Source: Candidatus Brocadiia bacterium
GTDB taxonomy: Bacteria > Planctomycetota > Brocadiia > SM23-32
Direction of reading: 5' to 3'
Assembly: GCA_046538485.1 (NCBI GenBank)
Contig: JBKHIT010000018.1
Span: 17,166 to 81,165, forward strand
Length of the DNA stretch: 64,000 nucleotides
In this document: piece by piece, positions 1-64,000 of the stretch
How positions within the stretch are numbered: position 1 is the stretch's first letter
Layout of the letters: each line of letters starts with the position of its first letter
Made by a program: the position numbers and the translations under genes
The notes under the pieces: model-generated
What the model was told of the DNA's origin: nothing
Seen by the model: only the letters and a program-made list of their open reading frames with translations
Databases searched by the model: none

Positions 1-1348
1 CCTCAAAATTGATGGGTTCAAGCCCCAGGGTCAGAGGCCAACCCATCTCCGTGAGACTTTGCCCGAAAAACGAGCCCTGAAAAAAGGTCCCGAAAAGTGC
101 ACTGGCTATCCCTGCGCAGCCAATGACAAATCCGACATCTTGAACCTCCGCCCGATCGGCGATTTTGTATGTCACAATCCCAATGGCCAGCAGACAGAGC
201 CCGTGTCCGAGATCACCGAAGATCACCCCGAACATCAGAAGAAAACTGACGGCGAAAAGAATCGTCGGCTCGATTTCTTCATATCCCGGCACGCCGAATC
301 CCTGGACGAGCCGCTGAAAAGGCTGCAACCATCCGGGCAGACGGGTATAAGTGGGCACTTTGCCGGAGTCAATTTCCTCCTCCGTGGCTTCGCGCGTCTC
401 GCAAATCGCGTTACCGTCCGTCACTCTGTCAATCGCGTTTCGCACGCGCCCGATCTGCTCTTCGGGGGACCAGCCTGTAATGATTGCGGTCGCCCAGGTG
501 GATCCGTATTTTTGTTCGGCCTGGCTGATCCGTAGCTGGCGGATCACAGACCGATACGCAGCTCTGAGTTCTGCGGCGTTCGTTTTCCCCAGCTCGCGCA
601 ATGGTTCCTGCATCTCTTCTCGTTGCTCTTTAAGCTCATCGCGTTCTTCCCGCGCTCTGTCGTAAATCGCCGCCGGCGCCGCCTCGTAATCTCTGGGCAA
701 CTTTTGTTCTTCGAACTGATAATCTTCCAGAATGGTCCGGAGGGCAAAACGGCTCCGACGGCTGCTCAGGGCCAGGACTCGGTGAACCGTCGCGCCCGCC
801 CCTTCCGGTTTAACGGGTTCGCCGATTGAAACGACCACAGCATCATCAGGCAGTTCCTTCTGTGCGCCGGGAATCCGTTTTGCCGGCATGTCGCCGGCAG
901 TTACGTGCAAAAACGAAGTTTCCGAAAGCTCCTGCGGCGAGACTTCCAGATCGCGGTACGGCAACACACGATCCATTACGTCTTTGGCCTGCGCAATTTC
1001 TTCTTCCAGATCTTTCAGCGCATCTTCAACCGGCTGGATTCGGCTTTCGATATCTCCAACCAGCCGCTCAATGCCGTCCAGGTCAGCCGGTTTCCTCTCT
1101 CCTTCCGACTCTATCAACCCTTCGTGATCGACTTCCAGGCGGTCCATGGCTTTCTCCAGCCGCCTTTTCAGCCCCTCACACCGCTCAGCGCGTTGCTCAA
1201 GCTCTTCTCTCACCTCACGGCCCTCCTGTCCCTCTTCGGCCTGCGAAAGTTCAACGGCCCCCAATCGTCCCAGCGTTTCAGTAACAACATCCACCTGACG
1301 CTTCAGGACGATAATCCGGATGCGTTGCATGTGCACGTGGACGAGCAT
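1..1348 (-). CDS. ntpI: V/A-type ATP synthase subunit I (5' part; runs off the window)
   Basis: Absent from the ORF track because it has no stop in the window. Manual translation gives N-terminus MLVHVHMQRIRIIVLKRQVDVVTETLGRLGAVEL and the family motif GFGVPGYEEIEPTILFAVSFLLMFGVIFGDLGHG. It follows subunit C. Confidence 0.9.
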   Translation of the reverse strand, partial: MLVHVHMQRIRIIVLKRQVDVVTETLGRLGAVELSQAEEGQEGREVREELEQRAERCEGLKRRLEKAMDRLEVDHEGLIESEGERKPADLDGIERLVGDIESRIQPVEDALKDLEEEIAQAKDVMDRVLPYRDLEVSPQELSETSFLHVTAGDMPAKRIPGAQKELPDDAVVVSIGEPVKPEGAGATVHRVLALSSRRSRFALRTILEDYQFEEQKLPRDYEAAPAAIYDRAREERDELKEQREEMQEPLRELGKTNAAELRAAYRSVIRQLRISQAEQKYGSTWATAIITGWSPEEQIGRVRNAIDRVTDGNAICETREATEEEIDSGKVPTYTRLPGWLQPFQRLVQGFGVPGYEEIEPTILFAVSFLLMFGVIFGDLGHGLCLLAIGIVTYKIADRAEVQDVGFVIGCAGIASALFGTFFQGSFFGQSLTEMGWPLTLGLEPINFE

Positions 1349-1367
1349 TTTTGAACTTTCTTTCCAC

Positions 1368-2378
1368 TCAATTCCCGTAATAGGTCGATTCCACAACCTG
1401 GAACAGGTTTCTTAATTCATTGCGGCGAAGGTAAAAATAACTGACAAGTATCGCCGGGCCTCCGAGCATTTGCCGGTACAGCCTGTTTGCGCAGGTGGAT
1501 GTCCGACGCCAGAGTTTCTCTTCCATCTTCAGCAGGTCCCCGGCATCTTCCGCAGTCAGAGAAGGCACGGCGCTCGCGATATTCTCGGACGACGGATCGT
1601 TGAAAATTTCTTCCAGCCTGCTGCTGGACAGGAAAAGACTCCTTTGCTCGGGTATGGGCCCGTTCCACTGGCAAAGCACGTTCGAGAGATTTTCCCAATC
1701 GATTTTATAATGGCGGCCGGCCCGCACAACCGCCAACAACCGTTCGGATGCCGCTTCCAGAGCAAGGGGCCCGGCACATTCGGATCGGTGAGAGATACCG
1801 ATGTTTTTGAGACCAGCGCTTACGCCGTCCCAATAAGCTTTCATAAGTGCCATTTCAGTAAACGCCGTGGTGTTCGATTTTTCATCGAGTTCCACGCCCA
1901 ATTCTGCGGCAGAAAGCAGTTTTTCTGGCAATTTTTGAACAAATTCCGATAGGTCGGAACTTGAGAGTAAGGAGGCCGAGGGCACAGCGAGACTGTCGGG
2001 CAGATTCACCACATACTGGCTGCGGTCGACCTCGGCGCCGCCGACGAACAACCGCAGCAATACATGGATGTTATCGATCTGGAACCGCGACAACATAGAG
2101 AAGTAAAAACGCGCCAGCGGGGGCGAAAGGTAACGCGTGAAAGAAACAAGCTCGTCGGTAGCATCCTGGCGAAGTTGGCGCTCCAGACCCAGGCGTCGTC
2201 CCGGCACCCTGCGAGGGTAGAATCGCTCCCAGAGTTCTTCAACGCTTTTCATACGTTTCAGTTCTTCCAGGCTCTCACCTTCAAACAACCGCCGTTTCCG
2301 GCCCCGCAACTTCGCGTTCACAAAAGCAAGCGGACAGTTCATAAGCGATTCGGGATTTGCCGGCAACGTTTGTTCCAC
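1368..2378 (-). CDS. ntpC: V/A-type ATP synthase subunit C (AC39 family)
   Basis: 336 aa; N-terminal AFVNAKLRGRKRRL, central RFQIDNIHVLLR and C-terminal YFYLRRNELRNL are typical of subunit C; operon context. Confidence 0.8.
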   Translation of the reverse strand: MEQTLPANPESLMNCPLAFVNAKLRGRKRRLFEGESLEELKRMKSVEELWERFYPRRVPGRRLGLERQLRQDATDELVSFTRYLSPPLARFYFSMLSRFQIDNIHVLLRLFVGGAEVDRSQYVVNLPDSLAVPSASLLSSSDLSEFVQKLPEKLLSAAELGVELDEKSNTTAFTEMALMKAYWDGVSAGLKNIGISHRSECAGPLALEAASERLLAVVRAGRHYKIDWENLSNVLCQWNGPIPEQRSLFLSSSRLEEIFNDPSSENIASAVPSLTAEDAGDLLKMEEKLWRRTSTCANRLYRQMLGGPAILVSYFYLRRNELRNLFQVVESTYYGN

Positions 2379-2445
2379 GGCCGATTTCCTCTGTTTGTTT
2401 AGAGGCTACCAGAAACCGGGATTTTGCCGGCAATGCCTGGCGCCC

Positions 2446-2772
2446 TCAGTCATTGTCGGTTTCGGCCCAGGCAACAACCCGAACGACCCGATCCACAGAT
2501 TCCTGGATCTTATCTTCGTCCATTTGCTCGATCAGTGGCGCAGCCTCGCGGGCGTGCTGGAGAGTTTCTTTTCGTTCCTGCTGTGCTTCTTGTTTTTTCT
2601 CTTCAACAAGTTTTTCCGCTTGTTCTCGCCCTTCCTGCTCAGCATCTTTTTTTATCTGCTCGGCTTCTTTGCGCGCTTCGTCCTTAATCTTCTCGGCCTC
2701 ATCGCGAGCATCTTCCACGATCTTTCTGGCCTTCTCTTCGACTTGAAGCAAACTTTCAATGGAATCGCTCAT
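2446..2772 (-). CDS. V/A-type ATP synthase peripheral-stalk subunit (G/H type)
   Basis: 108 aa E/K/A-rich coiled coil (IESLLQVEEKARKIVEDARDEAEKI) directly upstream of subunits C and I. Confidence 0.75.
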   Translation of the reverse strand: MSDSIESLLQVEEKARKIVEDARDEAEKIKDEARKEAEQIKKDAEQEGREQAEKLVEEKKQEAQQERKETLQHAREAAPLIEQMDEDKIQESVDRVVRVVAWAETDND

Positions 2773-3230
2773 TGTTCCTCGTGGGCCTCATTAATGATCT
2801 GTATCACATTTTCGGGATCGCGAGCAGAGATCAGTCGATCGTAGACGTTAGGGATCTGCACGAGCAGTCCGATATCGGCAAGGGCCTCAATAGTCTGGCT
2901 CGGTTTGTCCGGCGCCCCGAGCAGAAGAAACACAAGATAAACCGGTTCGTCGTCGACAGCATCAAACTCGATCCCCTCAGGAGCAATACCAACGGCGAGA
3001 AGACAATCGTCAACATCCGGATGCCGGGCATGAGGAACCGCCACACCACAGCCAATCCCGGTTGACCCTTTTCGCTCCCGCTCGTAAAGAGTATCAAGAA
3101 TCCCGGCTCGGTCCCCGATTTTATCCTGCCGCACCAGCTGTTCGACCAGTTCGGCAATTACCTCATCGCGTGTCATGCTCTCAACGGGGACTTTGATCAG
3201 GCCGGGTTCGAGAAGATCGCTTAAATTCAT
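2769..3230 (-). CDS. PTS EIIA protein (fructose/Ntr-type, PtsN-like)
   Basis: RERKGSTGIGCGVAVPHAR motif with the phosphorylatable His; GIEFDAVDDEPVYLVFLL. Confidence 0.9.
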   Translation of the reverse strand: MNLSDLLEPGLIKVPVESMTRDEVIAELVEQLVRQDKIGDRAGILDTLYERERKGSTGIGCGVAVPHARHPDVDDCLLAVGIAPEGIEFDAVDDEPVYLVFLLLGAPDKPSQTIEALADIGLLVQIPNVYDRLISARDPENVIQIINEAHEEQ

Positions 3231-3705
3231 TATCGCCTACCGCAGTTATACGAAAAGCAGAGAAGGCCTTTTATTTCAGAAGAACCTCTTTGGGATCAGC
3301 CCACAAGTAAGGGCTTTCGGGCGGAATGATGGACTGGTTTCACGCACACAGCAGGTAAATGTTCCAGTCAGAAATTAACGTGCCCAAACGATCTACAGGA
3401 AAGAAACTCTTTGAATTCATCAGTATAGAGGAAAGACAGAGCCCAATTCAACCGTTAAGAGGAATATGAGCTGTGGGTCGTTTTGCGGTTGGACGACGGT
3501 TAATTTGCTTTGAATTGCCACCGAGACGCAAAAGGGGCGGGGCAAAGTTCCCGAATTTCCTGAGAAACATTTTTGAAGGCTTTTGTCACACAAAATACCT
3601 TTATCGGGACATAGCTCTTTCGTAAAGTAAAATTCTACCCTAATCGGGCAAGAATGGGTTCCAATTGGCCGTAAATCCGGGCTGGTGGTCCGGAAACAAT
3701 CGTGC

Positions 3706-4380
3706 TTAAAATCGGAACAGCAAACCCATCTGCACCGCACAACCGCTGTAATCGAGATAGTCTGGCGCAAGCCAAGTGCTTGTTGGATCGTCCTCGACGT
3801 CAAACTCAACGTCCCAGTAATCCACCGAAGCACAAAAGGACACACGTCGTCCGCCAGCGGTAACTTTTGCGCCAACTCCCCATCCTGCTGTATCTTCGAA
3901 TTCCACGTCGGAATCCCCCTGCCATTCCGGTGCACTGAAATACATGGGTCTGAAATGGGGGCCCAATGTCACCTTCGAGCCAAGTTTAAATGGAACGCTC
4001 AAATCAGCAAATGCAAACGAAGTAGGCGCTGCTGAATTGAGTAAACTTCCACCGCCGAAGGTAACATCTATATAGTTGATAGGCGTATTGAAACCCACAC
4101 CGGCACTCAATGATGGGACCCAACTGGCATCGCCATCGACTTCTTCATATTCCCATCCGGAACCAGTATAATAATATGTCTCGAATTCCTCCACATCCGG
4201 GCTGATCAATACGCTGGCGGGACGGAAATCCAATATCGCATAGACGGGACGCTCTCGGCCAGTATATACCGGCCCTTGCGAGGGTGCTCTCGCTTTTTCT
4301 TGTGCCAGACCGCTTCTGCTGCACATCAGCACAAGCATAAAAACAATCAAGAGATTAAGTTTGCTTTCTTTAAAAAACAA
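3706..4380 (-). CDS. Putative outer-membrane beta-barrel protein
   Basis: Signal peptide, alternating hydrophobic strands, C-terminal Phe (QMGLLFRF); AGGAGG RBS before the TTG start. Confidence 0.65.
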   Translation of the reverse strand: MFFKESKLNLLIVFMLVLMCSRSGLAQEKARAPSQGPVYTGRERPVYAILDFRPASVLISPDVEEFETYYYTGSGWEYEEVDGDASWVPSLSAGVGFNTPINYIDVTFGGGSLLNSAAPTSFAFADLSVPFKLGSKVTLGPHFRPMYFSAPEWQGDSDVEFEDTAGWGVGAKVTAGGRRVSFCASVDYWDVEFDVEDDPTSTWLAPDYLDYSGCAVQMGLLFRF

Positions 4381-4448
4381 GCCAAACCTCCTTTAATCCA
4401 GGAACCCTATTAAGGGTAGCGAAGTTCCGACTTCGCCTCATCGGTCTG

Positions 4449-4478
4449 ATGATAGGCGCTCTCCAAGTGACCTGTCAA
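4449..4478 (-). promoter_or_regulatory. Putative sigma70 promoter of the beta-barrel gene
   Basis: Minus strand TTGACA-N18-TATCAT. Confidence 0.45.
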
Positions 4479-4503
4479 ACCGAAGCAAAGTTACCATAAG
4501 GGT

Positions 4504-4533
4504 TTGACAGAAGTCGTATCGGGAAAGTAACCT
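4504..4533 (+). promoter_or_regulatory. Putative sigma70 promoter of the lipid cluster (divergent from the previous one)
   Basis: TTGACA-N18-TAACCT upstream of the first ACP. Confidence 0.4.
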
Positions 4534-4619
4534 ATAGTTAGGAAAATACTAAATCTATACTCGGATTCGTTGCCAGGAAATCGCAGATGGTATATGTGCC
4601 ATCTGAAAACGAAACCCCA

Positions 4620-4883
4620 ATGACCGATCCAGAAACCAAAGAAGTCATAAACGACGTATTCGCCGAGGATTTTGAAATCCCCCGCGAGAAACTGCGGCCC
4701 GAAGCGCACATATTTGAAGACCTCGGGCTCGATAGCCTCGATGTCGTCGACCTGATTGCGGCCATTCAAAAGCGGTTTCAGGTACGCGTTCGCGACGACG
4801 AACGCGTGCGTTCGGTACGGACGCTTGGAGATCTTTACGAATACCTGGAAACGGTCCGCAGCGAACTCGAGGCAAAGGATTGA
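4620..4883 (+). CDS. Acyl carrier protein 1
   Basis: EDLGLDSLDVVDL phosphopantetheine motif; small acidic protein. Confidence 0.92.
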   Translation: MTDPETKEVINDVFAEDFEIPREKLRPEAHIFEDLGLDSLDVVDLIAAIQKRFQVRVRDDERVRSVRTLGDLYEYLETVRSELEAKD

Positions 4884-4978
4884 ATAGGCGACCTGGATTC
4901 TTGAAACTGTAACAATGCAGTCCGGCGGGGTAATCGCGTTCGGGTACCTGAATCGATGAATAGACCATCGAGTAGACG

Positions 4979-5722
4979 ATGCTCGTAACCATACAGAATT
5001 TGGTGTTCTGGCCGCTTTTTCTGGCCGCGTCCGCTATTTACATTCCCGTAGCAACCCTCATCATAGCCCCCATTGGTCTGCTTGCCCCGCGACGCTTTGC
5101 CATGCATCGGTTGCGCCGTACGATAACCTGGTATGGCCGGTTGGTTATCTGGTGCGCATGGCCTTTTGTACGGGTAAAATACAAGGATCTGAAACCGGAG
5201 GAAAAAGATGGGTCCTATATATTCATCTGCAACCATCGTTCCTCCTCGGACCCATTCCTCATGGCGTGTTTGCCTTTTGAGTGCGTTCAAATCGTTAACG
5301 ACTGGCCTTTGGAACTCCCTATCCTGGGCTGGCTCGCCCGGCTGGCAGGATATATCGATATAATGAATACATCAATAGAAGAATTTTACGAACATGGTTC
5401 TCGTTTGTTGAATCAGGGTGCATGTATCTGTTCCTTCCCGGAAGGCACCCGATCGGGAAGCCAGCAGATGGGCCCTTTCACAAGCTCGGTTTTCCGGCTG
5501 GCCATCCGGAATCATGCCACTCTGGTTCCGCTGGCCATCACCGGCAATGAAAATATCCCACATAAAGGATCCTGGATACTCCATCCGGGTCTTATCCGCG
5601 TCGACAAATTGCCCGCAGTTACCTGGGATGAGTACGCTGATATGGACGCGTTTCACCTGAAAAATCACGTGCAACAAATTTTGCAGGAGCATATCGACCG
5701 GGTCGAAGGAGATGCTGCATGA
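4979..5722 (+). CDS. Lysophospholipid acyltransferase (PlsC family)
   Basis: NHRSSSD (HX4D) and FPEGTRS motifs; N-terminal membrane segment. Confidence 0.92.
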   Translation: MLVTIQNLVFWPLFLAASAIYIPVATLIIAPIGLLAPRRFAMHRLRRTITWYGRLVIWCAWPFVRVKYKDLKPEEKDGSYIFICNHRSSSDPFLMACLPFECVQIVNDWPLELPILGWLARLAGYIDIMNTSIEEFYEHGSRLLNQGACICSFPEGTRSGSQQMGPFTSSVFRLAIRNHATLVPLAITGNENIPHKGSWILHPGLIRVDKLPAVTWDEYADMDAFHLKNHVQQILQEHIDRVEGDAA

Positions 5723-7017
5723 TTTTCACCAACTACGAAAAACTCGCGTGGAAAGCTCCCGACGAAATAAAACAAACCCAGAACGCGCTTTTGCGCGAGC
5801 ACGTGGAATACTGCGCCGAGCATTCGCCGTATTATCGTCGGGTCCTGGATGAACCGGGCGTCTCCGATCTGGACATCTCGGTTGATTCCCTGCAAAAACT
5901 GCCCCTGACCCGCAAGGCAGATCTCGGGAAATATAACGACGAATTCCTGGCGGTGAACCCCAAGAAGATAGTGGATATTGTATTTTCCTCCGGCACTACC
6001 GGCCCACCGACACGCATTGCCTACACGGAACACGACCTGGAAAGGTTGGCTTACAACGAACGCCAGTCGTTTTTGGGAACGGGAATGACGCCCGAGGATA
6101 CGGTTTTACACACCTGCACGATGGACCGTTGTTTTGTGGCCGGACTCGCCTATTACCTGGGGGTGCGTAGCGTGGGAGCCGCCAGTATCCGCAGCGGTCA
6201 TGCCCCCCTGGAAAGTCATTTGCAAATCCTGCGCCGGTCCGAGCCAACGGCGATTGTCGGCGTTCCTTCCTTCCTGAAAAAACTCGCGGAGTGTGCGGAA
6301 CAAAACACTATCAATCCCGCCGATATGTCCGTCAAAAGTCTTGTATGTATTGGCGAACCCGTTCGCGACGAAAACCTGCAATATTTGCCTCTCGGTCGGA
6401 TTATTCATGAAAAATGGGGCGCCGATGTCTACTCAACCTATGCTTCCACCGAAGCGGTCACGACGTTCTGTGAATGCACCAAACAACAAGGCGGGCATCT
6501 CCATCCTGAATTGGCAGTGATTGAAATCGTCGATGACCAGGGGGACCCGGTTAAGCCGGGTGAAAATGGCGAAGTTGTGCTCACTCCTCTGGGGACCGAA
6601 GGGATGCCCCTGATCCGTTATCGCACGGGCGATATCTCTTTCCTGCTGGAGGAGCCCTGTGGGTGTGGCCGAAACAGCGTCCGCCTGGGACCGATACTCG
6701 GACGCAAAAAGCAGATGATCAAATACAAGGGAACGACGCTGTATCCGCAACCCATCGCCGCGGCCCTGCAAACCATACCCGCTATTGAAGAACATTATGT
6801 CGAAGTCGCGGGCGAAGAAGCCTTGTCCGATCAGCTCACTATCCATGTCGCGGTCAGCGATCCCGAATGGGACGCCGATCGCATCGCCGCCCGACTGCAG
6901 TCACACCTGCGTGTAAAACCGGCGGTTGTTATCGAAGAGCTCGAGTCTCTGCGCAAAGAAGTTTTTGACCCCAAATATCGCAAGCCGATGCGTTTTGTTG
7001 ACCGGAGGACCACGTGA
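5719..7017 (+). CDS. Phenylacetate-CoA ligase family (PaaK-like) adenylate-forming enzyme
   Basis: SSGTTG P-loop, TYASTE, PLIRYRTGD and CGCGR motifs. Confidence 0.9.
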   Translation: MIFTNYEKLAWKAPDEIKQTQNALLREHVEYCAEHSPYYRRVLDEPGVSDLDISVDSLQKLPLTRKADLGKYNDEFLAVNPKKIVDIVFSSGTTGPPTRIAYTEHDLERLAYNERQSFLGTGMTPEDTVLHTCTMDRCFVAGLAYYLGVRSVGAASIRSGHAPLESHLQILRRSEPTAIVGVPSFLKKLAECAEQNTINPADMSVKSLVCIGEPVRDENLQYLPLGRIIHEKWGADVYSTYASTEAVTTFCECTKQQGGHLHPELAVIEIVDDQGDPVKPGENGEVVLTPLGTEGMPLIRYRTGDISFLLEEPCGCGRNSVRLGPILGRKKQMIKYKGTTLYPQPIAAALQTIPAIEEHYVEVAGEEALSDQLTIHVAVSDPEWDADRIAARLQSHLRVKPAVVIEELESLRKEVFDPKYRKPMRFVDRRTT

Positions 7018-8498
7018 GTATTAACTGCCCAAACCCGATAGATGGATTCGGCTTTTCTGAAGAAGAAATTGCCGAAACTGTGGAACGCAGGGGCCTGTTG
7101 TCAATGGAAATAGAATTTTCCCAGGCGTGCAATTTCCGTTGCCCATATTGCTATAACGAGGAGGCTTTTGAGGCTCAGGAACTGAAACCCGAAGAAATCG
7201 ATGACGTCGTTATCCAGGCCAAAGAACTGGGCGCCAAAAAAATCATTATCCTTGGCGGCGAACCGATGATCTACCCCGAAATACGGGAGCGAATTGAATT
7301 TCTGCGGGAAAATGATCTCACGGTGGAAATGTTTACAAACGGGACAAATATGACGCCGGAAAACGCCCGTTTCATGTATGAACATGACGTCGCGGTGGTG
7401 CTGAAACTCAACACCTTCGACCGGGAGCTCCAAAACGAATTGACCGGTTGCGAGAAAGGGTATGAAATCATCCACAGTGCTCTGGACAATCTGCAGGAAG
7501 CCGGCTACCCCTCCCCCGCCAAACGCCTGGCGATAAGTACAATCATATGCCGCCAGAACATCGACGAACTTCCCGATCTCTGGCGATGGGCCCGTCAACG
7601 GGGAATCGAACCGTATTTCGAAATGATCACACCTCAGGGACGGTCCATTGCCAACGAATGGCTCCTGGCGCCGATTTCGGAACAGAAAGAACTATTCGAT
7701 GAATTGTCCCGCATTGATCGCGAAGAATTCGATCACAAATGGGATCCCCAGCCTCCCCTGGTGGGCAACCGGTGTTTGCGTCACCAATTTTCATGTCTGG
7801 TTACTTCGGATGGCAATGTCATGCCCTGCGTTGGAGTAACGATTCCGATCGGCAATATCCGCGAAGAACCGCTTGAGCAGATTTTGGATCGTAGCGAAGT
7901 TATGGAAAAGCTACGGCACTTCTCGGAATACATCAGGGAGCCGTGTCGTTCGTGCGAAAGATCGGGCGGCTGCTACGGATGTCGCGGTAGCGCCTATCAG
8001 TTGACCGGTGATTTTCTGGCAGCCGATCCGTTCTGCTGGCACAATGAGGACAAAGAAATTCAAGCTCTGCCGCGTCAGGTTAAACCATTTCTACCCCACG
8101 AACGTCCCATGTTAATGGTCAAGGAACTTGTTTCGGCCGGCGAACGGCGGGGGAAAGTGCGCGCTACCCCGTTGGCAGAGGACATCTTCGTTAATGAAGA
8201 TGGTGTGCTGGACGAAACGGCTTACGTTGAATTACTGGCTCAATCGATTGCCGCTGTACACGGTTTTCTTCAGAACGAAGAAGAACGAAAAAACCATGAT
8301 GGCCTGCTCATGAGCGCCAGAAATGTAGAAGTCTCCGGGCTCGCTCATGTCGGGGATACCCTCGAGATAAGTGTTCACAAAACCGTTAAAATGGGTGATT
8401 TCGGGGTTGTGCAGGGTAGTATCAGTAAAGACGGTGCTGAAATAGCAAACGGACAGATTAGTATCTGGCAACCTTCCAACGGAGAAAAAACAATATGA
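7014..8498 (+). CDS. Radical SAM/SPASM protein with C-terminal hotdog-fold (dehydratase-like) domain
   Basis: CNFRCPYC, GGEP; SPASM cysteines (MPCVG...CRSC...CYGCR...DPFC); then LPHERPMLMV...VELLAQ, typical of FabA/FabZ/ApeP hotdog proteins. Confidence 0.85.
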   Translation: MSINCPNPIDGFGFSEEEIAETVERRGLLSMEIEFSQACNFRCPYCYNEEAFEAQELKPEEIDDVVIQAKELGAKKIIILGGEPMIYPEIRERIEFLRENDLTVEMFTNGTNMTPENARFMYEHDVAVVLKLNTFDRELQNELTGCEKGYEIIHSALDNLQEAGYPSPAKRLAISTIICRQNIDELPDLWRWARQRGIEPYFEMITPQGRSIANEWLLAPISEQKELFDELSRIDREEFDHKWDPQPPLVGNRCLRHQFSCLVTSDGNVMPCVGVTIPIGNIREEPLEQILDRSEVMEKLRHFSEYIREPCRSCERSGGCYGCRGSAYQLTGDFLAADPFCWHNEDKEIQALPRQVKPFLPHERPMLMVKELVSAGERRGKVRATPLAEDIFVNEDGVLDETAYVELLAQSIAAVHGFLQNEEERKNHDGLLMSARNVEVSGLAHVGDTLEISVHKTVKMGDFGVVQGSISKDGAEIANGQISIWQPSNGEKTI

Positions 8499-9253
8499 AA
8501 AGACTTTCCTTCCTGATGATAATGGCTCTTCTTGCTTTTGGGCTCGCGTTTGGAGAAGAAAAAAAAGAGGGGAACGCCGAAAAGGATTCCAAAAAATCCG
8601 AAGAAAAACAGAAAGAAGCTAACGCCAAAGAGGAAGGCGAACCTGAGGAGGGGAAAAAAGAAGAGAAAAAGCCCGACAAACGGACTAAGAAAGAGATCAT
8701 GGAGGATCTCGAAAAACACCTCTCCGAAATCGAGACGGTTCAGGCACGCTTTGTTCAGGAAAAACACCTCGCCATGTTTGAACGCAAAATGACCATCGAA
8801 GGACATCTGGCCGTCGCCAATCCGAATCAAGTGGCCTGGCATGTCCAGAAACCGGTCCGTTACCGGATGGTCATTTGTGGTCCGAAATTGAAACAATGGG
8901 AAGAAGATACCAACGAGGTAAAAACGCTCCGGTTGGACAAAAACGCCACCCATAAGGTAGCATTCGAGCAACTCACCGCCTGGTTCGCGGGTCGGTACGG
9001 GGATCTGCGAGAACGCTACAATGTCGAAGTAATGGACCGCGATCCTCTGACACTTACTTTCACGCCGAAAGAAGGTGGCGACATGGAATCGATTATCAAA
9101 AGTGTCCGGGTCGTGTTCCGCGACAATGAAGATTACCTGAAAAAGATAAAAATCACCCAGGGCAACGATGATGTGACAATAGTCCGCTTTTTTGATCTGC
9201 AACTGAACGAAAAAGTCGATGAAGAAGTCTGGAGGGTCCGCCCCGATGAGTAA
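8495..9253 (+). CDS. LolA-like lipid/lipoprotein carrier
   Basis: Signal peptide, K/E-rich linker, then TVQARFVQEKHL...EGHL...WHVQKP LolA-type fold. Confidence 0.8.
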   Translation: MKRLSFLMIMALLAFGLAFGEEKKEGNAEKDSKKSEEKQKEANAKEEGEPEEGKKEEKKPDKRTKKEIMEDLEKHLSEIETVQARFVQEKHLAMFERKMTIEGHLAVANPNQVAWHVQKPVRYRMVICGPKLKQWEEDTNEVKTLRLDKNATHKVAFEQLTAWFAGRYGDLRERYNVEVMDRDPLTLTFTPKEGGDMESIIKSVRVVFRDNEDYLKKIKITQGNDDVTIVRFFDLQLNEKVDEEVWRVRPDE

Positions 9254-11642
9254 TGGGTGGTTCGAACGAATCTTTTGGGCCCTCTATCGCCGCCCGCTGG
9301 CCGTTATTATCGGGCTGGTGACCGTGGCGTTGCTGTCCCTGCTGGGGCTGAAAACAATTCCCTATGAGGGGGGGTTGGTGGCGATGCTGCCCGAGGGAAG
9401 CCGGGGCCGCAGGACAGTGGAATTTCTCCGCGATGCCCAGTTCGCCGACAAAGTTGCCGTAAGCATCACAGCCGAAGATCCAGACAGCGGCGTGGCGGAT
9501 CTCATCGCCGTTATGGATGAACTGCGGGGGCAACTTGTAGACTCCTCTCTTATACGCCGCGTACAAACCCTGCCGGGTGGCAAAAACATGATGAAAGAGC
9601 TGGTATTCTTCCTCGATCATGCCCCCGAACTCCTCAGCGAGAACGACCTCGAAGGTTTGGAGAATCGGTTGAGCCAGGAAAAAATTCAAAAACGGATCAG
9701 AGAGTGTTACGTCAAACTGGCCCGCCCCGAAGGATCTTTTATGCAGGAGATTCTCCGACGAGATCCTCTCGGTATAAGCACTGTTATTCTGCAGCGTCTC
9801 CAAAAAATACCCGAGGCATCCGGTTATCATGTGATGGTTCAGAATGGTCACCTGATTCATCCTGACAAGCGACACGGCCTGCTGGTTATGGATGCTGCGA
9901 TTTCTATTACCGATGGGGTGGGCTCGCGTCATCTTGTCGAAATGTTGCGGGAAACCACGTCGGATCTGCCCGATGGTTACACAGCAGATATTGTCTGCGG
10001 TCACCTGCATACAGTCAGTAACGAAGATCGTCTGCGTGCGGATATCCGCCTCACGGCGACCGTGGCGGGAGTAGGATTCTTCGCCCTGTTTCTTCTCATT
10101 TTCCGGGACATTCGTGCCGCACTCATATTCTTCATACCAGCAATATCAATATTGGTCGCCGTTAACGGAGCCAGCTTTTTCATCCCGGAACTCTCTTATC
10201 TGGTGTTGGGTTTTGCACCCGTTATGGCGGGGATAGCCGTGGATTACGGCATCCACACCTTCATCGCCGTCCGGGACGGCAAAAACCCCTACGCCGCCGT
10301 GCGGCGCATAATCAGGCCCCTGATCATCGGCGCTTTGACCACCGAATGCGTGTTTTTGGCGTTCTCTGTCTCCTCAATACCAGGCTACCGCCAGCTGGGC
10401 GGCCTGGCACTCGCAAGCATGGCTCTGTCGCTCTTTGGGGCTATTCTACTGTTGCCTCCGCTTGTAAAATATCCTGACTACTATCTGAAAATTGATCCCC
10501 AGGATGCACCGGAAGGGAAAAAAGGCTGGGCCATCTTCTTTCTTATCTCCCTGGGAATCGCCGGGCTCTTAACAACAAACCTCCAGATCGATCCCGGAGT
10601 GACAAAACTCGACGGCATCAGTGACGATATTTTGCAAACTGAAAAAGAATTTAAACAACTTTGGGGCGGAGGAAAGGGCGGACAGGCAATCGCGGTAATC
10701 GGGGGCAAAACTTACGAAGAAACCGCTCGTCGCTGCGATAAATTCCACAAACATATCAACTCGGCTCTTCCTAAACTGAACTTCATCAGCCGCAGTTCGG
10801 TCTGGCCCGCCAGGGCAAACCGCACCAAAAACGCCAGACGCTGGGAGGATTTTTGGACAGCCGACCGTATCGAAAAAGTCCGCTCCAATGTGAGTGTGGC
10901 CGCCGAAAAGTATGGTTTCGCCGAAAATGCTTTCACACCTTTCTTCGACCTGATTACCGAAGAATACACGGTGAGTTCCCAAACAAAAAAATCTATCATC
11001 CTGGAGCAGCTGGAACGGCGGTTTGTTAAAAAACGCAAAGGAGGCTATTGGTTTCTGGGATTCTTCCCGGATAACCCGGGCACGGTTGAAGCGGTGGCGA
11101 AAGAAGCCGAAAAATCCCCCTACAGTTTTGTGGTATCGCCCCGATCCCTCACCGGTACCCTGGCCGATTCGATCAGTTCAGAGGCCTTGCGGATTTCTCT
11201 GATCGCCGGCAGCTTAATCCTGTTCTTTACATTTTTCCTGATGCGAAATATCCGCCTGTCCCTGGCGGCATTGCTCCCCGCGGCCACCGGCGTAATTTGG
11301 TTGCTCGCGGTGATGTCAATATGCAACTTGCCCGTCAATGTGGCTAATCTCATCGCGGGAATTGTCGTAATAGGACTCTGTATTGATTATGGTATCTTTA
11401 TGGCACATGGCTGGGCGCAAGGCGCCAGGGTCCTCGTGCCGACATTGCAGGCAGTCACGCTCTCGGCCATCACTACGTTAATTGGCGCAGGCGTATTGGT
11501 TTTTGCCAAACATCCTGCTCTGTTCTCAATCGGCATCACATTGGTTTTGGGAATATTTACAGGTTATGGAACGGCCGCTCTCGGCGTGCCGGGAATGTGC
11601 TCGTTGCTCGGGATCGATTCGGCGAAAGGAGATTCAGAATGA
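9246..11642 (+). CDS. MMPL/RND-family lipid exporter
   Basis: Two repeats of membrane helices with GIAVDYGIH and GLCIDYGIF motifs. Confidence 0.88.
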   Translation: MSNGWFERIFWALYRRPLAVIIGLVTVALLSLLGLKTIPYEGGLVAMLPEGSRGRRTVEFLRDAQFADKVAVSITAEDPDSGVADLIAVMDELRGQLVDSSLIRRVQTLPGGKNMMKELVFFLDHAPELLSENDLEGLENRLSQEKIQKRIRECYVKLARPEGSFMQEILRRDPLGISTVILQRLQKIPEASGYHVMVQNGHLIHPDKRHGLLVMDAAISITDGVGSRHLVEMLRETTSDLPDGYTADIVCGHLHTVSNEDRLRADIRLTATVAGVGFFALFLLIFRDIRAALIFFIPAISILVAVNGASFFIPELSYLVLGFAPVMAGIAVDYGIHTFIAVRDGKNPYAAVRRIIRPLIIGALTTECVFLAFSVSSIPGYRQLGGLALASMALSLFGAILLLPPLVKYPDYYLKIDPQDAPEGKKGWAIFFLISLGIAGLLTTNLQIDPGVTKLDGISDDILQTEKEFKQLWGGGKGGQAIAVIGGKTYEETARRCDKFHKHINSALPKLNFISRSSVWPARANRTKNARRWEDFWTADRIEKVRSNVSVAAEKYGFAENAFTPFFDLITEEYTVSSQTKKSIILEQLERRFVKKRKGGYWFLGFFPDNPGTVEAVAKEAEKSPYSFVVSPRSLTGTLADSISSEALRISLIAGSLILFFTFFLMRNIRLSLAALLPAATGVIWLLAVMSICNLPVNVANLIAGIVVIGLCIDYGIFMAHGWAQGARVLVPTLQAVTLSAITTLIGAGVLVFAKHPALFSIGITLVLGIFTGYGTAALGVPGMCSLLGIDSAKGDSE

Positions 11643-12361
11643 AACGATCATTAGTGATGGGTTGCCTGATAGGGGTGGTCCTGACCGGTTGCTACAGTCC
11701 TCCCTTCGAACAAACCGAACTCGTCTCGGTCGAAAATGTAAGCCCGGAAACAGTTTCGTGGAACTTCCAACAGCAGATTGCTCCCGCGTTCGAGAGCGAG
11801 GAGAGGTTGGTTTTCCGCGTTTTCTTGGGCTGGAAGAAAATCGCCGTCCTCGGCCTCACTCGGCTCGACCGCGAGGACCGGACACTTGAAGCCCTTTGCC
11901 TCAACCATCTGGGAGTCTCTCTTTTCCATATCAAGGGGACTCCGGATGAAACGAAACTCCGCTATGGCCTCCCTGAATTCAAAAAACACAAAAAATTCCC
12001 TCTGGCGGTCGGAACCGATATCCGCCGCATCTGTTTCGATCTTGTCCCGGCAGAAAACGCCAAAGTCATAGCAAAGCCCAAGCGCATAATCTTCCGCCAA
12101 AAACAAGACGGAGGTATTTTGGAATATGTTTTCGGGGGGCCGAACGTGTTATTGCTGGAGAAACGCTTCTTCAATAAGTGCTTCTTTGGCAGGAAGTTGC
12201 GTTGGAAAGTTCAATATTTCGAGTACCAGGAAAAAGACGATTACGTTTATCCGCGAGGCATTGTCCTTTACAATCGGAAGAATCATTACAGGTTGATCGC
12301 CCAAAGACGTAAAATCATCTTTGATACGGAACGAGCGCAGAATCGGGAAGCGCAGCCGTGA
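11639..12361 (+). CDS. Lipoprotein (DUF3261-like, typical of aryl-polyene-type clusters)
   Basis: Lipobox VLTGC; LNHLGVSLF and HYRLI segments; position after MMPL with ATGA overlap. Confidence 0.6.
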   Translation: MKRSLVMGCLIGVVLTGCYSPPFEQTELVSVENVSPETVSWNFQQQIAPAFESEERLVFRVFLGWKKIAVLGLTRLDREDRTLEALCLNHLGVSLFHIKGTPDETKLRYGLPEFKKHKKFPLAVGTDIRRICFDLVPAENAKVIAKPKRIIFRQKQDGGILEYVFGGPNVLLLEKRFFNKCFFGRKLRWKVQYFEYQEKDDYVYPRGIVLYNRKNHYRLIAQRRKIIFDTERAQNREAQP

Positions 12362-12744
12362 ATTTGATGCGAGAACAATTGAGAGATGCACTCCTCGTCA
12401 GTTCGTCCGGGGACAATGAGTTTACGGCTGAATTAAAGCTCAGCCCCGATTTTGTGGGGTTCAAAGGCCATTTCCCCGGCACTCCTGTGTTACCCGGTAT
12501 CTGTATTATCGCTGCCGTGATTGTCTCTGCCGAATCGGTGCTGGGGAAAGACCTGAAAATGAAGTACCTGAACGCAGCGAAATTTTTCTCCCCCGTCGAA
12601 CCCGGGGATCGGATGGTAATTACCGGGACTCTAAAGACGGAATCGGCACCCTACTCGGTCCGCGCACAAATCACTCGCGATCAGGAGAGAATCGCAAAGG
12701 TTTCCCTCCAGGTCGATCCTGTAACATCAGACGCTCAGGACTGA
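12358..12744 (+). CDS. 3-hydroxyacyl-ACP dehydratase (FabZ/ApeI-like)
   Basis: FKGHFPGTPVLPG and AKFFSPVEPG motifs. Confidence 0.88.
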   Translation: MNLMREQLRDALLVSSSGDNEFTAELKLSPDFVGFKGHFPGTPVLPGICIIAAVIVSAESVLGKDLKMKYLNAAKFFSPVEPGDRMVITGTLKTESAPYSVRAQITRDQERIAKVSLQVDPVTSDAQD

Positions 12745-12747
12745 GAT

Positions 12748-13239
12748 ATGGGACCAATGCCCCGTCGAAAGAAAAACGGTTATTTCGAACGCTTTCCGGA
12801 CGATCCGGCACCCGTCAGTGTCGATGTGAAACGGAGGGTCTCTTTCAGTGAGGTCGACCCCCTGGGTATCCTCTGGCATGGACGTTATTCCACTTACTTC
12901 GAGCAGGCCAACGAAGAGCTCGGCCGACGCTGTCAGATGAGCTATGTTCATTTCAAAGAGGCCGGGCTCCGAGCCCCGGTTGTCCAGTTCCATCTGGATT
13001 ACTTTGCGCCTCTTGAACTCGCAGAGGAAGCCCGAATCGTTGGCCGTATGATCTGGAATGAAGGGGCGCGAATGAATATTGAATACGAATTATATAAAGA
13101 AAACGGAACTCTCGCTGCTACCGGTTACACGGTCCAGATGTTTGTCACAGCGTCGGGCGAAACCCTCGTCGGTTCTCCCCCGCTCCTTGAACGCTGTCGG
13201 GAACGTTGGACCAGCGGCGAATTCTCGGAGATGCAATGA
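12748..13239 (+). CDS. Acyl-CoA/ACP thioesterase (4HBT/FcbC hotdog family)
   Basis: FSEVDPLGILWHGRYSTYFE motif. Confidence 0.88.
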   Translation: MGPMPRRKKNGYFERFPDDPAPVSVDVKRRVSFSEVDPLGILWHGRYSTYFEQANEELGRRCQMSYVHFKEAGLRAPVVQFHLDYFAPLELAEEARIVGRMIWNEGARMNIEYELYKENGTLAATGYTVQMFVTASGETLVGSPPLLERCRERWTSGEFSEMQ

Positions 13240-14363
13240 ACCCCCTCATCGTTGCTTGCAGTGCGAACACTCCCTACGGACCCGGTCTCCGGAAATGCTG
13301 GGAAGGTCTGATGGCGGGCCGATCCGGCATTCGGTCTGTGGAACGATTTGGTGAAGGCCAATTTATATCCGATTATGCGGCTCTCGTGCCCGATATCCCG
13401 ATGAAGACGGGAAACCGGTTGATGGAACTTCTGGGACCGGTCCTAGAAAATTTGCCGAATTCCTTGCCACCGGAAATTCCCTTGTTTCTCGCTACCACCA
13501 CCGGCCAGATCGATCTACTTGAACAGAGCGTGGAAAAAGGCTCGGGGCAAATCGAGTCAAGCTCGCCTCTCCGGTTGCTCGGTGAATTGCGGCAACTGAC
13601 CGGCATACGCGGGCCCGCGAGAGTCGTCTCCTGCGCGTGCGCGTCCTCCACGGCCGCCGTCGCTCGCGCCGCAAGTGAAGTGCAGGCCGGACACGCCGAA
13701 ACCGCCCTTGTCGTCGGTTGCGACGCCGTCAGCGAATTCGTCTACGCCGGTTTCTCAACCCTAATGGCTATGTCACCTCAACCGGCCCGCCCCTTCGACC
13801 GCGACCGCGACGGGCTGACGGTCGGTGAAGCGGCCGCCGCAACCTTCGTTATGAACCCGTCGCAAGCGGGCGCCGGAAAGTATCAGCCGCTGGCTGAGGT
13901 TCTGGGCTGGGGATACACCAATGATGCCAATCACATGACCGGCCCGTCGCGTGACGGTAAAGGGTTGAAAAGGGCCATCGAAATCGCACTCGATATGGCC
14001 GCCTGCGCCCCCGAGGACATCGCATTCGTTAATGCCCACGGAACGGGCACTGTTTACAACGATGCCATGGAAATGAAAGCTCTCAGACAGGTTTTCGGCG
14101 ACAATCCCAAGCCGGCATACTCGATCAAAGGCGGGACCGGCCACACAATGGGAGCCGCGGGTCTGTTGGAAATCCTGTTGACCGCTGAGTCTTTGAAAGA
14201 AGCAATCATCCCCCCTACCGTCGGGATGGACGAACCGGACGAGCAAGCTCAAGGGTGGGTAAAAACAGAACCCGTTTCAGTTCCCGCAAATCGTCCGGCC
14301 CTCAGCGTTAATTCCGGTTTCGGCGGTGTTAACGTGGCCGTGGTTCTCCAGAAAACGCCCTGA
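13236..14363 (+). CDS. Beta-ketoacyl-ACP synthase 1 (FabF/ApeO-like)
   Basis: Cys-His-His triad: SCACASS, NAHGTGT, GHTMG; PFDRDRDG and NSGFGG motifs. Confidence 0.92.
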   Translation: MNPLIVACSANTPYGPGLRKCWEGLMAGRSGIRSVERFGEGQFISDYAALVPDIPMKTGNRLMELLGPVLENLPNSLPPEIPLFLATTTGQIDLLEQSVEKGSGQIESSSPLRLLGELRQLTGIRGPARVVSCACASSTAAVARAASEVQAGHAETALVVGCDAVSEFVYAGFSTLMAMSPQPARPFDRDRDGLTVGEAAAATFVMNPSQAGAGKYQPLAEVLGWGYTNDANHMTGPSRDGKGLKRAIEIALDMAACAPEDIAFVNAHGTGTVYNDAMEMKALRQVFGDNPKPAYSIKGGTGHTMGAAGLLEILLTAESLKEAIIPPTVGMDEPDEQAQGWVKTEPVSVPANRPALSVNSGFGGVNVAVVLQKTP

Positions 14364-14418
14364 AAAACTTTATCCGATCCTGCGGAATCCACTCAAGAAC
14401 AGAAAAACAAATACGGAC

Positions 14419-15123
14419 ATGACAAAACCAGATTCCAGTGTGCCTGCGATGATATCCGCGGGATGGGTGCGGCCCCGGAGTGGAGGCCATTGGACCGGAG
14501 ACGCATGCGACGAAGCACCGGTCGCAGACGTGAACGAGCTTTTTACAAAAGAAATTCTCAATCATACAAATGTAAAAAATCACGGTCGATTTCCGGATGG
14601 CACACGAGCGGTCTGTTCGGCCTGCGCTCTGGCATTGAAAGGCGCCGGACTCTGGCCAGGAGACCAAAAGAGACCAAACACCGGTCTTCTGATCGCCGGA
14701 TACGATCACACATTGATGCAGAACTGCTCTTTTTTTCAGGACTACATTGATAACGATAGGATAATAGCCCGTGGACAGCTATTCATCTACACCCTCCCGA
14801 CAAGCGCGGTTGCTGAAGCGGCCATCCTGCTCAAAGCAGAAGGTCCTCTGCTCTTCGAAGAATCCGGAAAAGCACCTTTCGCGAATTTGTTGAACGTGGG
14901 GGAGGGCCTTATCAACTCCGGGCAGGCCGAACGGATGATGCTTGTCTGGCAGAATACCGAAACGACTCTCTGCGGTCTGCTCGATGGCACATCGGCCGGG
15001 GCCAGCGGGAATTCGAATCAACATCTGATAACAATTGCCCAGAAATGGAATAACCCCGTCGACGGAATTGACTTTTTTCGCGACCAAACATCGGGCAGAA
15101 ACGAAAAAGAAAGAACGACATGA
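14419..15123 (+). CDS. Ketosynthase-like partner (chain-length-factor-like, non-catalytic)
   Basis: KS N-terminal-like segment (LFIYTLPTSAVAEAAI...GP) without the catalytic triad; follows KS1. Confidence 0.7.
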   Translation: MTKPDSSVPAMISAGWVRPRSGGHWTGDACDEAPVADVNELFTKEILNHTNVKNHGRFPDGTRAVCSACALALKGAGLWPGDQKRPNTGLLIAGYDHTLMQNCSFFQDYIDNDRIIARGQLFIYTLPTSAVAEAAILLKAEGPLLFEESGKAPFANLLNVGEGLINSGQAERMMLVWQNTETTLCGLLDGTSAGASGNSNQHLITIAQKWNNPVDGIDFFRDQTSGRNEKERTT

Positions 15124-16370
15124 TGAAGGTTAAACTGATTTACCCAAGGTGGCCAAAACTCAGAAACCAACCGGAGTTTGACCTCCCACCTCACGCCCCT
15201 GTTGTGGTTGCAGCGGCCTTTCCAGACGACGTTGAAATATCTTTCTGCGATGAAAACGTCTCCGAATTGAACTTCCAGGAAGACGCCGACCTGATCGCCA
15301 TTTCCTGCCTGCTGACCTGTCAGATGCCCCGGGCCTGGGAGATTGGTGACCGCTACCGGGAATTGGGCAAACCCGTGATTTTCGGTGGGATCGGCACAAT
15401 GCTCCACGCCGATGAGACCCAACAGCACGCCGACAGCGTTTTTATCGGCGAAGCCGAGGGGCGAATAGAAGAAGTAATCAGAGATGCCAAACACGATGAG
15501 CTAAAACCGCGTTACGACTATTTCCACGATTGGCCCGACCTCGAAACCGTCGGTCCGGCACGACGCGATATTTTGGAAAAGGAAAAATACAGCTTCCGAA
15601 ACGTTCAAATGGTCGACCTTGTCCACGCGTCCCGAGGATGCCGGTTCAACTGTTTCCCCTGCTGCACCCCGTATCTGGGCGGTCGCCAGTTCCGCCCTCG
15701 TCCCATGGATAAAGTCGTCGAAGAAGTCGCCGGGATCGAGAACAACCGTCTGTTTTTTGTCGACAATTCGATGGCCCAGGATGACGAGTGGGAGAAAGAA
15801 CTTTTCCGGGCTATCGCCCCGCTGAAAAAAAAGTGGATCTCCCATCCAATCAAAGATGATCCGGAAATCATGGATCTGGCCGCCGAAGCCGGTTGCTGGT
15901 ACGTCTATCAAGCCATTATCAACACCTCTGAGGTCATCGCTAACCGCATTCGGCGTCTCAAGGAACGCGGGATCGGCGTCGAAGGAACCGTCATCCTTGG
16001 CACAGACGATCAGGATGTGGATTCCATAAAACGTCTCGTAGACTTTCTGCTTGAGCTGGAACTCGACCTGGCAGAATTTACCATACTTACACCTTTCCCC
16101 GAGACCCCAATCCGGCGCGAATATGAGGAGCAAAATCGCATACTCAGTAACGATTGGATCAAATATACCTGCGACGAAACGGTTTTCCAGCCCGCCCAAT
16201 TGACCATCGATGAACTCTACGAAATGTATGAATACGCCTGGGATCAATTTTACTCCGACTGCAGCATCGAACTGAAAATGGCCAAACTTTACGTCGATGT
16301 GATCAGCAAGGAAAAAGCCGACGGCACTTATAAAGGAACCAAAGACTCCGGGCCAAAATGGGGGCGCTAA
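15120..16370 (+). CDS. Cobalamin-binding radical SAM protein
   Basis: N-terminal B12-binding domain (VIFGG...FIGEAE), SRGCRFNCFPC, TPFPET. Confidence 0.9.
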   Translation: MMKVKLIYPRWPKLRNQPEFDLPPHAPVVVAAAFPDDVEISFCDENVSELNFQEDADLIAISCLLTCQMPRAWEIGDRYRELGKPVIFGGIGTMLHADETQQHADSVFIGEAEGRIEEVIRDAKHDELKPRYDYFHDWPDLETVGPARRDILEKEKYSFRNVQMVDLVHASRGCRFNCFPCCTPYLGGRQFRPRPMDKVVEEVAGIENNRLFFVDNSMAQDDEWEKELFRAIAPLKKKWISHPIKDDPEIMDLAAEAGCWYVYQAIINTSEVIANRIRRLKERGIGVEGTVILGTDDQDVDSIKRLVDFLLELELDLAEFTILTPFPETPIRREYEEQNRILSNDWIKYTCDETVFQPAQLTIDELYEMYEYAWDQFYSDCSIELKMAKLYVDVISKEKADGTYKGTKDSGPKWGR

Positions 16371-16375
16371 AAAGA

Positions 16376-17722
16376 ATGAAAATTCTGCTGATATCTGCCA
16401 ATACCGCAAAGATGCCCTACCCGGTTTATCCCCTCGGGTTGAGTATCGTCGCCGCCGCAGCCCGGGAAGCCGGTCACCAGGTGCAATATTTCGATTTTCT
16501 CCAGAGTGATATGTCGTTCAGCGCGCTGGAAAAAACTATCGAAAAAGAATCGCCAGACGTGATCGGAATCTCAATACGTAACATCGATAATGTCAATATC
16601 CTGCGCGAAGAATGCTACCTCGAAAAGGTACGGCGTATCGTCGAATTGCTGCGGGAAATATCAAACGCCAAAATTGTGCTCGGTGGCTCGGCTTTTTCCA
16701 TTATGCCGGAACCAATACTCAAAACCGTTGGCGGAGACTACGGAATCTGCGGAGAAGGCGAACAGGTCTTCGTCCGGTTCCTCAATGAAGCCGAAAAAGG
16801 GAATTACCCGCCGACCGGCACTATCCTGTCAGGCGACGACTACCTCGGGGGTGATGCCATGCCTTCCCCTTACTACGAAAAGGACCTGCTGGCAAGATAC
16901 CTGGAAAGCGGCAGCGTAACTCCTGTCCAGACCAAACGCGGCTGCCCCCATAACTGCCTCTATTGCTCCTACCCGGCGCTGGAAGGACACAAGCTGCGCC
17001 CACGCGATCCCGTCCAGGTCGTCGACGATATCGAAGCCCTGCAGAACGAACATGAAGTGAGTTATGTTTTTTTTACGGATTCCGTCTTCAATGACAGCAA
17101 AGGCCTCTTCCTGGAAGTTGTGCGGGAGATGAAAAAAAGAGGGATCAGAATCCCCTGGTCCGCATTCTTCAACCCTGCAAACATCACACCGGAAAACGTG
17201 GCGGAGATGAAAGAAACGGGACTGCGTGCCGCGGAGGTGGGTTCCGATGCCGCCTGTGACGAAACACTCAAAGGCCAGCGCAAACCTTTCACCTGGGCGG
17301 ATGTGATCAGAGCAAACGACATCTTTCGAGACGGCGGCGTTTCAACGGCACACTATTTCATGTTCGGGGGACCCGGCGAAACCCGCGAAACTGTCAAAAA
17401 AGGAATCGAAAACATAAAAAACCTCGATTGTTCCGCCGTTTTCGTGTTCCTGGGCATACGCATCTTGCCGCGCACCGAATTGAAGGAAGTCGCAATTCGC
17501 GAAAGCCTCGTCTCTGCCGACAATGAGCTGCTGGAACCGGTTTACTACTTTTCGCCGGCACTGGATCGGGACTGGCTCGAGAAAACGCTCAACGAAGCTT
17601 TCGAGCCGCTTCGATACGTCGTGTACCCTCCCAACGCAATGGATGACAAACTCCAGATGCTCCACAAACTCGGCCATACCGGCGCGCTCTGGGACCTGCT
17701 GTCCGCATTGCCAGAAAATTAA
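16376..17722 (+). CDS. Cobalamin-binding radical SAM protein, lipid-biosynthesis type
   Basis: PYPVYPLGL, GISIRNIDN, GEGE, TKRGCPHNCLYC, FTDSVFN, FGGPGET; resembles the lipid-biosynthesis B12/rSAM family (TIGR04072, recalled, not searched). Confidence 0.88.
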   Translation: MKILLISANTAKMPYPVYPLGLSIVAAAAREAGHQVQYFDFLQSDMSFSALEKTIEKESPDVIGISIRNIDNVNILREECYLEKVRRIVELLREISNAKIVLGGSAFSIMPEPILKTVGGDYGICGEGEQVFVRFLNEAEKGNYPPTGTILSGDDYLGGDAMPSPYYEKDLLARYLESGSVTPVQTKRGCPHNCLYCSYPALEGHKLRPRDPVQVVDDIEALQNEHEVSYVFFTDSVFNDSKGLFLEVVREMKKRGIRIPWSAFFNPANITPENVAEMKETGLRAAEVGSDAACDETLKGQRKPFTWADVIRANDIFRDGGVSTAHYFMFGGPGETRETVKKGIENIKNLDCSAVFVFLGIRILPRTELKEVAIRESLVSADNELLEPVYYFSPALDRDWLEKTLNEAFEPLRYVVYPPNAMDDKLQMLHKLGHTGALWDLLSALPEN

Positions 17723-17732
17723 CCGTCTCCCG

Positions 17733-17761
17733 TTGATAGCAACGGTCAGCGTGATTATACT
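17733..17761 (+). promoter_or_regulatory. Putative internal sigma70 promoter upstream of ACP2
   Basis: TTGATA-N17-TATACT in the intergenic gap. Confidence 0.5.
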
Positions 17762-17839
17762 TAATGGTCGATTTCCTTTGATAAAACTCGAATGGTGAGC
17801 GCAACATCGGAAGCTGTTCTCGGAAAAAGGATTCCAATT

Positions 17840-18127
17840 TTGGGCAAAGATATCGACGAACTCAAAAAAGAACTGAAAAGACTCCTGATCCAGGATCTGT
17901 CACTTGAAGATATTGAACCGGAAGATATCGAAGATGATACCCCGCTGTTCGGAGATGAAGGAGTAGGGCTCGATTCACTCGATGGCGTGGAACTGGTCGT
18001 CATGCTTCAAAGAAATTACGGTCTGGAAGTCAAAGAAATGCAAAAGGGTATGGAAATTTTCCAGACCATCAATACACTCGCCGACTACGTAATGGAAAAT
18101 GCCGAGAAATATCCATCAAATTCCTGA
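17840..18127 (+). CDS. Acyl carrier protein 2 (ApeE-like)
   Basis: TPLFGDEGVGLDSLDGVEL motif; TTG start after an AAAAGGA RBS. Confidence 0.92.
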   Translation: MGKDIDELKKELKRLLIQDLSLEDIEPEDIEDDTPLFGDEGVGLDSLDGVELVVMLQRNYGLEVKEMQKGMEIFQTINTLADYVMENAEKYPSNS

Positions 18128-18321
18128 CCCGAACTGGCCTGACGTTCGCTTTCCGATTCCCGCCACGCTTATCCCCCGGCACGAGCAGATTTCGATCTCA
18201 AGAACTGACAAAGATAGATAGCTGTGCGGAGTTCCGAAAAACAGAGCGGTTTTGAATTTTCCGCTCCGTCCTTTTAATTGCCATGCGGTTTCCCCAATAG
18301 TGGGATTAGAGCCAGCTCCTG

Positions 18322-19503
18322 ATGCTACCTCCCATTTATATCACCGGTATAGGGCTTATATCCGCCGCCGGCGGCGATGTGTCGCAGACGTTGTCCTCCT
18401 TCAGGAACGGTGCCCCGGCTGCCGAACCGAAACCTTTCTCCGAAACAACCCTCGATTGCCCCGCTTTCCCGGCGGCCCAAAAGCCCCGATCCTCGCTCTG
18501 CCAGACCGATTGCCCGTCCCGAACCGTCGTCCTCGCCCTCCACGCCGTCGAAGAGGCACTCGAACGCGCCGGTCGACCCGACCGCGAAACAACCCTGCGA
18601 ATCGGGGTCTGTATGGGCACAACCGTCGCCTGCCAGTTGAACAATCTCCGGTTCTACAAACAGTTTCGACAGACCTCCAGACCGTCCCTCGAACCGGTCC
18701 GTGATTTTCTCAATGGCAACCTCGCTCAATTTGTGGCCGCTTCACTCGATGCCCATGGCCCACGGGCAACCGTCGTAAACGCCTGCTCATCGGGCGCCGA
18801 TGCCATAGGAATGGCTGTTCACTGGTTACAAAATGACCTCTGTGATATCGCGGTGGCCGGTGGAGCCGACGAACTGAATCGAATCCCCATCTGCGGTTTC
18901 CACTCGCTCGGAATTATGAGCGACAATCCCTGCAAACCCTTCGACAGAAACCGCGAGGGACTGAACCTCGGCGAAGGTGCCGGCGCGCTCGTGCTCGAAA
19001 GCGAAACCTCCGCGCGGAAACGCGGTCGAGAGCAAGAACTGTTCCTGAAATCATACGCGGCCGGATGCGATGCCCACCATATCACTGCCCCGCACCCGGA
19101 AGGCGTGGGTCTGAAACTCGCGCTGGAATACGCCCTGAAATCGGCAGAGATCAAGCCGGACGATATCGCCTTTGTCAACGCTCACGGCACTGCCACCCCT
19201 GATAACGACCAGGTCGAGGGAAACGTGCTCGCCGAATTTTTCGGCGAAGACCTCGTTTTCCTGTCCACAAAAGGATACACCGGCCATACGCTGGGCGCGG
19301 CGGGCGCGCTCGAAGCCGGTTTCACCGCCCTCGCCCTGCAAGTGGGCTGGCTCCCGGCTAATCGGGGCTTCCAAAACGCCGATCCCGATATCCCGATCTC
19401 CCCCCTCGTCGAGAAGACTCCGATCGTGGGCCGGGCCGCCGTTTCAACATCCCTCGCCTTCGGAGGCAACAACGCAGCCATCGTCATCGGGAGGGGAACA
19501 TGA
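18322..19503 (+). CDS. Beta-ketoacyl-ACP synthase 2
   Basis: NACSSG, NAHGTAT, GHTLG, SLAFGGNN. Confidence 0.92.
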   Translation: MLPPIYITGIGLISAAGGDVSQTLSSFRNGAPAAEPKPFSETTLDCPAFPAAQKPRSSLCQTDCPSRTVVLALHAVEEALERAGRPDRETTLRIGVCMGTTVACQLNNLRFYKQFRQTSRPSLEPVRDFLNGNLAQFVAASLDAHGPRATVVNACSSGADAIGMAVHWLQNDLCDIAVAGGADELNRIPICGFHSLGIMSDNPCKPFDRNREGLNLGEGAGALVLESETSARKRGREQELFLKSYAAGCDAHHITAPHPEGVGLKLALEYALKSAEIKPDDIAFVNAHGTATPDNDQVEGNVLAEFFGEDLVFLSTKGYTGHTLGAAGALEAGFTALALQVGWLPANRGFQNADPDIPISPLVEKTPIVGRAAVSTSLAFGGNNAAIVIGRGT

Positions 19504-20552
19504 TGGAGATCCAAGGATCAGGTGTAGTTTTCACCCACGGTCGCGGGACGGAAGATCTGGACAAGATTTTGCGGGAAAATTGGATCCCCCCGGAGCGGCA
19601 GGATGTTCCGGGTCGCGACGCGCCAATGCCCGCATTCCGGGTGCCCAAAGAAACGCTCAAAGATAAAACCACCCTCAAGGGTATGCGCCGGGCGGATCGG
19701 CTCAGCCGGATGGCAACTCTCGCGGCCGCCGATGCCTGGCAAACGGCTTCGCTTGAAAACACCAATCCGGCGCGGGTGGGAATCATCCTCGCCACCGCCC
19801 TGGGGCCTCACGCCCGGACGTTTCAATTCCTCGACAATATACTGGATTTCGGTGACGAGGCGGTCTCCCCAACAATTTTTTCGCATTCGGTGCACAACGC
19901 GGCGGCCTCGTATATCGCCACCACCCTCAATGTGCACGGACCGGTCCTGACGGTCACGGATTTTGATTTTGCGTTCCAACAGGCGCTCGCTACCGCCCGG
20001 TGCTGGCTTGATCAGGACCGCTGTGATGCCGTGCTGGCCGGCACGGCCGAAGAACTCGGAGAAGTTATGCTCCACGTCTGCGGACGGATGGTCACAATGC
20101 CTGACAATGGAAGACCCAGACCGCTGGCTTTCGCCGAAAATCCCGTCATCGTCCCCGGGGAAGGAGCGGCTTTCTTCGTGCTCACCTCGGAAACCAGAGG
20201 TGAAGGAAGAGTTTCAGTAACGACCGCCAAATCCGAAAACGATGCGGACCTGACAATCCTCGATGCAGAGGGGCTTTCGGGATCGGAGATGGCTTATCGG
20301 GACCTCTTGCCAGAGACGGGCCAGGTGGCCAATTATTGCCCCGTGTTCGGAAGTATGATGACCGGCACCGCCCTGCAATGCACCATCGCGGAACTATCAC
20401 TGCGAGGCCAGATGCGATACGCGAGTCCCCTGACAAAGGGGAAAGACCAACGGGCAGTATGCCTGGAAACGGGTCCTGCAGAGTTAAAAACTATTCGATG
20501 CGCCAAAGTCGGACGAGATGAGACGGTTCAAACGATTACGCTCCGCCGGTAA
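19500..20552 (+). CDS. Ketosynthase chain-length-factor-like protein
   Basis: MRRADRLSR and SPTIFSHSVHNAAA; catalytic Cys position replaced (TDFDFAF); coupled to KS2. Confidence 0.8.
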   Translation: MMEIQGSGVVFTHGRGTEDLDKILRENWIPPERQDVPGRDAPMPAFRVPKETLKDKTTLKGMRRADRLSRMATLAAADAWQTASLENTNPARVGIILATALGPHARTFQFLDNILDFGDEAVSPTIFSHSVHNAAASYIATTLNVHGPVLTVTDFDFAFQQALATARCWLDQDRCDAVLAGTAEELGEVMLHVCGRMVTMPDNGRPRPLAFAENPVIVPGEGAAFFVLTSETRGEGRVSVTTAKSENDADLTILDAEGLSGSEMAYRDLLPETGQVANYCPVFGSMMTGTALQCTIAELSLRGQMRYASPLTKGKDQRAVCLETGPAELKTIRCAKVGRDETVQTITLRR

Positions 20553-20575
20553 ATGCGGCGACATGGATTGGATGA

Positions 20576-20842
20576 GTGAAAATGGCAGAAACTGAAAACG
20601 TCGAAAAGATCGAAGAGATTCTTCTCCGGGAAATTGCTACAATACTCTCCATGGGGGAGGCGGAGATCACGCCCACAACACCACTGGCCTCGGTAGGCAT
20701 GGATTCCATCCGGTTTGTCGAAGTCCTTCTTCTCATCGAGCGAGAATTCGACGTGGAACTCATTAAATCTCAGTTGAGTCGCGACGACGTCAAAGACATC
20801 GCCTCACTCGCCCGCTCCATCCACGCCGCGAAACAACAGTAA
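20576..20842 (+). CDS. Acyl carrier protein 3
   Basis: VGMDSIRFVEV motif; 88 aa. Confidence 0.85.
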   Translation: MKMAETENVEKIEEILLREIATILSMGEAEITPTTPLASVGMDSIRFVEVLLLIEREFDVELIKSQLSRDDVKDIASLARSIHAAKQQ

Positions 20843-21052
20843 ACAGTCGGCATCGGATTGGGGGGCGATGCCTGGAAACGTTGATAGCCCCTCCCACGTA
20901 ATCCGGCGCGATTCGTGCCCGCCGCACTCCAGAGCCGGCTCCGCCGGCGGGGTGCATACCTCGGCCGGTTTTGAGACCTCCCGCCGCAAAGAACATTTTC
21001 CCCAACCCGGAGATGTTGGTGCAATCGGCCTGGGTGCTGTCCCGCGCGCCAA

Positions 21053-21168
21053 CGGCGCGCTGTGGAGTGCGGTGTGTTGCGACGCGGCTGTGCCGCGACG
21101 CACTCACCGCTGTGCCGTTTGTCTCGTCATGAAACAACTCAAAAACATCGCTTGTCCCCCCGGTCCGA
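21053..21168 (+). repeat. 116-bp palindromic REP-like direct repeat, copy 1
   Basis: Colinear with 22332-22447; internal inverted repeats. TGGAGTGCGG (21063-21072) is the reverse complement of CCGCACTCCA at 20922-20931. Confidence 0.85.
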
Positions 21169-21221
21169 TGTTGTGGACAAGTTGAACAGATCATCGTCGC
21201 CTTGCCCGCCACTTACTTCCG

Positions 21222-22118
21222 CTAATCCAGCCACTTCGTGTCAAGAACAAGTGTATTGAAGCTGTTCGGATCGGGGTAATAAGCCGAACGGGGATAGTGG
21301 GCAGCGTTGCCCCCCACGAACATCATGTTCGCTCCATCAAGATGGTGCAGCCCGACAGTATGAACAGGGTGGTACTTAGATGGGACGTTACTGGGCCAGG
21401 TTGCGGAACCACCGACCAGCGAACACGCCTCAATGTCGGTGTAATGGCGTGCTCCCCACGACATTGGTCCGCCACACTCAGAGCTTTCAGGAACACATCC
21501 CCATGTCTGACCATTCTCATTATGTGGATTCCCACTGACGAGAAGCGCGTGTGTGGTCGCAAGATTCCTCATTCTCCTGGCACGCACAATACAACCGTCC
21601 GTGTAGCGGAGGTGGTTGCGCCAGGTGCCCCCCTGCGTGAGAGACGTGCTCGTGGCCGGCATTTTGTAATCCACACCGTATCCCCATCCCCACCACCAGC
21701 CTCCGCCTCTTGGCCTTGATTCCGGAGGTTTGAGCGCCGGACACTGAAGCAGCGGAACATTGGGCCTCACCTGCGTATACATAAACGACTGGCTACCGGG
21801 CTGGTACTCGGGACCGCTCTGCAGATAGGTGTAGACGATCGGCCAGAAATTGATGGTGTTCGTAAATTCACTGTATCTTCCGTTGTGCTCGGGGGAATCC
21901 GGCCGACACCACTCGGAATCATTGGGAAGCATACCCTCGTGGTCATTCGCGAACATCTGGAACCCCAAACCGATCTCGCGCAACTGGGAAATACAGCTTA
22001 TGGAACGAGCCGCTGCCCGCGCCCTCTCCAGTGCCGGCATCAACATTGCGGCCAGAATGGCTATGATTGCAATAACAACAAGAAGTTCTATTAAGGTAAA
22101 TGCCTCTTTCTCTCTCAT
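21222..22118 (-). CDS. Prepilin-type N-terminal cleavage/methylation protein (DUF1559-like)
   Basis: [29 protein letters not shown]...[10 protein letters not shown]-terminal H-X9-DG-like [12 protein letters not shown]. Confidence 0.9.
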
Positions 22119-22331
22119 CTCCCGCACCCTCCCTTTTTGATAAAACCCACAATCCAACGTCGAGATTAATATCCCCCCCAAAATTACAAAACTGTTATCC
22201 ACCCACTTCGCTTTGTGCATTTTTATAGCAAAATTCATACTCAACACCTGTAACTTAGTGTACCCCCTGCACAAAGTTTTTCAACCCCCGTGAATGCTAT
22301 TTTGCTGCCGCTAAAAATCTACCCAACGGAT

Positions 22332-22447
22332 CGGCACGCTGTGGAGCGCGGTGCGTTGCGGCGCGGCTATGCCGCGACGCACTCACCGCTGTGCCGTTTG
22401 TCTCGCCATGAAAGAACCCAAAGACATCGCCTCTCCCCCAGATCCGA
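22332..22447 (+). repeat. 116-bp palindromic REP-like direct repeat, copy 2
   Basis: Matches 21053-21168; CGGCAC...GTGCCG and GTGCGTTGCGGC...GCCGCGACGCAC inverted pairs. Confidence 0.85.
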
Positions 22448-22548
22448 AAAAGACAAAAACGTCGTCCTTCACCTTGCGTTTTTTACCTCTCAAGCGATAC
22501 TCTAACCAAACGCATCGACTTTGTACAAACACAAAAGCAAACATCCCT

Positions 22549-23892
22549 ATGGATATCTCGCTGCCCTGTTCCAGCCAAAAACGGTACCTCACCGGGATCG
22601 ACTGGTCGATCAACGCACTTGACGCCATTACTAAACAGGCGACCGGACACGGAAACTCCTCGCAGGTAATCCTGGTCCTTAATGGACGGCTTGACCCCGC
22701 CGACCTCGCCGATCTGCTTCGAAAGATCTTCAAAGGCCATCCCGTTCTGAGCGGAAATCTCGGCCGCGATTGGAGTCTCTGCCCCTGCTGGCGCATGCCG
22801 GGAAAGCCCCCGCGCAACCTTCCACTGTCCGTAACCACCGAAAAAGACGATTGGGAGGAAATATTCCTCCGGTTCCAGCGTCATGTTAACCAACCGTTCG
22901 CCGGAGAAAGACAACATCTTCACTTCCACCTGGTAAACTGCGGATCCCGACGTTCTTACCTGGGAATGCACTTTGACCATCGTCTGCTCGACGCATTCGG
23001 GGCCGAAGCATTCCTTGAATTGATCCAGCAAACCCACCAGGGGAAGCAATCGGCCATCACAGAACAGATCAGTCTGGTCGAAGACGCCCATCTCGATCAT
23101 TGGGCGCGCCGTTTTCAGGGAGGCAAAGCCGTCAACCGCCTCCAGATTCGACTTTCACGCGGCGGAGTTGCGGCTTTCCCCACCCCCGCGCTTATCCCCC
23201 CTCTCTCAACACGGTTCAATCTGACGACACTCTCGGAAGAGGAGACCGAACAGCTTGTCGAACGTGCATTCGGCACCGCCGGCTATTTTATGCTGCTTCC
23301 CTCGCTGCTGGCGGGCGTGGTCAGAGCGCTTGACCGTCTGGCCCGAAAACGTGGGCGCCCGGCAGGTCACTACATAATCCCCGTCTCCGTTGTAAACCGC
23401 ACACCGCAGGAAAAATGGGAAAAACTTTTTTTCAATCACGTCTCCTTTATTATCTTCCAGATTCCCGTGAAATTGGCGCGCGAACGCTCGGGGCTGGTCA
23501 AATTTCTGCGGGATCGTCTCTACGATCACATGAAAAGCGGCACCCCCGACGATTTCTACCACGCGAGCATGCTGACTCGTATCGTCCCCCTCCCGCTGAT
23601 GCGCATGCTGGCAAAAATACCAATGCGCGGACAGATCGGCACCAGCTATTTTGCCTGCCTGAAAGAATCCGGATACAATTCGTCCGAATTCATGGGACTC
23701 GAGGTCGAAAACCTGATCCACACCCCCCACGTGCCCCCGCCGCCGGGGGTCGGTGTCTTCCTGAACCAGTTCCGCGGGCGTTTCAATCTCATGCTGTCCC
23801 ATCTTGAAGGCATCTTTTCTTCGGAAGAAGCCAGTAAATTGACAACACAGATGAGGAGAGAACTCGTTGGCGAACCGACCGAAGACATTTGA
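22549..23892 (+). CDS. Stand-alone condensation/CoA-dependent acyltransferase-fold protein
   Basis: HFDHRLLDAFG (HHxxxDG-like), preceded by QPFAGERQHLHFHL; ~450 aa, the size of a condensation domain. Confidence 0.65.
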   Translation: MDISLPCSSQKRYLTGIDWSINALDAITKQATGHGNSSQVILVLNGRLDPADLADLLRKIFKGHPVLSGNLGRDWSLCPCWRMPGKPPRNLPLSVTTEKDDWEEIFLRFQRHVNQPFAGERQHLHFHLVNCGSRRSYLGMHFDHRLLDAFGAEAFLELIQQTHQGKQSAITEQISLVEDAHLDHWARRFQGGKAVNRLQIRLSRGGVAAFPTPALIPPLSTRFNLTTLSEEETEQLVERAFGTAGYFMLLPSLLAGVVRALDRLARKRGRPAGHYIIPVSVVNRTPQEKWEKLFFNHVSFIIFQIPVKLARERSGLVKFLRDRLYDHMKSGTPDDFYHASMLTRIVPLPLMRMLAKIPMRGQIGTSYFACLKESGYNSSEFMGLEVENLIHTPHVPPPPGVGVFLNQFRGRFNLMLSHLEGIFSSEEASKLTTQMRRELVGEPTEDI

Positions 23893-25048
23893 CGTAATAG
23901 TCGCCGGGGCTGGCCCCGCCGGGATAGCGACCGCCCTCTCGGCGGCCCGTGACGGAATGAAAACCCTCCTCATCGAACGGGAAAATACGATTGGGGGAAT
24001 CGTTATGGCCGGTTACCACGCCGCTCTCTGTGGCCTTTACGCAAGCGATCCCACGGACCCTGCCGACACTCTCAATCCGGGCATCCCCCGGGAAACCGCA
24101 TGCTGTGTAAGCGAAAATTCAAAAAATGCCAGCGGAGTGCAACAGGTGGGGCGGGCGCGTGTGCTTCCGCTCGAACGCGCCGCGCTGCTCCGTTGCTGGG
24201 AGGGGATGCTTGCTGCCGAACTTGAAATCGAACTTCGTTATGAAACGACGCTGATCGGGGTGAAATGCGCTGACAACTGTGTGGAGACAATCCAACTCTC
24301 CGACGGTTCGGAACTCCGACCGGGGGTGCTCATTGATGCCACCGGGAACGCGGAAGTGGCCGGACTCGCCGGTGTCCCCCGCCTGGCAGATCCTCCGGAA
24401 AACCGTCAGCTTGGTGGCGCCGGCATATATTTCGGCGGTTTAACTGCCGACCGCAACCGACTACGACTCGACGTGCCGTACCATCTCCGAGAAGCGACCG
24501 AAGACGGGCGGCTCCCTCATTGCGCAAGGTTCACGACGTTCGCCCCCTGCGCCGAGCCCGACCGGGGAATCTGTAAACTGGCCGTGCCGGTGGAGTTCTT
24601 CGGTCAGAACCAGAAGGTAAAAACGTATATTAATGACGTGCTTGAACTTCTGCGGAAAGATCTTCAGGTATTGGCTGAGGCTGAAGTACTGGCCACTTCG
24701 CCCCGGGCGTTGCCACGTGATGGTCCGCGGCTGCGGGGACAAACAATTCTGACGGAAGAGGATGTGCTTGCCGGAAAGACTTTCAAAGGCCACAATGCAA
24801 AGGGAGCCTGGCCCATCGAGTTCTGGCACCAGGAAGAAGGTCCACAGTACGAATATTTGCCCGATAACGAATATTACGAGATCCCGGCGGCGTGTCTGCG
24901 CGCGGAAAGACTCCACAATCTTATCTGTGCCGGCCGATGCATCTCGGCAACCGCCCGCGCCGCAGCATCGTTGCGCGTGGCGGGGATATGCCTGGCCACG
25001 GGGCAACTGGCGGCTGTGACCGCGTGTGAACTGCTCACGGAAATGTGA
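23867..25048 (+). CDS. FAD-dependent oxidoreductase
   Basis: DVIVAGAGPAG, IDATGNA, YEIPAACL, NLICAGRCIS, ASLRV. Confidence 0.85.
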   Translation: MANRPKTFDVIVAGAGPAGIATALSAARDGMKTLLIERENTIGGIVMAGYHAALCGLYASDPTDPADTLNPGIPRETACCVSENSKNASGVQQVGRARVLPLERAALLRCWEGMLAAELEIELRYETTLIGVKCADNCVETIQLSDGSELRPGVLIDATGNAEVAGLAGVPRLADPPENRQLGGAGIYFGGLTADRNRLRLDVPYHLREATEDGRLPHCARFTTFAPCAEPDRGICKLAVPVEFFGQNQKVKTYINDVLELLRKDLQVLAEAEVLATSPRALPRDGPRLRGQTILTEEDVLAGKTFKGHNAKGAWPIEFWHQEEGPQYEYLPDNEYYEIPAACLRAERLHNLICAGRCISATARAAASLRVAGICLATGQLAAVTACELLTEM

Positions 25049-25054
25049 GACCCC

Positions 25055-26506
25055 ATGAACATCGCCGAAAAAATTCGCATGGAAAACGCCAACCGCAGGG
25101 ACGGTGCAGCCGTGATCGAAGGATCGAAACAATGGACCTACGGCGAAGTGTTCCAAAAAATCGATGTTCTGCGCGATTTGCTCGCGCCCCGGGGCATCGG
25201 ACCCGGGACGCGGGTCGCTTTCCGCTGCGAGGACGGCATCGAATACATCGCGTGGAGTCTCGCCCTGCTGGAATCAGGTGCAGCGATCGTGCCGGTTTCC
25301 ACAGACCTCACCCAAACAGAAACGAACGAAACACTGGAACGCATCGACGTCCACGGTTTCCTCTCGCAGGCTGAAAACCCCGGATCCTCGCCGGAGGGAG
25401 AAGTCCTGACGGGACATGGTTTCGAGGAAGATTTTCTCTGGCAAGCCCGAGAGCCCCGTGGCACAGCTCCTGAAGAATGCGAGGAGCTGAACGCTGCCTT
25501 CATCCGCTTCTCCAGCGGCACAACGGGCGCCAGTAAAGGCGTGGTCCTCACCCACCAGAGCATCATCGATCGCACTGATGCCGCCAATGAAGCCCTCGGA
25601 ATCTCCCCGGAGGACATCATCCTTTGGGTACTGTCGATGAGCCATCATTTCGTGGTCTCAATCCTCCTGTTTCTCCGAAAGGGTGCGACAATCGTCATCG
25701 GCCACCGCGATTTCCCCACATCGCTGCTTGATGCCGCCACCGAAGGGGATATTACCTTTATTTACGCATCGCCCGTGCATTACGAAATCCTGGCAGAGAC
25801 CGATGCCGTTTCGGCCGAAGATCTGGGAAACGTACGGATCGCCATCTCCACGGCCATGAAACTGCCGCCGGCGATCGCGCGAAGTTTCGCCGAGAAATTC
25901 GGTTTTGAGCTCGCCGAAGCTTACGGAATAATCGAAGTGGGGCTGCCATTCATCAACCTGAACCCCGGTCGCACAAGCCGCGGATCGGTCGGGCGGATGC
26001 TCGACGCATACAAACTGAAAATTGATAATAAAGATGACTCCGGGGTGGGCGAAGTATTCGTCCGGGGACAGGGCATGTTCGACGCCTATTTCTCGCCATG
26101 GTGTCCGCGTGAGGAGGCGCTGGAAGACGGCTGGTTTCGGACGGGCGATTTGGGCAAACTCGACGAAGAAGACAACCTCCAGATCGTAGGCCGCAGTAAG
26201 ACTGTCATCGTATGCGCCGGGATGAAAGTCTTCCCCGTTGAGGTGGAGGCTGTATTGAACGCTCATCCGGCGGTAGAAGAATCGCTTGTCTACGGGGCCG
26301 ATCATCCGACCTACGGCCAGATTCCCGAGGCGCGTATCGTCCCGGCGGACCCGGAAGCAGATACAGCAGAACTGACCGACCAACTGCGCAAGTTCTGCTA
26401 CGATCGCCTGACCGCCTACAAAGTGCCGAAAGCTTTCATTTTCGTTGAAGATCTCCCGCGAACCCCCAGCGGCAAACTGGTGCGGCACCAGCAGAAGGGA
26501 ACCTGA
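25055..26506 (+). CDS. Class I adenylate-forming enzyme (acyl-CoA/ACP ligase)
   Basis: FSSGTTGASKG, YGIIE, WFRTGDLG, LPRTPSGK. Confidence 0.92.
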   Translation: MNIAEKIRMENANRRDGAAVIEGSKQWTYGEVFQKIDVLRDLLAPRGIGPGTRVAFRCEDGIEYIAWSLALLESGAAIVPVSTDLTQTETNETLERIDVHGFLSQAENPGSSPEGEVLTGHGFEEDFLWQAREPRGTAPEECEELNAAFIRFSSGTTGASKGVVLTHQSIIDRTDAANEALGISPEDIILWVLSMSHHFVVSILLFLRKGATIVIGHRDFPTSLLDAATEGDITFIYASPVHYEILAETDAVSAEDLGNVRIAISTAMKLPPAIARSFAEKFGFELAEAYGIIEVGLPFINLNPGRTSRGSVGRMLDAYKLKIDNKDDSGVGEVFVRGQGMFDAYFSPWCPREEALEDGWFRTGDLGKLDEEDNLQIVGRSKTVIVCAGMKVFPVEVEAVLNAHPAVEESLVYGADHPTYGQIPEARIVPADPEADTAELTDQLRKFCYDRLTAYKVPKAFIFVEDLPRTPSGKLVRHQQKGT

Positions 26507-26641
26507 GAGACGCACAGGGTTTCCGAAGGCGGCTGCGCCGCCATTTCCTCAGGGGCGCCCGGCCCGCGCGACCTTGTGTCGGTAAGTGTTTAATCCAAAA
26601 ATGCCGCTCCCCAGCGTAAATTCCTCGAGGCACATTGAGCT

Positions 26642-26670
26642 TTGACCATTTGCGGAGGGATTCCTATAAT
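26642..26670 (+). promoter_or_regulatory. sigma70 promoter
   Basis: TTGACC-N17-TATAAT upstream of the lipoprotein-tsaB-usp genes. Confidence 0.65.
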
Positions 26671-26706
26671 ACGTTGTAGTCCAATTGGTCCGTCCCTTCT
26701 TAAAAA

Positions 26707-27345
26707 TTGCCGCGGAGGACACATCGTTTGCGTGTATCGTTGAGCATTTTCTTTTGCGTAGTCTTAATGGCGGCTACGGGATGCACCTCGAGGCCAGAAA
26801 TACATCTTCACGGGCGATATGAGTTCGCGAAAATGAGAAATGGCCGGACGGCAGTGCTGGGAATCGATGCCCCAAACATAAAACAACAAAAGTCTTACAA
26901 ATACGTCTGGGGTATAGTACAATCTCCCAAAGCGCGCCAGAATTTTGCCGAGATGGTGGCTCACTTTGCCCGCCAGGAAGCTGAACTCGACGTTCTTCCC
27001 GTGCACAGTTCGATGGAAAGTCTCCAACAGGAAGGTTTGCAACCGGCGCTGAATGTAGACCGAGCGCGGGCTGAGAGTTTTGCCCGCCAGCTGGGATGCA
27101 AAACTTACATGATGGCTCATGTCGAGCGATGGCGTTTCAGCTACTTTTTCTTTCATCAGAAGGGAGATATTCAGTTCGAACTTCTCGGCTATTCCGTGGG
27201 CACCGAGCAACCGATTTGGCGAGCGGAAGTTTCGCACCAGCAACGGGGCAAAAGCGAAAGAGAAGTGGCGATTGAAGCCCTTCAGGCATTGTTCAAAAAA
27301 CTCGACCGGGAGAAAACCCTGAGAAATGTTGATATTGGGAATTGA
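26707..27345 (+). CDS. Putative lipoprotein
   Basis: Basic N-terminus, hydrophobic stretch, lipobox ATGC; overlaps tsaB. Confidence 0.6.
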   Translation: MPRRTHRLRVSLSIFFCVVLMAATGCTSRPEIHLHGRYEFAKMRNGRTAVLGIDAPNIKQQKSYKYVWGIVQSPKARQNFAEMVAHFARQEAELDVLPVHSSMESLQQEGLQPALNVDRARAESFARQLGCKTYMMAHVERWRFSYFFFHQKGDIQFELLGYSVGTEQPIWRAEVSHQQRGKSEREVAIEALQALFKKLDREKTLRNVDIGN

Positions 27346-28009
27346 AACCAGCGGCCGGAGCGGAAGCCTGGCCCTCTGCGAAGACGGCTCTCCTCTGGCA
27401 ACGTATCGGTTCTCAGAAGGACCCCAGCACGCGCGGGAAATTATGCCGGGGGTCGATGACATTGTGCGAAAATCGGATCTCAAAAGACGTGACATCGATG
27501 TCGTGGGCGTCAGCCAGGGGCCCGGATCGTTCACCGGACTGCGTGTGGGGATCACCTGCGCTAAAATTCTCGCCTACCTCCTGAGCTGGAAAGCCGTCGG
27601 CATCCCGTCACTTGAAGTCCTTGTGCAGAACGTCGATCCAAAAGAACACGGCGTAGAATTCGCATGCCCCCTGCGTGATGCCCGCCGCGGGGCGGCGTAC
27701 GGAACCGTGTTCAAATGGGAAGCAGACAGATGGATCGATCAGACCGGTGTGTTACTGGATGAGGCGAGGCAGCTCGCTAAAAAGATACCAGAAGGCACGC
27801 TCGTCTTTGGAAGTGGCGTGGAAGCGTATCCGCAGGTCTTCGCTGTTCCCCGATTCATTCCCGGACCGCCGGAATATGCCGAGGGTCGCGGGGAATGCGC
27901 AGCGGTCCTGGCACAAGAAATGGCCGAAAAAGGGCTTGACATCGAACCGATGGAACTCAACCCGCGTTACTACCGGCCAACCCAAGTGGAGGAAAGCGTC
28001 CAAGACTGA
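27326..28009 (+). CDS. tsaB: tRNA threonylcarbamoyladenosine biosynthesis protein TsaB
   Basis: MLILGIETS, GPGSFTGLRVG, DARR, PRYYR. Confidence 0.95.
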   Translation: MLILGIETSGRSGSLALCEDGSPLATYRFSEGPQHAREIMPGVDDIVRKSDLKRRDIDVVGVSQGPGSFTGLRVGITCAKILAYLLSWKAVGIPSLEVLVQNVDPKEHGVEFACPLRDARRGAAYGTVFKWEADRWIDQTGVLLDEARQLAKKIPEGTLVFGSGVEAYPQVFAVPRFIPGPPEYAEGRGECAAVLAQEMAEKGLDIEPMELNPRYYRPTQVEESVQD

Positions 28010-28085
28010 AAACCGAAAGACAAGCGGCTTGTCCGAAGATCAGCACTTTCAGCTTCAAAGAAAACTCATAAAAAGAGAGGGAAAT

Positions 28086-28553
28086 ATGCAGATCGATATA
28101 AAGAAGATTTTGTGTCCGGTTGATTTTTCCGATGGCTCTAACCTCGCTCTGCGATACGCGATAGCTTTTGCTCAAGCCTATCATGCCGAAGTTGAAATTA
28201 TGCACGTGGTGGAAATGCCATTTTTGCCCTCATACTCGACCGAAGGGCTTCCTGATTTCAGCCTGCCGATTGAACAAATTCAAGAACTTTGTGAGGAGCG
28301 TTTGAGCAAACTGGCCGATAAATTCGACGCCGATGGGGCGCTCGTTCAGCGGAAAGTTACGCTGGGATCGCCATTCGTCGAGATCATACAGGAAGCCAAA
28401 AACGGGGAGTTCGATCTCGTCGTTATCGGAACTCACGGTGAGACAGGGCTCAAACACGTATTGATCGGGAGCACGGCCGAGAAAGTCGTCCGCAAAGCTC
28501 CCTGTCCCGTTCTGAGTGTCAAAAACCCCGAACATGAGTTCGTCATGCCGTAG
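28086..28553 (+). CDS. Universal stress protein (UspA family)
   Basis: KILCPVDFS...DLVVIGTHG...IGSTAEKVVRKAPCPVL; ATG after GAGG RBS. Confidence 0.93.
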   Translation: MQIDIKKILCPVDFSDGSNLALRYAIAFAQAYHAEVEIMHVVEMPFLPSYSTEGLPDFSLPIEQIQELCEERLSKLADKFDADGALVQRKVTLGSPFVEIIQEAKNGEFDLVVIGTHGETGLKHVLIGSTAEKVVRKAPCPVLSVKNPEHEFVMP

Positions 28554-28744
28554 GTTCCAACCTTCTGTTGTCGTCTCGGCGCAAAAAAAAAGAATTAGAC
28601 GAGCCACTTGCGTTGTGTAGAAATATTGGCGCAGGCGGAACTTAAAGATAGACAGAAAAAGTTTTTAACCCGGAATCCGGATCTCAAGGCCGTTGAGGAG
28701 CTGGTTTTGCCTGAATAACCGTTTTCACCACATGAACCCCCGCG

Positions 28745-29168
28745 AGCGGACTGGACTTCAGCCGGAGACTGGAGTTCAGAACGCGGACAATAAACCGGCA
28801 GGTCTCGGAGAAAAACAGCAGAACGACCAACGGCAGCTCCGCCTCAGCGATGCGGACCGACAGCTACCTGGCATTTCACGGCATTTGTCCGCCTCAAGTC
28901 CCCCTTCGTCCGCCTGAGTGGCGGGCTCAGCTGAACTCGAGCCTGCAGGATACGCGGTCGAGAAGCGGGGTTGCAAGCTTACAGAATCATTGACACTAAA
29001 CATGAGGTTTGTATTACGACAAGCTCTATAGACTTTACCGAAGGAAAATTAAGGAATTTGCGCTCGCTGCGATGGGAACAGGGGACACGATTTTTGGGAA
29101 ATGCCTGGCTACCAGCACCGCAACGACCCACAGCGCAAAGTCCTCTCTCCACAAAAATCCTTGACAAA
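28745..29168. repeat. ~400-bp structured dispersed repeat, copy A
   Basis: Colinear with 61482-61843, e.g. GCGGACTGGACTTCAG, GGGCTCAGCTGAACTCGAG, CGGTCGAGAAGCGGGGTTGCA, GATGGGAACAGG, CTTGACAA. Copy A has a ~65-70 bp internal insertion. Confidence 0.85.
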
Positions 29169-29188
29169 CCAATGCGCATTGTTACAAT
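29161..29188 (+). promoter_or_regulatory. sigma70 promoter with palindromic spacer
   Basis: TTGACA-N16-TACAAT; perfect palindrome CAATGCGCATTG in the spacer. Confidence 0.55.
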
Positions 29189-29262
29189 TGTATCTTGGCA
29201 TTCCTTATAGAATTGGACATTTTTGAATCGAGGGGGACGCGTTCGTTTTTCAGGTCTGGGGT

Positions 29263-30354
29263 ATGCTTTATCATGGACAAAGGGTATGCGCGGTAGTATT
29301 CGCTCTCTCGCTGGTCCTTGGCGCCGTTGTAAGCATTTTTGGTGCCGATGACAAACGAGATGCCCTGTGGTATTCTTACAAAACAGGGTCAGTCGAACGT
29401 CAAAAACTGCTGGCGCAGGCCCAAAGAAGACTGAAAAGTGTTCGGCACAAAGCCGAACAAAACAAGGCCACCGAATGGCCGACCGATGAGAATTTCCGGT
29501 GGCTTACCGAACATCGTACGCCAGGCCGTCTCGTCGTCGAAAAAGCCCTCAAAAGCCACCCCCGGGGCGCTTCGTTGAAGGTTCTCGTCCTGCTCACCCG
29601 CCATCTTGAAGGCCGCCGACTGACCCGCCATCTCCCCGATCTGGCATTTCGAAGCCGCTCGATGGAAACCCGCCGGCTCTTGTTCGAAACGATGGCATCC
29701 GTTGGGGACGAAAAATGCCGGGAAACTCTCCGAAAATTCCTCGGAGCCAGCGACCACTCTGCGGACGAGCAGTTGCTATGTTCGGCTGCCGAAGGTCTGG
29801 CCGCAACAAAAGATAAAAAATACATCCCTCTCCTGAAAAAAGCCTACGGACTGGTCCACTCAGAACCTGCTAGACTTCGAATCGCCGTCGCGCTTTACAA
29901 ATGCGGAGAGCGAGATGCTGGCAAACAATTGCTCGAGCATCTAAGAAAGACAAAAGATCCTGAGGTGTTAGCCGATGCCCTGGGTCTGCTGGCCATCCGG
30001 CCAGTACCCAATGCGATTCCGGTGATGGAAAAGTTCGCTGTCGAATCCCCCGATCCCGCAATCGCAACACTGGCCTTTGAAGCTCTCAAATCACATACGG
30101 GCTTCCAGCAAAAACGACCCGCTCAACAACCAACCGATAAAAAAGAGCCAGAAAAATTCGTGGCAAAAGATGATCTACGCCCCGATGAAAAGACGTCCCG
30201 CTCAAAAAAACACTTCGGCGATCTATCCAAAAAAGCAAGACAAAAACGAGTCCAGCGTATCGTGCAATGGGCACGCGCCCATCCCGATGCAATCGTTGAT
30301 AAACCCTCAGAGGAAGACCCGAGAAAAGATAACGAGGTGGGCTCATCGCACTGA
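29263..30354 (+). CDS. Exported HEAT-repeat-like protein
   Basis: Signal peptide; repeated helical units (AAEGLAAT, RIAVALYKCG, ADALGLL, LAFEALK). Confidence 0.6.
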   Translation: MLYHGQRVCAVVFALSLVLGAVVSIFGADDKRDALWYSYKTGSVERQKLLAQAQRRLKSVRHKAEQNKATEWPTDENFRWLTEHRTPGRLVVEKALKSHPRGASLKVLVLLTRHLEGRRLTRHLPDLAFRSRSMETRRLLFETMASVGDEKCRETLRKFLGASDHSADEQLLCSAAEGLAATKDKKYIPLLKKAYGLVHSEPARLRIAVALYKCGERDAGKQLLEHLRKTKDPEVLADALGLLAIRPVPNAIPVMEKFAVESPDPAIATLAFEALKSHTGFQQKRPAQQPTDKKEPEKFVAKDDLRPDEKTSRSKKHFGDLSKKARQKRVQRIVQWARAHPDAIVDKPSEEDPRKDNEVGSSH

Positions 30355-30425
30355 AAAACGAATTCGAATCACCAAACGCAAAATCAATGCTTCGTTCCGT
30401 AAATCCTAAGAATAGGGGTACAGTT

Positions 30426-31934
30426 ATGAAACGCGCTTTCGCAAAAAGAGATGGGCAGGTTATCATACTGTTCGCTTTCACAGTCATCCTTCTGGCCATG
30501 CTCTGCGTGCTCACAATTGACGTGGGCTTTCTTTTTACCTCCCAGGCGGAATTGCAAAACGCCATTGATTCAGCGGCTCTCGCCGGCGCTTCCCAGCTCC
30601 ATACCCGTTTCACCGACCCAAACTGGCGGGATAACGTCAAAAACGAGGCCATGGCGCTGGCCGAAGCCAACCTCGTCGCCGGAGAACGCCTCACCCTCAC
30701 CGACAGCGATTTTCAGTTCGGACACTACAATGACACTACCGGCGATTTCGTGCCCGAACCAACCGCCTCCACCATCGATAGCGTGCGGGTCAGAGGACGT
30801 CGGACCGATGGCTCCCCGGATGGACCCGTCAGAACGTTCTTCGGCCCGATCTTCGGTTTCGACTCGGTCTCGTTCTCGGGATCGGTCGCCGTCGGCACTA
30901 AACCCCGCCGGTTCGTCATGTTCGTGCTCGACCGCTCCGGGTCCATGTGTTTTGACAGCAAACACGTGCATGAAAGAAGTAAACCTCTCTACGATCCTGC
31001 CCGTGACGAATACTACGCGCAGAACAGCCCCAGCGGCTGGTACGCCGTCCCCCAGTACGTTTACTACGCGGGCAACTGGCGCACCGGCTGGCTCTACGGC
31101 CGCGATATGAACACCAATGCGATTCTTACCTCTTCTGGCGGGGGACTCGACTGGCTTCCCACGGGTGTGCAGGATACGATTTCCTCGGACAGGTATTTCT
31201 ACTTCCGGTCGCCGGAAGGTTCCAACAACCCCGCCTGGATGCACGTCCCCTCCAACGTGCGGATCTGTTCCTACTACGACAGCGATGAGTGGTACCATTA
31301 CGACTACAACAACACCCCCGAGCAATGCGATTACGCCTTCGCCGACGCCTCCGTTCAACCCATCCAGAACACCATGGACGCCGCCTGCTCGTTTATCGAT
31401 CTGCTGGACGCCGCGGACGACCGTGCGGGGCTGGTCACTTATTCCAGCGGCGCCACACTCGATTCCCAGCTCACGGGGGACTGGCCGGGGCTGAAAACCA
31501 GGATTCAGCGTTTCACCCCGTGCGGCTCCACCGCCGAGCCGGCCGGGATGGCATCGGCGGTTGGAGAACTGACCTCCAGCCGAGCCCAGGAATACGGTCA
31601 GAGAATCATGATCCTGCTCACAGACGGAGTTGCCAACGTCTCCAGCGGTCATTACTATAACGAAGGCAACGGCAGGATGGATCCGATGGACGCCAGCGTC
31701 AGCACGCCCATCGATGAAAGTGTTTACGACGATATGGGCTACTGGGCCGATCAGGCGAAACAAAACGGTATCCGCATTTACTGCGTGACGTTCGGTTCGA
31801 GCACGGATCAGGAAGTGCACGAGCAGATCGCCGGCCATACCGGAGGAGCCTACTACTACTCCGCAGATGCCGGGAACCTGACAGATATATTTGAGGATAT
31901 CTTCCGCCGACTGCCACCCATACTGACGCACTGA
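30426..31934 (+). CDS. TadG-like pilin/adhesin with vWA domain, copy 1
   Basis: KRDG/QVIILF prepilin site, IDVG...LQNAIDSAALAGA Tad motif, MIDAS DRSGS...T...ILLTDG. Confidence 0.85.
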   Translation: MKRAFAKRDGQVIILFAFTVILLAMLCVLTIDVGFLFTSQAELQNAIDSAALAGASQLHTRFTDPNWRDNVKNEAMALAEANLVAGERLTLTDSDFQFGHYNDTTGDFVPEPTASTIDSVRVRGRRTDGSPDGPVRTFFGPIFGFDSVSFSGSVAVGTKPRRFVMFVLDRSGSMCFDSKHVHERSKPLYDPARDEYYAQNSPSGWYAVPQYVYYAGNWRTGWLYGRDMNTNAILTSSGGGLDWLPTGVQDTISSDRYFYFRSPEGSNNPAWMHVPSNVRICSYYDSDEWYHYDYNNTPEQCDYAFADASVQPIQNTMDAACSFIDLLDAADDRAGLVTYSSGATLDSQLTGDWPGLKTRIQRFTPCGSTAEPAGMASAVGELTSSRAQEYGQRIMILLTDGVANVSSGHYYNEGNGRMDPMDASVSTPIDESVYDDMGYWADQAKQNGIRIYCVTFGSSTDQEVHEQIAGHTGGAYYYSADAGNLTDIFEDIFRRLPPILTH

Positions 31935-31936
31935 TG
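30444..31936 (+). repeat. 1493-bp near-identical direct repeat, copy 1
   Basis: Matches 36097-37589 (offset 5653); only difference found is T30476/A36129. Alternative-frame ORF translations otherwise match. Confidence 0.92.
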
Positions 31937-32188
31937 AGAGCTGACGCCGGGTACTGGTGGCCCAAGACAATCGGCCTTGTTGGGTTGGAAGTTCTCGGTC
32001 AAATCCAGCTCGACACGTAGGGCCTGGGGCCACCCGGGTGGGTTGCTGCGAAACCACACTTTTATGTGTTCTCCGGTTCCCTTTCCGGCAGAACGGAATG
32101 GATTTGTTGTTCAAACTGCGAAAACAAAATTCTCAAAATAATTGAGCGCTTCGCCAAAAATGAAGACATTACTGGAGGGAAAAACGAA

Positions 32189-32959
32189 ATGCGTGCGTTT
32201 CTGTTAATCTTCATCCTGGCCATAGCAGTCACCGCTATCGCGGCTTACTTTATGGTCGGGGATGAACTGGGGCTGACAACCGCCAACAACGAAGTGAAGG
32301 CGGACAAGACGGTTGCAACAGCGCCCGAAGAGCCGGATTCGGAGGCCCAGAAAAAAGAGCCCGAAGCCGAACCCCACAGGAAACCAGAGGAAGCGAAACC
32401 TCAGGCCTCGAAAACAGAAGTTGAAAAAGACGCCGATGTCTCTGAAACAAAAACTGAACCACAACCCGAGCCAGAACCTAAAAAACAACCTGTAAAGCAT
32501 GAAGAACCCGAGAATACCGCACCTGAAAAAAGCACCGAAGAGAAACAAGACCGGGAAAACAAAACCAGGACGCAAAAGCAGCATTATATACAGCTGCCCA
32601 GACAGCTTCGTGGGTTGCGTTTCGGAATGTCAGCGAACCAGGTACGCGAAAAACGGAAACCCGCCTGGCATAAAAAAGAAAAAGATACTCTTATGCTGGT
32701 CTACTATTTTGACGAATCTAAGAAGGTCGAAGCCCGCTTCCATTTCAAAAAGGATAAGGGCTTAAACAAAACGGAAATCAGATTTAAGAGTAAAGACAAG
32801 GATAAGCTGGCAGAACTCTATAGCAAATACCGTCAGCGTTACGAAGACCGGTACGGCCATTTGCCCGAAAGTTCGACCACCTGGTGGGCCGATAGCTACA
32901 TTCATGCCAGCATCGACAAGGGGAGAGATCACGTCGCGCTCATTTTTCGTGATCGTTAA
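32189..32959 (+). CDS. Membrane-anchored hypothetical protein with E/K/P linker (paralog of 37659-38240)
   Basis: N-terminal membrane helix; C-terminal domain YIQLPRQLRGLRFGMS...WWADSYIHASI shared with the paralog; GGAGG RBS. Confidence 0.75.
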   Translation: MRAFLLIFILAIAVTAIAAYFMVGDELGLTTANNEVKADKTVATAPEEPDSEAQKKEPEAEPHRKPEEAKPQASKTEVEKDADVSETKTEPQPEPEPKKQPVKHEEPENTAPEKSTEEKQDRENKTRTQKQHYIQLPRQLRGLRFGMSANQVREKRKPAWHKKEKDTLMLVYYFDESKKVEARFHFKKDKGLNKTEIRFKSKDKDKLAELYSKYRQRYEDRYGHLPESSTTWWADSYIHASIDKGRDHVALIFRDR

Positions 32960-33306
32960 AATGATACATCTTGACTGTGTGTTGTTTCATATTGACACAT
33001 GTGTGGTACGGCCGGGTTTTCCACACCCTCGGGCGGAATATAATAATCTGACATGTTGAACTTTATAGCGTGGGAAAAATCGATTGAGAATCCTGTTTTC
33101 CCCCCTCGGTGAAATGCACGCAAAGCGCCGCTGAGAGCATAAAACCGCTTGCTCGAAACCTGGAAGGGGACTCCCAGAGACAGCATCCGCGGATTAACAG
33201 GCGTAAGATTGGCAGGATATTTGCAGTAGTGTTTAATTGGAATGAATTGTCTTTTAATACAAAATATCAGAAAACATAGAAACCTAAACCCTTGGAGGTA
33301 CACACA

Positions 33307-34329
33307 GTGATTGTGGGAAAAGGCACGAGACGGAACGGACAGGTGGTCGTAATGGCGGCGTTCGCGCTGATTCTCCTCGCTTTAATTGCGGCACTCACCA
33401 TTGATATTGGCTATATGTTCTGTCAAAAAGCGCGCCTGCAAAATGCAGGCGATGCGGCGGCCAATGCGGCAGCATTCCGCTATATCAACGCCCGGCTTAA
33501 TGGCGAAGAAATGGACGAGGCCCGCAGCGAGGCCGAGCAGGAAGGCACAGTCTTCGCCAGCATGAACTCCGCAGGAACGAGCTGTGAAGTTCAATTTGGA
33601 GAATATGTCGATGGCAACTTTGTGGAACTCGGTGAGAGCGATGAAGCATCGGCAATCCGGATGGGACTCGCCAGAGACGAAGATGCCCCCGGCGGACCGG
33701 TCAGTCTCTTTTTCGGATCGCTCATGGGCTATAATTCCGTCGATTTGGCGGGCGATGCTGTCGTCGAGATGTCAGCGAACATCACGGGAGTGCTCAACGG
33801 AAGTGACCTTCGCCCTTTCGCCGTTTATGAAGGCGATGTACAGGGCTGGACGCCGGGGAGCCCGATAACAATTAATCTACCGGATGCCAGCACAATGAGT
33901 CCTGTGGCGCCCGGAAACTGGGGCTGGTTGAATCTGGATGGGGGAAGCCTCGGTACCAAAGAGCTGAAAGATTGGATCGATAACGGATACGATGGGGATA
34001 TAAGCCTCGACGAAACGGGCGCCGACGGTCGGCTTTGCACCTGGATCGGGGGCTCTTGCGGTGTCAGAAAAGCCCTGCAAAAACATTTCGAGAATATCGT
34101 GGACGACAACTTGATCCTCTGCATTTATGATAAGGTTACCGGCAACGGTGCCAATGCCCAGTTCCGGATTGTCGGTTTCATTTCGATGACATATACCTCT
34201 GTGGATATGCACGGAAAGACAGGAAGCATCGAAGGCGAGCTGAACGCAATCCAGAGCCTGCCCTACTGCGAAATTGGTGACGGAGCCTCACCCGAATCGA
34301 ATGTTGTCACTGTCCGCCTCGTTCAATAG
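33307..34329 (+). CDS. TadG-like pilus protein
   Basis: RRNG/QVVVM site, IDIG...LQNAGDAAA, GPVSLFF, APGNWGWLNLDG; GGAGG RBS. Confidence 0.8.
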   Translation: MIVGKGTRRNGQVVVMAAFALILLALIAALTIDIGYMFCQKARLQNAGDAAANAAAFRYINARLNGEEMDEARSEAEQEGTVFASMNSAGTSCEVQFGEYVDGNFVELGESDEASAIRMGLARDEDAPGGPVSLFFGSLMGYNSVDLAGDAVVEMSANITGVLNGSDLRPFAVYEGDVQGWTPGSPITINLPDASTMSPVAPGNWGWLNLDGGSLGTKELKDWIDNGYDGDISLDETGADGRLCTWIGGSCGVRKALQKHFENIVDDNLILCIYDKVTGNGANAQFRIVGFISMTYTSVDMHGKTGSIEGELNAIQSLPYCEIGDGASPESNVVTVRLVQ

Positions 34330-34387
34330 AACGCCCAAAAAGGTGTGCTGTTTGACAAACCAATTTTGTTGATTGTGACGCAACGAC

Positions 34388-34415
34388 GAGATTGCTTCGC
34401 TCCGCTCGCAATAAC
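34388..34415. repeat. REP-like element (GAGATTGCTTCGCTCCGCTCGCAAT)
   Basis: Palindromic ATTGC...GCAAT unit of a widespread intergenic repeat type (recognised from memory); related CGTGGCAATC at ~34511. Confidence 0.55.
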
Positions 34416-34610
34416 AGAGAATGCTATGGAAACGCCATTGCGAACCACCGGCTCGCCGAAACCGGCGTTATGGAACCCTGGCGAAGGAGGGGAGCCCGCT
34501 GCTTGGGCACCGTGGCAATCTTGCGATTCTCCCCATAAAAACAACTGTCATGAATCAATATGGGCAGCAAAGCCCGAAACGCCCCACACCGCAAATCCCT
34601 CAAAAAATAG

Positions 34611-34638
34611 TTGCATTACTCCCTGGAGCAGGTATAAT
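34611..34638 (+). promoter_or_regulatory. Putative sigma70 promoter
   Basis: TTGCAT-N16-TATAAT upstream of the third TadG-like gene. Confidence 0.5.
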
Positions 34639-34692
34639 TAAAGCGTTAAGAGGTTATCGAGTCAGGTGCCTGTAATGTGGAGGTGTGGAGTT

Positions 34693-35760
34693 ATGTTCCG
34701 GCGAACTATAAAAAAACGTGACGGGCAAATATTGGTTTGTGGAGCTTTGACGGTGCTCGCACTGGCGGCTATTGCAGCCTTAACTATCGATGTCGGCTAT
34801 ATGTTCAAAACGCAGGCAGATATGCAAAACGGGGCGGATGCGGCCGCTGTGGCGGCTGGCGGGGCTCTGGTGCAGGGACGCTCAGCTGGCGACAGTGAAG
34901 CTACATGCCAGGCTGCGGCTCAAGCCGAAGCCCAAAATCTCGCCGCATACAACTGCCCGGGCGCACGAGCGGAAGTGAAGTTCGGAACCTATCAGGATGG
35001 CAGTTTTGAACCTCTTACTGACTCTGACGGCGATGGTTACGATGACGACACCGGGGATATGGCCAGCGCCATTGGAGTAAAACTTTTCCGCGACGAAACC
35101 TCTTCAGGTGGCCCCCTGGCCCTCTTTTTTGCCTCGCTTGCCGGCCATGATTCAGTGAACATGAAAACAGCGGGATTGGTCGATATCCGTTACAACATCT
35201 ACGCCATCGGTAACGACCTCCGCCCTTTCGCCGTCCCCTCTGCCGCCGTTTCTGGTCTCTCCCCCGGGGATAGCTTCACAATTAACCTGATGGAAGAAAC
35301 GGAAATCGACGAAGACGGCGATGGAGAAACCGATTATACGCTGGCGCCCGGAAACTTCGGATGGCTGAATATGGACGGCGGCTCACTCGGGACACCCGAA
35401 CTGGTCGAATGGATCGAGAATGGATATCCGGAACTGTTTACCATCGACCCGGACGTCGGCCATATCTGGATCGACGGGCTCACCGGTCTCCGCTCCTCCC
35501 TTAACAAACCTATCCAGGACGTTGTAGGAAAAAAGCTTTTCATGTGCGTGTTCGATACGATCGACGGAGGCGGAGCCACGGCCGATTTCCGAATTGTCCG
35601 GTTCGCAGGTGTAACAATAGACAAAGCCATCCTCAACGGGAAAAAATCCCGTATTGAGTGCACGTTCAACCGTCTTTCCTATGTCCCGGTCTGCATTACG
35701 GACGGCGATGGTGCGGAAGATCCGTCCGAGAACCTGTGCAAAATTACGCTTGTGCAGTAA
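34693..35760 (+). CDS. TadG-like pilus protein (paralog of 33307-34329)
   Basis: KRDG/QILV site, IDVG...MQNGADAAA, DLRPFAV, APGNFGWLNMDGGSLGT. Confidence 0.8.
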   Translation: MFRRTIKKRDGQILVCGALTVLALAAIAALTIDVGYMFKTQADMQNGADAAAVAAGGALVQGRSAGDSEATCQAAAQAEAQNLAAYNCPGARAEVKFGTYQDGSFEPLTDSDGDGYDDDTGDMASAIGVKLFRDETSSGGPLALFFASLAGHDSVNMKTAGLVDIRYNIYAIGNDLRPFAVPSAAVSGLSPGDSFTINLMEETEIDEDGDGETDYTLAPGNFGWLNMDGGSLGTPELVEWIENGYPELFTIDPDVGHIWIDGLTGLRSSLNKPIQDVVGKKLFMCVFDTIDGGGATADFRIVRFAGVTIDKAILNGKKSRIECTFNRLSYVPVCITDGDGAEDPSENLCKITLVQ

Positions 35761-36078
35761 ATAACGCGCAGACGGCAATCAGTTGATCAGCCCTCAGGGC
35801 AAGCGCCATTTGTATCGACATGCAGCCGACAGCCCATCTCTCCAACCCATTGCCACACCAGTTTGTGTAATTAAAGCCCTGGCTCGTCCTTAATAAAGGA
35901 GCACGAGCCGGTTGCAAAAACGGTGGCACTTTCAGCTCCCTCGGGTATACTTAAAGTAGTGAGTTTAAAGACGTTTTTACAGAACACCCGGAAAGGTAAC
36001 AAACAACAAACCAGGAGAAATACAGGTGCATTAAACTTTATTTCACACGCGTGCCGTATGAGAAAAGGGGTGAAAACC

Positions 36079-37587
36079 ATGAAGAACGCCCTCAAGAAAA
36101 GAGATGGGCAGGTTATCATACTGTTCGCATTCACAGTCATCCTTCTGGCCATGCTCTGCGTGCTCACAATTGACGTGGGCTTTCTTTTTACCTCCCAGGC
36201 GGAATTGCAAAACGCCATTGATTCAGCGGCTCTCGCCGGCGCTTCCCAGCTCCATACCCGTTTCACCGACCCAAACTGGCGGGATAACGTCAAAAACGAG
36301 GCCATGGCGCTGGCCGAAGCCAACCTCGTCGCCGGAGAACGCCTCACCCTCACCGACAGCGATTTTCAGTTCGGACACTACAATGACACTACCGGCGATT
36401 TCGTGCCCGAACCAACCGCCTCCACCATCGATAGCGTGCGGGTCAGAGGACGTCGGACCGATGGCTCCCCGGATGGACCCGTCAGAACGTTCTTCGGCCC
36501 GATCTTCGGTTTCGACTCGGTCTCGTTCTCGGGATCGGTCGCCGTCGGCACTAAACCCCGCCGGTTCGTCATGTTCGTGCTCGACCGCTCCGGGTCCATG
36601 TGTTTTGACAGCAAACACGTGCATGAAAGAAGTAAACCTCTCTACGATCCTGCCCGTGACGAATACTACGCGCAGAACAGCCCCAGCGGCTGGTACGCCG
36701 TCCCCCAGTACGTTTACTACGCGGGCAACTGGCGCACCGGCTGGCTCTACGGCCGCGATATGAACACCAATGCGATTCTTACCTCTTCTGGCGGGGGACT
36801 CGACTGGCTTCCCACGGGTGTGCAGGATACGATTTCCTCGGACAGGTATTTCTACTTCCGGTCGCCGGAAGGTTCCAACAACCCCGCCTGGATGCACGTC
36901 CCCTCCAACGTGCGGATCTGTTCCTACTACGACAGCGATGAGTGGTACCATTACGACTACAACAACACCCCCGAGCAATGCGATTACGCCTTCGCCGACG
37001 CCTCCGTTCAACCCATCCAGAACACCATGGACGCCGCCTGCTCGTTTATCGATCTGCTGGACGCCGCGGACGACCGTGCGGGGCTGGTCACTTATTCCAG
37101 CGGCGCCACACTCGATTCCCAGCTCACGGGGGACTGGCCGGGGCTGAAAACCAGGATTCAGCGTTTCACCCCGTGCGGCTCCACCGCCGAGCCGGCCGGG
37201 ATGGCATCGGCGGTTGGAGAACTGACCTCCAGCCGAGCCCAGGAATACGGTCAGAGAATCATGATCCTGCTCACAGACGGAGTTGCCAACGTCTCCAGCG
37301 GTCATTACTATAACGAAGGCAACGGCAGGATGGATCCGATGGACGCCAGCGTCAGCACGCCCATCGATGAAAGTGTTTACGACGATATGGGCTACTGGGC
37401 CGATCAGGCGAAACAAAACGGTATCCGCATTTACTGCGTGACGTTCGGTTCGAGCACGGATCAGGAAGTGCACGAGCAGATCGCCGGCCATACCGGAGGA
37501 GCCTACTACTACTCCGCAGATGCCGGGAACCTGACAGATATATTTGAGGATATCTTCCGCCGACTGCCACCCATACTGACGCACTGA
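36079..37587 (+). CDS. TadG-like pilin/adhesin with vWA domain, copy 2
   Basis: Protein identical to copy 1 from KRDGQ to the stop; leader differs (MKNALK vs MKRAFA). Confidence 0.85.
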   Translation: MKNALKKRDGQVIILFAFTVILLAMLCVLTIDVGFLFTSQAELQNAIDSAALAGASQLHTRFTDPNWRDNVKNEAMALAEANLVAGERLTLTDSDFQFGHYNDTTGDFVPEPTASTIDSVRVRGRRTDGSPDGPVRTFFGPIFGFDSVSFSGSVAVGTKPRRFVMFVLDRSGSMCFDSKHVHERSKPLYDPARDEYYAQNSPSGWYAVPQYVYYAGNWRTGWLYGRDMNTNAILTSSGGGLDWLPTGVQDTISSDRYFYFRSPEGSNNPAWMHVPSNVRICSYYDSDEWYHYDYNNTPEQCDYAFADASVQPIQNTMDAACSFIDLLDAADDRAGLVTYSSGATLDSQLTGDWPGLKTRIQRFTPCGSTAEPAGMASAVGELTSSRAQEYGQRIMILLTDGVANVSSGHYYNEGNGRMDPMDASVSTPIDESVYDDMGYWADQAKQNGIRIYCVTFGSSTDQEVHEQIAGHTGGAYYYSADAGNLTDIFEDIFRRLPPILTH

Positions 37588-37589
37588 TG
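36097..37589 (+). repeat. 1493-bp near-identical direct repeat, copy 2
   Basis: See 30444-31936. Confidence 0.92.
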
Positions 37590-37658
37590 GACTTAATCGG
37601 GCGTCTGACGATCGTTCTGCGCCCGTGTCGCAAGCTTCCGAAAAACGGGAGGGTTTCA

Positions 37659-38240
37659 ATGCGTCCGATTGCTATTATCTTTACCCTGGCCCTCGCCGTC
37701 ACTGCTATCGTCGGCTATTTCCTGATCGCGGACGAATCCCCTAACACAGCGTCAAATACTCCTGCCACAGGCGAAACGGCAAATGTGCTCGGCAAATCCG
37801 AGCGGGAAAAGGGCAAACAGGATCAGCAAAGGAACAATCGCGAAACATTTGATAAAACGCGCCGTTATATCCAGTTACCCAGGCACATCCGGGGATTGCG
37901 TTTCGGGATGTCGGCAACCGAAGTGGCCAAAAAATGGAAACCGGCCTGGCACAAGAAGTCAAGAGGCACTGTTACCGCTGTGCACTACTTCGATGAATCC
38001 AAAAATGTCGAGGCACGTTTTGAGTTCAAGAAAGAGAAAGGACTACAGAAAATAGAACTCCGGTTCAAATCCGACGATAAGAACCAGTTGGCAGAACTCT
38101 ACACTACTTATCGGCAGCGTTACGAAAAGCGTTACGGCGATTTACCTCACAGTTCAGCGACCTGGTGGGCCGACAGCTACATCCATGCCAGTATCCATAA
38201 GGGCAGAAATTACGTCTCGCTCACTTTCCGAAACCGGTAG
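37659..38240 (+). CDS. Membrane-anchored hypothetical protein (paralog of 32189-32959, shorter linker)
   Basis: Same N-terminal helix and C-terminal domain; GGGAGG RBS. Confidence 0.75.
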   Translation: MRPIAIIFTLALAVTAIVGYFLIADESPNTASNTPATGETANVLGKSEREKGKQDQQRNNRETFDKTRRYIQLPRHIRGLRFGMSATEVAKKWKPAWHKKSRGTVTAVHYFDESKNVEARFEFKKEKGLQKIELRFKSDDKNQLAELYTTYRQRYEKRYGDLPHSSATWWADSYIHASIHKGRNYVSLTFRNR

Positions 38241-38518
38241 AAATAGGCGCTCGATGGCATTTGGGGAACGGCAGCAATCTCCACCCAATTGATGCTCGTC
38301 AAAGGCTGAAAACATCCTCGGTGTAAATTTCTCCATCAGAAGGTCTGTAGAAACTGGCGCGCACATTCCGGAATCTTCCAGCGTTCGGTCCGGGCTAATT
38401 ACCTTTCCCAGTTGAGAGGCCGTTGCACGCGCGTTATTCTGTATAAGTTCCATAATGCCCGCGGAAAAACCGCCTTCTGGACAGATTTTTCCCGTTTTCA
38501 CATTTTCGAGGTGACACA

Positions 38519-39097
38519 ATGTCCGGCGATCAAAAAACAGGTTGGCTTCGACATCTGATCACATTCATCTTCATTTTCGCCGTCGGAGGATTCATGATGC
38601 ATCGGGGTGGCTGCTTGAAAAGTCAGCCGCCGCTTCGTCCGGAAAATGCCCGCATCGTCGATTTAAAAATCCAGGACTGGCAGATACAAGCGGAAATTGC
38701 CGATACCCCTGAGCTTCGCCAAAAAGGTCTGCAGGGGCGACAACATCTCCCCCAGGGCTCGGGCATGCTGTTCATACTTGATGAACCGCGGGTACCACAG
38801 TTCTGGATGAAAGATACAACAATCGAACTGTCAATTGCTTTCATTAAAGAAGACGGTACTATTGTCTCGATCAAACAAATGGAGCCGCGCAGTCCCGTAC
38901 ACATAAGCCCTGAGGAACCGGTAAAGTACGCTCTGGAGGTCCGCCAGGGGTGGTTTGCTGACCGGCATATTGGAGCGGGGGCAAAAGTGGAGATCCCGGA
39001 AGATATCCCCTCTGCCCCACCGCCCACGCCCGCAGAAACTGAGGGAGAAATGGAAACACCTACGACAGAAACGCCCCCGGCGGTTCCCGCTCCGTAA
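38519..39097 (+). CDS. DUF192 family protein
   Basis: AEIADTP...GL...GMLF...FWMKDT...LSIAFI...YALEV. Confidence 0.88.
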   Translation: MSGDQKTGWLRHLITFIFIFAVGGFMMHRGGCLKSQPPLRPENARIVDLKIQDWQIQAEIADTPELRQKGLQGRQHLPQGSGMLFILDEPRVPQFWMKDTTIELSIAFIKEDGTIVSIKQMEPRSPVHISPEEPVKYALEVRQGWFADRHIGAGAKVEIPEDIPSAPPPTPAETEGEMETPTTETPPAVPAP

Positions 39098-39517
39098 GGC
39101 CACGGCGCAAGATTCATACCCGATCCTGCATCCTTGCTATAGCCTGCATCTTACGGATGCAGGCTATATAAAACGGCGCGTGCCGTTCAAGCGTAAGAAC
39201 TTACAACAACAAAAAGTGTTCACAATTTACGGCCAGTGCTACTCTGCCGGAAGATGTCTGTATGTTCCTTGTGAAAAAGGCGTTAAAGCAAACCGTTTCG
39301 CAACGTCGCGTTCGACTCGTTGCTGATCACGAATTTTAAGTTGTCAGATTTATGCGCCGTTTTTTTTAGTCCGGATTTTTGGCTCAGAATGGTTATGAAC
39401 GGTGTTCAATAAACAAGCCGCGTGCAATTTGGCAATAGTGGGTTCAAATTATCCGTAAAATCCGGGCTAGCAGATTCCGGCAACTCCGCGTAACTTCCCA
39501 TCCCAGCGAGGCCCATC

Positions 39518-40303
39518 GTGAAAATAATCGTCTGTGTCAAACAGGTCCCCGACACCACGAAAGTAGAAATTGACCCAGAGACTAAAACGCTCGTTCGGAA
39601 AGGTGTTGAGAGCGTGCTGAATCCGCTCGACACCTTCGCGGTCGAAGAAGCGCTTCGTCTACGCGATCAACATGGTGGCAGCGTCACGGCCTTATCGCTG
39701 GGTCCGCCGCAGGCCGAACAGATGCTGCGAGAAACACTGGCGTTCGGAGTCGACGAAGCGGCTCTGGTAAGTGGACGCGAATTCGCAGGTTCAGACACCT
39801 GGGCCACATCCTATGCGCTCGCACGCGCCACCGAACACCTTGGAGATTTCGATCTGATCCTCTGTGGCAAACAGGCCATTGACGGCGACACCGCGCACGT
39901 GGGGCCGGAAATGGCGGTCCACCTGGGGCTCCCACAACTAACATACGTCCGGCGCATCCATAGCATCGAAAATAAAACCCTTGTTGCAGAACGGCTCACA
40001 GACCGCGGCTATCAGACTGTCTCCGTTCCACTCCCCGCGGTCCTCACAGTGGTCAAAGATCTCAACGAACCCCGTCTGCCAAACCTTGCCGATCTGCACC
40101 GAGGCCGATTCGCCAGAATAAATCCAATGGGTGCCGATCCCATCAATGCTGACCTATCGCAGATCGGACTGGATGGCTCGCCGACGCGGGTCGTGCATAT
40201 TTTCGCGCCAGATACCCACCGGGCGGGACGAATGTTTGAAGAAAACATAGACGAGGGCATGGAAGAAGTCGCAGACCTGCTCGAACAGGAGGGTCTGGTT
40301 TGA
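39518..40303 (+). CDS. etfB: Electron transfer flavoprotein beta subunit
   Basis: IIVCVKQVPDT, GSDTWATS, GKQAIDGDTAHVGP, GSPTRV. Confidence 0.95.
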   Translation: MKIIVCVKQVPDTTKVEIDPETKTLVRKGVESVLNPLDTFAVEEALRLRDQHGGSVTALSLGPPQAEQMLRETLAFGVDEAALVSGREFAGSDTWATSYALARATEHLGDFDLILCGKQAIDGDTAHVGPEMAVHLGLPQLTYVRRIHSIENKTLVAERLTDRGYQTVSVPLPAVLTVVKDLNEPRLPNLADLHRGRFARINPMGADPINADLSQIGLDGSPTRVVHIFAPDTHRAGRMFEENIDEGMEEVADLLEQEGLV

Positions 40304-41517
40304 GTCATCTTCAAATTGACCACGAACGTTGCACCCTCTGCGAAAAATGCGTGGAATGCTGTCCTTTCGAAGCCCTTTCGATCAAAAACGAGCGGCTCCA
40401 GGTCGGGGAAGAATGTGTTCTGTGTGGAGCCTGTGTCAAAGAATGCCCCGAAGATGCCCTGAGTATCCCGGAAGAGAGCCCCGAACAGAAACCAGATCAG
40501 CAGGGTCTGGCCTCATACAGGGGGATTCTCGTTCTCTGCGAGCAACAAAATCAGGAACTCCATCCCGTCAGCCTCGAACTAATTGGCCGGGGGAGGCAAC
40601 TGGCCGACCAACGCTCGACAGCCCTCACGGCCGGCGTCCTGGGCGACGATGTCATGGCAGTTCTCAAAACACTGCGAAATTACCCGGTGGATCGGGTCGT
40701 AAAAATCGAAAGCTCCGAACTGAAATCGTTCCGAAGCGATCTCTATGCCAGGGTCTCGGCTGAGTTGATTCAGCGCGAAAAACCCGAAATTGTCCTTGCC
40801 GGTGCAACCTCCGCCGGTAGAGCTTTCCTGCCGCGCGTGGCAGCCCTGCTGCGAACCGGCCTGACGGCCGACTGCACGGGTCTGGAAATCGACGAAGAAA
40901 AGGGGCTGCTGTTGCAAACCCGCCCCGCTTTCGGCGGGAATATAATGGCCACCATTATCTGTCCGAAGCACCGACCGCAAATGGCAACCGTCCGTCCGAA
41001 CGTCCTGGAAAGACCGGAACCTCAGGATCGTTTGTCCAGCCCCGAGATTACCGCTTACGAACCGTCCGACCAATCGCTCGCTTCCGCACTGGAAATACTC
41101 GACGAACAAATCGCCGAAAAAGGGGAAACCAATATCGGCGAGGCCGATATCATCGTCTCGGGAGGACGCGGTGTAGGCTCTCCGGCGGGATTCAAAACCA
41201 TTCATGACCTGGCGGATGCTCTCGGGGGAATGGTCGCGGCCAGCCGGGCGGCCGTCGATTCGGGGTGGATCTCTTACCCCCATCAGGTCGGTCAGACCGG
41301 CAAAACAGTCCAACCGCGGCTCTATGTGGCGTGCGGGATCTCGGGAGCCGTCCAGCATCTCGTCGGAATGCAGAGCGCAGACACCATTATCGCCATCAAC
41401 ACTGACCCCGGAGCTCCGATCTTCGAAGTCGCTGACTACGGTTTTGTAGGCGATCTCCACACAATAGCTCCGCGGCTTGCCACAACCATTCGTCAGCGCA
41501 AGGAGATCAGCTCATGA
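40300..41517 (+). CDS. etfA: Electron transfer flavoprotein alpha subunit with N-terminal 2x[4Fe-4S] ferredoxin domain
   Basis: CTLCEKCVECCP and CVLCGACVKECP; GLTADCT, QVGQTGKTV, GISGAVQH. Confidence 0.95.
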   Translation: MSHLQIDHERCTLCEKCVECCPFEALSIKNERLQVGEECVLCGACVKECPEDALSIPEESPEQKPDQQGLASYRGILVLCEQQNQELHPVSLELIGRGRQLADQRSTALTAGVLGDDVMAVLKTLRNYPVDRVVKIESSELKSFRSDLYARVSAELIQREKPEIVLAGATSAGRAFLPRVAALLRTGLTADCTGLEIDEEKGLLLQTRPAFGGNIMATIICPKHRPQMATVRPNVLERPEPQDRLSSPEITAYEPSDQSLASALEILDEQIAEKGETNIGEADIIVSGGRGVGSPAGFKTIHDLADALGGMVAASRAAVDSGWISYPHQVGQTGKTVQPRLYVACGISGAVQHLVGMQSADTIIAINTDPGAPIFEVADYGFVGDLHTIAPRLATTIRQRKEISS

Positions 41518-43139
41518 ACCTCCTGGAATCCACACCTATCAGGACTGAGAAATGTCCGCGAATTGAAGACCGCAAACGGATAAGCGCGGAGTTCGCGGGA
41601 TACCTGGCCGATGAAAGCCGAACGCAGGCGGAAGGACTCGACGTCATTTTTTTCCCGGAAAACCCCGCACAGGTTGCCGGAGCTGTCACACAATGCCACG
41701 ATGCCGGGATGAAACTGACAGTTGCCGGCGCAAGAACGGGGATTGTCGGTGGCGCGGTGCCCCTTAAATCAGATGCTGTGGTTGCCCTGGAAAAACTCAA
41801 TCACATCAAATCCGTGCGATACGATCCAGACCGCGATGCCTTTTTCGCACGGGTCCAGCCCGGCCTCGTGCTCGCCGATTTTCAGGAAGCCCTCCGCACC
41901 ACGCGGCCAGCAGATTTGCCCTGGATCAGCGATAAAAACCGTGAGATGGGCATGAAAAAAATTAAAACTGCCGACGGACGCCTTTTTTACCCCGTCGATC
42001 CGACGGAAACTTCAGCTCAGATCGGGGGCACTGTGGCAACAAATGCCAGCGGTGCCCGCACCTTTCATTACGGTGCGACACGTGAATGGGTCGAAGGGGT
42101 GACCGTTGTCCTCAGTTCGGGAGAAATACTGCAGCTTCGTCGGGGCGACGCGACGGCCGACGATGGCATCTTCCGGCTCGCCAATTCTCTCGGGCAAGAA
42201 ACCACCATTGACCTGCCTGATCTGAACATTCCCGACACCAAACATACGGCCGGTTACTATCTCGTACACGGTATGGATGCCGTTGATCTGTTCGTGGGGA
42301 GCGAAGGAACGCTTGGCCTATTGGTCGAAATCGAACTCCGTCTGGCGTTCGAACCACCGGAACGATTGTTCCTCACAGCATTTTTGCCCTCCGAAGAAAA
42401 CGTCATTGAATTTGTCAACAGAGCGCGCATCTCTGAAGAGATCGACCCGCTTGCTATCGAATACATCGGCCCAAAAGCTCTGGACCTTCTCAGGGACAAA
42501 CGGCGGAAAGAAGGGGCTTCAAGCGGCGTGCCACCTCTGGATGGAAATGCCGGCTGCGCGGTTTACCTGGAGATTAAGTTCGACGGGGACGATGAATTTC
42601 GGAAGATCTACGATTTTCTGGAGCAAGAATTGCAGGTGGCCGGGACAACGGCGTCAAAAAGCTGGGCCGGTTTTTCGCCGGGAGAACTCGGTCGTATGAA
42701 AGAGTTCCGGCACGCGGTCCCCGAATATGTCAACGGTATTATCGGGCGACGCCAGCGGAAAGTGCCGGCGTTGCATAAAATTGGCACCGACATGGCGGTC
42801 CCCAATGAACGGCTCGGAGACGTGATGTCGGTCTACCGCAAAACCCTTGAAGATTCCGGCCTGCAATACGTGATTTTCGGTCATATCGGCGATAACCATC
42901 TTCACATTAACATTCTCCCCGAGAATAAAGCCGAACTCGACCGGGCGATGGCACTCTATAAAAGTTTTGCCGACAATGTGGTGGCAATGGAAGGAAGCGT
43001 CTCTGCCGAACACGGGATTGGACGAATCAAACGGGATTTTCTATCAGTACAATTTTCCAACGAAGAGCTCGAGCAAATGGAAAATGTGCGTCGCCAGTTC
43101 GACCCCGAAGGAATGTTCAATCCCGGAGTTTTGTTCTGA
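41514..43139 (+). CDS. FAD-linked oxidoreductase (D-lactate dehydrogenase/GlcD family)
   Basis: GGTVATNASG, GSEGTLG, GHIGDNHLH, SAEHGIG, DPEGMFNPG. Confidence 0.9.
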   Translation: MNLLESTPIRTEKCPRIEDRKRISAEFAGYLADESRTQAEGLDVIFFPENPAQVAGAVTQCHDAGMKLTVAGARTGIVGGAVPLKSDAVVALEKLNHIKSVRYDPDRDAFFARVQPGLVLADFQEALRTTRPADLPWISDKNREMGMKKIKTADGRLFYPVDPTETSAQIGGTVATNASGARTFHYGATREWVEGVTVVLSSGEILQLRRGDATADDGIFRLANSLGQETTIDLPDLNIPDTKHTAGYYLVHGMDAVDLFVGSEGTLGLLVEIELRLAFEPPERLFLTAFLPSEENVIEFVNRARISEEIDPLAIEYIGPKALDLLRDKRRKEGASSGVPPLDGNAGCAVYLEIKFDGDDEFRKIYDFLEQELQVAGTTASKSWAGFSPGELGRMKEFRHAVPEYVNGIIGRRQRKVPALHKIGTDMAVPNERLGDVMSVYRKTLEDSGLQYVIFGHIGDNHLHINILPENKAELDRAMALYKSFADNVVAMEGSVSAEHGIGRIKRDFLSVQFSNEELEQMENVRRQFDPEGMFNPGVLF

Positions 43140-43431
43140 ACGGGGAAAAGCGAGCCATCCGAAACCGCAGAAATAGCCCGCTTTTATCAAGCAGTGCCTG
43201 TGCGGGAGCTGCGCGGAAGCCAAACGAAGGACGAGGAGCGCCCGCAGCCGCTGGTGTAGGTCGAACCATAAATATCCCCACCGCGGGGGGGATAGTATTC
43301 GTTTCGTGAGTCGGCCAACTTTTCCCAAGCTGAACCAAACGGCCTATTTCCGTCAATACGCTTTGGCTAATCCGGGCGCTGCCATATAATGCATTTGTAT
43401 AGTCTTTGTTCAAATATCAGAGAGAGCCGCC

Positions 43432-44400
43432 ATGCCGGACGATATGAAAAAGAAATTGGATGACCTTATCGACGACGGCAAATCGGAGCCGAAAAACCCC
43501 CAAAAAGACTCGGAAGAACTCCAAAGCGCCGTGCGACGGTGGCGGAAACAGTGCGAGGAACGCGTTTCCAAAAAAGCCGATAAAGAAATCCGATACGAGC
43601 GCGACATTCCCCGCATATCCTGCAATAATCCGGCGAACGATCGCAACCCGTCCTCGACCCGGGTCTCCCTCGAAGATGCTGTCGAAGGAGAAGAAGTATC
43701 CGTGCGGAAAGGCAGGACCATTTATCTGATTGAAACCGCGTTCTCGGAAAAACCGGAACACATCGAGTTGTACAGTGAATTCATCGAGGCGCTCTCAAAA
43801 CCACAATCCGGACTCCGTCATAGAATGCGCGATCTCTGGCCCGCGGAGGGTTTAGAACCGGAAGATATCGTTTTCATGGACCTTGAAACCACCGGGCTGG
43901 GCAGTTCCCCCCTCTTCCTGATCGGTTCCATGGAATGTGAGAACGATCAATTAATTGTGCGCCAGTATCTTGCGCGCGACTACTCGGAAGAACCGGCGGC
44001 CATATTGCTGTTCAATCAGCGTTTCGCCGACAAAAAAATGCTCGTAACATTCAACGGAAAAAGTTTTGACCTGCCGTATCTACGCACACGGGCAGCAGCA
44101 ACGGGGGTCGATCTGGCCGAAGAGCCGCTTCATTTCGATCTCCTCCATGTCTGCCGTCGCGTCTGGAAAAATCAATTGCCCAACTGTAAGCTCCAGACGC
44201 TCGAAACTTACATCTGTGGTCGTCCTCGGAACGGGGACATTCCCGGCGAACAGATCCCCGCGGCCTATCATCAGTTCGTGCGGAGCGGCAATGCCAACCA
44301 GATGGTAAAAATCCTCAAACATAACATGCTCGATATCGTTACAATGGCCGATATCATGCGTCGTTTCACGCAACCGCCTGAGGGAAATTCGGACTCCTGA
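43432..44400 (+). CDS. RNase H-like/DEDD exonuclease (YprB/MrfB-like)
   Basis: FMDLETTGL, TFNGKSFD, HFDLL, HNMLD; adjacent to a DUF1998 helicase. Confidence 0.88.
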   Translation: MPDDMKKKLDDLIDDGKSEPKNPQKDSEELQSAVRRWRKQCEERVSKKADKEIRYERDIPRISCNNPANDRNPSSTRVSLEDAVEGEEVSVRKGRTIYLIETAFSEKPEHIELYSEFIEALSKPQSGLRHRMRDLWPAEGLEPEDIVFMDLETTGLGSSPLFLIGSMECENDQLIVRQYLARDYSEEPAAILLFNQRFADKKMLVTFNGKSFDLPYLRTRAAATGVDLAEEPLHFDLLHVCRRVWKNQLPNCKLQTLETYICGRPRNGDIPGEQIPAAYHQFVRSGNANQMVKILKHNMLDIVTMADIMRRFTQPPEGNSDS

Positions 44401-44410
44401 AACCGACACA

Positions 44411-47284
44411 ATGACCAGCTTCGAATCATTCATCCGCGAACTTGAAGATTCCCCTGAATACCAGGGACAAATCGTTCATATCCGCCGGGTCGAACCGAGG
44501 GACGCCAGGTACGGGGAGCTGGGGCGGCCCTTTCCTGCTCCGATCGAAAGGGTTCTGGAAGATCGCGGGATCGAACGGCTCTACTCCCACCAGGCTCTGG
44601 CCACCAATATGGCCCGAGATGGCCAAGATGTGCTCATCACAACAGGTACCGCCAGCGGGAAGACTCTCTGCTATGCCCTCCCGATTCTGGAAACGTTGCT
44701 CCAGGGGCGCCGGTCGCGTTCGCTCCTCCTCTTCCCCACAAAAGCTCTCACCCAGGACCAATTTCGGGGATTCTCCCGGGCGATGGAATCGGCGGTAATC
44801 GATGAATCGCTCGCCGGCGTCTACGATGGCGATACGCCCTCCTCACTTCGGAAAAAACTGCGCACAAACGCCTCGGCGATATTCAGCAACCCCGACATGC
44901 TTCATGCTTCGATTATGCCTCAACACGGGCGCTGGGCGGAATTTATTGCCAATCTCGAGTATCTGGTCCTCGATGAAATCCACGTTTATAACGGCATATT
45001 TGGCTCGAACATGGCCAACCTCATGCATCGTTTCTGGCGCATTTGTGAGCGCTACGGCTCAGATCCGCAGATCATTGCCTGTTCGGCCACCATCGCCAAC
45101 CCCGCCGAACTCGCTGAACGCCTGACCGGCCGTGAAATGGAAGTTATCAGCGAAGACGGAAGCCCGCGAGGTGGCAGAACGTACCTGTTCTGGAACCCGC
45201 CAACGGTCCGCGAAAGAGATTGGCGTTCGCGCCGAAGCGCAAACGTTGAGGCCCACGACCTGATGGTCCGGTTGGTCCAGCAGGGTATTCCCACAATCGT
45301 TTTCTCGAAAGCCCGCGTCACCGCTGAGATGATCTACCGCTACGTGCGGGACAAACTCCGGGAGGAAACCCCGCAACTCGCGGGCAAAATCTGCCCCTAC
45401 CGGGGCGGCTATCTACCTGAAGAACGCCGTGAGATCGAGCGCCGACTCTTCGAGGGCGAATTGATGGGCGTCAGCACCACGCCAGCGCTGGAACTCGGAA
45501 TCGATGTCGGCGTGCTCGATGCCAGCGTGGTCGTGGGCTACCCGGGAACCCTCGCCTCGTTCTTCCAACAGGCCGGTCGGGCCGGTCGCGAGGAACGGGA
45601 CGCCCTGGTGATACTGATCGGCATTGACACAGCAACCAACCAGTACGTGATGACGGAACCCGATTACATTTTCGGGCGCCCCATCGAAGCAGCGGTCCTC
45701 GAGCCCGAAAACCCCTTTGTGACGCTGGGACACCTACGCTGTGCAAGCCATGAGCTGCCACTCAGCGATGAAGAAGCCGATTCCTTCGGGCCGGATTCCG
45801 ACCTCGTCCTGAGCGTTCTTGAGGAAAACCACAAAATCCACCGGATCGATGACAAATGGTACCACTCGGCAAGCGAAATCCCCCACCACGAGCTGGCGCT
45901 TCGCTACGCGTACGGTGAGACCGTGATGATCGAGGACGAAGAAACGGGTGAGGTCATCGAGGAAGTGGACAAAGCCGACGCACCGCCTCTTGTACATCCG
46001 GACGCCATTTACCTGCACAACGGAGAAACCTGGCGTGTGCTGGATCTGGACATGGAACGCAACATCGCCACCGTCCGGCGGATCGACGTCGATTATTACA
46101 CGCAGCCGCTCGGCGGAGCCGATGTTCATCACATCGATCTGAAACTGCGCGAAAAGCCTTTCGGGACGGGTGTGGCACATTGGGGCGAAGTGACGGCCTA
46201 TGACCGGACTGTGGGATACGAAAAGATCCACTTCTACGAACTCGATGCCATCAGCCGTCACGGACTTAACCTGCCGCCGCTGACCCTGGAGACAATGGCG
46301 TTCTGGATCGAGCCCCACGAACCACTTCTGGCCCGAGTTCGTAACGCCGGGCTAAACACCCACAGCGGTCTACGCGGCGTCGGCTACGCCACGCGTATGT
46401 TGCTGCCGCTGTTCATCACATGTAACACCCTCGATTTCTCCCACACCATTGGCAGCGCGAACTCCCCGTGGCAATCGATTTTCGTCTACGAACTCTACAC
46501 TCACGGGCTGGGGTTTACAGAAAAAGCCTATGAGCGGCTCGGCGAAATCATGCCAGCCGTCCTTGAACACATAAAATCCTGCGACTGCGAGGACGGATGC
46601 CCCGCGTGTGTTGGCAAACCACTCCGGCAATTTGCCTCCTGGAACGTCGAACGCCACGAGGGGGCCGTGCCGAGCCGGGAATCCGCAATTATGATTCTCG
46701 AAGGTCTGCTGGGCGATCGCTCGGCCCTGGATTGTCCGGACCGCACAAACCTGGCGGACCGAACCGACGGTGAAAAAGCGCGCCTGCGGAAAGCCCTCCG
46801 CCGGAGACTCGAGCGGATGCGCGAACCGCGTCTGCTCCACCGGATTGAACCGCCCCCCCCGGAAGGATACCCTGAGCCGATCGAAGAAGAAGTCCTGGAC
46901 CGCCCCGATGTGGCACAGCGACGCCGCAGCCGACGCGATTTCCACAAGAAGCTGCGTCAGCGTCTCGAACAAAATATCCCCGACGAACGTCTTTCCCCGG
47001 AAACCGGGAAAAACGGTGCTCCTCAGGGTATGAAACGCGGACGCGGAAGCCGAAAACCAATTGATTTCCCCGGAGCACCGCTGGTCAGAGATACCAGGGC
47101 GGCCGACATTCGCGGACGCTATGAGCCCCAAGAAACACAATCGGCCCCCGAGGAGGCGTCCGTCGAAGGAGAAAAGCCCACAAACAACGAGGAAAAAGCA
47201 ACAGGCGAACAGCCGCGGAGCCTGGGAGATTCAATTGCTTCGCGGGCACGAAAACTGAAGAAAAAACGATCTGAAAACGAATGA
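44411..47284 (+). CDS. SF2 DEAD/DEAH helicase with DUF1998 zinc-binding domain (YprA/MrfA/Hrq1-like)
   Basis: LYSHQ, TASGKT, PTKAL, NPDML, DEIH, SAT, ELGIDVG, QAGRAGR, CDCEDGCPAC. Confidence 0.92.
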   Translation: MTSFESFIRELEDSPEYQGQIVHIRRVEPRDARYGELGRPFPAPIERVLEDRGIERLYSHQALATNMARDGQDVLITTGTASGKTLCYALPILETLLQGRRSRSLLLFPTKALTQDQFRGFSRAMESAVIDESLAGVYDGDTPSSLRKKLRTNASAIFSNPDMLHASIMPQHGRWAEFIANLEYLVLDEIHVYNGIFGSNMANLMHRFWRICERYGSDPQIIACSATIANPAELAERLTGREMEVISEDGSPRGGRTYLFWNPPTVRERDWRSRRSANVEAHDLMVRLVQQGIPTIVFSKARVTAEMIYRYVRDKLREETPQLAGKICPYRGGYLPEERREIERRLFEGELMGVSTTPALELGIDVGVLDASVVVGYPGTLASFFQQAGRAGREERDALVILIGIDTATNQYVMTEPDYIFGRPIEAAVLEPENPFVTLGHLRCASHELPLSDEEADSFGPDSDLVLSVLEENHKIHRIDDKWYHSASEIPHHELALRYAYGETVMIEDEETGEVIEEVDKADAPPLVHPDAIYLHNGETWRVLDLDMERNIATVRRIDVDYYTQPLGGADVHHIDLKLREKPFGTGVAHWGEVTAYDRTVGYEKIHFYELDAISRHGLNLPPLTLETMAFWIEPHEPLLARVRNAGLNTHSGLRGVGYATRMLLPLFITCNTLDFSHTIGSANSPWQSIFVYELYTHGLGFTEKAYERLGEIMPAVLEHIKSCDCEDGCPACVGKPLRQFASWNVERHEGAVPSRESAIMILEGLLGDRSALDCPDRTNLADRTDGEKARLRKALRRRLERMREPRLLHRIEPPPPEGYPEPIEEEVLDRPDVAQRRRSRRDFHKKLRQRLEQNIPDERLSPETGKNGAPQGMKRGRGSRKPIDFPGAPLVRDTRAADIRGRYEPQETQSAPEEASVEGEKPTNNEEKATGEQPRSLGDSIASRARKLKKKRSENE

Positions 47285-47377
47285 GCAACGCCTTCCCGGC
47301 AAATGGTAGAAATGACAGGATGGCTCCCGGCCATTTTCGATTGCGAGGAACCGTCATTTTGGAAGCGGGGGGACGGG

Positions 47378-49641
47378 ATGATCGATGATGAGAAAAAAAT
47401 TTGTCCGAAGTACGGCAAATCGCTGGTCACCCGAGCGGACCAGGGAGCCCCAGCAAAATGTCCCTATTGCGGAGCGAAAACGGAACCGGCCGAAGATGTG
47501 AACGAAAACTGGGATACGCAGGATCTCCAGTATCTCCCGTCCGAAAACGTATCCCTTGAGGAAATCGAATCCATCTGGGCCGATTCCGTCTCCGGTATTC
47601 AGGACGCAACTGTCTCGATCGAACCGGAACAACGGGAAACCGAGACGCCGACAAACCTCTCCATCAAGCAGAAATCCCTCAACTGGGCACCGATTCCGGA
47701 CGAATCGGCAGCTGACTATGAACTGTTGAAACAGATCGGCGAAGGCGGTATGGGCGTTGTCTATTCGGCCAGACAAACCTCGTTTGATCGCGACATTGCC
47801 CTCAAAATGATGAAAGAGGACTCGGCTCAGAGCCCCGCTGCCCGCGCCCGATTCCTCTCCGAAGCCGCCGTTACCGGCGATCTCGACCACCCGAATATCG
47901 TTCCGGTCCACGATCTCGGTTCGGATGACCAGGATCATCTGTTCTACGCCATGAAAAACGCGCGCGGCCATCGCTGGGAAGAGGCCCTTGCCGCTAATTC
48001 CAAACAGGAAAACCTCGACATCCTGCTGCGCCTGGCCGATGCCGTTGCATTCGCACATTCCAAAGGCGTGGTTCACCGGGATCTCAAACCTGAGAATGTC
48101 ATGCTCGGAGAGTTCGGCGAAGTTCTCCTCATGGATTGGGGGCTGGCCGTCTCGTTCAGTGAAATGGGAAAAGCCGAACCGGTTGGCTCTCAAACTGGTC
48201 CCGGCGGAACGCCCGTGTATATGGCTCCAGAAATGGCGCAAGCCGATTCTGAGAAAATCGGCCCGGCAAGCGATATTTATCTGCTCGGGGCTATTCTATA
48301 CGAAATTCTCACCGAGCGGCCGCCGCATACCGGCAACAACGTGATGCATTGTCTGATGAATGCAGCTCATAACCGGATCCAGCCAGCCGAAACCGAAGGT
48401 GAGCTGCTGGATGTGGCAAAAAAAGCGATGGCCACTGACATCTTGCATCGTTACGAAACCGTACAGGACTTTCAGAACGCCATCCGGGAATGCCGGGCCC
48501 ACCACGAAAGTCTCGCCCTTTCCTCACGCGCCGACGATCTGCTGCACCAGGCCCGCGAAACGGGCGAATACGACATGTTTTCGCGCGCTCTGCTAAGTTT
48601 TGAGGAAGCGCTCAACCTCTGGCCGGAAAACCACCATGCCCGGGAAGGAACAGCTGAAACCGCACTCGAATACGCAGAATCGGCTTATAAAAACCGCGAT
48701 CTGGACCTTGCGGAGCCGCTGCTGGACCCGGAGGATGATCGCCACCGCGGCCTGCTGAGCAAAGTGGGATCCGCCCGGCGGGAGCGCGACGCCCGCCGCA
48801 AGCGCCTCCGGTTCTTCAAATACGGTTCGGCCACGCTGGTGGGAGTGGTCCTGCTGGTCATGACGGTGGCTTTTTTCTGGATCCACAGCGAAAGAAACCG
48901 GGCGGTTCGCTCCGAGAAAAACGCCGTGGCCGCCCGAAATCGGGAGCAGAAGCAGCGCCGGAAAGCCGAAAATGCGCTCCGGCGTGCGGAACGCGAAAAT
49001 TACTACCATAGCATTGCGCTCGCCGACCAGCACATCCAGAACCGCGAGTTCGACAAACAGAAAACCCTTCCGAAATAACAGCCTTATCGACAATTGACCG
49101 TGCAGCCCGCAGTCTGGCATTCTCCACCAATGGAAAATGGCTGGCGTGTGGCGGAGGAGACGGCGCTCTACAGATATGGGAAACGGACTCATGCCAAGAA
49201 CGCCTTGAGATTCGCGCTCATAGTGGATGCACGCATTCGGTTTCTTTCTCTCCGAATAACAAACGTTTAATCAGCGCCGGAGAAGAGGGAAAGGCGCGGC
49301 TCTGGCAAATCCCATCGGGGAAACTTACCCGTGTCCTGCGCGGCCACACCGACGGAGTTAACGTGGCCGATTTCTCGCCGGACGGTTCACGAATAGTAAC
49401 TGCCGGCAAAGACAAAACCGCCCGGATTTGGGATGCTCACACCGGGCGACAGCTTTTGTGTTTGCGTCCGAAACTGGGAGAAATTTTTTCGATCCGCTTT
49501 TCCACGGACGGCCGGCAGCTTTTGGTCTGCGGCAAAACAGGGTCAAAAATTGCTCTCGCAGTTAACAGTTCCTTCTCCTCGAAAACCCTATATGAGCAGA
49601 AAAGGAAAGCGTGGGTACTCAGGTGGGAGAAGACGCATTAG
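47378..49641 (+). pseudogene. Ser/Thr protein kinase-WD40 gene broken by an out-of-frame junction near 49055
   Basis: Kinase motifs (GEGGMG, HRDLKPEN, DWG, GTPVYMAPE) plus a membrane helix stop at 49078. WD40 repeats continue in another frame without a start: LAFSTNGKWLACGGGDGALQIWE, AHSGCTHSVSFSP...ARLWQ, GHTDGVNVADFSPDG...ARIWD. Confidence 0.8.
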
Positions 49642-49784
49642 ACCTTGCGCGATCTGGTAAATCGATGCCGAAAAGATGGCGCTGACTTGCGAAACAAGGA
49701 AATTGACGATAGACTTATTTTAGTTCTCGGTACGGTCAAACGGGTGAGGGGCTTTCTTGATAAAGACCCAGGATTAAAAAAGGT

Positions 49785-51164
49785 ATGCACATGCCCGAGA
49801 ATGGACTAGATCTGGCCAATTTGTTCTTGAACCTTGCGGACAGTCAGGGGGTGGCAGAACTACGTGAAGAAATCTCGGCGGAAAAGCATTTAATTGAAGA
49901 ACTGGAAGAAGAATCCGAATCCCTCACGCCCGCCCACGGGGACGGCAACTTAAACGAGCTTACTGCCCTGTCGGACGCAATAGATGAACTCGGGGCTGAA
50001 GATCCTCTGGCAACTTTCTTCAAACTTTCTCTGTTCAACCAGCGTCTTTCAACGATTGATATCAGCACCCTCAACGCTTCGGCAAAAGACCGACTGGAAG
50101 AAGTCAGTGAAAAACTCAACGAGAAGCGAGAAACTGTCCTGAAAAATTGGGATGAGGCCACGGGCGAAAAGATCCGGCAGCTGGGAGATCTTATGACAAG
50201 CGTACGAAGGTCTCTGGACCTGATTTTAGCACGAATTCATGAATCACACGCAGACACCGACCGAGAACGTATACTCTCACTGACAAACCAGGTGGAAAAA
50301 CTTGCGCGGACCAAAGAACAGATCAAAGACCTGGTCGCCAGAGTGCCGGGGATTGAAACCGACGGATTGCCAGGCTGGCAAAGTCTGGAAAAAGCGGAAA
50401 ATGCTATTATCAAACCGCATTATAAAAACGTTTTTCTTTTCAAATGCGCCGTTTTGATGACGCGTGCAGATGGCGAAATCTCCGCCCTTGAAAAGGACTT
50501 TCTGCAGTCAATCGGTGAGAGAATTCATCTTTCTCCCGGAGAGACAGAAACTTTGATCCGGCAGGCAGGGAAACTGGGGTTCTCTAATTTTGAAGCCGAC
50601 GTGGCCGAAGCCCAGGACCTTATTCACAAGCTTTATCTCTGTGCTCTGGCCGATGGAGTCGTCGCGGAATCAGAAAAACGAATGCTCCAGAGAATTGCCA
50701 GAGCCATTAATCTCGATGAAGGTTATATCTCCAGTTTACTTTCAGGCAGCCAACATTCCGAGGTTAATTTTTTGGATCCCACCACGGTGAAAAAATGCGT
50801 CCGCACGCAGGCAAGAAAACCCGAAAACGCGTTCTTGGCCGACGATATCCCGCCGGGCCGCCTCGCCGATTTGTGTAAAAAACTTGAGGTTCCGGCTGAT
50901 GAAACTCCCCTCCTGGTCTATGATAATTGTTTCCTGGACAAAAGTCTGGAATCCGCCATTCTGACCGGCGGGGCTCTGTATTTCACAAACCCCCGTGGTG
51001 TCACCAAATGCGTCCAGCTGTCAAATATTGAAGACTGCAGAACGTCAATAAAGACCAGCGTGATCGAACTGAAAGACGGCCGCAAATTAAAAATGAGTCG
51101 AGCAGCCTTTCACTTTCTTGAGCTTGTGCTGACCTGTATCGACGAGAACTTACGAAGCGTCTAA
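49785..51164 (+). CDS. TerB-family domain protein with N-terminal coiled coil
   Basis: Two TerB-like motifs, RADGEISALEK and LADGVVAESEK. Confidence 0.75.
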   Translation: MHMPENGLDLANLFLNLADSQGVAELREEISAEKHLIEELEEESESLTPAHGDGNLNELTALSDAIDELGAEDPLATFFKLSLFNQRLSTIDISTLNASAKDRLEEVSEKLNEKRETVLKNWDEATGEKIRQLGDLMTSVRRSLDLILARIHESHADTDRERILSLTNQVEKLARTKEQIKDLVARVPGIETDGLPGWQSLEKAENAIIKPHYKNVFLFKCAVLMTRADGEISALEKDFLQSIGERIHLSPGETETLIRQAGKLGFSNFEADVAEAQDLIHKLYLCALADGVVAESEKRMLQRIARAINLDEGYISSLLSGSQHSEVNFLDPTTVKKCVRTQARKPENAFLADDIPPGRLADLCKKLEVPADETPLLVYDNCFLDKSLESAILTGGALYFTNPRGVTKCVQLSNIEDCRTSIKTSVIELKDGRKLKMSRAAFHFLELVLTCIDENLRSV

Positions 51165-51198
51165 AACGCTTGGCCCCTCCCCAACCTTCCCCAAAACC

Positions 51199-52557
51199 TC
51201 ATACCAGCGCAGCTCCCAGAAGAAGATAAATCAAGATGCAAATTACGTCATTCAGTATCGTCACGAACGGCCCCGCACTGATGGCCGGATCGAGACCATA
51301 CTTATCGAATGCCAGTGGCAGCAATGTGCCGAGCGAGCCTGCCGTGAGAATAGCAACAAATACGGCCAGACCTACCAAAGCCGCGATTGGCTGATTGACA
51401 TTCGGGAAAAGCAAACCCAGGACCGCAGCCGCCAGCCCACAGAGAATAGCAAGCAAGAGTGTCACAACCCCCTGTTTCAAACTGAAGGTCAGCAGGCGCC
51501 CAAACTGGATATCCCCCACCGCAAGTCCCCGCACCACGATTGTCGAAGCCTGAATGGCGACATTTCCTCCCATCAACGGTATGACGGGGATGAAAAAGGC
51601 GATTTGAACGGCTTCCAGTGTATTCTCAAATCGGCTCACCATGAACGCTATACCCAGCCCCCCCAGAAGCGTCAGCAAAAGCCACGGCAATCTCAAACGC
51701 GTGCTGCGGAGAACCGTTGCTCGCACGGGGTCCTTCTCGGTAGTCCCGGCAAGCCGGTACATATCCTCATCCACTTCTTCTTGTTCGGCTTCCAGAATAT
51801 CATCGCTTGTGACAACTCCGATAAGCCGGTCTGTTTGATCGACAACAGGCACAAAATCCATACCGTAGCGACTGGCAAGGCGCACAACTTCTTCCTGGTC
51901 GGTTTCGGGTGTAACGGTAGCAATTTCCGGTTCTATCAAATCTTTGAGATCCCGGTTGGGCCCGGCGAAAACAAGTTTATGGAAGGGCAGATGGCCAAGC
52001 AACTGACCTTCTTCATTGCTCACAAAAAGGCGCGCAAGAGTTTCGCTTTCCCGGCTACTTTGAGTAATCTCCACCGCCTGTCCCGCCGTAATATCGCTGG
52101 CCAGGAGCACAAAATCCGGCGTCATAATACCGCCCGCGGTGTCAGAAGGATGCTCCAGCAGACTTCGTGCTTGTCTAGCTTCTTCAGCGGGAAGATTTTG
52201 GAAAACAATTTCCCGTTTTTCGACATCCAGAACATTCAGAAGATCCGCAAGCTCGTCCGGTTCCATATAGGAGGCTGCCCGCGCAATCACCCCCGGAAGC
52301 GCCTCAGCAATCTCGCGCACAGTCCCTTCGCTGAGCTCATCGAGCACTTCGCCGGCCGTTTCTTCGGCGAGCTGGCGCAGAAGCGAGACCTGTTCCGCAG
52401 AATCCAGTTCTTCCACAATCTCAGCGACATCAGCCGGAGGTTGTCCCTGGAGCATGGACAGAGCCCCCCGAATATCATCGGACTCGATAAGCTGTTCTAC
52501 CTGCTCCATGATGTGCTGCCTCAGATCCTCGTCCGAATTTTTTGGTTTTATGCTCAA
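51199..52557 (-). CDS. mgtE: Magnesium transporter MgtE
   Basis: PADVAE, DTAGGIMT, CBS pair DQEEV, RLPWL, GGNVAIQ, DPAISAGPFVTILND; TTG start after a GGGGAG RBS. Confidence 0.95.
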   Translation of the reverse strand: MSIKPKNSDEDLRQHIMEQVEQLIESDDIRGALSMLQGQPPADVAEIVEELDSAEQVSLLRQLAEETAGEVLDELSEGTVREIAEALPGVIARAASYMEPDELADLLNVLDVEKREIVFQNLPAEEARQARSLLEHPSDTAGGIMTPDFVLLASDITAGQAVEITQSSRESETLARLFVSNEEGQLLGHLPFHKLVFAGPNRDLKDLIEPEIATVTPETDQEEVVRLASRYGMDFVPVVDQTDRLIGVVTSDDILEAEQEEVDEDMYRLAGTTEKDPVRATVLRSTRLRLPWLLLTLLGGLGIAFMVSRFENTLEAVQIAFFIPVIPLMGGNVAIQASTIVVRGLAVGDIQFGRLLTFSLKQGVVTLLLAILCGLAAAVLGLLFPNVNQPIAALVGLAVFVAILTAGSLGTLLPLAFDKYGLDPAISAGPFVTILNDVICILIYLLLGAALV

Positions 52558-52799
52558 ACAAACTCCCCTTCGATCGACACAACATTGAATTGAAACCACC
52601 GGAAGCAGGTCCACGACAAAAATCCCACAACTTTTAATTATAGATGAATGAGAAACGCAAATCCAAGGTAGCAGAAATGACAGTCGTATGTGTTGACAGA
52701 AACGGGGTATGAACGGTAGATTTGAAGATGGGGGAGATCATTGGTTCCACAAAAAGCGGATAATGCCATTTACCATTTACGAAGAAACGTTGGCAAGAT

Positions 52800-53705
52800 A
52801 TGAAAAACGGCCTCAGGCCTCTGACCATTTGGGAGATCCTCAACCGGAGTCTGCGTCTTTATCGTCGCCATTTTTTGCCCCTTTTCGTGGTCTCGCTGAT
52901 TCTCGGCTATGCCGGCTATGCAGCCAACAAACTCAGTCTGTATACGGTTCAATCCTACTACGACAAAGTGGCGGCAAATTTACAGGGCATAAAGTCCATC
53001 GACGCCATCCTCCTTCTCCTGCTGCTTTTTGGTCTCACGGCGATAACAATGGCTGTTCTGCTGATAAAGTACGGAATTCTCTCGGCCTATGTAAGTAAAG
53101 CCTACCTCGGAAACGAAATGAACATTTCGAAAATAACAACCGGGGTACCTTTTGGATCCGTTCTTGGATCCTGTCTCCTGGCCACAGCCTTAATTTGTTT
53201 CGGGCTTCTATTTTTTCTGCTGCCCGGATTTATCCTGACAATCGTTTTTATTCTTGTGCCGACTGTGGCCGCTATCGAAGGGAAATCTCCTATCCAAACA
53301 CTGAAAAGAAGCTGGTCAATGGTGAGGATTTCGATGCCTGGCGGATTCTTCGGCAACAATGTAATGAAACTGATGATTATCTGGATATTTGTCGCGATAC
53401 TCGATCTTCTGGCGCGGGGGGTTATGACGTCTCTAACTCAGCTCGCACCGCATGTTTGGAAAATGGAACAGGTAATCGAGGCCCCCTTCGGCCAATGGAG
53501 TATCACGGTGCTGCGGCCGAGCTACCAGGTTGTAATGGGACTTCTTGGAGAAAGTATTCAGGCCTTTTTCCTGCCCTTCGCTATCTGCGCCCTGGTACCT
53601 CTATACTACGACATTCGAGTTCAAAAAGAAGGACTCGACATCAGCCGATCTCTCGAAATACTCCAGACCGACAGGCAAGCCGCTGGCACAGTGGGAGGAG
53701 AGTAA
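52800..53705 (+). CDS. Integral membrane protein of the MoxR/DUF58 cluster
   Basis: LRPLTIWEILNRS...LYRR N-terminus, LKRSW, YYDIRVQKEGLD C-terminus. Confidence 0.75.
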   Translation: MKNGLRPLTIWEILNRSLRLYRRHFLPLFVVSLILGYAGYAANKLSLYTVQSYYDKVAANLQGIKSIDAILLLLLLFGLTAITMAVLLIKYGILSAYVSKAYLGNEMNISKITTGVPFGSVLGSCLLATALICFGLLFFLLPGFILTIVFILVPTVAAIEGKSPIQTLKRSWSMVRISMPGGFFGNNVMKLMIIWIFVAILDLLARGVMTSLTQLAPHVWKMEQVIEAPFGQWSITVLRPSYQVVMGLLGESIQAFFLPFAICALVPLYYDIRVQKEGLDISRSLEILQTDRQAAGTVGGE

Positions 53706-53708
53706 AAA

Positions 53709-54731
53709 ATGCGAAAAAGCCGCGCCTTCTTAACAATCCTCTTACTAACCCTTGTCTTTCAAGTAGTGTCGCGGGGCGGCGAATATCCACACGACAAAAT
53801 GCTGAATGATCTGGAAACGCTCGGGGAACAGCTGACAAGCGATTGGGCCAGAAAACGACCGGAGCTCTGGCGTGATAGAGCCCAGGTTATGTTCAAACGT
53901 ATGCGGTGGGCGCTTTTAATAGAAAACTCCAACATTCCAATTCGCATCACCGAAAAGGGAGACCACTTGATTTCGACCATGCGGTATTGGTGTGAAGGAG
54001 AAGGCGACCCGCTTCCCGAACCCGAAAATTATTACAGATGGTTGGAAGAGCTTTCTTCTCTGCTTCAACAAGCTCAGCCGCTGTCCGCGTCCCCGCCGGC
54101 TCGCCCACATCGCCAGTGGGCGCAACGGGAACTCAGATTCCTGCTCGGCCAGCCACGCTATTCGCATATGGCCGAAAAATCCCAGGGTCTGAACGAACGT
54201 ATCGCAGAATTTGTCTCTCGTTACGTAATCCAGCCGTTATTCGGCCGACAGAGGCGCTCTGTTCGCCGGATTGGTCTCATCATATGTATCGCGTTGCTTG
54301 TGTTGATCGGGATCCACATGATCTGGGAAACCGTCCGTGCCTTATACCAAACGTCGAAAGAAAAAAAGAAACAAACCGAGGATGTCCCAACAGAGAGCGT
54401 GGCCTTGAGGCGCGCGGCCCCCGGGGAATTGCTTTCCCGTGGTGATAAAGCACGGGAAAGCGGGCAATACCTGCGCGCCGCAGGACTCTACTATCTGACA
54501 CTCCTGTCAATTCTCGCACGGGAAGGTTGCACCGCGCTGGACCGAACTCTCACCAACTGGGAACACTACCTGAGAGCTCGGCGAAGCGGTTGTCTCGCAG
54601 AGTCGGAAATCCAAAAACTGGAACGTGTAAATACTTTCTTCGACAGATGCTGCTACGGCGGGGAAAAAATCTCTGACAACCAGATAGACAATTTCCGCAA
54701 GCAAATAATTGAGCTTTCCAATGCCATCTGA
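53709..54731 (+). CDS. DUF4129-domain membrane protein
   Basis: Membrane helix then GQYLRAA...TNWEHY...FDRCCYGG. Confidence 0.75.
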   Translation: MRKSRAFLTILLLTLVFQVVSRGGEYPHDKMLNDLETLGEQLTSDWARKRPELWRDRAQVMFKRMRWALLIENSNIPIRITEKGDHLISTMRYWCEGEGDPLPEPENYYRWLEELSSLLQQAQPLSASPPARPHRQWAQRELRFLLGQPRYSHMAEKSQGLNERIAEFVSRYVIQPLFGRQRRSVRRIGLIICIALLVLIGIHMIWETVRALYQTSKEKKKQTEDVPTESVALRRAAPGELLSRGDKARESGQYLRAAGLYYLTLLSILAREGCTALDRTLTNWEHYLRARRSGCLAESEIQKLERVNTFFDRCCYGGEKISDNQIDNFRKQIIELSNAI

Positions 54732-55971
54732 CTTCTCACATCTCAAGCTTCTTCTGGTCGCAGGAGTCATCCTCCTGCTGGCCGTCCTTGCCGGCGCCCT
54801 GACTGCCCGCCAGGAGAGAGGCATAAAATCGCCCCGACGAAGCATACGAAGCACGGATGCCAGTGGGATACGGGCTTTTTATGAGATGCTGGCATCCAAT
54901 CCACGCTATCAAGTTACTTCGATGGGCCGGATGAGCGATTTATTCACACACAGAGGAGTTCTGATCATCGCTGGCCCACTCGAAAAACCGCCCACCCGTA
55001 AAGAAACCGATCGCATTATCTCCTGGATTAAAAAAGGGAACGGATTGCTCTATTTTGTAGGAACCGAAAAAACTGATCGCCCCTCCTCCCCTCTCGAACA
55101 AGAGATGACACGAACCACCAAAAAGCGAATGGGATCCATTCCAACACATCTTTTGCGAGAACTTCGGTTGGCCACAATCAGAGGGAAAATCCCGGCTTTT
55201 AGCCCGGCTCCCCAGATCCTCCAATCGGTATCGACAGAAACCGCTTATCCTCTTCAGCTGAAAGGCATCTCTCTTTACGTCAGAGGACTGGGGTCACTTG
55301 TAACCTGGCGAAAACTCGGAGAAGGGCGAATCGTCACCGTTGCCAGCAGTGTCCCTATTCAAAACCAACACATCGAAAAGTCCCATAATCTCGATTTCTT
55401 ACTCTGCGCTGTCGATTTGCTTAAAGGCAAAAATAACGCTGTTCTATTCGATGAACTACATCATGGTTATGCCCGAAAAGCAGGCATGGCCGAACTGATC
55501 GGCGTCCAGGGATTTGCCGCCGCCGCTATCCAGTTCTTCATCTGCGGTCTTCTTTATGTGTGGCTTCAGGGACGCCGCATGGGCCCCCCGGTCGAACCAC
55601 CGAAAAAAAGTCCCGGGGGGCGCAAAGAATACCTGGACGCGGCGGGTAAGCTTTACAGACAGAACTGCTCTCCGGGAGAAATAGCTTCCGCTTACGCCGA
55701 CTTCGTCAAAAGAAAAATCGCTCGTTCTTCCCAATTCCCGGCCAATCCCAGAAAAGAACAACTCGCCTCCATACTGGCCGAAGAAAACCGCCAGATGCCG
55801 CAAAACGTTCAGGATCTTCTGGCCGAAGCGTCTGAAGCGAAGTGGGAAGGGACAGACCCCGATCGCGCGACCCAAATAATTCGGGAATTAAACCGGTTAA
55901 TCCACACCGAACACCCCGACAAAAAGCATTCAAATACCTCTAAATATCGGGAGAAATGGCATGGAAGTTGA
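54721..55971 (+). CDS. DUF4350-domain protein
   Basis: SGIRAFY, WIKKGN, GEGRIV, LFDELHHG, RRMGP, EYLDA. Confidence 0.75.
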   Translation: MPSDFSHLKLLLVAGVILLLAVLAGALTARQERGIKSPRRSIRSTDASGIRAFYEMLASNPRYQVTSMGRMSDLFTHRGVLIIAGPLEKPPTRKETDRIISWIKKGNGLLYFVGTEKTDRPSSPLEQEMTRTTKKRMGSIPTHLLRELRLATIRGKIPAFSPAPQILQSVSTETAYPLQLKGISLYVRGLGSLVTWRKLGEGRIVTVASSVPIQNQHIEKSHNLDFLLCAVDLLKGKNNAVLFDELHHGYARKAGMAELIGVQGFAAAAIQFFICGLLYVWLQGRRMGPPVEPPKKSPGGRKEYLDAAGKLYRQNCSPGEIASAYADFVKRKIARSSQFPANPRKEQLASILAEENRQMPQNVQDLLAEASEAKWEGTDPDRATQIIRELNRLIHTEHPDKKHSNTSKYREKWHGS

Positions 55972-56932
55972 TGCCACCGAAATAACACAAAATATCCAGA
56001 ACGAAATCTGCAAAATTGTTCACGGTCTCGATGCCGTGATCGAAGAAGTGCTCGTGGCCTATTTTGGCCGCGGGCACGTCCTGCTGGAAGGCGTACCGGG
56101 AACCGCTAAAACACTCCTGGCAAGAGCACTCGCCCAGAGCGTTGCTCAACAGTTCAAGAGAGTTCAGTTCACACCGGACCTAATGCCCGTCGATGTGCTG
56201 GGGACACGCGTTTTTGACCTGGCATCCCGAACTTTTAACTTCGAAGAAGGACCTGTCTTCAGCGAAATCCTGCTCGGGGATGAGATCAATCGTACTCCTC
56301 CCAAAACCCAGTCCGCTCTCCTGGAAGCCATGCAGGAACGCAGGGTGACAGTAGACGGAGAGCCGAGGCCGCTCTCGGAACATTTCTTTGTCATCGCCAC
56401 CCAGAACCCCCTGGAGTTCGAGGGCACGTTTCCTCTCCCGGAATCCCAACTCGATCGATTCATGCTGAAGATAGTTGTCCCCTATCCTGACGAGAACTCG
56501 GAAGTGAACGTGCTCCAGCAACATCACGAAGGTTTCAGAATGGCAGCCGGAGACCTACCTGAAATCGAAAAAGTAGCCGACTCCGATGATCTCCAACATG
56601 TCTTTGATGCCGTCGAGGGGATTACCGCCCACCCGGAACTGCTTCGGTACACAGCAAAAGTCATCCGGGAAACGCGGGAAGTCCCAGATCTCGCTCTGGG
56701 CGCAAGTCCGCGCGCAGGCGTTGATCTGCTCGCTGCCGCCAAGGCCCTTGCCCTCGTGCGGGGAAAATCGTATGTAACACCCGATGAAATAAAACGAATT
56801 GCGCCCCCGGTCCTGAGGCACAGGCTACCGCTGAAACCGGAAGCCGAAATGGAAGGACGAAACGTGGACGAAGTCCTGGAAGACGTCTTCCGAAGAATCG
56901 ATGTGCCGAGGATGGATAATGCCGACACGTAA
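55961..56932 (+). CDS. moxR: MoxR-family AAA+ ATPase
   Basis: HVLLEGVPGTAKT, RVQFTPDLMP, DEINR, ATQNP, LDRF, GASPRA. Confidence 0.95.
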   Translation: MEVDATEITQNIQNEICKIVHGLDAVIEEVLVAYFGRGHVLLEGVPGTAKTLLARALAQSVAQQFKRVQFTPDLMPVDVLGTRVFDLASRTFNFEEGPVFSEILLGDEINRTPPKTQSALLEAMQERRVTVDGEPRPLSEHFFVIATQNPLEFEGTFPLPESQLDRFMLKIVVPYPDENSEVNVLQQHHEGFRMAAGDLPEIEKVADSDDLQHVFDAVEGITAHPELLRYTAKVIRETREVPDLALGASPRAGVDLLAAAKALALVRGKSYVTPDEIKRIAPPVLRHRLPLKPEAEMEGRNVDEVLEDVFRRIDVPRMDNADT

Positions 56933-58259
56933 AACACTGCTGATTTTCGTTATCGCCGGTGCCTTCTTCCCGCTTACCGCCGTCACCCCTGTGGCGGCAT
57001 ATGGCATTGTGCTGCTTGACGCTGCCATCCTGCTGGTCTTTCTGATGGATCGGTTTCGTCTTGCCTCCTCCGGATCCATCTCCCTGGAACGTCATCATCG
57101 CCATGTTTTCTCCCTCGCACAAAACAACCAGGTTGAACTGCAGATCACAAACGAATCAACACTGGCGGTTCGTGCGACGGTGCGTGATAATCCGCCGGTA
57201 CCCTGTAGCAGCGGCCCTGAGACACTGGAAATGCAAATTCCCGCGGGCCATCAAGCGATAAGAATATACCAGATAAAACCCACTGAACGGGGATGCTTTC
57301 ATTTCAAAGAAGCGGTGGTGCGTAACTGGAGTCCCCTGGGACTCGCTTTTCGTGACCACCATTTTCCAAAGCCCGGCCCCCCATCCGCAAGGGATCACTG
57401 TGGAGATTCGTTCGATTTCATCGTTTACCCGCGTTTCGCCACTGCTACCAGAAGAGAAGTAGCCGCCTTCGCCGAAACTCAAGAAAGCGGATATCACAAA
57501 CTTCAGCGGAGAATCGAGGGCACAACACCTTCTCAGATACGCCAGTGGGTTTCCGGCGATAGTTACCGCGACATCAACTGGATGGCCACAGCTCGTTACG
57601 ACCATCCAATGATAACCCAGTACGACACCGATCGGAACCAAACGGTCTACCTCTTCATCGATTGCGGCCGACTGATGAACGCTTCCGCCGGAGAGCTGAC
57701 GAAACTGGATCATGCAACCAACGCGGCTGCTGATCTGACACGTCTCGCGATCGACCGTGGAGACCACGTCGGGCTCTGCTGCTTTTCAAACAGCGTAAAA
57801 ATCTGGCTCAAAGCAAAGGGCAGAAGCGAACAAATGCTCCGCATCATGGAAGCTCTCGCAACACTTTCGGCGAATCCCGTCGCCACAAATTACGATTTCG
57901 CCGTCAACTATTTTCTTGCCCGTAGAACGCGCCGCAGTTTCTGCCTGTTTCTAACAACATTTGCCGAATCCGCGTCCTCCTGGGATTTCTTGAAAAGAAT
58001 TCATTCGCTGAGCCCCAGAAACATCCCGGCGATCGTCGACCTGACCGATCCTGCTCTGGAAACAGCACTGAAGGAAGATCCGGAAGACTACGCTCGGGCC
58101 TGCCGCAAACTGGCCGCCACCGATCTTCAGGAAGAAACGGAACGATTCGGGGAAAAACTCAAACATAAAGGCGGACATTTCCTGCAAACACCATCTCAAT
58201 CCGTGTCAGCTACCGTGCTGCAGAGTTACCTCGACGTCAAATCGCGCGGGTTGCTCTGA
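56919..58259 (+). CDS. DUF58 (vWA-like) protein
   Basis: PTERG, GDSYRDINWMATAR, IDCGRLM, GDHVG. Confidence 0.88.
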   Translation: MPTRKTLLIFVIAGAFFPLTAVTPVAAYGIVLLDAAILLVFLMDRFRLASSGSISLERHHRHVFSLAQNNQVELQITNESTLAVRATVRDNPPVPCSSGPETLEMQIPAGHQAIRIYQIKPTERGCFHFKEAVVRNWSPLGLAFRDHHFPKPGPPSARDHCGDSFDFIVYPRFATATRREVAAFAETQESGYHKLQRRIEGTTPSQIRQWVSGDSYRDINWMATARYDHPMITQYDTDRNQTVYLFIDCGRLMNASAGELTKLDHATNAAADLTRLAIDRGDHVGLCCFSNSVKIWLKAKGRSEQMLRIMEALATLSANPVATNYDFAVNYFLARRTRRSFCLFLTTFAESASSWDFLKRIHSLSPRNIPAIVDLTDPALETALKEDPEDYARACRKLAATDLQEETERFGEKLKHKGGHFLQTPSQSVSATVLQSYLDVKSRGLL

Positions 58260-58293
58260 ATCTGTCAATGCCGGCTTCGGGTTTATAATCAGC

Positions 58294-59298
58294 TCAGATC
58301 TCATTTTGTGGGCTGGTCCCGGCGAAAGCAGACTCTCCCTCATTCCCTGATGATATGTTCTTGCGGCCGCTCAAGCAGAGGAAAAGATACAGAAGGATCC
58401 CGGCGCCTATCCCAACCCCGTACTTGACCAGATGGCTGGCACTTCCCGGCGACACGAACCCTTCCATAAAACCCGCAAGGGCCAGGAAAGGTACCGCTCC
58501 CAATGCGAGAAGTGTGGCGTCTCGTGACCGCATTCGAAGCGACGCCAGGCGGGTGTATGGCTCCGGCCGCACGAGCGAATCCCCAAGGATTACCCCCCCC
58601 GCCGAAGCCAGGAGTATGGCGGAAACTTCCAGAACCCCGTGTCCGATCATGAAACCCATCAGCTCGCCAAGCAGGTTGTATTTCCAGCACAGTGCGGTGG
58701 CAGAACCCAGCATCAGACCATTCGAAAAAAGGATATAGATCGTTCCCACGCCAAAAACGATCCCGAGCCCGAAGGCACTGAAACAAACGAGCGCGTTGTT
58801 GTAAAAAATCGCCGCCGAAGCCACTGACGCCGGCACCATTGAGAAGAAATCTGTCCAGAGTCTACCACGACGGACGCCGTCAATGGCCGATGATGGCATG
58901 TAAAGCTCAGCCCATCGCTCGTCTATGTTCACCAAAAGCACACCGAGCACACACCCCAGGGCAAAAAATCCGAAAGCAAACAGAAAATAGCCCACATTGC
59001 GGCGGAAAGCACGCGGGATTTTCCTGAATATCACGGCGCCCAGGCCGAAGTCACTCCGTGAACCTCCGTAGACCGCCCCATAAGCACGCCCTACGAGCAA
59101 TTCCAATCTCTGGCGATGGGGGCTGTCAGGAAAATGGGTTTGAGCTTCGGCAAGATCGTGTGAGGCCCTTCTGTAGAGGCTCAGGAGTTCCTCCACTTGT
59201 TCCTCTTCGAAATCGGACTCCGATTCGTATTCTTCCAGCAATTCTTCAAGCCGCACCCACTGTTCCTTCCTCTGCTCGGCGAAAGTTTTCTCGTTCAA
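58294..59298 (-). CDS. Stage II sporulation protein M family (DUF95) membrane protein
   Basis: W..LE, YRRASHDLA, IFYNN, NGLMLG, HGVLE, AGFMEGFVS. Confidence 0.85.
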   Translation of the reverse strand: MNEKTFAEQRKEQWVRLEELLEEYESESDFEEEQVEELLSLYRRASHDLAEAQTHFPDSPHRQRLELLVGRAYGAVYGGSRSDFGLGAVIFRKIPRAFRRNVGYFLFAFGFFALGCVLGVLLVNIDERWAELYMPSSAIDGVRRGRLWTDFFSMVPASVASAAIFYNNALVCFSAFGLGIVFGVGTIYILFSNGLMLGSATALCWKYNLLGELMGFMIGHGVLEVSAILLASAGGVILGDSLVRPEPYTRLASLRMRSRDATLLALGAVPFLALAGFMEGFVSPGSASHLVKYGVGIGAGILLYLFLCLSGRKNISSGNEGESAFAGTSPQNEI

Positions 59299-59302
59299 AA
59301 TC

Positions 59303-60142
59303 TCATCTCCCCGGACCAGAGTGAGATTCGGTATGCCGTTGAGCGCGCGCCCAGAGAAATTGCAGCAGGTAGTTCCAGGCCTCGGTATTTTCGAAATACG
59401 ACACGAGTTCGCCCTCAGGGTCAACGACCTTCCGCCGCATCAACTGCACCAGGTGTTCAGCAAGTTCTTCCCGTTTCTCCTCTTCGAAATTTTCGCGTCG
59501 CACCAAAAACCGTCGTAACATCTCCGTTTCCAGCGGTTCCAGATGAACTTTGATCCGCGCCGGAAGAAGTAGATGCAGTTCCTCGCAAATATCCTCGTAA
59601 TCGATGTCGGGAACAGACGTTTCCTCGTCCTCATTAACCGGTTTTTCCCTGACGACCACGGTCCCGGCCGTGAGATCGCCAATGCGTTGCTCAGAAGAGG
59701 TAATGAAAATAGAAACAAGGCCCACCCCATAGAAAGCGGGCAGCCAGTCCACAACACGTAAAAGGTTTCGAAGAATTGAGCTCAACAGGTCCAGGGGCGC
59801 CCCGTTGCATTTAACAATACGCAACCCCATTCGTTTTTTCCCCGGTGTCTGGCCTCCGTGCGCGAGATCATAGTAAATGTAATAACCGAAATGCAGACAA
59901 AATCCCGCGATCAAAGCTCCCGCTATTACGTAATCGCCGAGTCCCGGGAAATTGGACGACACGAATAGGGCGGGGATAAGGATCACGATCGAGAGTGCGA
60001 GCCGGACCAGAAAATCGATACCATAGGCAGCCATTCGGCTCCCTGCCCCTCCCAGGGGAAGTAAGACCACCACCTGCTCGGGTGTCTCAATCTCAAGTCT
60101 GGCATCCAGCGATTCAGCCAACAATAATCTCCCGTCCGGCAA
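59303..60142 (-). CDS. RDD family protein
   Basis: ETPEQV, GSRMAAYGID, GQTPGK, RNLLRVVD, QRIGDLTAGTVVV. Start position is approximate. Confidence 0.9.
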   Translation of the reverse strand: MPDGRLLLAESLDARLEIETPEQVVVLLPLGGAGSRMAAYGIDFLVRLALSIVILIPALFVSSNFPGLGDYVIAGALIAGFCLHFGYYIYYDLAHGGQTPGKKRMGLRIVKCNGAPLDLLSSILRNLLRVVDWLPAFYGVGLVSIFITSSEQRIGDLTAGTVVVREKPVNEDEETSVPDIDYEDICEELHLLLPARIKVHLEPLETEMLRRFLVRRENFEEEKREELAEHLVQLMRRKVVDPEGELVSYFENTEAWNYLLQFLWARAQRHTESHSGPGR

Positions 60143-60369
60143 ATGGAATTTTGCTCCTCTCCATCTTAACCAACCGTGACCATTCGCTCACACGGAAATC
60201 CCCTGCCATACCACCTCGCGATGAAAGGATACAGTGGGCTACCGCTTTTTCACGAAGCATGTGCCTATCGCCGCGATGACACCAGCAATCCTGATTCTTT
60301 GAGCCCGAAAGGCTCCGGTAACATTCAGAGATAAACCCCGGCCCCTATATCCCGTTTGGATAGGCCGTA

Positions 60370-61167
60370 TCACTCTTTCTCGAAGCCGAGGTGGGCGAGC
60401 CATTCGATTTCGGCATCGGCGAAATCAGCTTCTCCGAACTCCTCGGTGTATTCGTAGCTCAGGTACGCAAAAAACGGGGAAATGCCCATCAGGTCCAGAA
60501 AAGTTTCCAGCGTATCTTCGGCAAAGACCGCCTGGGTTCCCAGAATATCGAGAAGTTCTTCTTCCTCCGCGTCTTCCGGCAATATCGGCCGGAGATTCGC
60601 CACGCGATCCTGCAAGAAAGCATTGTCCTGGCGGCTTCCGCGACCCGTTTCTGGAACTTCGTTCTCGGGCTCTTCCTCACGTACCCCCCGCATCTCAGGG
60701 GCAACCTTTTCGGTCGACATATCATAGACCCCTCCGGAGCTGTCGTCATCGGCGGACATCGCTGCGAGCGAATCGCGCCAGTCTTCGGACTCCTTCCGGG
60801 ACATTGAATCGAGGGCATCCATGGAATCAAACTCGTCACGTTGCTCTCCCCGGGCCAAAAGACAGTACTGCCAGCTATCGCTGTCATTTACACCACAGGT
60901 CAGAGCATAGGTTCCCAGCTGACTCGAAAGATGGGTAGCAAGCTCTTTGCTATCCATCAGGTCCGAGTCGAGAATACCGACCCATCCGTTGCTTGGTTTC
61001 GCGATGCGGAACGCACGCAAATGGGACTGCCAATCCTGGACGTCCCCCTCGGCAGGCAGGTTCTCGGTCGGGCGATAGCCCGCTTTTTCCATGAGGCCCT
61101 CAATGGCCCCGACGACTTTCGATCCGTCCGATATCATAACGTGCGTGCTGTTCGCGAAACTACCCAT
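60370..61167 (-). CDS. Hypothetical acidic protein
   Basis: Long ORF with AAGGAG RBS; no family recognised with confidence. Confidence 0.65.
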   Translation of the reverse strand: MGSFANSTHVMISDGSKVVGAIEGLMEKAGYRPTENLPAEGDVQDWQSHLRAFRIAKPSNGWVGILDSDLMDSKELATHLSSQLGTYALTCGVNDSDSWQYCLLARGEQRDEFDSMDALDSMSRKESEDWRDSLAAMSADDDSSGGVYDMSTEKVAPEMRGVREEEPENEVPETGRGSRQDNAFLQDRVANLRPILPEDAEEEELLDILGTQAVFAEDTLETFLDLMGISPFFAYLSYEYTEEFGEADFADAEIEWLAHLGFEKE

Positions 61168-61481
61168 TGGCTCGCTTCTCCTTCGGGCGAAGAACGATGA
61201 TGCATAGAGCGATACGAGAACTCCAGGACCCATTATAGTTATACCATCCGAGCCATCAGTTGGCCAGCCAAACCGGCGTTGGCTACTCGGGAAGGAACAT
61301 GTTTTTTTTCAAATCCTCACGGATTCTCCTGGCTCGGCGGAGCTGTACCTTTTCTCCACTCAACCCTTGCCCCCAAAAAAGCTACCACCGCACCCTGGGT
61401 TTACGCTGGCGCGCTTGCTGCGTGACAGTCGCGACGTTGCGCACCCTGTCCCGTTCCGCATCCCCTGGTGGCCGACATCGG

Positions 61482-61843
61482 GGCGGACTGGACTTCAGAA
61501 CCGCTCCCGCGGGGCTCGAGTTCAGAACGCGGGCCTACGGCTACCTCGCATTTCCCAACGTTTGTGCGCCTCAAGTCCAGTTTCGCCCGCTCAGTACCGG
61601 GCTCAGCTGAACTCGAGTCTCCCGGCTACACGGTCGAGAAGCGGGGTTGCAGGCTTGCAGAATGATTGACACCAGACATGAGGTTTATATTACAACAACC
61701 TTTAAAGACGTTTCCGGAGGGAAGCTGAGGAATTTGCACCCATTGGGATGGGAACAGGCAGCACGATTTTCGGGAAACGTCCGGCTATCAGCACCCGCAG
61801 GGGCCCACACTGCAAATTCCTCGGCGAAAAAACTCTTGACAAG
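61482..61843. repeat. ~360-bp structured dispersed repeat, copy B
   Basis: Colinear with 28745-29168; internal pairs GGGCGGACTGGACTT/AAGTCCAGTTTCGCCC and CTCGAGTTCAG/CTGAACTCGAG. Confidence 0.85.
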
Positions 61844-61864
61844 CCCGAATGCTGGAGGTATGAT
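61836..61864 (+). promoter_or_regulatory. sigma70 promoter of the LacI-prepilin locus
   Basis: TTGACA-N17-TATGAT. Confidence 0.7.
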
Positions 61865-61871
61865 AACACTT

Positions 61872-61885
61872 CGGAAACGTTTCCG
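61872..61885. promoter_or_regulatory. LacI-family operator
   Basis: Perfect 14-bp palindrome CGGAAACGTTTCCG with central CG, at the predicted transcription start of a LacI gene. Confidence 0.7.
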
Positions 61886-61918
61886 CAACACTTCCGCACT
61901 TCCACAACCTGGAATCTT

Positions 61919-62941
61919 ATGGCAAACAAAACAACCATTGGTGACGTCGCCCAGGAAGCCGAGGTCAGTATCAGCACCGTATCACGCGTTCTCAACGGCC
62001 ACGGCGCCAGCGCCGAAACACGAAACCGCGTCATGGCTGCCGCCGAACAGCTCGATTACCGCCCCAACATGTATGCACGCGGTATCCGATCCTCACGCAA
62101 AAACTGTATGGGCATTCTGGTTGAAGCCAGCGTCGGCGAAGATGACCCCTGGCTGGAACGAATCGTCCTCTCTATGGCCGGGACCCTTTCGGAAGCCGAT
62201 TACGGATGCATGCTCGATTTTTGGAAAAAAGGAAGCGACGATCTGCCTCGGGTATTCGACAGGGTGGACGGTTGCATGCTACTGGGGAATTTTCCCGACA
62301 GTTTTTTCGAACGGCTGGATCGCCACTGCGATACCCCCCTTGTAACCTATGACGAAAAAATGCCCTACAGCCACGGCGTCAGCCTGTCAGTGAATTGGGC
62401 TGAAGGTATGCACCAGGCCGTCCAGTATCTGCTGGCCCTCAATCACCGCCAGATCGGCCTCGTTGTCGCCGGAACGCAGTACCCGTCTCTGAGGGCCCGA
62501 CGCGACGGGTACACGGAAGCCCTCCCCCATTTCGGTCGGTCGGTCGACGAAAGCCTGATTGCCACCAGCGAAACAATGGAAGACGGCGGTTTTCACACGG
62601 CCCGCAAACTGACCCACGAACTGCTGGAACGGCGCCCCGAGATCACCGCTATCGTTTACGGTTCCGACCGAATGGCGTTCGGAGGGCTGGAAGCCATCAA
62701 AGCCTCCGGCCGCAAAATACCGGAAGATATCAGCGTGATCGGATTCGATGATACCAACTGCGGGCGTTCGATGATTCCGCCTCTGACAACGGTGGGAGTA
62801 GACTACAAGAAACTGTCTCTTGTTATGCTTGAGTGCCTGGAAGTCCTATCCGGGGAGCGACGCGTCATGCCGGACGGAGAGATCATCCCACAGCTCATAA
62901 AAAGACGAACCGTCGCACCATGTGAAAACGGCGCAACCTGA
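61919..62941 (+). CDS. LacI-family transcriptional regulator
   Basis: TIGDVAQEAEVSISTVSRVLNG, YRPNMYAR, IPEDISVIGFDD, PPLTTV. Confidence 0.95.
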   Translation: MANKTTIGDVAQEAEVSISTVSRVLNGHGASAETRNRVMAAAEQLDYRPNMYARGIRSSRKNCMGILVEASVGEDDPWLERIVLSMAGTLSEADYGCMLDFWKKGSDDLPRVFDRVDGCMLLGNFPDSFFERLDRHCDTPLVTYDEKMPYSHGVSLSVNWAEGMHQAVQYLLALNHRQIGLVVAGTQYPSLRARRDGYTEALPHFGRSVDESLIATSETMEDGGFHTARKLTHELLERRPEITAIVYGSDRMAFGGLEAIKASGRKIPEDISVIGFDDTNCGRSMIPPLTTVGVDYKKLSLVMLECLEVLSGERRVMPDGEIIPQLIKRRTVAPCENGAT

Positions 62942-62995
62942 AAACGCCGAATACGAACCGGTCGTTCCTCCGGCATTTATATGGGAGGTGAAAAA

Positions 62996-63847
62996 ATGAA
63001 AAAGGCATTTACCCTGATCGAATTGCTTGTCGTCATTGCCATCATCGCGATTCTCGCCGCAATGCTCATGCCGGCCCTCGAAAGCGTCCGACAGGCGGCT
63101 TACGAAGTGCAGTGTATGTCCAACCTCCGCCAGATAGGCATGGCCCACCACCTCTATTCCAACGACTACGACGGGTGGATAGCATGGTATGTCGTGGGAA
63201 AAAATGATGACTTCAGAGCGGCCAGAGACTTGGTCGAATATGGCTACCTCGGGGGCAAACCAATGTCCAGTATCGCCCCGCAGATTGATGAAGCACGGGA
63301 TTCCGTCTGGGACGACCCGGCAAAAGAAAAAGGCTATCTCGGAGTCGCAGGAAGCACCTACGGGTCTTGTAATTACACTTTTGCCTATAACATGGAAGCT
63401 GATCCCCGCAAATACGTCGGCTATGACTACCAATATGACGCCAGTGGTGATCCAGTTCCGCCGTATATCGCACTCGGTATGCTTGTTGACAAGGATCTGC
63501 CAATCGCCGGTTGGGGTGTCTACTATGACTCATCGAACCCCCAAAAAGGGCCTTTTCAGAGGACGATCTGGACCTGCAACACGGTGGGCCGTCGATACAG
63601 ACCCGTCGGCCGACACGAAGGACGCGGCGATTTTCAATACTGGCCCCATCCCGGGCATAAGCCCGGCGGCAGCGCAAATTACCTCTACAAAACCGGTGAC
63701 GTCCAGAGCGTACGCCCCCCCGAACCATGGTTTCCTTTCGCACCGTGGTCCGGAACGGAGTTCGGCACAATGTCCAAATGGAGCCCGGACCACTGGAGAG
63801 TCAACGTTATCGAAAAAAACCCGCGCTGGCGGCCGGGGAGCTGGTAA
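62996..63847 (+). CDS. Prepilin-type N-terminal cleavage/methylation protein (DUF1559-like)
   Basis: [25 protein letters not shown]...[10 protein letters not shown]-terminal H-X9-DG-like variant ([10 protein letters not shown]); GGAGGT RBS. Confidence 0.9.
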
Positions 63848-63888
63848 ATCCTGACTTTTGACGCGGCATTTTTACAAAAGGTGCCAAC

Positions 63889-63952
63889 ATGAAAAGAAAA
63901 AAATATAGCTCGGAGACCACGGCAAGGCAGAAAGGATTCACTTTAATCGAAC
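63889..63952 (+). CDS. 5' exon/fragment of a third prepilin-type gene (MKRKKYSSETTARQKGFTLIE...), interrupted
   Basis: Manual translation; GFTLIE is followed by RVPS-stop instead of LLVV. Confidence 0.75.
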
Positions 63953-64000
63953 GTGTGCCCAGTTAAGGCTGGGTAAACTTGTTGGGTGTAAGTCCCAATC
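63953..64000 (+). mobile_element. Probable group II intron 5' end (truncated by the window)
   Basis: Begins GTGTG (GUGYG consensus) exactly where prepilin homology breaks; hairpins GCCCAG/CTGGGT and TTGGG-TGTAAGT-CCCAA resemble the start of domain I. Confidence 0.65.

Follow-up and report, generated by a model that had tools for sequence, protein, structure and literature searches.

An intron end interrupts a prepilin-type gene

The window, by which we mean the whole 64,000-nucleotide stretch of DNA analysed here, ends on the last base (64000) of contig C38, and close to that end lies a gene of the prepilin type that is interrupted after its first codons (Table 1). The interrupted gene opens a frame of 25 codons (63889..63966, forward strand) that translates as MKRKKYSSETTARQKGFTLIERVPS*. 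The original prediction had described this frame as a basic leader and GFTLIE followed by a stop four codons past a switch in sequence, and both the sequence and its translation bear this out. The FTLIE codons occupy 63937-63951, the first base (C) of the next Leu codon is at 63952, and from 63953 onward the window reads GTGTGCCC. This places the switch point at 63952/63953, after ATCGAAC and one base into the Leu codon, as had been predicted, with the intron 5' end, GTGTG, lying at 63953 directly at the exon boundary. Genes of this class (TIGR02532 / PF07963) encode a short basic leader, the motif G-F-x-x-x-E and a hydrophobic helix, and the 5' exon in the window supplies the leader and GFTLIE. 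The two other prepilin genes in the window had been said to carry the site empty, and both do; in the nearer of the two the true start is likely the second ATG (MKKAFTLIE).

Table 1 Features of the window that bear on the intron junction
Feature	Position	Strand	Remarks
Shine-Dalgarno-like AAGGTG	63878..63883	+	putative, as read from the sequence; 5 nt upstream of the start codon of the interrupted gene
5' exon of prepilin-type gene	63889..63952	+	ATG, basic leader MKRKKYSSETTARQKG, FTLIE codons, Leu base 1 (C)
IBS1, ATCGAAC	63946..63952	+	last 7 nt of the 5' exon; complement of the intron EBS1 loop GUUCGAU
Group II intron, first 48 nt	63953..64000	+	GUGUG..., first two domain I hairpins; ended by the contig end; identical to the start of the copy at C20:82316
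Intact paralogue, empty site	62981..63847	+	FTLIE 63008-63022, then LLVVIAII; N_methyl, DUF1559, TIGR02532 30.3 bits
Second intact paralogue, empty site	21222..22274	-	FTLIE codons begin at 22100 on the minus strand

The 48 nt from 63953 to 64000 contain both of the hairpins that had been proposed for them, each where it had been placed, and their predicted fold (-19.5 kcal/mol, z = -3.81) was equalled by 0 of 200 shuffles. Upstream of the junction, where the original prediction had seen no terminator hairpin, none was found (63883-63952, z 0.56, 0 terminator-like sites), and the four 5' exons that were checked for a hairpin gave z values of 0.56, 1.11, 0.43 and -0.52, no better than shuffles, again with 0 terminator-like sites. 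An Rfam search of the last 1 kb of the window returned nothing relevant, 48 nt being too short. That only 48 nt of the intron are visible here follows from the assembly having broken inside a repeat at the end of C38, and the ~3 kb of downstream sequence that the original prediction had proposed to fetch are absent from it. These 48 nt are the start of a mobile group II intron, with its 5' junction inside the FTLIE motif.

The same junction recurs within the genome

The 48 nt were found at seven further places in the same genome (G000), and all eight copies follow the FTLIE codons plus one base (C or T), while the leaders upstream of the eight occupied genes are all different. A junction that falls after FTLIE plus 1 nt in eight of eight genes with unrelated leaders is far beyond chance. 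At five of the other places 42-51 nt match at 100% identity, and variants lie at the remaining two. Five contigs (C38, C56, C49, C42 and C54) are 100% identical over the 42-51 nt left before the contig end, and five others (C143, C140, C99, C138 and C118) have ends that bear the same 48-54 nt running straight into a 3' exon. Taken together, these five 5' and five 3' junctions would account for five full copies of what we term the main family, with interiors that were not assembled or binned, and the pairing of junctions suggests that the copy in the window is very probably one of these five. The main family's only internal copy, at C20:82316, shares the first 51 nt and has lost D6 together with the RT, except for its last ~109 residues. 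A 96% variant at C20:86865 is ended by a contig end, and a ~80% variant at C44:128384 (-) is complete.

A six-frame count in this genome gave 186 F[TS][LI][IVL]E motifs. In 134 of these, four hydrophobic residues come next, as at an intact site, and in 8 the intron does. The original prediction had expected the FTLIELL family to offer many homing sites; this genome has ~134. An exact search with the family 5' end gave 0 matches in genome contigs and 0 in metagenome contigs, so that no full-length element of the main family was recovered, and when the contigs of 4 DNA runs were compared with the C44 locus, neither a joint skipping the intron nor an empty-site allele was seen.

Several further group II introns, belonging to different families, are present in the genome, and four of them exceed the RF02003 threshold. 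Their RTs were seen at C99:8606-9769, C120:7443-8456 and C113:35705-36598, and RF02003 loci at C79:8858, C117:270, C55:761, C113:35236 and C104:2261. The 3' end was read for one of these, the C99 intron (locus L034), whose D6 is ordinary and does not mimic the exon. Two other RNA matches were noted: a tRNA (64.7 bits; L009 535-609, +) upstream of the C20 copies and, near the C44 intron, a below-threshold match to the Acido-Lenti-1 RNA at 30.2 bits (gathering score 37; L010 1215-1279, -, which is G000:C44 about 125214-125278).

Sibling copies supply the rest of the element

The anatomy of the element was read from its sibling copies. The copy at C20:82316, which has the same first 48 nt as the window, runs into the Rfam model group-II-D1D4-4 (39.2 bits, E 6.6e-6, gathering score 49). 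Across the introns this model (RF02003) scored 33-48.2 bits (E 1e-7 to 1e-3), always below its gathering score of 49, and it had no matches in 14 control genomes; domain I is well conserved among the 7 introns aligned. The complete C44 copy is 2067 nt long, starts with GTGTG and ends with AC. It encodes a 424-aa ORF with matches to RVT_1 (1.6e-41) and GIIM (3.7e-11), the motif FADD and no endonuclease domain, and is an RT/maturase of the kind that the original prediction had proposed looking for downstream. The nearest solved RT structures are those of group IIC RTs (7uim, 4e-61; 6ar1, 9e-58), and the ribozyme comprises ~790 nt.

Domains V and VI ending in AY, likewise proposed, were read from the sibling copies, the copy in the window being cut off: domain V, which in group II introns has about 34 nt, an AGC triad and a 2-nt bulge, is followed by a D6 whose bulged A lies 7 nt from the AC 3' end. 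Rfam Intron_gpII scored 33.6 bits at the C44 D5/D6, below its gathering score of 40, and 45 and 47.2 bits at loci L058 and L151, while the main-family D6 at a contig start scored 35.4 bits with the D5-D6 covariance model R1. Over six introns 97.1% of D5/D6 cells were paired and 11 of 29 pairs were compensatory, values reached by 0 of 500 shuffles. In the sibling copies the 3' exon resumes (L)LVVIAII in frame after the intron, as had been anticipated, and joining the C44 exons in silico (...ATT GAA T + TG CTG GTG GTC) gives I-E-L-L-V-V, a normal family sequence. The intron likely splices in vivo, which would restore the protein sequence across the exon junction.

Base pairing probably directs the intron to a protein motif

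EBS1 was identified as a domain I hairpin loop, GUUCGAU, that is conserved in 7/7 introns aligned (GUUCUAU in L058) and is complementary to the last 7 exon bases, AUCGAAC, in agreement with the complementarity to the exon end (...ATCGAAC) that had been put forward as a check. At exon positions -1, -2 and -5, where the Leu, Glu and Ile codons can vary synonymously, the loop base opposite is G or U, so that wobble pairs would accept most codon variants of Ile-Glu-Leu; C/U and A/G variants at these synonymous positions are all used among the occupied sites. A search for EBS2 as a 7-nt stretch able to pair with exon positions -14 to -8 gave none in 6/6 introns. Introns of this clade insert only between bases 1 and 2 of the Leu codon after FTLIE, in prepilin-type (GFxxxE, DUF1559-type) genes.

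The original prediction had likened the intron to the group IIC intron of Oceanobacillus iheyensis, and this likeness is not supported. Group IIC introns insert just after the stem-loop of a terminator or an attC site and recognise a very short IBS1, their EBS1 being 3-4 nt long. The present introns resemble them in having a small RT without an En domain, whose nearest solved structures are IIC, but differ in inserting inside an ORF with no terminator or attC hairpin, in their EBS1 of 7 nt and in a ribozyme of ~790 nt.

A clade of FTLIE-homing introns

We scanned one genome per species, covering 185,579 species, for the pattern FTLIE codons + Y + GTGYGYYC. This yielded 110 loci, 92 of which are intron junctions as judged by a conserved domain I motif or an identical prefix, with at least 15 different 5' sequences among them; 18 of the 110 were set aside as chance matches in unrelated phyla, and two more loci (L076 and L141) look intron-like by eye. 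Further copies after FTLIE codons, for which the original prediction had proposed a search, thus exist both within this genome and, as these 92 junctions, elsewhere. By a hand count of record titles, the 92 loci come from 21 MAGs, with 52 in one Lentisphaeria MAG of 465 contigs, 11, 4, 4 and 3 in four others and 1-2 in each of sixteen. The MAGs are mostly labelled Lentisphaeria, Lentisphaerales, Victivallaceae or Victivallis, with a few Verrucomicrobiia or Planctomycetota and three Bacteroidales or Pseudobacteriovorax; mis-binning probably explains the junction contigs with the labels Bacteroidales (L044, L070) and Pseudobacteriovorax (L058). The distance from junction to contig end is mostly 20-150 nt. 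In the MAG that includes L041, 52 of 465 contigs bear an FTLIE/intron junction, mostly 110-150 nt from the contig end, and the intron is a main cause of the fragmentation of that assembly.

In a tree of 19 RT proteins, from which the ORF filter had dropped L042, L016, L017 and L022, a branch with 100/99 support separates the five FTLIE-site RTs from the others. Among 60 relatives of the window genome the best RT was 44-46% identical, and none of those introns lies at an FTLIE site. We regard it as almost certain that these elements constitute a clade of mobile group II introns homing to FTLIE+1.

Domain 6 carries a copy of the target

In every intron with an available 3' end, the last 19-22 nt read (AGA) GGN TTY ACT YTA ATH GAR C. 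Read in the frame of the 3' exon, this stretch gives (R)GFTLIE plus base 1 of the Leu codon, that is, the 5' half of the target, and it forms the 3' strand of the 16-bp D6 helix that contains the single bulged A 7 nt from the end. The D5-D6 covariance model R1 and a metagenome pattern scan together provided 23 distinct lineages with a 3' end, after the near-duplicates L155, L160 and L232 had been dropped; of the 119 loci in the metagenome scan, 108 were rejected as chance matches without D5. The D6 mimic is present in 23/23 lineages. FTLIE is intact in 20 of them, and the others have FLLIV, FTLTE and FALIE, the C44 copy being one whose mimic is degraded (GFLLIV). Where mimic codons depart from the consensus, 37 changes are synonymous and 4 non-synonymous. 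In 7 control group II introns at other targets (two of them with RF02003 at 108-115 bits) the D6 3' strands are unlike the introns' own 5' exons. L084 and L070, which lack a 3' mimic, are both truncated dead copies and no counter-examples. Within the literature covered, the D6 target copy in this clade is new: the intron type is ordinary, and the target logic is not.

In an occupied gene's 5' exon (L003 1450-1519; G000:C42) a predicted fold joins the SD, GGGUGAU, to the F-T-L codons (AUUCACUC); its z of 0.43 is no better than shuffles. Natural prepilin mRNAs may thus already contain an SD:FTL helix like that of D6.

Domain 6 stays open in the frame of the 3' exon

The length of D6 is 2 mod 3 in 21/23 lineages (50, 56 (x4), 59 (x5), 62 (x3), 65 (x6) and 74 (x2) nt, the exceptions being 55 and 96), a count in which relatedness among lineages overstates their independence. 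Stops in the D6 loops of the same 23 related lineages number 0 in the exon frame and 13 in each of the two others; after shuffling, the loops gave 9.2 +/- 2.9 stops, and 0 of 2000 shuffles reached 0, where again independence is overstated by the relatedness of the lineages. Followed upstream from the 3' splice site, the exon frame meets no stop for 27-316 codons at 22/22 loci, as compared with 0-62 in frame 1 and 0-1 in frame 2. The synonymous-only pattern of the mimic would equally be expected of mere resemblance to the target, while the frame bias of the D6 loop is not explained by the target mimic alone.

Potential start codons accompany this open frame. An in-frame ATG lies inside D6 in 8/23 lineages, the window's family included (MRLWRRG-FTLIE), and GTG is the first loop codon in 3 more. 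This first loop codon stands 6 nt past GRGGTG on the D6 5' strand, a spacing similar to that in the window's intact gene (GGAGGTG, 5 nt, ATG), and the two G's of this SD-like element form two G-U pairs that are invariant in 6/6 introns. When the ORFs that begin at the intron ATG on C143, C140 and C99 were scored with TIGR02532, they reached 35.1-35.3 bits against a cut-off of 16.3, the intact neighbour scoring 30.3. The 96-nt D6 exception has a stop upstream, followed by AAGGAGG, 9 nt, ATG, a Lys/Arg-rich leader MKTKRIKKGLRNRKS and FTLIE. In L103, L154, L058, L161, L169 and C44 the D6 loop has neither ATG nor GTG and an upstream start would be needed; a candidate, an in-frame ATG 38-41 codons upstream within the conserved motif CGAATG, is found in most.

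At locus L287 (G064:C100:82500-88555; 3770-5170, +) an 821-nt ORF-less intron is open in the exon frame nearly throughout, which yields a 466-aa ORF in which the ribozyme encodes the first ~262 residues. This was seen in one lineage only and could reflect chance or selection against stops.

The original prediction held that splicing would be needed to express the pilin-like protein. That need is doubtful, because the intron's own 3' end carries an in-frame start, a leader and GFTLIE. Translation could start in the D6 loop, whose AUG or GUG is preceded by the SD-like GRGGUGA of the D6 5' strand, or else from a more distant upstream AUG, and a start inside the intron would give a prepilin with an intron-encoded leader without splicing. 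Since prepilin peptidase would remove the leader before Phe, the mature protein would be the same whether the RNA was spliced or unspliced, and an insertion that leaves the mature protein unchanged would be nearly neutral, which would explain the 5-52 copies per genome. The D6 helix has a predicted stability of -18 to -38 kcal/mol, and the SD-like element, often together with the start codon, lies in or beside it, so that such a helix would hinder initiation unless D6 were unfolded.

We think it fairly probable that selection keeps D6 as an open frame continuous with the exon. The further proposal, that a functional prepilin is made from unspliced RNA and that D6 is at once a branch-point helix, a copy of the homing site and a translation-initiation cassette, is more tentative, its odds being somewhat below even. 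Taken as a whole, the combination of an FTLIE-homing clade, probable splicing and a surrogate N-terminus supplied by the intron is in our judgement likely to be the best explanation of these loci.

Re-invaded, tandem and damaged copies

Because D6 and the 3' exon together rebuild the target, occupied genes can be invaded again, which would give rise to tandem copies. At L058 two identical copies stand head to tail, 2082 nt apart, with the Rfam D5/D6 match (45 bits) ending where the next GTGTG begins; an identical tandem on a short-read contig could be an assembly loop. At L155/L287 a degenerate solo D5-D6 (33.6 bits, R1) lies 36 nt after an unrelated gene and is followed directly by a different 821-nt intron, and this arrangement cannot be an assembly loop.

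Damaged copies were also observed. At L070 (contig PWRF01000273.1) the intron is cut inside D6, and at L084 (JAGYMJ010000151.1) inside domain I; in each case a separate, complete family gene follows, and that at L070 is preceded by a promoter-like site, TTGACT-17 nt-TATAAT, read by eye. Four genes of G000 carry an in-frame 63-nt insert after FTLIE+C (F codon positions C73:36580(+), C73:30182(-), C73:18914(-) and C19:4070(+)), and these have the FTLIE motif twice and an internal ATG. By eye these inserts are like remnants of a D5 tail and D6, but a relic origin is not supported, model R1 giving no match at E <= 1. At four other places in G000 (C44:138782(-), C7:12647(-), C112:39538(+) and C20:83224(+)) prepilin-type starts end after F(T/S)LIE plus one base and are followed by unrelated sequence, which at one of the breaks continues GTGTGTCCCAC and is not obviously intron-like. 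These broken starts may be scars of intron-mediated rearrangements, or may hold different inserts.

Alternative explanations

The original prediction had itself named an IS end or a contig chimera as the outcome that would undo it, and with only 48 nt in the window and a contig that ends there, the window taken by itself is compatible with an IS or transposon end or with a chimeric join. This is hardly conceivable once the other copies are considered: the identical 5' end runs into an Rfam group II domain I on C20, the related full copy on C44 has an RT/maturase, D5, D6 and an exact in-frame resumption of the exon, there are no terminal inverted repeats and no transposase, and the same junction occurs in 21 other MAGs, which are independent assemblies. 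The IS-end and chimera readings are thereby refuted.

The other alternatives concern D6. Its target copy might serve the RNA and its mobility only, as a branch helix, a rebuilt homing site or a docking site for EBS1, with the copy left untranslated and the open frame a by-product. All mimic bases are indeed paired in D6, where 7 of 16 helix pairs are compensatory; the end of the mimic, AUCGAAC, is the complement of EBS1; there are re-invaded or tandem copies; the very stable helix encloses the start and SD; and variation restricted to synonymous positions is what a target mimic would show. A role confined to the RNA does not predict loop lengths in multiples of three (21/23), however, nor 0 in-frame stops against 13 and 13 with 0/2000 shuffles as low, nor a full AAGGAGG-N9-ATG cassette in one lineage whose upstream frame is closed, and we consider it unlikely, if still a reading of some weight. 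The coding appearance of the loop might instead be inherited, the loop and 3' strand having been repeatedly replaced through recombination with the starts of host prepilin genes, which naturally keep the frame and lack stops. The L153/L157 loop does resemble a natural gene start (SD, ATG, Lys-rich leader), ~134 paralogues offer homology, and truncated or recombined copies stand beside fresh family genes in L070 and L084. Most loops, however, are short GC-rich hairpins unlike natural leaders, the frame is kept relative to D5 and not only to the FTLIE codons, and no donor gene was identified, which makes such an origin improbable. The reading that we prefer remains a D6 that is kept open as a surrogate N-terminus for the interrupted gene.

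Discussion

Among the group II introns that lack an En domain (classes D, E, F), RmInt1 is the studied example of retrohoming by EBS/IBS pairing. The FTLIE-site introns resemble such elements, as a review describes them in general (Zimmerly & Semper 2015, PMC4424553), in their GUGYG...AY boundaries, six-domain ribozyme and an RT + X (GIIM) protein without an endonuclease domain, as well as in site-specific homing, many truncated and ORF-less copies and twintron-like re-invasion. They differ in where they insert, which is the best conserved coding DNA of a family of more than 100 proteins and not a mobile element or intergenic sequence, and in their D6, a helix of 16 bp in which the 3' strand repeats the target and is in frame with the exon.

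A functional parallel lies outside group II introns. Phages and islands that integrate into tRNA genes carry a copy of the gene end that they displace; as in the present case, the insert rebuilds the interrupted gene at low cost and regenerates the target site. Those elements, however, depend on a DNA recombinase and their copy is the attachment site, whereas here the copy is a ribozyme domain of a retroelement and comprises an N-terminal leader and motif.

Unusual 3' ends have been described for other bacterial group II introns, namely those of the B.c.I4 type with a 3' extension (PMC1865049, PMC2691827), and the alternatively spliced Clostridium tetani intron (PMC3919590) likewise affects which protein its host gene makes. 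The B.c.I4 type adds a domain after D6 and the C. tetani intron chooses among splice sites, whereas here D6 itself is both exon copy and open frame and could bypass splicing. In the literature outside subscription journals, to which our search extended, no paper was found that links group II introns to prepilin or pilin genes, to DUF1559, or to Lentisphaerota and their relatives.

Most bacterial group II introns lie outside housekeeping genes, those of classes C-F being without an En domain, and they are thought to survive by avoiding host genes, according to the same review (Zimmerly & Semper 2015, PMC4424553). The present clade does the opposite of avoiding genes, specialising on the most conserved codons of a hugely expanded family, with 5-52 copies per genome. 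Through the design of its EBS1, with G or U opposite the wobble positions, the retroelement can target a protein motif and not a single DNA sequence. Intron junctions fragment the assemblies of Lentisphaerota MAGs, and gene callers will report intron-started ORFs as ordinary prepilins. If the proposed role of D6 is true, it would represent a novel means by which a retroelement renders its insertion neutral, leaving it nearly cost-free inside protein-coding genes and explaining the presence of at least 50 copies per genome. D6 would then be a rare RNA segment in which selection acts at the same time on a ribozyme helix, on a copy of the homing site and on a coding sequence, and leaders derived from the intron may persist in present-day genes.
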